DNA of 63,213 nucleotides, filler included, from Basidiobolus meristosporus CBS 931.73 (Eukaryota; Fungi; Basidiobolomycota): the NCBI GenBank assembly GCA_002104905.1. It is 3 parts of 3 records of this genome, joined end to end, with 100 filler letters (N's around TTAATTAATTAA, not from the genome) between each part and the next. Parts side by side here need not be neighbours in the genome. Positions count along the whole stretch, not along the records: positions 1 to 12,880 come from MCFE01001221.1; 2 more parts are not named here. One strand, written 5' to 3'. Positions 1 to 63,213 of this stretch are shown here, in pieces. The position numbers and the translations under genes were made by a program. The number at the start of each line of letters is the position of its first letter. Position 1 is the first letter of the stretch. The notes under the pieces are model-generated. The model was not told the origin of the DNA, did not search any database, and worked only from the letters and a program-made list of their open reading frames with translations.

Positions 1-11963: not shown

Positions 11964-12046
11964 TGGTAACAGTGAGATTCGAACTCACGCCTCTTACGAG
12001 ACCGCAACTTGAGTGCGGCGCCTTAGACCAACTCGGCCATGTTACC
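11964..12046 (-). tRNA. tRNA-Leu(CAA), intronless
   Basis: CCGCA-CTCAAGT-TGCGG anticodon arm, long variable arm, GAGTTCGAATCTC. Confidence 0.96.
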
Positions 12047-12360
12047 AGCTTGTACACAAACAGGCAATGTCATAACACTAAGCGATAGCTGATAACATAT
12101 CCGCATAGCTTAAGGGGAGGGGGGGGGGAAGAAAGGATACCTTCGCTACTCATGCGGCATCTGTTCTCTCAAGCACAATATTATCCAAGACGTATTTGCA
12201 CCCTGATTGCCACATTTCTTCAGACAGATCTTCCAAATATAATCTACGGATTTGTATACTATGTGAAAGGCAAAATACAATTATAATGCTAGGACCTCCT
12301 TAGGTAAATCTATATATACATTTTCCAAAAATGTATGCTCTTTAACTAGGGCTTCATCAA

Positions 12361-12433
12361 GGGGGTCTAGCTCAGATGGTAGAGCGCTCGCTTAGCATGC
12401 GAGAGGCACTGGGATCGATACCCAGGTCCTCCA
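12361..12433 (+). tRNA. tRNA-Ala(AGC)
   Basis: G3:U70 identity pair, CTCGC-TTAGCAT-GCGAG arm, ATCGATA T-loop. Confidence 0.96.
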
Positions 12434-12612
12434 TGGAACTTTCTCTATTTTGCAGTAGATACATTTTGCTGGTTAACTCGTTTACGCAGCGGTTTATTCA
12501 ATTTTCATCATGGGTTCTCTTAGATTTCGGTACAATCAAGGTTCAAAAATTTCTATCTAAATAGTCGAAAAATTTCTGTAGAGCAAAACATTCAGATGTC
12601 AAAAATAAAGGT

Positions 12613-12681
12613 CACCCAACGTGGGGGTCGAACCCACAACCTTGAGATTAAGAGTCTCACGCTCTACCGATTGAGCTAGCC
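12613..12681 (-). tRNA. tRNA-Lys(CTT), first 4 nt replaced by telomeric repeat
   Basis: GGCTAGCTCAATCGGTAGAGCG-TGAGA-CTCTTAA-TCTCA...GTTGGGTG; only 3 of the 7 5' acceptor-stem bases are present before CCCTAA repeats begin. Confidence 0.92.
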
Positions 12682-12880
12682 TTAGGGTTAGGGTTAGGGT
12701 TAGGGTTAGGGTTAGGGTTAGGGTTAGGGTTAGGGTTAGGGTTAGGGTTAGGGTTAGGGTTAGGGTTAGGGTTAGGGTTAGGGTTAGGGTTAGGGTTAGG
12801 GTTAGGGTTAGGGTTAGGGTTAGGGTTAGGGTTAGGGTTAGGGTTAGGGTTAGGGTTAGGGTTAGGGTTAGGGTTAGGGT
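12682..12880 (+). repeat. Telomeric array (TTAGGG)33, oriented toward a chromosome end at the right
   Basis: 199 nt of perfect TTAGGG repeat ending at the contig break. Confidence 0.97.
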
Positions 12881-12980
12881 NNNNNNNNNNNNNNNNNNNN
12901 NNNNNNNNNNNNNNNNNNNNNNNNTTAATTAATTAANNNNNNNNNNNNNNNNNNNNNNNNNNNNNNNNNNNNNNNNNNNN
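12881..12980. other. Artificial contig spacer (Ns with TTAATTAATTAA, stops in six frames)
   Basis: N-run with the 12-mer at 12926-12937; identical design at 37522-37621. Confidence 0.97.
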
Positions 12981-13369
12981 CTTTGCAAACTGTACGGTGC
13001 ATGAAGCAGCTGGATCCGAATCATCTCAGTTAAACCTGCCATGACCAAAATCCGGTTGATTGGGCCACGCTTTTTAGGGATTGACAACCCTCTTGTTGAC
13101 AAATATGGGACTCGTGATTGCAAAGCAGCACGACTATACCCCTTTAGCCCCTAAAGTGTAAAGAAGACTTGGCTTGATAAGCAGGTTACAAAAACGTTGG
13201 AGATCAGTCAGGTATGACTGTAGATCAACTCCTTGAATATATATATGACTGTGGATCAACTCCACAGCGGAGTTCTGGAATTCAATCAATCCAATAGCCT
13301 CTTAACCAATCAGCCCGCGTAAAAACCAAGCCCGATTGTTTGCATCAAGTTCATACTCATGTTTCAAAC

Positions 13370-13840
13370 CCTTCTTTCAAGGCTGAGTTTTCTCCACCAA
13401 AAATGTTGAACAAATTCACACTAGACCAGTGTCGATCAACGAAGATTTCTCCACATTGTTCTACTAGCAGAAACTGAAAACACGTTCTTGAATAGCCCCA
13501 TTTCGGGATTCGTCATGCCAAGATCAGTGTTGCCAGTAAAGCGATCGGGTAGGAATTTCTCCAGGTCTGGAAAATAGGACTTCTTGTTGTGTAACGGGAA
13601 GATGTTAATGGTGAGCTGAGAACGTTCTGGGACATAGTAACCAGCAAGCATCGTGCCGCTACGTGCAGTTCGAAGATTAAGAGGTACACTGGGGGATTGG
13701 CGCATGGCCTCAGACAGTACAGCATGTGTGTACTTGAGTTTGTTCATTTCTTCGTAATACGCTCAATAAAGAATCTATCCGAGATATCTCCGAAAACTGA
13801 CTCGAGCTCCGCAAAAAGATTCCTCTCCACTTGACAGGAC
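13370..13840 (-). pseudogene. Cytochrome P450 C-terminal fragment, frameshifted, heme Cys not found
   Basis: LKYTHAVLSEAMR (ExxR) and FLPDRF (PERF) motifs; upstream QVERNLFAELESVFGD lies in another frame; downstream FGGENSAL lacks the FxxGxRxC cysteine. Confidence 0.75.
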
Positions 13841-15559
13841 TAGTTGCCCGAGATGTGATGAGAATCGGCGGTTATCAGAACGTCAGTGTGCCTGTGTTGC
13901 CGAGGATTCATACAATCGAGGGACCAACTTCAGGGTAAGTGAACGGGCCTCTGGAGAGCGGTTAATGACTACATGCTGAGTTTCTTTGGTATGTAGCACA
14001 CTTGGAATCCAATCATTCACCGTACCACTTTCACAATAATTATGGGACACGGACTTCAGGACAGAAAACTTTAGAAAAAGCAATATCGAAGTGGAATGGG
14101 GTCGTCAAGATTTTCCCATCCTCATCCTCCAGGAAACTAATGATATGGATTTCAAGACCTTGTGTGAGCAAGAATACAGAGTTGCCTGTGATCACATAGT
14201 CGAGGTACGGTCATCACTGATCCGCATATGCATGGGATGGTGATGCTTACCAATTCAACAGCTGCAAGAAATCTTGAGTGCCCTACGAGGATTGAGAACT
14301 TCAGATGCTGAAGTGGTGACCGGTAACAAGGGGAAGATCACTGTACTTTGCTGTTTGTTTGCTTCGCTTCTCTTGCTTGATTTACTCAATGCGAATTATT
14401 CCATACCACAAGAGGGTCGGTCAGGAAAAATGAAAACCATCCACCCAATTTGCCTATTGTCGGGGTCCAGTTTCGGGAGATCAAGTTCTCCAAGAAACGA
14501 TCATAGCTCTGTAGGAACCGAGACTCACCGACCTAATCGCTGAACGCTAGCTCTCTGGTTGACCGCATCCTCCTGACTCACGCTCACAAGTAGCCCAGCC
14601 TTCGTCCTCAAACACCGTAGGTTTCAACCCGCCAATCTCCAAGGCAAACAAGGGGAGGCTATTGGGAAAAGTGCTCTCGGTACGTTCCCATTCCTCCTCA
14701 ACTTGTTTGTGTCTTAGCAAATTCCCAGCCCAGGTTTTTCTGGGTGGGTACTTCTCTATGATCCAGGGACTGGTAACACCTTCGAACCTTCTCGAGTGCA
14801 CTTTCAGTCTCTTCCCGTCGCATCTGCCGAAACGTAGAGTTGAACTTCACCAGGGATTTGAAGAGTATGTATAGTCGCATTATCACTAGCTTATTCCAAG
14901 GGCCTTGTGATTGCAGTGTGGAACCATGAGATCAGTTTTTAAGTCTTGCTACTATGCGGCATCTCTTTCGCCCTTTCTCTTCCACACCTGTGCTTAATGG
15001 TTAGGTAACCCAGAGTTCTCCTGATCAGGCCCTTTAGTCAACCATGGATGTGTAGTACAGATGATGTTGCCAATTATTGGAATTGCGACATATTTGGAAT
15101 CTTCACTGCAATTACTGGTGCTTGGATGGAATGGAATATGCTAAAATAGATCTAATAAAAGATTCTGCCTCTAATATCAAAATGATCTGATTTATATACC
15201 TCAAGATTCTACATAGCGTATTGCTCAATTATGAGCTACTTAGCATTCAGTGTATAAGACACTTGAAAATCTTAGAATTTGTGAAGGCCTGGATGTTAGG
15301 AAGATTACTCAAACTTGTACAAAACCCACCACATTTAGCACACCACTTCTTGGGATTTTTCTCAAAACATCCTTGTCATTAGCTTTGCAAAGCTCTTCTG
15401 AAAGCAGAAATACTTTATTACAATAAAGCAACATGTATATATGATGCAGCATTTCTTGCACCCAAAGTCATTACTATTACTGCCTAGAATCTGATAACAA
15501 TATAAGCAATTGAGATCTATGGTTGATCGATATGAACGATTGTCCAACATTGGGTCAAA

Positions 15560-16620
15560 AATGGCCAAAAATCAACAAACCAATGCATATAATTATGTAT
15601 GTGGAGAGCGAGTAAACAGCAGGCTGCAGCGAGGGTAACAAACCCTGAGAATAGTATTGGAGGAATGTACTCCATTTTACCGCCCCCAGCTGTACCCTTC
15701 AAAGCTGTGGCGATGGGTGTCCCTACTAGATTGCCGACTATTGTGGTAGCAAATACAAGACCTAGCGCATTTCCGAGCCGTTGAACACCTGAAAACCCTG
15801 TGAGTAGAGCTTCTCATTCTAGCATAGGCAAAGACTTACCAGTAATCTGCGCAGTCACTACGAAAAAGCCATACGCAAGAACAAAAATACACATAAGAGC
15901 ATAGTTATGAGCAAACAACCATAGCAACAGAATCGATATGCCTGCGAGGGAGGTACAACTGGTGATAGTGGCTGTATTCCCCAGTTTGTCAGCAACAAAG
16001 CCAAATATAATCCGGCCTACTGCATTTGCACCACTCATTAAGCACCGGAGCCAAATCCGGCATAAGTGCAGTATTCTAGCAATGGAGTTAGTTTTGTGCT
16101 CATACATCGATACTGTAAACACTCACCTGGAGTTAGGAAAAACGGGATAACATAGGCGAAGTATTCGAAAAAGGCGGTGGTAAGCAAAATAACAAATCTC
16201 TTATCCTGAAGTGCGGAGAAATCTAGCTGGAACGGTCGCTTAGGTCTCTCAACACGTCCCTTGAGAAGAAATGCTGCGATAATTAGGAAAATAAATGCAT
16301 GGATCGCAGAAATATTCCTAACGGTAGTAAAATTGCGCCTAACCCAACAAGCTTCCTTTGATTGGGCCCAGTAGTACGATCAGTGCGGTACCAACAGTAC
16401 CCACCAACGCCAGGACAGAAATCGAGACGCTCTCTTTGAAAACCTCGCGATAGTAGTAATCTTCGTGAAGTTGTACCCAAATATCACCCATTGGCACAGG
16501 AAGGATCCTGTCACAACAAACCACCTTGAATTGGGTTAGTAAATTGCCGGCCGTTCAGTGTGCTGATATGTCCATGCCCGTAGCCCTTTGGTAGCGAGGT
16601 GCTCATCTCAAGGGATTTTT
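15560..16620 (-). pseudogene. Monocarboxylate-type MFS transporter relic
   Basis: Fragments EDYYYREVF...LVGTVGTALIVLLGP, LDFSALQDKRFVILL...AYVIPFF (followed by GTGAGT donor), NAVGRIIFGFVADKLG and GTPIATAL...ILFSG; the TM3-5 region appears to be missing. Confidence 0.7.
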
Positions 16621-17002
16621 CTGTATTAACCGGATTTGCTGACATTCTCAGGGAGATGGGGAAAATCGCACTGTAGATGGATCTTATTTATTCCTAGCCG
16701 TGCGGATTTATAATTCAACCGACGGGATTTAACCTTTTGGCACGATCCCCATAAGCATATCCGCACATAAGGTTAAGTATACCCTGTGATACAGAAATCT
16801 TGTAAAAACCGGTTGGATTCCATATAAAACCGCTTGACTCCGTCCAATTAATTATGAGCTTAACCAACCACCTGGCTGATGCTAACCTAAACTATTCATA
16901 ACTAAGCAACCATATAGATAGCATAATCAGGAATATAAGCATCTAGCTATGTCTATTCCCTATACGTGGCCTCTTCTGTGCTTGTACCTGGACATTTGGA
17001 TA

Positions 17003-17351
17003 TGTTGTAAAAATTTGGAATCCCACCTAAATATTCACCTAACTTAGTCACTTGGATCATTACCTACAAATCTTAGAGAATACTGACCAAATTCCCTGTT
17101 GGTATTTACTTAGAATATTTTCACCAAAACATCAGGTACCCAGAGCACGAAAATTACAGAAGTTGCCCAAACAGCCCCAAACTTTGCTTACATGTTCTTG
17201 GGACCTTCCCGAATATGCTTTGCCAAGACCATGTAAAAGTATAAATACTACTTTTACATTCAATAAATCATTAAGTGAAAACCACAAAATCTACTTGTTC
17301 TCCCAATCACTTCCAATATTTCCAAGACTTGTACAACTGGATAATGTGCCC
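17003..17351 (+). mobile_element. Copia LTR (same family) with decayed PBS, internal region lost
   Basis: Reverse complement of LTR 18554-18905; followed by GGATAATGTGCCC resembling the PBS. Confidence 0.75.
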
Positions 17352-18553
17352 CCATAGATTTCTGCCACTGGGACAAAAGCTTAAGTCTTTTCATAGATCT
17401 TTCATATGTAATTCATGATATATATTTTTCCCAATTATACTGTAGTTTATATATATATTGAACTGTAAGGAATCTCTACTGCACAAACCTAGATGATTTA
17501 TTATGAAAAGACAAGTAATCAATGTGCTTTAAATCTGACCATATAGTACTCCACACTAAATTGCAATCAACTTATAGTCACACAACTGGCTAATGGAAGT
17601 TATCGTTAGTTAATATCACTTGAGGAAAGCCATCCACAGTTTAGAAGAATCCTGTGAGTAATGAGGTGCCAATGTGCTATAAAATGTGGCAATTAACCTG
17701 TGATACTCAATCTACTCTTTAGCACTAATTGCTTCCAAGGTTAAAGCAGGTTTCCAGCATATAATGATAGATTTAGTAACTGATCTTACTTTTGTTGTTT
17801 CTACACATTTGCAGCTGCAATCAGTATCTCAGGCAAATGCTGTGTACTCCAGTAAGGTTGACTCTGGGTTGACATTTATATATTTTCATGAGTTTCCTGT
17901 GAGACATGGAATCCTTACTTCTTCAGATTTTTATATCATTGATCAACCAGCACCAGGTGTGCACCTTGAGCCATTCCAACACAACCATACCCATTAGTTT
18001 CAATGCCCCAAATATATATAGCTGATACAGTTCCAGACTGCATAGGCTGTTACAAGTTGCAAGAGTCATACAGATATTGGAGTTAGTTAGATGACCAAAT
18101 AGATTACCTGGCTTTCACTCAATGCTTTACTGAATGGCAAAGCTGCATTGATACTTATCCAGGATTATGGCAATCAGTCACATTCAATGTGCTTAGAAAG
18201 ATTGTATCAGTATCTGTACAGAGCTGGAGCACATTGGCCTAACTTGTTAAGCTATACACTCTGATAACATGACTTTTGAGCAGATATATTGAAAGCAAAT
18301 TGTATTGTGAGTTTGGTTACTACCCCTATGTACTCCTATGACTTGGTCACTTTTGTGTGCAAGTCTCAGAGTATTTGTCTAAGTACTTTGCTCAGATTTA
18401 CCTGGAATGCTTCACCAAACATCAACTATGGAGGACATCATATAGTGAAAGGTTGTCCAGACACCTCCAAGCTCAACATATGTACTCTTGCAACTTTGCC
18501 AAGAATATTTAAGTGCTTGTATCATAAGGACTAGTATGAATATAACAATGACA

Positions 18554-21500
18554 TGTTGTAAGAGTCTTGGAGATATTGTAAGTGATTTGGGAGAACAAGT
18601 AGATTATGTGGTTTTCACTTAATGATTTATTGAATGTAAAAGTAACATTTATACTTTTACCTGGTCTTGGCATAACAAACATGTAGAATAGGTTAAGTAA
18701 AGGTCCCAAGAGCATGTGTGCAAAGTTTGAGGCTGTTTGGACAACTTTAAGAATTATCATGTTCTGGGTATCTGGTATTTTGGTGAAAATATTCTAAGTA
18801 AATCCCAACAAGGAATTTGGTCAGTATTCTCTAGGATTTGCAGGTGATGATCTAAGTGACCAAGTTAGGTGAATATTTAGGTGGAAATACATATTTTTTA
18901 CAACACTTCCACTCAGCTAAATGTTCATACTGACTAGTCGTAACTTTGACCTAAGATATTCAAACTTATCTCTAGCTAATTATTTGGTAAATATGTCTGC
19001 AATCATTTCATCTGTAGTACAGTAAACTAAGCTAACCAAGTTATTCTATATAGCATCATGTATGCAACATGATGTCTAATATCAGTGTGCTTGGTTCTAG
19101 CATGAAAAGTTGGATTTCTACCTAATTGTATACATCCTTGATTATCTTGCAATAAAGTAATAGGTGTTTTTTGACATAGGCTTAAATCTGTAAAACGCTT
19201 TCTTAACCACATTACTTTTTTTGTAGCTTCACAGGCTGCCATGTACTCTGCCTCTATGGTAGAAAGTGCTATGGTTGGTTGCTTTCTTGAATTCCATGAA
19301 GTGGCTCCTTTACAGTAAAGAAACAAGTATCCTGTGGTGGATCTTCTGTCTTCCAAATTTTGTCCCCAATCTGCATCAGAGTATCCCACAAGATCTTGTT
19401 CTGAATCCTTGTAAGTGTATCTTAAGCAGATATCAGCAGTTCCTTTTAGGTATCTAAAAATCTGCTTAACTGCTGCAATATGATCAGATCCATAGTTCTG
19501 ATTATATTGGCTGACAACTCCCACTGAATATGAGATATCTGGACATGTTCCAGGCATGTTATACATCAGATTGCCAACCATAGACTGATGAGGAAAGTCA
19601 GGGCTTTCAGATGGCACCAAGCTCTCTTGATTTGGTTGAGTTTTGACCAAGTTGAGGTTTGTCTCCATTGGGGTAGCTGCTGGTTTACAGTCTTCCATTT
19701 TCTACTTCTTTAGTATATCTTGAATATACTTGGATTGGCTTAGGGTAATAGTCTGGGTACTTCTGTCTATGGAGAACTTAATCTCTAAGTACTAACCAAG
19801 TTCTCCTAGATTGGACATCTTGAACTCCTTAGATAGGCTGGATTTAGTCTCTTCCAATGTTTCTAGGTTACTGGTGGCTAAAATAAGATCATCCACATAT
19901 AGAGCTAATAGAACTGGATTTGCTCTATCTGGTTCATAGTATATACTATAGTTGGCATTACTCCTTTTGAAACTCAAAGATTCCAAATAAGAATCTATCA
20001 TGCAATTCCAGGCTCTTGGTGATTGTTTGAGACCATATAGTGACTTTTTAAGTTTGCAGACCAAATGGGGGTTATCTTGGTCAACAAACCCATCAGGCTG
20101 GTCCATATACATGTCCTCATCAAGTTCTCCATTCAAAAATGCGGTTTTTACATCCATTTGATGAATAAAATACTTATATTTGGCTGCAATAGCCAATATT
20201 AATCTGATGGAATTAAACTTGGCTACTGGTGCAAAGGTCTCAGTATAGTCAAGTCCTTTTGTTTGAGAGTATCCTTTGGCCAAAAGTCTTGCTTTGTATC
20301 TTTGAATTGTACCATCAGCTTTGTATTTTTGTCTTGAAGACCCATCTGCATGCAATTAATTTTTGGTTGATTGGTAATTTGACTAAGTCCCAAGTTTGAT
20401 TTTCCATTAGGGCCTGAAATTCCTCAGTCATTGCAGATCTCTAAAACTTTGCCTGAGAGCTATTTAGCGCCTCTTTTACAGTCTTGGGTTCATCAATATG
20501 AACTGAATAGGCATAGGCTAAGTTTGTACCCTCATTGATATAGTAATTTGAGCTATTTCTTGTCAAATTGGATCTCCAGGCATTTGATACATAAATGATC
20601 ACTTCTGGGATATTCCTGGGCACTCATTCTGGCTGAACCACGGCTGTAGAGTCCTCTGGAGTGAAAAAGCTTACATTATTTTGATCTGATTTAATCCCAA
20701 CAATTAGTGGACTTGAGATTAGATTTTTGTCATCATCTGATGTCATTTTTTGTGAAAATTTTGAATTTTCATCAAACAACGCATCCCTGGACTTGATTAG
20801 CTTCTTTGCTTTGGTATTGTAGAGTTTGTTTGCTTTACTCTCATTGCAGTAGCCCAAAAATATGCATTTACACTTTTGGGCTCAAGTTTTGGCTGATTTC
20901 CAGGCAGTTTCTTGGCATATGCTGTACACCCATATATTCTTAGATGTTCTGCACTTGGTCTGTATCCATACCATGCTTCATATGGAGTAGAGCCACAAAT
21001 CATTCTGTTATCACTCCTATTTTTAAGGTATACAGCTGTAGCAATTGATTCTGCCCAAAAATCATACAATAATTTTTGATCATGGATCATAGATCTTGCC
21101 ATATCAGTTATTGATCTGCTTGCTTGTTCTGCTACTCCATTTTGCTGTTGGGAGTATGGTACAGTAGTCTCTTGCTTTATCCCATGAATTTTCCAGAAGT
21201 AGATGAAGAGTTATGAGGTATATTCTCCACCATTGTCAGAGCGTATTTTCTTAATTTTTTTCACCAGTTTCTCTCTCCACCATGGCTTTAAGCTCCCTGA
21301 ACTTAGACAGAGCTTCTTCCTTTCTCTCCATGAAGTAGACCCATGTGTATCTTGTGTAATCATCAATAAAAGTGATTAAATACTTCATCCCACCTAAGGA
21401 TAAACTTTGCATAGGTCCACTAAGATCTGAGTGAATTAGAACTAATATTTTCTTAGTATTGATTAACCCGGAGCTTTTGAACAGTTGTCTAGCTTGTTTC

Positions 21501-23251
21501 CCATATATGCAGGCTTCACAATGCTCCAAACTAGCTGGGGGATCAATTTTTACTCCAGAAATTAGCTGATCTTTGATCATTTTGTGCAAATAATCAAAAT
21601 TGATGTGCCCAAATCTCCTGTGCCAAAGCATTGGTGTTTCTTAATTTAAGTTACTTATATGGGCTTCCCAATATGATGGAATATAAGTCAACTTGTAAAG
21701 GTTTTGATCTCTGATACCCAAAGCAATATGGGCACCATTTTGATCAGCAATCTTGCATCCAGGATTGTCAAAGCTGAAACTGAGTCCTTCTGCAGTGGCC
21801 TTGCTCACAGATAGTAGGTTCTTGGCTATTTCTGGTACATAGAGTACTTCTTTAAAGGTCAGTGTATGGCTTCCTTCACTGCTTCTAAGGTTTACTTGGC
21901 TGTTTCCTTCTCCCACTGCATCAAGTGTTCTATTGTCACCCATGAAAACCTTCTTAATTGGAATCTCTTGATATTGGGTAAAAAGTTTTTTTTGGTGTGT
22001 AAAGTGTTGAGATGCTCCGGAGTCAATATACCACATCTGAGAATCCTTGTTTGAGATCATATTTGAGTGCTGATATGAATAGTCTATCTTCAGTTGTTGC
22101 AGCATTTCAATACTCAGGCTTCTTTTGCTGATTATCTTTCTTTATGAGACACCGGTCTGATGTGTGTCCTTTCCTTTTGCAGTAGTTACATAACAGGTTT
22201 GCTGTTGTCTTTGTAGGGTCTTGGGTACCTCCCTGGTTGGTTATCATTGCTTATTAAAGCATTCTCTTCTTCCTTCTTATTGGCACTTGATTTTCTTAAT
22301 TCTTCATCCAGGAGCCTTCCATAGTACATAATTAAGGGTCAAATCTTCAGTTCTGGACTCTAGGGATGATTCAAGGCCCTGAAACCTGTCTGTCAGGCTA
22401 TTCAGGATTGTAACTATCACATCCTCATCAGTAGTTGGTATGCTCACAGATTCCATTTCGTCTACCAGCAGGGTAATTCTGTTAATACAGATTTTCATTT
22501 CTTCTCCTGGCAGCATCTTTAGTAGTGAAAGAATTTTTGTCTCAGATACATTTTCTTAGCAGCTGAACATGACTGGTAGGTGTCTTCTAATGCCTTCCAG
22601 GCATTATTTGCTGTTTTTGCTCTTGAGCATTGAATTAGCAATTTGTCCTTATCATTAAGGCAAATGCAGTTAAAGGCACTTTGTTCTTTCTTCTGGTACT
22701 TTAAGGCTGCCTCTCCTATGCTTTTGGAGGGCATTCTTCTCCCATGACAATATCCCAAAGGCCTCTTTCTTGTAGCACCATCTTCAACTTCACCTTCCAC
22801 ACCTTGGTAGTTAGATCCATCCAACTTTACAGCAGAGGGAAAAATTCCAGTAATGGCAGTAGTAGACATTGCAGAGAGTGACAGCTTGTGGCTCATAAAC
22901 CGGTTGTAAGAGTCTTGGAGTATATGGCAGTGATTAGGGAGAACCAGTAGATTATGTGGCTTTTACTTAATGATTTATTAAATGTAAAAGTAGTATTTAT
23001 ACTTTGACGTGATATTGGCATCACAAGCATGTAGAATAGGCTTAAAAAGGTCCCACAATTATGTATGCAAAGTTTGGGGCTGGTTGGATCACTTTGAGAA
23101 TTTTCATGTTCTGGGTACCTGGTATTTTGGTGAGAATATTCCAAGTAAATCCCAACAAGGAACTTGGTTAGTATTCTCTAGGATTTGAATTTAATATTCT
23201 AAGTGGCTAGGTTAGGTGCATATTTAGGTGGAATTACAAAGTTTTACAACA
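18554..23251 (-). mobile_element. Full-length but degenerate Ty1/copia element A (LTRs 18554-18905 and 22902-23251)
   Basis: Order gag, protease (WYIDSGASQH), GAG-pre-integrase (LWHRRFGH), integrase, RT (YVDDLIL), RNase H (GYSDADW); PBS at 22888-22901; purine tract beside 18906. Confidence 0.95.
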
Positions 23252-24567
23252 CTCCCACCCAACTAAATGTTCATACAGACTAGTGCTAATTTGACCCAGC
23301 ATATTCAAACTTCTCTCTAGCAAATGGATTGGTAAATATGTCTGCAATCATAGTGTCTGTAGGACAGCAAACTAAGCTAACCAAGTTATTCTCTATAGCT
23401 TCACATATGAAATGATGTCTAATATCTATGTGCTTAGTTCTAGCATGAAAAGTCAGATTTCTACCTTACTGTATACATCCTTGATTATCTTGAAATAAAG
23501 TAATAGACTTTTTTTGACATAGGCCTAAGTCTGTAAAAAGCTTTCTTAACCTCATTGTTTTGTTTGTAGCTTCACAGGCTCCCATATACTCTGCCTCTGT
23601 GGTAGAAAGTACTATGTGTGGTTGCTTTCTTGAATTCCATGAAACTGCTCCTTTACAGTAAAGAAAGGTGTATTCTGTGGTGGATCTTCTGTCTTCCAAA
23701 TTTTGTCCCCAATTAGCATCAGAATATCCCACAAAATCATGTTCTGAATCCTTATAAGTTTATCTTAAGTAGACATAAGCAGCTCCTTTTAGATATCTCA
23801 AAATCCGCTTAACCGCTGCAATATGATCAGATCCATAGTTCTGATTATGTTAGCTGACAACTCCCACTGAATATGAGATATCTGGACATGTTCCAAGCAT
23901 GGTATACATCAGACTGCTGACCATAGATTGATAAGGAAAGTCAGGGCTTTCAGATGGCACCAAGCTCTCTTGATTTGGTTGAATTTTGTCCAAGTTAAGG
24001 TTTGTCTCCATTGGGGTTGCTGCCAGTTTACAGTTTTCCATTTGGTATTTCTTTAGTATATCTTGAATATACTTAGATTGGCTTAGGATGGTAGTCTGGG
24101 TACTTCTGTCTATGGAGAACTTAATCCCTAAGTAGTAACTAAGTTCTCCTAGATTGGACATCTTGAACTCCTTGGATAGGCTGGATTTAGTCTCTGCTAA
24201 TGTTGCCAGGTTATTGGTGGCTATAATAAGATCATCCACATACAGAGCTAATAGAACTGGATTTGTTCTTTCTGGCTTGAAGTGTATACTATAGTCAGCA
24301 TAACTCCTTTTGAAACTCAAAGATTCCAAATAAGAATCTATCTTGCAATTCCAGGGCCTTGATGATTGTTTGAGACTGTATAGAGACTTTTTAAGCTTGC
24401 AGACCAAATGGTGGCTACCTTGGTCAACAAGTCCATCAGGCTGGTCCATAAATATGTCCTCATAAAGCTCTTCATTCAGAAATACAGTTTTTACATCCAC
24501 TTAATGAATAAAAAACTTTTATTTGGCTGCAGTAACCAATATTAATCTGATGGAATTAAACTTGGCT
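23252..24567 (-). mobile_element. 3' part of copia copy B (RT-RNase H-PPT) running into the LTR that also serves as 5' LTR of copy A
   Basis: ORFs 23850-24500 and 23466-23732; PPT GTTGGGTGGGAG abuts the LTR at 23251. Confidence 0.9.
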
Positions 24568-24573
24568 GCCTGC

Positions 24574-26963
24574 TGTATTGAAGAGAGAAGTGTAATAAAA
24601 CTCTTGAATGAGTTAGCTGAGCCTAAGTGACGCTAAGTGCAGAATCTTAGAATTGTCAAGGGTGACAGAAATATTAGCAGAGAAGTTCTGGTCTAATATT
24701 GGTTTTGTAATTAGTTGACTTGGGCTATAGAGGCGACAGAGTTGATTTGCTATACAGGCTAGACTTGGTGTTCTTGGGAATGCTAGATATGCTAAGCTTG
24801 GGTGGAAACTAGAACAGAATTGTTGAATTCTTAATTTTGCTGAGGCTCAATCTTAACTTTATTGAGACACACACTAGACCAAAAGCTCCAGTAATCTGTA
24901 TTTATATTTTTCTGATCAAGTTGAATTAGTAAGCACCAAGAGGCTGGACTAATTGAAATCTGTCGGGGTGCTGATTGGTGCATAAGATAAATGAAAAATT
25001 GCATCATTATTCAGCTGATGTCTTGTCAACTACTTAGTGGTTGGATAGATCTCAGATGACTAATCCTTTGGATAGGCTTAGCAGATCAGTTGAGGATGTA
25101 ATGACCACTTGAAATTGATCAGGTGTGACAGCTAAAAATAGATTCTGAGAAGCAATAAAATAAACCATAACAGGGATTAGTTATGTTTTGGTTAGGGAAA
25201 ATCAGTTAGGAACTAGATTTTCTAATGAAGTGAAATTGGCTAAGTTTTAAATGTTGATGCACAATATCACTTCCTCCTGGGAGAGGAGTTTTTTGATACC
25301 TTCTGGGTTCCCCTGTGGCTTCAATATTGACCAATGATGGCAACATCATCAAAGTTGGTGTAAGGTTCCCAAGTGTTGTGTTTGGCATCATAACCTTTCC
25401 ACTTGACTGAACAAAGGCAATTTGGTTCTTCTCTATCATTGTCGACAACAGCATCAACTTCATATGATTCAGAAGTAGCTGGGTCTAGAGATATAAGCTT
25501 GAGTGAAGAAGGTGGAAAGTTTTTGGGTTGCAGTGCTCCAATATTGTCCTGAAGTACATAAGATCCTCCAGTGGTACATCTGACAGCTTCAAATGGGCGT
25601 TCATATTTGGGGTCAAGTTTAGATTGTTGGATTGAGTCTAGTGTCATGACATATGACCCACCTGGGAAGCTGCTGTTCCTGTGTCTTGAGGCATATGTTG
25701 AAGTCATCTTTTGGTGTGAGGTCTTACTTCTTGCACTGATAGCAGGGTAGACAATGTTGGTAAGGTACTCAAGTCAGCTCTTTAGCTTGTCTGTATTCAA
25801 CTTTGCTAACTCTGCATTCTGGTAGTCTCCAAAGTGGTTGAATTATCTTCCAAACATCAAAGAAAATGGTGTTGATCCATGTAGAGTAGCAATTATGGTG
25901 TTGATAGCATACTGTACTGTTGGAATGTACTTTTCTCAATTCCTTTTAATACCTTTGATAAATTTCCTGATGATGATCACTGAGGTCTGAACATGTCTTT
26001 CAGCAAGTCCTTCAGCTTTGGGATGATAGGGAGTGATTAGACAGTGACTAATGGTGCTATTCTGGCACAGGGCTTTGATCACATGATTTACAAATTCTGT
26101 TCCATTATCCAATTGAATGACCTTAGGGAATCCAAAAAGGCAGAAGGGCTTGAATAGTGGATGTGCAATAGTGGCAGCATACTTGTCTGGGACAGCTTTG
26201 AGGAAGACAAAATGTGTACAGACATCCACAATTACAAAGAGGTAGTGATTACCATCATCATTAGTGGTGAAAGGTCCAGCTAGATCAATTGCAATATGAC
26301 CCATAGGAAGGCTTGCATGGATGAGACTCAAAGGGTGAAATCCATGGTGGCTGATTTGTAAAGTTGACATTCTCTGCAAGACTTGACAAGTTCTAGGCAG
26401 TCAGCTTTGATATTTGGCCAGTGATATCCCTCAGAGTGTAGCTTCTTCCTAAGTGTGACAGCTCCAAAGTGGCCAAGTGATTGACTCCTCTGTATTAATG
26501 TCTTCCTTTCATTAGCATGTGGGGTTTTGCAAGTTGTTGAATCCAGTTGAGGGATCATTTCAGAAGCTGTAGTGAGCTTACTGATCATGTCAGTAATCAC
26601 ATGTCCCTCTCAAGGTGAAGTTGGGAAAAGTCTTGAAAGGTGGTCAGGCAGGATGTTGAGGATTCCTGGGCAATGAATAACTGTATATTCATAATCAAAT
26701 AGAATATCAAGCCAGTTAGTAAGCATTGGAGCTAGAGTCTTTTGAGTAGGGATCTAGACAAGGGCTTGGTGGTCTGTGTATAATGTAAAAGGGTTACCCC
26801 ATAAGTACTGATGAAACTTCTTCAAGGCAAAGACTATGGCAAGTAGCTCCTTCTTGATGGCAGAGTAGCTTCTCTCAGCAGGTTGTAGGGATTTGGCCTG
26901 CAAAGAGATTCAATGAGATGGATTTTGGTTCTCATCCTGGTATAAGACAGCCCCTAACCCAAC
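24574..26963 (-). mobile_element. 3' fragment of a chromovirus-type Ty3/gypsy (RNase H, integrase, chromodomain, PPT, 3' LTR about 24574-25269)
   Basis: GLGAVLYQ; HIAIDLAGP...TPYHPKAEGLAER; chromodomain YEVDAVV...VKWKGYDAKHNTWEP; PPT AGGAGGAAG then TGATATTG...CAATACA. Confidence 0.88.
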
Positions 26964-29900
26964 TTGCTTTCTTGAATTCCATGTAATTGCTCCTTTACAG
27001 TAAAGAAAGGTGTATCCTGTGGTTGATCTTCTGTCTTCTAAATTTTGTCCCCAATCAGCATCAGAATATCCCATAAAATCCTGTTCTGAGTTCTTATAAG
27101 TGTATCTTAAGCAGATATCAGCAGTTCCTTTTAGGTATCTAAAAATCCGCTTAACTGCTGCAATATGATCAGATCCATAATTCTGATTATGTTGGCTGAC
27201 AACTCCCACTGAATATGAAATATCTGGATGTGTTCCAAGCATGATATATATCAGACTGCCAACCATAGATTGATAAGGAAAGTCAGGGCTTTCAGATGGC
27301 ACCAAGCTCTCTTGATTTGGTTGAGTTTTGACCAAGTTAAGGGTTGTCTCCATTTGGGGTAGCTGCCGGTTTACAGTCTTCCATTTTGTACTTCTTTAGT
27401 ATATCTTGAGTATACTTGGATTGGATTAGGGTAATAGTCTGGGTACTTCTGTCTATGGAGAACTTAATCCCTAAGTAGTAACTGAGTTCTCCTAGATTGG
27501 ACATCTTGAACTCCTTAGATAGGCTGGATTTAGTCTCTTTCAATGTTTCTAGGTTATTGGTGGCTATAATAAGATCATCCACATATAGAGCTAATAGAGC
27601 TTGATTTGCTCTATCTAGCTTGTAGTGTATACTATAGTCAGCATTACTCCTTTTGAAATTCAAAGATTCCAAATAAGAATCTTTCTTGCAATTCCAGGCT
27701 CTTGGTGATTGTTTGAGACCATAAAGTGACTTTTTAAGCTTGCAGACCAAATGGGGGTTATCTTGGTAAACACACCCATCAGTCTGGTCCATATACATGT
27801 CCTCATCAAGTTCTCCACTCAAAAATGCAGTTTTTACATTCACTTGATGAATAAAACACTTAATTTTGGCTGCAACAGCTAATATAATCTGATGGAATTA
27901 AACTTGGCTACCGGTGCAAAGGTCTCAGTATAGTCAAGTCCTTTTGTTTGAGAGCATCTTTTGGCCACAAGTCTTACTTTGTATCTTTGAACTGTACTAT
28001 CAGCCTTGTATTTTGTCTTGAAGACCCATCTGCATGCAATCAGTTTTTGGTTGATTGGTAATTTGACCAAGTCCCAAGTTTGATTTTCCATCAGGGCCTG
28101 ATATTCCTCAGTCATTGCAGATCTCCAATACCTTGCCTGGGGGCTATTAAGGGCCTCTTTTACAGTCTGGGGCTCATCAATATGAACTGAATAGGCATAG
28201 GCTAAGTTTGTACCCTCATTGATATAGTAATTTGGGCTATTTCTTGTCTGATTGGATCTGTGGGCATTTGATACTGGAATGATCACTTCTGGGATATTCC
28301 TGGGCACTGATTCTGGCCAAACCACAGTTGTGAAGTCCTCTGGAGTGAAAAAATTTTCATCATTTTGCTCTGATTCAATCCTAACAATTAGTGGACTTGA
28401 GATCAGATTTTCATCATCATCTGATGTCATTTTTTGTGAAAGTTTTGAATTTTGATCAAACAACACATCCCTGGACTTGATCAGCTTCTTTGCTTTGGTA
28501 TTGTAGAGTTTGTATGCTTTACCCTCATTGCAGTAGCCCAAAAATATGCATTTTACACTTTTTGGCTCAAATTTTGACTGATTTCTGCGCAGTTTCTTGG
28601 CATATGCTGTACATCCAAATATTCTTAGATGTTTTGCACTTGGTCTGTATCCAAACCATGCATAAAGTGGAGTATAATCACAAGGTATTCTGTTATAACT
28701 CCTATTTTAAGATATACAGCAGTGGCAACTGATTCCACCCAAATATCATGGGATAATTTTTGGTCATGGATCATAGATCTTGCCATATCAATTATTGATC
28801 TGTTAGCACATTCTGCTACTCCATCTTGCTGTGGGGAGTATGGTACAGTAATCTCTTGCTTTATCCCATGAATTTTGCAGAAGTGGATGAAGAGTTTTGA
28901 GGTATATTCTCCACCATTGTCAGAGCGTATTTTCTTGATTTTTTCACCAGTTTCTCTCTCCACCATGGCTTTAAACTTGCTGAACTTAGACAGAGCTTCT
29001 TCCTTTCTCCCCATGAAGTAGACTCATATATATCTTATATCATCTTCAATAATAGTTATTAAATACTTTGTCCTGCCTAAGGATACGTTTTGCATAGGTT
29101 CACACAGATCTGAGTGAATTAGATCCCGTTTTTTCTTAGTATTGATTAACCCAGAGCTCTTGAACAGTTGTCTGGCTTGTTTCCCATGCATGAAGGCTTC
29201 ACAGTGCTCCAAATTAGCTGGGGATCAACTTTTATTATGGATGTTTGCTGTTCTATGATCATTTTGCACAAATAATCAAAATTGATGTGCCCAAATCTCC
29301 TGTGCCAAAGTATTGGTGTTTCTTCATTTAAGTTACTTATACTGGCTTCCAGATATGATGGAAAATAAGTCAACTTGTATATGTTCTGATCTCTGATACC
29401 CAAAGCAATAAGGGCACCATTTTGATCAGTGATCTTGCATCCAGAATTGTCAAAGCTGAAACTGAGTCCTTCTGCAGTGGCCTTGCTTACAGATAGTGGG
29501 TAATTTGCTATTTCTGGTGCATAGAGCACTTCCTTGAAGGTCAGTGTATGGCTTCCCTCACTGCTTCTTAGGTTTACTTGGATAGTTCCTTCTCCCACTG
29601 CATCAAGTGTTCTATTGTCACCCAAGAAAACCTTCTTAATTGGAATTTCTTGATATTGGATAAAACATTCTTTTTGTTGTGTAAGGTGTTGAGATGCTCC
29701 AGAGTCAATATACCATGTCTGAGACTCCTTATTTGTGGTCATACTTAGTGCAGATCTGAATAGTCTATTTTATGTTGTTGCCGCATTTCTATATTCAGGC
29801 TTTTTCAGCTGACTATCTCTGTTTTTGAAGCACTGGTCTAATGTGTGTCCTTTCCTTTTGTAGTAGTTGCAAAACAGGTTGCTGTTGTCTTTGTAAGGCC

Positions 29901-30925
29901 TTGGGTACCTCCTTGGTTGGTTATTGCTACTTATTAAAGCATTTTCTTTTGCCTTCTTATTGGCACTTGATTTTCTTAATTCTTCATCCAGGAGCCTTCC
30001 ATATATGTATTTTAAGGTCAAATCTTCAGTTCTGGACTCTAGGGCTGATACAAGACCCTGAAACCTGTCTGTCAGACTATTCAGGATGGCAACTATCACA
30101 TCCTCATCAGTAGCTGGTACACCTATAGATTCCGTCTCATCTACCTGCAGGGTAATTCTTTTAATTAGATTTTTCATTTTTTCTCCTGGCTGCATCTTTG
30201 TAGTAAAGAATTTTGTCTCAGATACATCTTCTTGGCAGCTGAACATGACTGGTAGGTGTCTTCTAATGCCTTCCAGGCATTCTTTGCTGTTTTTGCTCTT
30301 GAGCATTGAATTAGCAATTTGTCTTAAACATCAAGGCAAATGCAGTTAAAGGCACTCTGTTCTTTCTTCTGGTATTTAAGGATTCTTCTCCCACATTTTT
30401 AGGATGGTGTTCTTCTGCCATGACAATATCCCAAAGGTCTCTTTCTTGTAGCAACATCTTCATCTTCACCTTCCACACTTGGTAGTTAGATCCATCCAAC
30501 TTTTCAGCAGAGGGAAAAATTCCGGTAATAGCAGTAATAGAAATTGCAGAGAGTGACAGCGCAGGACTCATAACCTGTTGCAAGAGTCTTGGAGATTTTG
30601 GAAGTGATTTGGGAGGACAAGTAGATTATATGGTTTTCACTTAATGATCTATTAAATGTAAAAGTAGTATTTATACTTTTACATGGTCTTGGCATAAAAG
30701 ACACATAGAATAGACTTAGAAAGATCTCAAGAACATGTGTGCAAAGCTTGGGGCTGTTTTGACAACCTTGAGAACTTGCATGCCCTGGGTACCTGATGCT
30801 TTGGTGAGAATATTCCAAGTAAATTCCAACAAGAAATTTAGTCAGTATTCTCTAGGATTTGAAGGTAATGGTCTAAGTGGCTAAGGTAGGTAAATATTTA
30901 GGTGGAATTACAAATTTTTACAACA
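26964..30925 (-). mobile_element. Copia copy C: 5' LTR (30576-30925), PBS, gag-pol, truncated within RNase H
   Basis: Same domain series as copy A; PBS GGTTATGAGTCCTGCGC at 30559-30575; ends at WNSRKQ. Confidence 0.93.
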
Positions 30926-32756
30926 AATGCCACATAATCTGCTTGTCCTCCCAAATCACTTCCAATAGCTCCAAGACTCTTATAACAGTGTAATGGTTGA
31001 TTGCATTATATGCCGGGGAAATGATATGATCTATATTCTAGAATTACACCAATATCTGACAGTCAAGCTTCTGGAAGCTTGAGCTAATAATAAACAGAGA
31101 TGCCTCTCACTACAAATTTGTATCACCAATAGTATGACTTGCCCATTCAGAGTGCTGGAGTGAAAAAGGTGACTTGGCCAAATTGTGTTTCTCTTGCTGT
31201 GCATCAATATTCAAGAAAAAGCAAATCTCATCACAAAAACTGCAAGGATTCAGTCTCACTAATAGTCCTTGCTAGCACTTCAGTATCTGATCCCTTAGAT
31301 TTGATCATAAAATTATCCAACTTCTATCTTATATTTATCCACCAACACTAATAGATACTCTCATGGAACCTCAGCCTATCTCTAAAGCTGACCAAATGGC
31401 TCACAACACTGTATCTTTAGTGGTTTATTTTATCCCAGATTATCTTAAATTAGTGATCAAACTTCTTGGTTCCATAAGCTGCCACTCTATCTATAGTTTT
31501 CATAGCAAAGCAAATTGGTTGGGACCAAGTGTTTTTGGCACAATGGTATTGTGACAAGACTTTAGGGAGTGTTGGAAGCAATTTCAAGAAACTACAAGCA
31601 GACTCTGAGAATTAGCTAAAATCTGACAAACTAAATCTCAAGTAAATAAATCATGACTTTGCAATGAGCTATGTAGAATCCTGCATTTTATGAGTAACTT
31701 TGGTGTAACCTAAGTACTGGCAGCATTAGAGCTACAAACATTCTCCAGATTACCCTAAGCTGTGCACCTATGCTCTGTTTTAAGTGTTTGGGAAAGAAAG
31801 GAAGCAATTAGAAAAATAAAAAGATTATGTATTTTAACTTGATGATTAAGTAAATATAAAGTAGTATCAATACTGATACATAGCTATGGCAAAGTAGGCA
31901 CATGATATATGTTTAAAAGATCCCATGAGTACATGTGCAAAGCTTAGTAATCTTTGGACAACTTTGGGAAAACCCATGTTCTATGTACCTGATATTGGGT
32001 AAAATACTCTAGTTGAATCCCAACCAAGAACCTGAGCAAGATGCTCTGAGATTAATATGCCATGATATTTCCTAGGCTTTCTGGAAGTCATCACTCTTGG
32101 TAGATTTGGACTTGGAGTAGAGCCAGTTTTGTGATGATATTTTCACTTGAGAGCCCATAGGCAAGTTTGAAATATTTGGTGGTATTTGGATCATTGTAAT
32201 CTATTTACAAAACTAATATATATATTATCAGCTTACTCAAGGGGTTCTTCAAGAGAATATGTGGTTTCTAATCATTAACATAATAGGGACCTCTGAATAT
32301 TTGGGTGACAAACTAAGATCAAGCATCAAATGTACTGCTTGCCAGGAACCATATAGAGGAAGATGGCCTATTAAACTAAATTGCTCAACTGAAAGTGCCG
32401 AAACGCCGAAATGACAAAATCAAATCAATGACCATATCATCTATATCTATACATATAGTAGTAGTGTGATAACAAATAGGAGGCAATTAAAATGCATCGG
32501 GGTATTGATTCTAAACTAACTTTGTTAGTCACCCACATATCCCTGTTGAGGAAGCTTTGTATCGGTACGCAAAGTTATTCAGCTCGACAAGGCTGCACGC
32601 TTTTGTTTGGATGTTTGCTATGCGTTCAACTCGCATTCTATATAATGCCATGCACTAGAGGCTCCCTTCAGCACAATCCCGCAACAACACTTGTATTTTG
32701 CGAGCGAACTGTAGTCTAACTAGGAACACATACAAACCCCGACCTCACCTTCACCA

Positions 32757-34157
32757 ATGTTATATTTGACTGCAGATTTCTTCCCGGTGTTCGTTCCGTT
32801 TGGGATCATCGGCCTGTATCGGTACATATGGTACATTATCAAACTGATGGCTTACTTCATATACGAGCCCATACAACCACGGGAAAACCCCACCTACCAG
32901 TCCAATAGGGATGTCACCATTGTGGTCCCGACCATAGACGCAGGCCAAGAATTCAGAGAGGCGGCGTTTTCCTGGTTGGCCAACGATCCCAAGGAGATTC
33001 TCGTCATAACAGAGGAGAGTATGCGGGAGCCACTTCAGAACTTAGCCAACGCGGTGAACCCCGAGAAGATCCGGGTGCTGACGGTTGCCAAGGCGAACAA
33101 ACGATTGCAGATGATCGAGGGGGTTCGTAGGACCACCACCGAGATCCTGGTCTTCGTGGACGACGATGCTATCTGGCCACCAACCTTGCTTCAGTACGTG
33201 TTGGCGTGCTTTGAGGATCGGAGGATGGGCGGAGTGGGGACCTCCCAGTCTGTCAAAGCGGTCGACAGGCGGCAGACCATATGGGAGGTTCTGGCCGGCT
33301 TTCGGTTGACTCAGAGAAACATCGAGGTCGCAGCTTCGACGCATATAGACGGAGGGGTTTGCTGCCTCTCCGGTCGTACGGCGGCATATCGGACAGCAAT
33401 CCTGAAGGATCCCGTGTTCATTCATAGCTTCACGAATGACCTGTGGCTTGACAAGTACCCGCTCAATTCGGGTGACGACAAGTTCTTGACCAGGTGGATG
33501 GTGAACCACGGATGGAGCACTTTCGTCCAAGTGTGTCCGGAAGCCGAGCTTCTCTCCACGTTCAAGAACAACTGGCGCTTCCTGAAGCAAGTCCTGCGTT
33601 GGACAAGGAACACCTGGCGCTCCGACATTCGCTCCCTTTGCACCGAACGAGTCATCTGGCGTCGCTATCCGTTTGTGGCCTTCACCATGTTGGACAAGTT
33701 CTTCAACCCGTTCACCCTTCTAGCCGGGCCGCTCCTGGTGCTTTCGCTTTGCGTCAAGGCTTACAAAGGCCAATACCATCTGCCACTCTGGGTGGTGATC
33801 CTGTCGTACATCTTTTGGCTGCTGATCACTCGCTGCATCAAGCTGCTACCTCACTTCTGGCGTCGGCCCCAGGACATAGTGTACGTGCCAGCCTTCTTGC
33901 TTTTCAACTACTACTTTGCCATTATGAAGCTGTACGCGCTGTGCACCCTCCATGTCACCGCATGGGGAACTCGCCAGGGCGTGGACAGCACCGGCTTCGA
34001 GGAGAAAGGGCGCGCCCCCATGCTGGACGAGAAAGCGTCGGTGGGAAGCGATGACACCGCGGACGACACCCGCATCTCTTTGGAGGGGCCGGCAGAATCA
34101 CAGCCAAAGGATGCTCCGTTGCTTCCACCACCCCACTCCTTATGTACAGAAGTATGA
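32757..34157 (+). CDS. Processive GT2 polysaccharide synthase (Cps1 / hyaluronan-synthase-like)
   Basis: Intronless 466-aa ORF with D, DxD (FVDDD), SGDD and QVLRW (QxxRW) motifs, N- and C-terminal membrane segments and WGTR. Confidence 0.9.
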   Translation: MLYLTADFFPVFVPFGIIGLYRYIWYIIKLMAYFIYEPIQPRENPTYQSNRDVTIVVPTIDAGQEFREAAFSWLANDPKEILVITEESMREPLQNLANAVNPEKIRVLTVAKANKRLQMIEGVRRTTTEILVFVDDDAIWPPTLLQYVLACFEDRRMGGVGTSQSVKAVDRRQTIWEVLAGFRLTQRNIEVAASTHIDGGVCCLSGRTAAYRTAILKDPVFIHSFTNDLWLDKYPLNSGDDKFLTRWMVNHGWSTFVQVCPEAELLSTFKNNWRFLKQVLRWTRNTWRSDIRSLCTERVIWRRYPFVAFTMLDKFFNPFTLLAGPLLVLSLCVKAYKGQYHLPLWVVILSYIFWLLITRCIKLLPHFWRRPQDIVYVPAFLLFNYYFAIMKLYALCTLHVTAWGTRQGVDSTGFEEKGRAPMLDEKASVGSDDTADDTRISLEGPAESQPKDAPLLPPPHSLCTEV

Positions 34158-34324
34158 GCGAATCTGCATACAATACCCCCGAGATATACATATATATATA
34201 TATACTTAGTCTAGTGAAAACCACGAAATAAACTCATGATTGTCTACGAACAGCGGCAAATGAACCTATTTACAGTGACTTGCTTCTTTATTGCCCAATT
34301 AATTCCATCAACCTCTCCGAACAT

Positions 34325-35584
34325 TCAGTGCCAATCTCTATTGAGCGACGTCAACTTGCGCTCTAGGCTATTTACCTGGCTATGGAGCCTGCGATTTTCC
34401 GAGGTGACCTGTCGAAGTTTACGATAGGCCTGCGCGGAGATGTCATCGAACTGAGTCCGAGCATTGTCCATCGACTTCAACAGGCTGGATCGAGCCGATT
34501 GCTCCAGAGCAAGCTGCTTCTTGATCTTCTCCAGCTCTTTCGACAGCATGCTGTTCTCCCATCTGAGCGACTCAAGATCCTGCTGAGCGGCGTCGGTGGG
34601 ATGCCTGGGCAGATCGGACGTGAGGGGAAGTTGCTGCGCCATCGACATTGACATCTCCTCGATGGTGTGAAAGCTATCCTCCGAGGAGAAGGATGATGTG
34701 CGTGAGCGTGGGCCGCTGATCTGCTCCTCGCAGTCATCCTTATCTGCATGTTGAATCACTTCCTCTTCGGATTGGAAAGACACCTTGATGCCTTTTGGGG
34801 TCTCTAGGGGTTGGTCCCTGAGCGGTAACCGAGCCGGGGACCCCCCCTTCCGGGCCATTCCTGCCTTTGGCGCTGGGGAAAGCCGGAATGGTGTGGATGC
34901 GGCTGAATCATACTGATGCCTATTCATTGCTGGGCCATGGGGTCGGTTGGTGGGGATGGGTGGCGGTCTGTTGTCCTCCCAGTCTTCTTCATACGCCTGC
35001 AACTGGTAGCGCTGGGGGTGTTGTCCTCTCAGAGAGTCTAGGGTGGCTTTGCTGTGGTCGAATATGCTGTCTACGGGAGATGGTTGAGGGGATATACTGA
35101 ACAAGGAAGCGGATGGGGAGGAAGGTAAGGACTGTTCGGAAGAGGTTGTCGCATCTTTATCCCCGCTCCTCTTGGATTTTTTGCCGAACGTTTTCTTGAT
35201 CAGGGAGCTGATGGATTTCTTCTCTGCGACCATCAAGGTAGCTCCGGTGGACGAGGTGTCCGAGTTGGCCTCCGTATCGCTTCCAGGATAGTTGTGGCTG
35301 TCGAGATCGGCCATGGTTTCGGCAGGGTGAGTGGTGCTCAGCTGTGCATATGAATTAAAGTGAGGTAGGGCAGACCTGGGGGGACTGTCTACCGAGGAGT
35401 GCTTTAACTTGTGAGAGAAGTTGTCGAAAGAGACCTGCTTTTTCAGGGATTTTCTTGCAGGGTGTTGGCCGACCCGAGCCTTCTCCGAGGGATTATTCGA
35501 CACTGAGCCGCGCCTGTTTGATACCAAGGAAAGCCTTGTGGGCGGCTCCGTTTGTAAGATTCGATCGAACTCTTCGGTTGTCAT
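34325..35584 (-). CDS. Hypothetical Ser/Pro-rich protein with C-terminal coiled coil
   Basis: 419-aa uninterrupted ORF in the CpG-rich island; heptad-like C-terminus (LESLRWENSMLSKELEKIKKQL...). Confidence 0.75.
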   Translation of the reverse strand: MTTEEFDRILQTEPPTRLSLVSNRRGSVSNNPSEKARVGQHPARKSLKKQVSFDNFSHKLKHSSVDSPPRSALPHFNSYAQLSTTHPAETMADLDSHNYPGSDTEANSDTSSTGATLMVAEKKSISSLIKKTFGKKSKRSGDKDATTSSEQSLPSSPSASLFSISPQPSPVDSIFDHSKATLDSLRGQHPQRYQLQAYEEDWEDNRPPPIPTNRPHGPAMNRHQYDSAASTPFRLSPAPKAGMARKGGSPARLPLRDQPLETPKGIKVSFQSEEEVIQHADKDDCEEQISGPRSRTSSFSSEDSFHTIEEMSMSMAQQLPLTSDLPRHPTDAAQQDLESLRWENSMLSKELEKIKKQLALEQSARSSLLKSMDNARTQFDDISAQAYRKLRQVTSENRRLHSQVNSLERKLTSLNRDWH

Positions 35585-36238
35585 GAGGCGCTTTTCTCTG
35601 AGTTTTCTTGGGCTGTTGATGTTCTCCTCAAACGGCCCGGCGGCGGAAGGGTTTGTGGAAGTCTGGAAGGCATTTAGTCCTTGTCAAGGTGACTGCGAGC
35701 AGTGAATAATGAGCTTACCATGGCTTCAAAGCCCATACTATTACTTCCGGAAAAGGGAAAGCGGGGAGGGAGGGAACTGTCGAAGAAGAGGGGGGAACGT
35801 AGGTGGAGTTGGGAAATAAAGTTGTCGTGGTGTGGTGACGACAGTGAAGATATAGAATGGAAAAAAATAAGCAATTGTGGGGAGGCAAACAATAATAGTC
35901 GTACATATTTAGCCACACGAGAACTATATTAAATTTCCTTTTATTGTCACTCCCAGCGACAACAACTACTAATTGTTGCATTATTCCGCAAAAAGCAATT
36001 CGTCGAGGCCACGTTTTGCCTCCATTTGGTTGTGCAAATTAAACCATCCGAGACTAAGGATAGACAACAATCCATAGGCAATCTGATTAAATGTAAACAA
36101 CATGGTGATTGGATTCCTCTTGCAGGCTTTGTTGACACAAGCGGATTACCCTTTGTTTTCACCTAGCCGACCTTTCAGAAGCCACTCTATTTTCCAGCCG
36201 CACTGCATTCATCCAACATACCCTCTTGCACGAAGAAA

Positions 36239-37521
36239 ATGGAGGCCGGTCTTTCGCAACAGCAGATGGGCATTTACGAGGAATCCCAAGGCCCAATCAC
36301 CGACATGGACAGCATCGAGCTGGACAAGGAAAACATCAAGCCTTCTCGCCGTGGACGCAGCGCGGCTGCCTTGGCTCAGGTATTCGGGAGCTCTGCCGAC
36401 GAAAGAGCGCAGGACCTGCAAACCCAGCGGGCCGGCTTTGAGAAGGAGTTAGAAGGCATGAATGAGCTAGACGATCCTCTGGACGTTTACCATCGCTACG
36501 TCAAGTGGACGATCGAAAACTACCCCCAAGGCCACAACCAGCAATCCAACCTTGTCCCCCTGCTAGAAAGGGCCACCAGGCATTTTCTGGACGATAACAG
36601 ATACCTCAACGACCCCAGATATCTCCGGATGTGGCTGCTGTATGCTAACCAGGTTCGAGACCCGAAAGTCATCTTCGCCTTCTTGATTCGCAACAACATC
36701 GGCATGGATCTGGCAGCATTCTACCAGGAATACGCGGATCTGCTGGAGAGTCTAAACAGGTATGCGGTGTATGATTGTTGACATCCCCTCCGCAACGCGC
36801 TCATTTCCCAGCAACAGACTAGATCAAGCGGACGAAATCCTCCAGCTCGGGATCAATCGTCGAGCTCAGCCGCTCGAGAGGCTGCTGAGATATCACAAAG
36901 AGTTCCAAAGACGGATGATGGAGCCAGTTGCACAAGAAGCGGACGCCCAGCCCGAGGAGACCCAGGTGAACAGAAGCATCCTCGGCCACAAAGTATCCAG
37001 CACCCGATCGGCGCACCCGAACAGGGGGGGTATTCGCAGCGGTGCACCGCTGGGCCAAAAACCGAACAAGAAGATGAGCATCTTCAGTGACACTGATTCG
37101 GGAAGATCAGTGGTTCCAGACTCCTCAGCCGCCCCCTGGTCACATTTGGGGACAGACGTATCAAGACGGAAAGAGAACATCCGCGAAGCTACTCGGTGGA
37201 AAGGGGTCACTCTGGCACAATCCGGCAGATCTAGACCGATACCGGCTGAGAAGTTGGATGTGTTTCAGGATGAGGTAAGATCGGCTGATTAGTATGGGAA
37301 GTTTGTGCACGATGTTGATTTGCGCCCGTTTGACAGGAATCGGAGGCCAACCCTGTCTCGCTGAACCCGAGGGCCCTGGCAGAGCAGACTCGGAAGCACA
37401 GTGAGGACAGTCTCCTCTTCAGCGACCCACTACGGAACTTCCCCTCCAAAGATGAGCCCCAGCCCACTGCCACCACAAGCAAACGGCTGCCACTATCCAA
37501 AGGACGGGCCAAAGCGGAGAA
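36239..37521 (+). CDS. BUB1/MAD3: Spindle-checkpoint protein BUB1/MAD3 family, 5' part (exons 36239-36759, 36818-37274, 37337 to gap)
   Basis: KEN1 (LDKENIKP), TPR domain (DDPLDVYHRYVKW...YLNDPRYLRMWL), ABBA-like SIFSD, KEN2 (RKENIRE), ABBA-like DVFQDE; GT-AG introns 36760-36817 and 37275-37336 keep the frame; truncated by spacer. Confidence 0.92.
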
Positions 37522-37621
37522 NNNNNNNNNNNNNNNNNNNNNNNNNNNNNNNNNNNNNNNNNNNNTTAATTAATTAANNNNNNNNNNNNNNNNNNNNNNN
37601 NNNNNNNNNNNNNNNNNNNNN
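37522..37621. other. Artificial contig spacer
   Basis: N-run with TTAATTAATTAA at 37566-37577. Confidence 0.97.
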
Positions 37622-40190
37622 TCAAGGCCAATCAGAATGTGCTTATCATGATCACATGACATCCCTGGCCTTCATGATTTCAGCCAAATCAAGTGATGAA
37701 GAAATCCTAGTTCCTTCTAGAAAGGTCTACTACATTCTAGCAAACTTCTTGGAAAGCTCCAAGTCAACATTACACAATGGAACATTCTATGGAAGCTTCC
37801 CATTGGAATTATGTAGTCCATACTCATATATGGTAATTACTATGTCCACATGACCTAGTCACATTGATCAGCTGAGACCAAGACATATCCCCATGTTGAT
37901 ATTCTAGTTTGTTCTTTAGTATATTTCTATCTTGGCACACTTACTGTGCCACACCTCAGAACCCCATCAGTATTAGCCAATATCTCTTGGCATCCATGTT
38001 GCCAAAAAGTATATATAGTCTTATCCCCCTTATGTATTCCTCAGTCTGATAAACACAGGTCTTGAATAAACAGCCTTGCCTTGGAAATCTGCCATGCCTT
38101 GGAAACACATATGGCCTTGTTGATCCACACCTAAGTCCATTCCTGGTCCTGCCTTGCCTAGCTCTACTCTCCTGCCTTGTGTCTATTCATATCAGTTTTA
38201 TCTGACTGCTCCTGACTTACCTGTGGATCTCTGCCTTCTACCCAAAGTTCTTGAAAAGAACTTGTAAAGGAATACCTACCATAAGTATCACCCTGAATCT
38301 TTCCCTAGTCATGTCCTCTAAAGGCAAAGATACTTTACCTTTGTAAGATTATTGGCCAAAGCTGCATTCACTTTATTACCCTGCTGGTGTAGTTTACAGT
38401 TGTTACAGTATTAAAAGCTTTAGTACAATACTCTATCAAAGGACATTAAAGCCAGTACCTTCTGAAGTGACGCTAATGTATTCAAAGTTGGGGATTGTGG
38501 CTCAATAATTGTATTCTTGACAAACTAGTGGCTTTATAACCCACAAATTAGCTAGCAATATCCAGTACTCCTGAACAAGTCCAAGAGACTTCTCTGCCTC
38601 CTGCTACCATGACATGTCCAGCCCAGAGTATAACTTTGCAAGTCTCATGGCTGCCTTTGCCCAGCTGCAACAAGACAATGCAGACCTCAGAAACTCTGTT
38701 GCTCAGCTCCAGAGCCAAAATGCTCAGCAGCCTATCCAGGCTCCATCCTACCATGATCCTAAGATCACTTCCACTACCAAGCTCAGTGGCTGCCAGAGCA
38801 AATTCCAAGGTTTCATCAACATAGTGAAACACCACTTGTCACTACAACCCAATCAGTCCCCAATAGATCAAGCAAAAGTTGGTTATATATCTAACCTGCT
38901 GACTGGAACTGCCCAGAACTGGCTCTCCCCTTTGGTGGGAACCAACTCCCCTCTACTCAGCAACTACCATGCCTTCCTCACAGAAATGGAGCTAGCATTT
39001 GGCAACATTGACCAAGCCAGAACTGCTGCCAACAAGATCAAGAACTTGAAGCAAGGAAACAGACCTGCATCTGTATATGCTTCTAAATTTTGGCTACTAG
39101 CCAGTGATTTGAGCCTTTGGGGTGATGCGGCCCTAATTAGACAATTTCAAGATGGGCTCTATGATTAAGTCAGTGACCTACTCCTCACTCTCCCTGACCC
39201 AACCACCTTGGGTGAAGCTATTCATGATGCAATCCAATGTGTCAATGTGTGTCTTTTCCAGAAGAAACAGAAATCCCAACAGGTTTATCAGCCAACCTCC
39301 TTCCCAGTAACCCAGTCACCCAATACTAAGCCTGATGATCCTATGCAAATTGACAGTGCTAAATATAAGAAACTTACAAAAGAAGAAAGATCTAGACATC
39401 AACAAGCAAACCTCTGCCTTTACTGTGGCCAGCCAGACTGCCTTACCAAGTCTTGTCCTAACAAGAATTCAAGCTTCAAGCTCCTGCAATCATCCAGCAA
39501 ACAGTCTTCTCCTGAATTATTGGGAAACTCCAATGTCCAGTTACAATGACAGGCTTGCAACTGGACCCTCCAACAAAAATTCAGCATATTCAAGAAAATC
39601 ATATGCTACCAAGTCCATGCAGTCCTTAAGAATGCCTGTCAGCATCTACATCCCTGAATCCAGCCCTGTCTGTGTCCTTGCCCTCATAGATTCTGGTGCT
39701 TCCTCCTGTTTCATCAACCAGTCATTTGACCAGAAGCACAAAATCCCCACTATCCTTAAATCCTGTGCTGTCCAGGTAGAAGATATTGATGGTAGATCCC
39801 TCTCTTCTGGTGCTGTTACCCATGAGACATGTCTACTCCAGCTGTCCAGTACTGGTCACCACAAGACACTAGCCTTCAACATCATCAATTCTCCCCACTG
39901 CTCCATAGTCCTTGGAAGCTCATGGCTTAGTCACCATAACCCAGCTATCAACTGGAAGACCAAAATCCTGACATTCCTCAGAGTCCACCATGTCAACTCC
40001 ATGAAGCCACCTGATTTTTCAGGTAGAGAAGTACCATTTCCTATGCTACCCCAGACCCAGGAGCCCATCATCACTGAGGGAACCCCCTCCAATGGAATAT
40101 CTGCCAGGTATTAAGAGTTTGCCCATGTCTTTGACAAGAAGAAAGCCAAACCACTCCCAACCCGTAAACCCTAAAAGTCTACCCAAGCCA
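37622..40190 (+). mobile_element. Truncated Ty3/gypsy (Tf1/sushi-like): LTR/leader, gag, zinc knuckle, protease
   Basis: Family A LTR; gag 38614-39168 (AKVGYISNLLTGTAQNW...LKQGNRPASVY); decayed knuckle CLYCGQPDCLTKSC; protease ALIDSGASSCF. Confidence 0.88.
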
Positions 40191-41199
40191 GAGACAGGGA
40201 AGCATGAGAAAGAAGCAGCAGTTTGCACCAATAAATGCCAACAGTGCAGAACAGGCTGATTCCCATAATAACCAGTAAGAATTACCAACAAGAAAACAGT
40301 TGCTTTCTCAAGAGTTGGAAGTGCCACCAGTTGAGCCACATTCCAGTGAGGTAGATGAGTTTGCTGAGAAATTCAACTTGTCTATCACTGCCTCCACATC
40401 CTTCATTGTAGACAGAGTGGAGATCCCACTAACAAACAAAGCAACAATGTCAAGAGGGCAAAGACTATCACAATACCTACAGTGGAGTTTTGGAACATCA
40501 ATAGGCACATCATGAGGTTGCAGCACTTCTGCAAGCGCAGTAGTTGAGAATATGCATTTGGATACTGCAAAGATTTATTGCAAAAACTGGCAGATGAGAT
40601 GCTAGACCTTGCATTGACAGCTGGAGAGCAGAATGTATGAGAGCCAGTGAATGAATGGTAGCATAAAGCCAAAGGATTCCCACCAAGGTCATGGAAAATG
40701 GGCATCACAGTACAAGTATTTACTGAGTAGTGGATTTAATGGAGTTACTTGTTGCCTGTGGGGTTGGGCTTAATGTTAATGTTGGGTAAAAGGACTTATT
40801 CAGGTCAATACAATTTGTAATTGTGGTACAAATGAAGCTTCAATGTAAATAAATCAATTTGTATGTATGAAAAGTAAGAGAATTGATCAGGTCAGTAAGT
40901 AAGGAGTGTGAAAAAGAGGCAATAGCTAATCAATGAACACAAGCATAGGAGGTAACTGAGTGTCTGGGATAAGAAAGTGTGAAAATTGGCAAAGAACCAA
41001 TCAAAGGCTAATAATGTATTGTTGTGATGAAAGATTTTGATCAAGTGTTTTGAGAAAACTGGGATGCAGTTTTTTTCAACAGTCTTTGCATGGTGTCCTG
41101 ACTGAATCAATACCTTTTAGTAATAAAACTTTAATTTTGTGATTGCCTCTTGACAGTGTTAGCATAATTATTTCTAATAGGGAATACAGACTTCTGTTG

Positions 41200-43200
41200 G
41201 TATTATCATAGCAGTACAGTGGCCTTCAGCTAGTCCTGTACAATGCTACCATGCCAATTTACTAGATGGTATTTCATTTTTTTACCTCTCCTTGTGCCAT
41301 TCCGTTATTATTCTGTAAATCACACTTTAAATGCTTACCCCCTGACACCAGGAGTATTCCTAATATAGCTTTAATAAAAAAAACAATGGCCTCTGGCTTG
41401 CTAACCTCTATATTTGCATATACATGCGGCTATTAAATAACTTCTATCACCTTGACTCTATGGCATCTCAGAGTGATACTTGTAAAGTGGATATGCACCT
41501 TGTATGCTTTGTAGCATATAGATCTTGCCAACATATGCTTGATTATTGTCACTTTGGTCATTAATACCTCTTGAATAATCACAAATACTTTTCTGTACTT
41601 GATCAGTATACTTCTTCTCTCTACTGGACTCTGGCCCCCCTTATTAGTGTGCTATGATTCTTAATTGTATAAATTGTGACTGAAAGATGCATAAATCAGC
41701 TGGTACATAGAGAAACATGGCATTTTTTGGTAAAGTAGTCCTGATAAAAATTAGCAGATAGTTGCACTCAACCCAGCCTTGCCTTACCAAACTGATTACC
41801 CACACATTGGGACTACTTAGCTTCTTGATGTCATAGGTATTGGTGTCTCCATGTGCACATCTGCCATCAGTACTTTACCAACTCTTCCTGCCTGTCCCCC
41901 ATATGTCCACACATCAGATTCATGACAGAATTAAAGGTAATATATTTAAGGAGATTAGGTTATAGCCCTACTAGCAGCTTAGCTTGTCTTCCTAACCCCC
42001 ACACATCCACTCCACAGCAAACCCACACAGAGTGAAGTAAGGTCCAATATTCTCCACATACCAAGCAAGTTGTAGTTGAGAATGATCCAGTAGTGGCAAA
42101 GATCTATGTACTCCGCTGTATGCTTGTGGTATAGCTGCCCAAGTCCTGGCACACACTCCTTGCATGCATGCTATAAATGATCAAAAATAGCGTAGGTGAG
42201 CTGATTCTGGATATACACTGCTACAGTGTCTACATATGATTCCCAATGCTCCCAATGTACTCTGGGCAGAGGTCACTTCAGAAGGCCACATAAGTAAGTA
42301 CATATCCAGCTCATCCAGTCCTTGTATTTGTATTGTTGCATATGCACATGAATACTAATTGGAGCTTGTGAGAAGTATATTGAGTAACAGATACTCCATA
42401 ATAGCTTGCTAATGCTCTCAGACTTCCCATATATCTTAAAGAACTCATTTAGCTCTGAATACCCCATGGGTATCCTAGTCATCAGTGTTGAGATATTGCT
42501 GCATAGAACTACATATTGATTGCAGTAAAAAAACTTTTGCTCCAACAGATTCCCTGCATCTTATGTATCTCTAGTTGCCAATTAATTCTGTACTCTGACC
42601 AATGCCTTATAATTTGTCAGCTTTGCTGCAATTGCATGCTGAATTCTCTAAATTCTCTCTGTGGAAGGATGATGATCTTAGTGCTGGTGGCTAGATGGTT
42701 ATAATACATGGGACTATGAAGAAAATCCTCTTAATCTCTCACATTTAATAGCAACACTGTCTATTGCAAGTGGAAAAGCTAACTATCTTGCTGATGGCTG
42801 GAGTATTTCTAATGTTGATTATAACCTGTACTTTACCTCAACTCCCATCTGCCAGCAACCTGTTATGCAGCACAAAAGATTCATCCAATAATGGATACAG
42901 GCAGCTATCCAGGTTGGAAGGTGATCTGGGCTCAGATATTAGTGAGATTACCATCAGATTTGTGCTCTAACTCTGCACAATTAGTGGCATATCAAGGCTG
43001 ATGAGACTTAATGGCCAGCAGGATTTGTTAGTATGATACTTGTGTAAAAAGAACCCACCAAGTACTATTGCCTACACTTGATTATGCTAATTGGCTATCA
43101 TGTCATTTTTACACTTTTTACATGATTACTCAATTGGTGGTCATATTTTTCCTGCATACTGGTTAGTTTTTCTGTATAGTATAAAGGTGTAACTTAGCAG
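41200..43200 (-). mobile_element. Degenerate CACTA/EnSpm-like (Tnp2 family) transposase relic, copy 1
   Basis: Visible nucleotide similarity to 54400-57300 (e.g. CTTGCTGATGGCTGG, AATGGCCTC..CTTGCTAACCTC); heavily stop-riddled. Confidence 0.6.
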
Positions 43201-43765
43201 CAGACTGCTAGCCAAGTATAAAACTGTGTTGCAACTGAACAGAATAGTAAGTGAATATTAGACTTCCTCCTTTGGATAGTGATACATACTATCAGCCTGT
43301 TTATAGTGCCAGATCAATCAGGCACTCTACAGCACTATCTGGCACTGTAGTTTCTACAACAATGCCAGTGGTAGGATATAGTTACTGATGATTTTATTTA
43401 ATCTTACTTATATTGCTTGGATTAGTGCTTTCCTTGCATTTTTACTCTTCATAATGCTCCAGACACATTTCTCTCAGTGGAAGTCTTCTTGTATGAATGT
43501 ACTGTGCATTGATAAGTATCTTAACTATTTTGCATATTTTGCTGTTTTCTCCTATATATGACTTTCCTCTGCACTCACCAGCCAATATGCTAAATCTCTT
43601 CAGATATCCAAATATATGCTCTACCCTCACTTTGAAATGATTAAGTATCTAATTGTAGAGCTTCTACTTCCTGCTAAGCACATCATTCCTTGGCTTCCTA
43701 TATGCTGTAATACATCCTAATCTCTGACAATTCTCTCCTATATAAGCTAAGTCTGTCATACATTA

Positions 43766-44496
43766 GACTTGTTCCATTGGATAGTGTCACATTGAGCCAT
43801 GAGTGCCAAATGATGCCATAGTGTGCCAAGGAGGCCAAGTGAGCCTATGCTTGGCCACAGAGTGTGAAACACAGCTCTGCATCTTCATGCAGAGCAGCCC
43901 CTATGTTTCACTCATTGAGCTGGAGAAAATCCACTTTTTGACCTTTTTTTTGGATCAATGTTGTGCAGGAAGTGTAAGAACACAAATAGATTGAAGACAT
44001 GCATCTGATACTCAATATCCATGGCACTCTGAATCTAGCTCCTGTGGCTTGTATCATGTCACAAAAATGCATGGCACTATCTTGGTCCACTGGTACCATC
44101 AGGCACTATATTTAAATATAAGCCCTAAAGTAAAACCTATATAAAGCACTTATAGTGCCAGATAGTACCAGTGGACCAAGATAGTGCCATGTGTTTTTGT
44201 GACATGATACAAGCCACAGGAGCTAGATTCAGAGTGCCATGGGTACTGAGTATCAGATGCATGTCTTCAGTCCTTCTGTGCTCTCCCACATCCTGAGCTA
44301 CATTGATCCAGTAAAAAAGGTCAAAAAATGAATTTTCTCCAGCACAATGGGTGAAACACTGGGGCTGCTTTGCATGAAGATGCAAAGCTGTGTTTCACAC
44401 CCTGTGGCCAAGTATAGGCTCACTTGGCTTCCTTGGCACTTTATGGTATCATTTGGCACTCATGGCTCAATGTGGCACTATCCAATGGAACAAGTG
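43766..44496. mobile_element. Foldback/MITE-like element copy 1 (about 345-bp inverted arms, short AT-rich spacer)
   Basis: Starts GACTTGTTCCATTGGATAG, ends CTATCCAATGGAACAAGTG; TA on both flanks. Confidence 0.9.
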
Positions 44497-44897
44497 TATT
44501 TCTCCCCTCCACTGAATTCTGGAAAATTTTCTACCCAGAGTGCTTTGTCATGCCTACTTCCAGCAATGGCCTGCTAAACCAGAAGATGTTACCCTCAATG
44601 TCAGACAGTGCCTAAAACTTCACACAGTGTGCCTTGTACTTGACAGAATAAAAGTGCCTCTACCCTCTAGAAGGTCTTTTAATCCTGACTGGGAAGGTAT
44701 CCAAAATACTCCTTATATAGAACCTGTTGCTGAACACTCCAGGATATGGAAGACTATTGGAGCTTCTGAGCCTAGTATTCCAAGCTTGCTCCAAGTCATT
44801 CATGCCCTCTTGAAGGTAGTTTTCCATTGCTGCCAGCTGGGAAGGAAAGTTTTAGGACTTTTGTTGCCATGGATGGTAGGATGAAACCTTGTGGCGC

Positions 44898-45969
44898 TGT
44901 GGTGGTGTATAGGTCCAAGGGAGAGATACGTCCAACACTTCTCAAGTGTTTTGTGTGTGGGGTGTTCACTGGGTGCAATAACCTCTGGCAAAAGCTTGCT
45001 AGGAATACTTGGGTTCTGTCTCTAATCTAATGTGAAGGGGAATTAAGCCACAAGCTTGTCAAGGGAAAACTATTGAGCTACAATCCCCAACTTAGTTGGC
45101 GTCTTAACAAAAGTATGTGCTGGGTTCAGCGTCCTTTGAGATGACAATGTACTAAAGCTTCCAAAGTCAAAACAACTGTAAACTCCACCAGCAGGGACTT
45201 GATAAGAATGCAGCTTTGGTCAATAGTTACAAAGACAGAAAAGTATCTTTGCCTGTACAAGAACAAACTTGGGAAAGAATCAAATATAATAAAAGATACC
45301 TACTCTGAGTATTCCTCACAAGTAGTGCCTCCAAGGTCAGTTGGCTGTCAGCGCGGTTTCCTGGGAGTGTCCTGTGGTCTAGGGTTGGAAGTTCAGGTAG
45401 CAGCAGGTAGCAGTGATCACACTAATCAACAAGTCGGTATATTGATAAAAGGGATGATGATTTATTGTTGAGGGATAGCCTCCCTTATATACTTTTCTTC
45501 ACTGGCTAAGTGATTACTAATCATGATGTTCCAGAAGGTTCCGGAGTTCAATAGAAATCTTAATGACATCAGAATGACCTAAGAATGTTCTAAGTAGGTG
45601 CCGGAAGGTTCTAAGAGGCACAGCACATCCAACCAATCAGGAATCAGTATTCTGAAACCTGTGTAACATGGGGATACCATATATGGTATGGAAATGGTAG
45701 GGATGGTGACACGGGTTGATCATGTGTCACGGGTACTGGCGCGGGTACTTGCCTAATATAGAAGCACTTGTAACTAGTAATCTTACATAAAGTGAGGGGT
45801 AACTTATGCAATAAGGTAAGCAGGTGTGATAGTCAACCGGCTTATGGGATAGTACTGATTGGGTAAGACAAATGGGATAAAACTAAAATGAGTGTAGTAG
45901 GGATATAGGGAAGTAGAAAATAAGGGAATGAGCACATCTGTTAGTGGGTGTCACTGTCACCCCACTACA
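44898..45969 (-). mobile_element. Solo LTR family C (1072 bp)
   Basis: TGTAGTGGGG...ACCACCACA termini with perfect 4-bp GCGC duplication (44894-44897, 45970-45973). Confidence 0.9.
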
Positions 45970-46588
45970 GCGCAATAGCTCTTGTAATAGCAGAGAAGCT
46001 TAACAGGGGATCTCCTTGAGTAGATTGGGGTAGATGGTCCATAGTACTTGGTATAGGTATCCTTTGATGTGTTAAAAGGAAGCCCAGTGGTAGTCATAAG
46101 ATGGATGAGAAATGACCGTTCCGGTGAGCAAGTTATATCAAAATTGGTAGGTGATAGGTCCAAGGTGAATTGATTGGATTTGGCACAATCAGCTTTGTTT
46201 ATCTGATTTTCTATGCATTATGATTAAATCTCCATCAGTTGCCATATATCTAATCATTATGTTGCAAAAATCATGCTCAAACAATGACTTGGTATTTTTA
46301 TTGATGTTTTACTCAGTAGTCTATAATTAAATAAGAAATCTGCAAGTGATGGGATCCAATTCATGTCAATGCAATCCCAGATGCAGCACGCATAATATAT
46401 GGAAGACTCAACAATCACATTAGTTTTCATATATATTTCATATTAGACCAGGTTGATGCCAATACACTACTGTGTAAGTATCCAAATCCATCACCATGGC
46501 CTCTATACCAAGTCTCAACTCATCTTTAGTACAACCCAGACAAAACCTATCCCCCAGCTCACAAGCATGGTCTTGACTGGAAAAGCTG

Positions 46589-47202
46589 ATGTTGGATCCA
46601 TTTGAGTTCTTGCCAAATGATTTCAGTATGGCCCAAGTGTGTATGATGAGCCTCCATACAGATACTAGGGCACTACTCATTAATCTAGCAGAACTATATA
46701 CCTTGGATAGTCCACAGAGATGGAAGAACCTGAGTAGAAAGCTATGGCATGAGCTCTACATCATGATGCCAGCAGATGTATGTAAGAAGATGTATAAGAA
46801 GGCAAGTATTAAAATCAAGAATGAGCTGAGAGTGAGGGGATTTGATGAGGAAGCTGCATGGGAACAATTCAGTTTGCTCAGTACAGGCTGGACACGTCTG
46901 TTTGTGGCTCAACTTTGGGAATCAAAAGTATTTTGAATGAGTTTTTGTTTTAAATGACTAAAGTATTATGTGATATATTAATAGAGCTAAGTGGCTTCCA
47001 AGAGCAATATACACAGGACTCATCCAGGCAACAGTTCCAAAGTATCAGACAGAGGGTAAGTAAGCACCTTGAGGAATCAGAAGATGAGCTTCAAGAGGAA
47101 GAATACAGACTACAAGCAACAGCATATAGATTGCACCAACACGCCTTGCTGGATTCCTTACCATCCCTTGCAACTTCAGCATGTCAGTGCATGTCAGTCT
47201 AA
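46589..47202 (+). pseudogene. Broken ORFs divergent from the DDE transposase; possible accessory gene of that transposon
   Basis: Two adjacent ORFs (115 and 82 aa) in a CpG-depleted tract; no family recognised. Confidence 0.3.
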
Positions 47203-47247
47203 ACTACACCAACACCTATGACAAGAGTGCCCAGCATTAAGTCAATA

Positions 47248-47978
47248 GACTTGTTCCTTTGGATAGTGCCACATTGAGCCATGAGTGCCAAATGATGCCA
47301 TAGTGTGCCAGGGAGGCCAAGTGAGCCTATACTTGGCCACAGAGTGTAAAACATAGCTCTGCATCTTCATGCAAAGCAGCCCCTGTGTTTCACCCATTGT
47401 ACTGAAGAAAATCCATTTTTTAACCTGTTTTTTTGTGTCAAAGTTGTTCAGGACATGTAAGAGCACAAAGGATTGAAGACATGCACCTGGTACTCAATAC
47501 CAATGGCACTCTGAATCTAGCTCCTTTATGTTGTATCATGTCACAAAAATGCATGGCACTATCTTGGTCCACTGGTACTATCTGGCACTGTACTTTAATA
47601 TTATCCCTAAAGTAAGATCTATACAAAGCACTTGTAGTGCCAGATAGTACCAGTGGACTAAGATAGTGCCATGCATTTTTATGATATGATACAACATACA
47701 GGAGCTAGATTCAGAGTGCCATTGGTATTGAGTACCAGGTGCATGTCTTCAGTCCTTCTGTGCTCCTACACATCCTGCACAACATTGATCCAAAAAAAAA
47801 GGCCAGAAAATGGATTTTCTCCAGCATGGTGAGTGAGACAAAGGGGCTGCTTTGCATGAAGATGCAGAGCTATGTTTTACACTGTGTGGCCAAGTATAGG
47901 CTTATTTGGCCTCCCTGGCAAACTATGGCATCATTTGGCACTCATGGCTCAATGTGGCACTATCCAATGGAACAAGTC
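47248..47978. mobile_element. Foldback element copy 2
   Basis: TA-GACTTGTTCC...GGAACAAGTC-TA; same arms as copy 1. Confidence 0.9.
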
Positions 47979-48001
47979 TAATGCATGTTGGGTCAATGTG
48001 C

Positions 48002-49072
48002 TGTAGTGGGGTCACAGTGACACCCACTGACAGATGTGCTCATTCCCATATTTTCAACTTCCCTATTTCTCTACTACACTTATTTTAGTTTTATCCCATT
48101 TGTCTTACCTGATTAGTACTATCCCATAAGCCGGTTGACTATCACACCTGCTTACTGTATTGCATAAGTTATCCCTAACTTTATGTAAGATTACTAGCAC
48201 TAAGTGCTTCTATATTAGGCAAGTACCCACACCAGTACCCATGACACATGACCAACCCATGTCACCATCCCTACTATTTCCATGCCATATATGGTATGCC
48301 TATGTTGCACAGGTCTCAGAGTACTGATTCCTGTTTTGTTGGATGTGCTGTGCCTCATGGAGCCTTCCAGCACATACTTAGAACACTCTTAGGTCATTCT
48401 GATGTCATTAAGCTTTCTATTGATATCCAGAACCTTCTGGAACACCATGATTAGTAACCACTTAGTCAGTAAGAAAAATAAATAAGGGAGGCTATCACTC
48501 AACAATAAATCATCATCCCTTTTGTCAATTTACTGACTGGTTGATTAGTGTGATCACTGCTACCTGCTGCTACCTGAACTTCCAACCCCAGACCACAGGA
48601 CACTCCCAGGAAACAGCACTGACAGCCAACTGACCTTGGAGGCACTACTGGTGAGGAATACTCAGAGTAGGTATCTTTTATTATATTTGATTCTTTCCCA
48701 AGTTTGCTCCTGTACAGGCAAGGATACTTTTCTGTCCTTGTAACTATTGACCACAGCTGCATTCTTATCAAGTACCTGCTGGTGGAGTTTACAGTTGTTT
48801 TGACATTGGAAGCTTTAGTACATTGTCATATCAAAGGATGCTGAACCCAGGACATACTTTTGATAAGACACCAACTAAGTTGGGGATTGTAGCTCAATAG
48901 TTTTCCCTTGACAAGCTTGTGGCTTTATTCCCCATGACAATGGATTAGTGACAGAACCCAAGTATTTGCAGCAAGCTTTTGCCAGAGGTTATTGCACCCA
49001 GTGAACACCCCACACACAAAACACTTGAGAAGTGCTGGACGTATCTCTCCCTTGGACTTACACACCACCACA
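48002..49072 (+). mobile_element. Solo LTR family C, second copy
   Basis: Reverse complement of 44898-45969; flanks GTGC and GCAT(G) are CpG-decay derivatives of GCGC. Confidence 0.9.
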
Positions 49073-49154
49073 GCATGTGCTTCTGAGCAAAATCACCAGA
49101 ACTTGCCTAACTGCTCAAAAAGACATGAGTCCATTGGAGTAGGCCAAGTCACAT

Positions 49155-49954
49155 TGTGGTAGGGTAAACATACCTCCCACAAACAAGTTCTTTCATATAG
49201 CCATTATGATATACTTATCCATATTTTATCTTATCAGTATTATCCAATTCTTCTTTGCCCATATTATCAGTATTATTCCCATATGATGTTTACCCTGATT
49301 AGTTATTAGCATTAATTATCCCAGATATTATTCAGCTTTGTGATCAGTATATGTATCTATGTAAGGCAAGTACCCGCGTAAGAACTGGCGACACATGATC
49401 TAGGTCTGTGTTACCATTGATACCATTTCAATACCTTATATGGTATTTCTATATTGCACAGGCTTCAAACTACTAATCCCTGATTGGTTGGATGTGCTGT
49501 GCCTTTTAGAACCTTCCAGGCATTCTTGGCATATTTTAGCTCATGGTGATGTCATTAAGAATTCCACTGATGCCTAGAATCCTCTAGATCTGGTCATTAG
49601 TAATCACTTGGCAATCAGGAAAAGTATTTAAGGGAAGTCAATCCCTCATCAATAAACCATCCCTTCTATCAGTAACACTTCTCCCTTATTGATTAGCAGT
49701 TGATCACTGCACCTACCTTCAATAGTACATCTCAGACCTGCCATCAAGGAGCTTTTAAGGGTAGTTCATAAGACACACAGAGGCCTTTGGAGAAATTTGG
49801 AGTACCTAGGAAGCTAGAGAAGCAGGAAATTTTTTCATAGTAACATATTAACAAAGACACCAGCAGTTTAGACACAGAGGTTATTGCATCCATCAGACAC
49901 CTCACTCACCTTGAGTTGTGTAGCTTGACCTTGGAGTACCTCTACACCACTGCA
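49155..49954 (+). mobile_element. Solo LTR family B, second copy
   Basis: Reverse complement of 4805-5608; TATA-like AAGTATTTAA and AATAAA present; no clean target duplication. Confidence 0.85.
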
Positions 49955-51094
49955 GTGTCAACAAGTGGCTTCACATTGAACTCAGCTAAGGGCCATGCCT
50001 GCACATCAAGTTGTGTCTGCAGGTGCCATTAGACCTGATCATCAGTAAGTTTCTACTGGTGAACTGACTGATGATGATCTACATGAAGTGCCTCCACCAC
50101 CAGAGCTTTTGGCAAGTAAAAGAATGCATCAGCACATTGCACTGCAGGCTGGCTCAGTTGCATCATTTGGAGCAATTCAGTGCAGCCAAGCTGCAGCATT
50201 GCACTCATCAACTAGGAGGCAAAATACTGACAACATCTACACAGGTAGCCAAGAGGAGAGTCAACAAGAAAGTAGTTTAGGTGTGCAAAGTGAAATAATA
50301 CCAAATGCTTCAGTAGTAATCCCTGTGAGAAAAAAACCTAGGAGAAGATGATGCAATTGCATTGAATTGCTATTATTTGTCATGATCTAAACAACACATT
50401 TTTTTTGCAATCTGCATCAAGCCATTACAAATCAGTGAACACTAAATTTCTGATATAAGCAATATCAAGGTTGCCTCACATTTGAGACAGGACCCCTATG
50501 AATAAGCACCCTGCATATGTACACATCATCTGTGGCACCAGTGCAGCCATTTGATCTGATTTGCACCTACAAAATTGGTTATGTGCTATCTATGACACCT
50601 TGTCCAATTATTAGGATTGGGGATTTACTTGCTTAGTGAGCAAAATGGGATATTTGATGGCAAAGTAGGTAGCTTGTGTATTGGTCAAAGAGTCAATTGG
50701 GGTCTGACAGCTTCTGGATACTTTTGGACCAATTAACAACTGAGATACCATCCAATTGGAGTGATGGTAACCATCATGGTAAGTATCAGTGTAGTTTATA
50801 GTGTGGTATGCATTTATTTCCATTTACAATAGAGAAACATATCCAAATATCAGGTTTTACCTACCATAATAGTGGTATGCAATTGCACACGTGATGCAAA
50901 CATTACAAGTTGGCGCAATCATTTGTGCCAACCTCATTGTGTCAGATTGTGCCATAGTGCACAGGATTGTCCCACATGGTGCAATATTGTCCAATAGTGA
51001 TTCTGCCTACTGGTAGCTACAATATTGTGCCTGATATTTCTTAGAGACCGTGAATTGCACTGTGCGCCCTGGCAGGATATGGTAGAACAAGTCT

Positions 51095-51449
51095 AATATC
51101 CAAGTGTAGTTCTTTATGGTACCAGTAGACCAAGATAGTACCATATACTTTTGCAACATGTTACAAAGCTCTGGAACTAGAATCAGAGTACCATGAATAT
51201 TGTTCACCAAATGCATGTCTTCAGTCCTACTATGCTCTTGGATACCATGCACAACATTGATCCCAATAAAAAGGTCAAAAAAGCAAACTTCTTCAGCACT
51301 AGGGGTGAAACATAGGGCTGCTTTGCATGAACATGTGGAATTATGTCTCATATTGTGTAGCTAAGTATAGGTTGACAGTACCTTTCTGGCACACTGTGGC
51401 ACTATTTGGCAATCATGGCTCAATAGAACACTATACTTTGGAACAAGTC
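51095..51449. mobile_element. Foldback element copy 3 (right arm only)
   Basis: Matches the right arm, ends GGAACAAGTC-TA; an extra terminal fragment TAGAACAAGTCTA lies just upstream near 51080-51095. Confidence 0.8.
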
Positions 51450-51470
51450 TACTATATTTACTACTGAGTA

Positions 51471-52192
51471 GACTTGTTGTGTTATGTATTGCCATAATGA
51501 GCCATGAGTGCTAAGTGATGCCATAGCATGCCTGGGAGGCCAAGTGGACCTATGTTTGTTCACAGAGTGTAAAAACACATTCTTTATCTTTATACAGAGC
51601 AGCTTCTGTGCTTCACCCATTGTGCTGAAGAAATTCTATTTTTTGAGCTTATTTTGGGATCAATGCTGTGCATATTGTTTTAGCACACAGAAAGACTAGA
51701 GAAGGACTGAATACTAGTATCTGGTACCCAATACTCAGGGCACTCTAAATCCTACTCCTGCAGCTTGTAACATGTCACAAAAAGAAGTGGTAATATCTTG
51801 GTCCACTGGCACTATCTGGCACTATGAGTGCTTTATGTAGATTTTACTTTAAGCCCAATATGTAAATATAGTGCCAGATAGTGCCATGCATTTCTGTGAC
51901 ATATTACAAGCTGCAAGAGCTAGGTTCAGAGTGTCATGGGTATTGAGTACCAGAAAGATATCTTCAGTCCTTTGGTGCTCTTACAAATTTTGCACAACAT
52001 TTATCTCAAGAAAATGGTCAAAAAATGGATTTCTCCTGCACAATAGGTGAAACACCGGAGCTGCTTTGCATGAAGATGAAGAGCTATATTTCACACTCTG
52101 TGGCCAAATATAGGTCTACTTAGCTTCCCTGGAACAGTGTGGCATCATGTGGCACTCATAGCTCACTGTAATACTCTCCAACAGAACAAGTT
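51471..52192. mobile_element. Foldback element copy 4 (more diverged)
   Basis: TA-GACTTGTT...AACAAGTT-TA; both arms recognisable. Confidence 0.85.
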
Positions 52193-53483
52193 TAGTATAC
52201 ATGAAACACTACTGCATTGTATACTTTGTTGCTCAACACCAGTACATATAACACTAGGTGTACAGTGATGGATGATCATGTCAATTCTCTAGCATTAGTT
52301 ACAATTCTGCTATTATGCACTGACTAAGTTACCTTCTGCTCCCAGCTGCAGTGCATATATCAGCAATGAAATCAGCTACATGTGTGTAAAGTGAAGTTTT
52401 TAAGGGACTTACATGACCAAGATTTACTAAGCTCATAAAAGATATTACAGAATTAAGTGGATGAACAATTTCAATAAAGAATCTGAGAACAAACATGCTT
52501 TTAAATCATGGGATTCCTGAGCACTAAAGAGGTTCTGTCAATGTGAGCATATGCCCTCTGCATGCTCCAGATCAAGATCAAAAAAGAAAATTGAGCAATA
52601 GCACCTGCAAAAATGGATATGACTACAATACTTATTTACCAAAGCACCCAATTATCAAATGGAGCTAGGTGCTATCTAGCCCAGTTTAGACTATCTGAAG
52701 CACTCAATCAAATCCAGGGACTCTACTACACTAGGATAATGAAGTAGTGCTGCTTGGAATAGCAGCAGAGCAGTCCAGAAGAAGCCAAAAACTCAGATGC
52801 AGCAACAATATCAGATGAACAATGAGGCTAATTAATTTACATTAGGAGCAAAAGGAGTGGTACCACAAGCCAATGTAAGGGTAACATAAATTCTACAAAT
52901 CATGGGCTTGTCAGTCTGCAGTTTGAACCAAGCTCTGACTAAAGTAATAGTAGTATACTGGAGCCATTTTGCCAGATATACATAGTTGAAGGTTCCAGAT
53001 TAAGTGGTACTTGTTAAGCATAGCAGTACATAAGAGACCATATCTATCCTGTGTAAGTAGATACCTACCTGACAGCTATCAATTAGGCTAGGTATTCTGC
53101 AATAGTAAATTAAGCTTTTTAAGTTACAAAGGGATAAACTGACTACTGAAAGGGGGATGTTAAACCAGGAAAGTTAAGCCTTGATCAATAAGATATTTGT
53201 GAGTGATTTAAGTCACTTTGAGATGGCAGGAAGCCCTAGCAGCTGAAGCTTCAGTAGGTGTACACTATCCCAGATCTGGAATGAAGAGCCCTTGGACTAA
53301 GCATCACAGAAAACATTACCCTACAGAAAGTATCTTAGTCCTGTGAGTGGATCTGATCTGGATCAACCTTGAACATACCAACAAGAGACTGCTGTAATAC
53401 TAGCAGCTTGGAACTAATGACCTTCTATGGAATCATATGACTGTATCAAAACATCATTTGGCTAACTTTACAGCTAAATAAAA

Positions 53484-54215
53484 GACTTGCTCTGTTGGAT
53501 AGTGCCACATTGGGCCACAAGTGCCAAATGATGCCATAGGGTGCCAAGGAGGCCAAGTGAGCCTATACTTGGCCACAGAGTGTAAAACATAGCTCTGCAT
53601 CTTCATGCAAAGTGGCCCCTGTGCTTCACCCATTGTGCTGGAGAAAATTCATTTTTTGACCTTTTTGTTTGGATCAACATTGTTCAGGATGTGGGAGAGC
53701 ACAGAAGGACTGAAGACGTGCATCTGATACTCAGTACCCATGGCACTCTGAATCTAGCTCCTGTGGCTTGTATCATGTCACAAAAACACATGGTACTATC
53801 TTGGTCCACTGGTACTATGTGGCACTATGAGTGCTTTATATAGGTCTTACTATAGGACTAATATTTAAATATAGTGCCTGATAGTACCAGTGGGCCAAGA
53901 TAGTGCCATGCATTTTTGTGACATGATACAAGCCACAGGAGCTAGATTCAGAGTGCCATGGGTATTGAGTACCAGATGCATGTCTTCAGTCCCTCTTTGC
54001 GCTCACACATCCTGAGCTACATTGATCCAGTAAAAAAGGTCAAAAAATGAATTTTCTCCAGCACAATGGGTGAAACACAAGGGCCACTTTGCATGAAGAT
54101 GCAGAACTATGTTTTACACTCTGTGGCCAAGTATAGGCTCACTTGGCCTGCTTGGCACACTATGGCATCATTTGGCAATCATGGCTCAATGTGGCACTAT
54201 CTAATAGAACAAGTC
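53484..54215. mobile_element. Foldback element copy 5
   Basis: GACTTGC...GAACAAGTC-TA; long arm-to-arm identity. Confidence 0.9.
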
Positions 54216-54399
54216 TAAAGTTAAAAAACATAAAAGTGTTTGTACAGTTTGTGCCAAGGGTGGCATAGTATTGTTATGGTCTTAGTGTGCTTGACAACAA
54301 TGTGAGTGGATCTAACCAGCCAGTACATCCAATTGCCTTATATGGCAAAAAACATTATGGCATTTTTATGGCCTCACAGCAAGTCTTTGGTAGCATCCT

Positions 54400-57300
54400 T
54401 ATGGCAGTATGGCAGCCTATAGCTAGTTCTGTATAATGCCACTGTACCAACTAACCAAATGGTACTTCCTTTTTCTATCTCCATTTGCACAACTCATATA
54501 ATGCACTGTAGTGTTACCCCTCTTTATTTGCTTACCCACTACTACCTTGGGTACTCCATACACAATTTGGGCCAAAAAAAAATATGGCCTCCTGCTTACT
54601 AACCTCTTCAAACACACACAACTGCTGCAATTGACATATTCCTATCACCTCAGCTTTATGGCTTTTTAGTATAGTACTTGCAAAGTTGTTATATACCTTG
54701 TGTTACTGGTAACATATACATCTTTCAAACAAATGCTTAGTTGCCGCCACTTGCGCCATCAATATCTCCTGAATATTTGCAAAGAACCTTTTGGGATTTA
54801 GCTAATATATTCCTTTTCCCTGCTGGATTCTAGTCCCCCTGATAGGTGTACCCTGGCTCATATTTATGTGAGTTTTTATTGAATGGTGTAGAAATTGGCT
54901 GGTGGCAAAAGAAAATCCACCATACTATGGTAGAGTCTGCCTAATAAAACTAGTTACTTGATGCACCCATCCCAACTTTGCCTTACTTGACTGATTACCT
55001 ATGTATTACAGCTGCTTAGCTTATTAATGCCATAGGCATAGGTGTCTCCATGTGCACATCTGTCCACAGTATTTTCCAACTCTTCCTGGCTGTCCTTCAT
55101 GTGCCAGCTTATTACATCCATGCAAGACTTGAGGGTAATATTCTTGATAACACTGGGTTATGGTAGTACCTGCAACTTGACTTGTCTTCCTATCTCCCTA
55201 CACATTTGCTCCTTAGGAAACTCCCTAAAGGTGAAGCAAGGCCCAATATTCTGAACACACAAAGCAAGATGGAATAGCAAATGGATAGTGTAGTGGCAGA
55301 CATCTACACATTCAGCTTTATGCTGGTAGAATAGCTGCTCAAACTCCATCATACACTCCATGCACAAAAGCTGTAGATGTGTATGTTTGGCATTGGTGAT
55401 CTGCTTCTTGATAAATATTCCTCTGATTTCTACATATGAATCTGAATGCTCCCAAGGTACTCTTGGTAGAAATGACTTGATTTGCCTTCCTATCTCCCCA
55501 CACATTTACTCTATAGGAAACTCCTAAAAGGTAAAGCAAGGTCCAATATTCTCAACACACCAAGCAAGATGGAGTAGCAAATGTAATCTGTAGTGGCAGC
55601 AATCTACATGTTCAGCTTTATATTGATAGTAAAGTTGCTGAAATCCTGCCACAAACTCTTTGCACAAAAGCTGTAGGTGCATCAAGTTGGTATTGGTGAT
55701 AAGCTTCTGGATAATATTCATACAATGCTCACATATGAGTCCAAATGATTCTAATGAACTCTTTGCAGAAATGACTTCAGAAGTATACTTGATTAAATGT
55801 ATATCCAGTTCATCCAGTCCTAACACTTGCATTGTTGCATGCGTGCATAATGTGAATTGAAGCCCATGAGTAGTACTTAGGGGAGCAAATACTCTGTAAT
55901 ATCTTGCTAATTCTTCCAGACATCTCTGGCATCTCAAAGGGCTCATTTGCCTTGAAATGCCCCCTGTACAACTTGGTCATCAGTATTGGATATTGTCAAA
56001 AAACAAATGGATTGCTCCCAGTGGAAAACTTTTGCTCTAGAAGATACCCTCCATGTTAAGTATCTTTAGTTTCCAATTAATTCAATATTCCAGCCAATGG
56101 CTTATAGCCTTCCAACTTTGCTGCAATTGCATGTGGACATCTTGATGTTCTTCCTGCAGGAAGATGATGCTTGTAGTATTTGTGTTTGGGTAATAATAAT
56201 GTGTGTGGGTTATGGACTAGGTCTCTTGAGTCTCACACATTTGATGGCAATACAGTCAATTGTACCCAGAAATGCCTACCATCTTGCTGATGGCTGGGGT
56301 ATCTCCAATGCATATAATAATATGCACTATGACATGATGGCCATTTACTGGTATTCTTCTGGAAAGCATATGAAATTCATCCAGCAATGGATACAGCTGG
56401 CTATCCAGGTTTAATGGTGACTTAGGCCTGGATACCAGTGAGACTACCATCAGATTTATGCTCTGATACTATAAGGAAGGCAGCAGATTCAGGCTGATGA
56501 GAATTAGTGGCCAGCAGGATTTGCTAGGTGAGTACTTGTATAATGATAATACATCAAGTGCAAATACAAAGGCATGGTCATACATACCATTCAAGTAGCC
56601 CTTGCTTCTTGGATGTTTGTAATGTTTGCCATCAAATATATTGGATATACTTGCACTTGAGTGATACCAAGTGTGGTACTTTATAGCTTCACAATAATTG
56701 TTAAACTACATGAGCTGTTTAAGTTGGGGTATTAACAAAATATATTTGCAGTGTGAACAATGTCCTCCAATAGTGGTGGATTCCTGACAAGTTGGGCACC
56801 TTCCTATGGTGGCATTTTCTGATGTAAATACCATGCAGCTGTTTACTTATGCTGCTATTGACACAGTCACTTGGTCATATGTTGCCAGGAGCAATACAGT
56901 TGTTCACTTCCACCATGTACATGGACTTGTATCCCAGGATGATTATGTCAAGAGGCTGTAGTAAATCCTCAAAGCCCCCATTACTGATGATGAAAGAAAC
57001 ATGCAACTGCTCTGGCCACAACATCACATCATATACCAGTAGTTGAATTTCTGGGCCCACATGACTCCATAAGGTTTCCTTGGGCTTTTTTTCCACAGGT
57101 GTTGTCTCATAACATAATGGGATTTTGCAAGGCTCATGCAGGGTACTGTTGTTAGGGAAAATAGGCACACAATTCATCAGTGAGCCTGCTTCTTTGGAGC
57201 TAACACTCTGGATGCCATATTCAGAAAACTGCAGTGAGCCTAAAGGTATCACAAGCTTACATGACTCAGTTAGTTCCAGGTGACAAGTATGGCCAGCATT
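54400..57300 (-). mobile_element. Degenerate CACTA/EnSpm-like (Tnp2 family) transposase relic, copy 2, with internal duplication
   Basis: RPKSPLNLDSQLYPLLDEF...IGDTPAISKMVG and, twice, YQ.KAE.VD.CHY..HLL.HLA.CV.NIGPCFTF; these resemble Transposase_21/DUF4218 motifs. Confidence 0.72.
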
Positions 57301-57543
57301 GAATCAAAGTAGTCTTGTCCAAGGGGCCAACTGCTTGACACTCAACAACATAACACTGTTACATCTCTTTTTTGTCAATATATATGCAAATTTAAGACAG
57401 TCTGGTACTTGAGGCATTGCACCTATATGGATGTAGGGTTCAATGATGACATGCAATAGTATCATTATAAATAAAGTTATGGCACCACATACACATGTAT
57501 ATGTAGCACTATTTCCCCTTTAGTTTGACCCACTTCCATATAT

Positions 57544-58800
57544 ATGCCACCAAAACATCAAACAATGTCAGCTGGCTCCCAGCCAAACCCCACTGCAGAG
57601 AGCAGCAGAAGAGATGTTGGACAACAGCTTGCTTTGACATTCAGTGCAAAAAGCAGGACTACAGCCAAGCAAAGCCCTGTGGACATTAGGCCCACTGAAG
57701 GTAACAATACAGACCTCTCAGGCTCTCAGTCAAGTAGGCAACTGGGAATCTCTACTGAGCCACAACCTGACCGTTATGCTGAGGCAGATGTGAATGTAGC
57801 AAGAGCAGTACCTTCAGTTGAAGACCAACAAATAGCCATCACAACATCCACCACCACCACCTCTACTAGCAAGTATGTTATCAGTTCATACCAAAGTATT
57901 AATGAGGTAATTAGGTGCAGTGGCTGATAGCATAGATGCAATCACCCAGAGAAATCAGCAAATAGTCTAGAAGCATGATGAGTGGTTAAAAGGTGGAGAG
58001 CAATCAATATTCCAGAGAGAGAAAGCCATATCTTTGCTGCCAAGAAGGAGCTCAAGCAGCCCAATGTTACATTCAAGAAATTAACCATTTCCTGATGTAA
58101 CAGCAGAGGAACACTGTAGAGTCTCAAAGATAACAAGAGCGCCCAAAAATAAAGCTCACAGAATAACCTATCACAGCATGGTAGCAAGGAAATATAGTGT
58201 TTATACCAGGGCCTAAAAATCAAAAGATATTGCTGATACATGAAGTCATTGAGTGTAATGGTGAACAGTGGACTAATGTTCCAGAGGCAGTTAGGAGTCT
58301 AGCATGCTAACACCTTAAGGCTGGCAGACCATAGAGCCATCAGGAACCCAAGGTCAAGCAAAATGTGTTTGACTTGTTGCATGAGCATTATTGTGGATTC
58401 AGACAAGCAAATGAATTTTTACCAGCATTAGTATGCTAAGAAAGTATCTTAAGAATAGCAGAGACTATAAAAGGCACAAGAACAAGGGTGCAATGGCTAA
58501 AACCAGCAGCTTCCTCAAGAACCCTTGTAGGCATAGCCAAAAGCTTTAAACAAGCATCAAAGAGACATATGGTAGCTTGATAAATGCCAATAAGTGAAAA
58601 GCAGGAAGACACAGATGCAGCAGCACAACACTGACAAACAAAAAAGCATAGCTCTACTCAAGAAGCACTCAGTCAGAGTAGCAGTGAAGGACCTGGCAGT
58701 GATGAAAGCAAGCAACTACCTCAGGAGCTCATTACTGCATGGGCTGAGAGCTCAAAACAATCAGGAAAGAAGTGTCAGGTTGCCTGTAGATTGACAGCAA
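57544..58800 (+). pseudogene. Decayed ORF with a Myb/SANT-like segment, divergent from the CACTA-like transposase
   Basis: Stop-interrupted frame containing KILLIHEVIECNGEQWTNVPEAV near 58220-58290. Confidence 0.3.
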
Positions 58801-59288
58801 GCAGCAAGCAGGCTGAAACAGATGCATTGGTGCAGCATTTATCAGGAGAAAGTTTAGTTCAATTCTTCCATGAAGCTCACAATGCTTTGTTGCAGTAGAT
58901 TTCTTCTTGGTGGAATGACTAGTTTCTTCCCCAGTTGTAACTGGATTCTGAGTGAAGTAGCCTGAAGTCTAGCCAACAGCAGCAATTGTGGTAATTGCAA
59001 GTGAGCATATCTTTGAGATCTGGTCATAAGTATGTGCAGTGTTGTATGCTTTCACACAAGCAATATTAATCTGTATCAGGTGTGAGAATTTTGTAAGAAA
59101 ACAAGCTGTCAGCAACAAATTATCATTATTAATTTCAGCCAATCACTTTTATCTTTGAAATTGATCGCTGAAGTGCTGCACAAACTCACCCTTTTGCATT
59201 GAAGTTTTCCATAGGCTTCAATTTAGATGTACTTTCTTGAGAGCATTCTCAAAATTGCTGTAAAGTGGTGTTGGGCAATTTTCTGCCC

Positions 59289-59656
59289 TGTTACAAGTCT
59301 TGGTATAAGAGTTGTAGAGGAATAGGGAGTTTAGCTAGTATTGTATTCACTAAAACTTGAACTGATTTTTATTGAGGTTCCAGCAGCTCCTTATATACAT
59401 TTTGCCAGATCAATTGCTGACTAATTGTATTTCCTAATGTAGGTTGTGGCTGATGACTCATTTGATTGCATCATCATCACCCAATAAGATCCTACTTAAT
59501 ATATCTTTTTCTGTCTGATAAGGATCTGCTGATTCATTTGCTGACTAATGCTACTGATTTCATAGATAATACTGATATACTGATAACCTAAACATATACT
59601 AATTGATTTGACTAAAAACTGATCTAACTTAAACATTCAAGCGGCAGATCATAACA
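59289..59656 (-). mobile_element. 3' LTR (368 bp) of the intact Ty3/gypsy element
   Basis: PPT AGTAGGGGGAGAA immediately before TGTTATGA; TATATAAG and AATAAA inside; ends TTGTAACA. Confidence 0.8.
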
Positions 59657-59666
59657 TTCTCCCCTA

Positions 59667-62600
59667 CTAAAGTTGAGAGAGTTCTCCTGAATCTCTTTTC
59701 TTGTGATACCAATATCTTGATGGTTCAGTATTATCAGCAAGTCTTGCAAGCTTGAGTCTGTCCCTATGCACTAAGTCTTCCCGGATATTACCTTGCTTGT
59801 CCACCAGTTGGTAAGTTGCAAATGGACATTCTCTGATGATCTTGAATGGTCCTGTCCATTGTGGCTCAAACTTCTTCCGAGTGTTGTTTCTTAGCAATAC
59901 AAAGTTCCCAACTGTCAATGCTTCTGGTGCTATAGTCTTATCAAATCTCTGCTTCATCTTTTCTGCACTTTGAGATACTTTGGTCTGTGCCTCTTGACGT
60001 CTTTGTTCCAGTTGCTGGTGTCTACTTGGCTGACTAAGTTCATCTTCTAAGGCATCTGTAAGCTTGGGTTGTGTGAGATCTCCTGGAATCCTAGGTTCAC
60101 ATCCATAAACTAAGTAAAATGGTGATTGCTGGGTGGTGTTGTGTACTCTGACTCTGCATGCAAAGAGTGCTTGGTCTATATACTCATCCCATCTACTGAC
60201 AACTCCATTTGCATACTTAGTCAGCATTTTTCCAAATAATCCATTAAACCGCTCAGTGACTCCATTAGTTCTGGGGTGATATGCCGAGGTTTTCAAGTGT
60301 CTGATCTGCTGCATTTCCAGGTAAGCCTCTAATGTCTTTGCCATAAAGTTTGCACCTCTATCGGATAAGATCTCCACAGGGCATCCAAACTTCATCAGGA
60401 TCTCATGGTAAATGAAACTTGCAACTTCTTGTTCACTGGCTATTGGTACGGCTTTAGCAACTGGCCATTTAGTGGCATGGTCAATAGCTACTAGGATCCA
60501 ACGGTTACATTTCCTGGTAGTTGGCAGTCTTCCAATAAAGTCAATTCCCCATCTCTCAAATGGTCTTACAGGCTCCAAAGGGAAGAGTTCGGCAATTCTT
60601 TGTGGCTGGCCTTGATTGATTTGGCAGTTTGGGCATGTTTTTACTAGCTTCTCAATGTCTTGTTTCATTCTGGGCCACCATGCTCTGGCTTTTACAAGGC
60701 TATAGGTTCCTTCAATCCCAAGATGTCCATATCCATTGTGTAGCTTATGTATTAAATCCAGGCGAGCAACATAAGGACAATAGGCAATAGGGCTTCCATC
60801 AACAATTCGGTAGAGTGTTTCATCCTGTACAACAAATTTGCTGGCTTCATCCCGGATTATCTTCTTGATATCTTCATCCACCTCATTAGGAATGGCTTGG
60901 TCCTCCAAGTACTTTGGTAATAGGCTAGGCCAATCTGATTCATGCACCAAGTTGAGTTGTGCAACTTGATCTAATCTTGATAAGGCATCAGCAACCGTGT
61001 TGTTTTTTCCAGGGCAGTAGACAATCTCCAGGTCAAATTGCTGAATGTATTCACTCCATCTTGTCATTCTTCTAGAGAGTACCTTCTGAGTAAATATATA
61101 CTTGAGGGAGGCATGATCAGTCTTCACAGTGCATTTGACTCCTTCAATATAGCATCTCCATGTCTTCAAACAGTGTATTATAGCAAGCATCTCCTTCTCA
61201 TGGACTGGATAGTTTTGTTCTGCTGAGTTCAGTTTCTTGGATTCAAAGGCAACAGGGTAGTCCTTTCCCTCGTGTTCTTGGCTCAGCACTCCACCAATTG
61301 CATAATCTGAAGCATCTGTGCATAGAGTGAACTCTTTTCTGAAGTCTGGTATTCTTAAGCTTGGTAACTTAGCAAGTTCATTCTTTAGCGTCTGGAAGGC
61401 AGTCTCACAAGCTATGTCCCACTTGTAGGTATTCTCTTTCTTGAGGATATCAGTTAAAGGGGCTGCAATACTTGCAAATGACTTGACAAATCTCCGATAA
61501 TAGGAAACCATTCCAAGGAAGGATCTGAGTTCTGATATGCTATGGGGCTGCTTCAAATTCTTGATTACTTCCACCTTCTTGGGGTCTAAGGTTACTCCTG
61601 TGCTAGTCACTATGTGTCCCAGATATTCTACGTGTTCCTTGAAGAATTCACACTTGGCTAGCTTGCCGTATAGCTTGTTCTCTCTTAGTTTCTTCAAGAC
61701 CTTTTCAATGTGCACCATGTGATCCTTTTCTGTCTTGCTGTATATCAATATGTCATCCAGGTAGATTATCACAAACTTGTCTAAGTACTCCTGAAAGACA
61801 GTCTGCATCAGCGTCATGAATGTTGCAGGGGCATTAGTGAGGCCAAAACTCATGACTAAGTACTCGTAATGTCCATATCTGGTCCTGAATGCTGTCTTAG
61901 GGATATCTTCTGGTTTCACCCTAATCTGGTTGTATCCTGACATGAGGTCGATCTTGCTGAAAATAGTGGCTCCATTAAGTTGGTCCAAAAGCTCATCAAT
62001 CCGAGGTATGGGGTACTTATTCTTGACGGTAACTGAGTTCAGGGCTCTGTAGTCAATGCACATCCTAAGTGTTCCATCCTTCTTTTTCACAAAAAGCACT
62101 GGTGCTCCCCAAGGTGACTTGCTGGGCCTGATGTATCCTTGCTCCAATAGCTGATCAATTTGTTTCTTCATTTCCTCCAATTCCAATGGACTCATTCTGT
62201 AAGGTGTCTTGCTCACTGGAGGGCTATCTCCTGTGTCAATGGCATGATCCACGTCTCTGACTGGTGGTAGGCTTACAAGCTCATCTGGAAACACGTCTGA
62301 ATATTTCTTCAAGAGAGTCTGGACCTGCTGGGGTGCTGGGATAGAGGAATCCTCCTGTAATACCGCCATGAGGAACATCTGGGTACCTTTTCTAAGTGCT
62401 CTACAGAACTGGGTCTTGCTAAGTTCACTTGTCTCACACACACTGGAATTGACCAAGTTGAAATCCAGCCTGGCAGGTAATAGCTCATAGGTCTTGTTGT
62501 CTTTTTGGATCTGAGTAGCATGGGTTCTCCAGTTGATTGATGGATTACGACAAAATAGCCAGGTTTTCCCAAGTACAAGGTCAAACTTGCAGTTCCCAAA

Positions 62601-63213
62601 TATATAAGCCTGTAGGTCTTCTTCATAGTCATTGATCTTCATTCTTACTGGCTGGGTAATACGGTTGATTATGTGGGAGTTCCCATCTGCTGTGGAGACT
62701 GAAGTTGATTTGGTAGGTTCCGAGTTGATTCCAGCTTTCAAAGCAAATTGCTCTGACATGTACTCATGCGATGCTCCTGAGTCAATCATGATCTTGGCAG
62801 GTACTCCATTGATTGCTCCATTCAGGTACAATAACTTCCCTGAGTTTGAAGTCATTTGGGACAAGTACTCTTCTGTCATATGGAAGGTGAGTTCCGAGTC
62901 TTCTTCAAGCTCATCTTCCTCATTATTGTGTTCATGGGATTCAATATGGTTGAAGGTTCTTGTTGGCTGGTGTCCATTTCTTCTCTGAGGGCAGTATTTT
63001 GCAATATGTCCCTGCTGGTGGCAATTAAAGCAAAGTCCTCTCTTCTTGCATTCTTCTGAGGAGGGATTCTTCTGCATAGCGTCTATTTCCATTGGTACTG
63101 CTTCTGATTGTCTTCTTTCATAATGATTATAGCCTTTCTGACTAGTCACTGTAGGCTTCCCAACTCCAAACATAGCTGAGTCATAGTCAATGGCAATCTT
63201 GATGGCTTCTTCA
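59667..63213 (-). CDS. Ty3/gypsy gag-pol polyprotein, single uninterrupted frame, open at window edge
   Basis: [14 protein letters not shown] knuckle, MIDSGAS protease, [19 protein letters not shown] RNase H, HHCC plus DFIGRLP...E integrase; no chromodomain. Confidence 0.97.

Follow-up and report, generated by a model that had tools for sequence, protein, structure and literature searches.

A telomere repeat array joined directly to a truncated tRNA-Lys gene in Basidiobolus meristosporus: a probable chromosome healing event

In Basidiobolus meristosporus CBS 931.73 (assembly GCA_002104905.1), contig MCFE01001221.1 ends in a perfect array of TTAGGG repeats that begins immediately after nucleotide 5 of a tRNA-Lys(CTT) gene. 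As far as the last tRNA base the contig runs colinear with an intact sister copy, and the repeats lie at the end of the record in the outward orientation. The arrangement probably arose by loss of the terminal sequence from a point inside a tRNA array close to a chromosome end, followed by the acquisition of new telomere repeats, as in classical chromosome healing. The event as reconstructed would comprise the breakage of one copy of the locus (haplotype or paralogue) in a tandem array, at a tRNA-Lys(CTT) gene and between its nucleotides 4 and 5, the loss of all sequence distal to the break and the joining of new TTAGGG repeats straight onto the last remaining tRNA base by de novo telomere addition.

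Results

Organization of the contig

The analysed stretch is the entire 12,880-bp contig MCFE01001221.1. It was compared with L001, the terminal 19.8 kb of record MCFE01000194.1 (135,950 bp) from the same assembly; this record is referred to here as the sister contig. The features of MCFE01001221.1 are the following:

1-4320, no strand assigned: flank common to the sister contig, matching L001 5288-9591.
116-688: gene for a 190-aa protein of no Pfam family, one residue off ORX94845.1 of the sister contig.
3412-3588: weak copia-like gag_pre-integrase remnant, below the Pfam cut-off.
5651-7722, minus strand: decayed Ty3/gypsy pol fragment comprising RNase H, an integrase zinc finger and a weak integrase core.
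7723-12681, no strand assigned: 0.84 of one 5,898-bp array unit, with 10 tRNA genes and the CBM_19 gene, delimited by alignment to L001 14317-19276.
9305-10081, plus strand: within the array unit, gene coding for a 258-aa protein that looks secreted and has four CBM_19-type chitin-binding repeats rich in cysteine.
12601-12609, minus strand: T-run TTTATTTTT, located 3 nt past the tRNA-Lys 3' end, the expected Pol III terminator.
12613-12681, minus strand: tRNA-Lys(CTT) remnant, nucleotides 5-73 of 73, defined by ARAGORN, Rfam, sister-copy alignment and fold.
12682-12880, plus strand: telomere array of 33.2 TTAGGG repeats, defined by repeat match and record length.

The terminal repeat array

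The terminal array displays a 100% match to the TTAGGG repeat with zero indels over 199 nt and reaches the final base of the contig. As the record is exactly 12,880 bp long, the repeats constitute its end. The G-rich strand runs 5' to 3' outward at the end of the molecule, as expected for a healed terminus. TTAGGG is what we take to be the telomere repeat of B. meristosporus, on the strength of this one end and of general knowledge of fungi, and a length of about 200 bp is a typical size for a complete fungal telomere. The search of the literature found no description of Basidiobolus telomeres. An interstitial telomeric tract, inserted during the repair of a break in a chromosome that runs on farther out, would also leave a record ending in repeats with nothing visible beyond them. 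Only one side of the tract borders on non-telomeric DNA, as the record of MCFE01001221.1 ends within the repeats. However, long reads of at least 10 kb would be expected to cross a 200-bp repeat and to allow the assembler to extend past it, and the tract is perfect and of the size of a fungal telomere. An interstitial tract is very improbable.

The tRNA-Lys remnant

On the plus strand the sequence directly before the array, ...GATTGAGCTAGCC, is the reverse complement of tRNA-Lys(CTT) from nucleotide 5 on. The remnant retains 69 of the 73 nucleotides of the gene, including intact A and B boxes, the anticodon arm and the 3' acceptor strand, while nucleotides 1-4 (GCCC) are gone. The T-run that follows its 3' end is the same as at the intact tRNA-Lys copies. 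ARAGORN calls a tRNA-Lys(CTT) at 12614-12686 on the minus strand, a result reached only with borrowed telomere bases in the acceptor stem. The Rfam tRNA model aligns to the remnant locally, over model positions 8-63 of 71, with 50.3 bits. In contrast, the other nine tRNAs of MCFE01001221.1 align over positions 1-71, and so does the intact tRNA-Lys copy at L001 13311-13383, which scores 64 bits and begins GCCCGGC. The start of the sister gene, together with the full-length alignment, establishes that the remnant lacks exactly nucleotides 1-4 and that its true extent is 12613-12681. A sequence-only reading of this DNA had proposed a loss of four bases and a start at 12613, and the alignment to the intact sister copy reproduces both values exactly.

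The intact tRNA-Lys folds into a cloverleaf with a 7-bp acceptor stem at -25.5 kcal/mol. The telomere-fused version does not adopt a cloverleaf, and its fold of -19.0 kcal/mol is no better than that of shuffled sequences (z-score -0.07). Thus the complete cloverleaf with a 7-bp acceptor stem that is expected of a functional tRNA is present in the intact sister copies and absent from the remnant. The remnant, with its internal Pol III promoter and its terminator, may nevertheless bind TFIIIC or be transcribed, as far as its sequence indicates. A telomere-tRNA chimeric RNA is plausible from the promoter anatomy, and any product of the remnant would, from the folding model, lack the acceptor stem.

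The junction

The repeats start at the base right after tRNA nucleotide 5 and no foreign subtelomeric DNA is found at the junction. The tRNA side ends in ...AGCC, and the search for microhomology or a telomere-like seed at the junction returned an overlap of 0 nt, the first base past the junction being G in the sister copy and T in the telomere. A perfect GGG seed lies 3 nt farther out in the intact sequence and was left unused. The unused GGG and the lack of pairing between ...GCC and the TTAGGG template are unusual for seed-primed healing by telomerase, although a seed or microhomology is usual rather than obligatory in healing events. We infer that the repeats were synthesised by telomerase and do not stem from the end-joining of a telomeric fragment. 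With no microhomology and the GGG unused, telomerase, the end-joining of a repeat fragment and seed-independent addition after resection are not separable at this junction. The missing microhomology or telomerase seed would also suit telomere capture, in which the repeats are acquired from another chromosome end through recombination or break-induced replication. Capture, however, normally brings subtelomeric DNA with it, while in MCFE01001221.1 the tRNA sequence passes straight into the repeats, which makes this origin highly improbable. A Ty3-like integrase cutting at the site of Pol III initiation was also considered as the cause of the break, and was rejected because neither an LTR nor any other trace of an element separates the tRNA from the telomere.

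Comparison with the sister contig

The same locus is present on MCFE01000194.1, where tRNA-Lys(CTT) is intact twice with identical flanks. An exact protein look-up finds the 258-aa CBM_19 protein encoded twice near the end of this record. Positions 7723-12681 of MCFE01001221.1 align with L001 14317-19276 over 4,960 columns with 2 substitutions and one 1-nt indel (99.94%), and the match between the two contigs stops exactly at base 12681. Past this point the sister reads GGGC, the complement of tRNA nucleotides 1-4 (GCCC), followed by TAAGTGCATT... and the rest of the unit, whereas MCFE01001221.1 reads TTAGGG. The sister sequence beyond the junction comprises the upstream flank of tRNA-Lys, tRNA-Asn, tRNA-Tyr, tRNA-Gly, tRNA-Met, another CBM_19 gene and another intact copy of tRNA-Lys. 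Up to the repeats, MCFE01001221.1 is thus colinear with an unbroken copy that runs on past the junction, as chromosome healing predicts. This supports the proposal of the sequence-only reading that the chromosome broke at the 5' edge of the tRNA-Lys gene and was capped by telomere repeats.

The flanks of the two contigs are less alike than the arrays. Between positions 1-4320 and L001 5288-9591 there are 74 substitutions, of which 51 are transitions, and a single indel of 16 bp, a divergence of about 1.7%, and a further 1.3 kb of MCFE01001221.1 (4321-5650) is absent from the sister. MCFE01001221.1 also carries the longer Ty3/gypsy pol fragment and reaches the telomere after only 0.84 of one array unit. 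Long-read noise would appear as many small indels, and with only one indel the divergence of the flank is real. Because of the 74 substitutions in 4.3 kb, MCFE01001221.1 is, as judged from the alignment, a separate genomic copy, either a distinct haplotype or a paralogue, and not a duplicate assembly. Two haplotypes of one locus are the simplest reading of the two contigs, and a published account describes Basidiobolus as at least diploid, with haplotypes that diverge from each other (PMC3281927). The near-identity of the array between the contigs could reflect homogenisation, or polishing with reads from all copies.

The sequence data place the junction on one 12.9-kb contig of a 2016 long-read or hybrid assembly, and an assembly or library artefact has to be weighed, in which a chimeric long read or a mis-join put repeats on a read ending in the tRNA array. 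The contig is among the smallest of the assembly, its 12,880 bp being about the length of one read, and its array part is near-identical to MCFE01000194.1, both of which would suit such an origin. A natural end ligated to a fragment, in contrast, would be expected to give CCCTAA followed by subtelomere and not the outward TTAGGG found here. Furthermore, the divergence of the flank by substitutions with almost no indels (74 and one, respectively, in 4.3 kb) indicates what would be a well-polished, distinct copy with its own multi-read support, not single-read noise, and an error-free repeat tract of 199 nt is unlikely to come from a single raw long read. Taken with these points, an artefact is an unlikely source of the junction.

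The tRNA/CBM_19 tandem array

The array unit of MCFE01000194.1 is 5,898 bp long and is repeated in tandem in at least 2.3 copies, the contig ending inside the array (L001 9933-19820). Each unit consists of one gene for the secreted-looking protein with four CBM_19 repeats and of 12 tRNA genes. The tRNAs are Gly-TCC, Ser-GCT, Ile-AAT, Ser-AGA, Gln-TTG, Leu-CAA, Ala-AGC, Lys-CTT, Asn-GTT, an intron-bearing Tyr-GTA, Gly-GCC and Met-CAT. Such a mixed tandem array of tRNA and protein genes is unusual for a fungus. The part of the unit retained on MCFE01001221.1 holds ten tRNA genes according to ARAGORN (8049-12686), eight of which lie on the minus strand. No obvious common upstream motif was found among the twelve tRNA genes of the unit, so their internal promoters may suffice.

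Several further observations concern the unit. The tRNA that ARAGORN reports as '???' at L001 14156-14240 (minus strand) is tRNA-Tyr(GTA), whose anticodon is followed by a short intron and whose Rfam score is 60 bits. The tRNA-Ser(AGA) and tRNA-Ile(AAT) genes at 11390-11552 lie on the same (minus) strand, separated by 3 nt with no T-run between them, and by analogy with the Ser-Met pair of fission yeast they are probably a dimeric, co-transcribed gene. The CBM_19 gene is also present on a Logan contig of a relative (ERR14048323; L004 1-2173), with 77% nucleotide and 80% amino-acid identity. It is bounded there by the ends of tRNA-Met and tRNA-Gly(TCC), as in MCFE01001221.1. With the same flanking tRNAs in a relative, the gene order of the unit is older than the strain and conserved across species. 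Two runs from the same sample (1 million letters each) contain 0.86 and 0.65 of the sampled array words (9000-12690). Such word content is expected of runs this small only if the array unit exists in very many copies, and hints at a high-copy array. The plasmid collection, queried with 8000-12650 of MCFE01001221.1, gave no match; likewise, a metagenome scan with the spacer and the tRNA-Lys 3' end gave no match, and one with the CBM_19 protein gave no confirmed relative.

Transposon debris and the terminal 12 kb

The gene at 116-688 is the last ordinary gene of MCFE01001221.1, and 12 kb of transposon debris and the partial array unit separate it from the telomere. The Ty3/gypsy pol fragment ends exactly at the return of array sequence, at a point 77 nt upstream of the site that tRNA-Tyr occupies in the sister, and only 346 bp of the fragment are retained on the sister contig. 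This edge fits tRNA-targeted integration followed by deletion. A word search for the gypsy RNase H/integrase fragment found no match at E <= 1e-30, full-length Pol probably falling outside the length range searched. The sequence-only reading had described an end with no subtelomere. Degenerate repeats are indeed absent, but the terminal 12 kb are built of decayed retrotransposons and the partial tRNA/CBM_19 unit, so the description stands for the former only.

Discussion

Relation to classical chromosome healing

The end of MCFE01001221.1 resembles classical cases of de novo telomere addition in that canonical repeats are attached directly to non-telomeric sequence that is colinear in an unbroken reference copy. 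Similarly, the event is a terminal deletion in which no subtelomeric DNA has been transferred. In contrast to the classical examples, the junction displays no TG- or G-rich seed and no microhomology, the GGG 3 nt farther out being passed over; the break in B. meristosporus lies inside a Pol III gene of a tandem tRNA array, and the host is an early-diverging fungus. Telomere addition to internal sequence without microhomology is also a feature of ciliate macronuclear development and of DNA elimination in Ascaris. In these systems, however, many defined sites are broken in each somatic nucleus, whereas identical sites are unbroken in the B. meristosporus genome, for which no separation of germline and soma is known.

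Location of the break

Chance is a sufficient explanation for a break within a tRNA gene: tRNA genes occupy 917 of the 5,898 bp of the unit (15.5%), so that a random break lands in one of them about 1 time in 6. As identical intact copies of tRNA-Lys remain, the loss of this one should cost nothing. By analogy with yeasts, pausing of replication forks at tRNA genes may nevertheless have caused the break to fall where it did. Yeast tRNA genes pause replication forks and are fragile, most of all when they are met head-on (PMC7073672). The tRNA-Lys gene is transcribed towards the interior and would meet an end-bound fork head-on. As at the yeast barriers, which are sensitive to Rrm3/Pif1/Pfh1, the break is at a tRNA gene that would oppose an end-bound fork, and 8 of the 10 tRNA genes of the contig share this orientation. 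Unlike at the yeast barriers, the break is at the 5' (transcription start) edge and not on the side that an end-bound fork meets first.

A recurrent or programmed rule

Chromosome ends formed at tRNA genes by a recurrent or programmed rule, as raised by the sequence-only reading, would account for a tandem tRNA array lying directly at a telomere, and three further points agree with it. One end of every Entamoeba chromosome carries a tRNA array, as described in a 2026 preprint (bioRxiv 10.64898/2026.07.06.736064). Basidiobolus has been reported to possess very many small chromosomes, from 60 to many hundreds (PMC3281927), and the word content of the two very small runs hints at an array of high copy number. 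Against such a rule, the two intact tRNA-Lys sites with identical flanks on MCFE01000194.1 indicate that the sequence does not dictate cutting, a random break would strike a tRNA gene in about one case of six, and the evidence consists of a single case at one chromosome end. A programmed site would be broken in all copies, or many ends would share the same type of junction, and the two intact sites on the sister contig depart from this expectation. The sequence-only reading held that a general rule would fail if all other ends had ordinary subtelomeres and sister strains continued the chromosome past an intact tRNA-Lys, and such a continuation is seen here in a sister copy within the same genome. 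Thus, the rule is very unlikely, and a healed one-off break is preferred.

The terminal tRNA arrays of Entamoeba are, by analogy, the closest architectural parallel, as they also place tandem multi-tRNA units at a chromosome end. The Entamoeba units, however, contain 1-5 tRNAs with short tandem repeats between them, whereas that of Basidiobolus spans 5.9 kb with 12 tRNAs and a protein gene, and is capped by ordinary TTAGGG repeats at the one end known.

Significance for Basidiobolus

The healed break in tRNA-Lys looks like a real, well-documented but ordinary one-off event, which adds a fresh case to a process already known and does not define a novel type of chromosome end. Healing is seen here at single-base resolution in a clean natural case, and the assembly that contains it also holds the unbroken sister copy. 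The fungal lineage concerned has been little studied, and its karyotype is unusual. The contig also offers a first view of how a chromosome of Basidiobolus ends, with about 200 bp of TTAGGG, no degenerate repeats, and a tRNA/CBM_19 array together with retrotransposon debris. That high-copy tRNA arrays could be the habitual ends of the small Basidiobolus chromosomes, with breaks in Pol III genes and telomere addition recurring there, is a very doubtful extension drawn by analogy. If it were true, recurrent breaks in Pol III genes would trim chromosome ends or give rise to new small chromosomes, and the tRNA remnant beside the telomere, by binding TFIIIC, could serve as a chromatin boundary. If tRNA arrays mark many ends, Basidiobolus would parallel Entamoeba in this respect, and the arrays might bear on the origin of its many small chromosomes.
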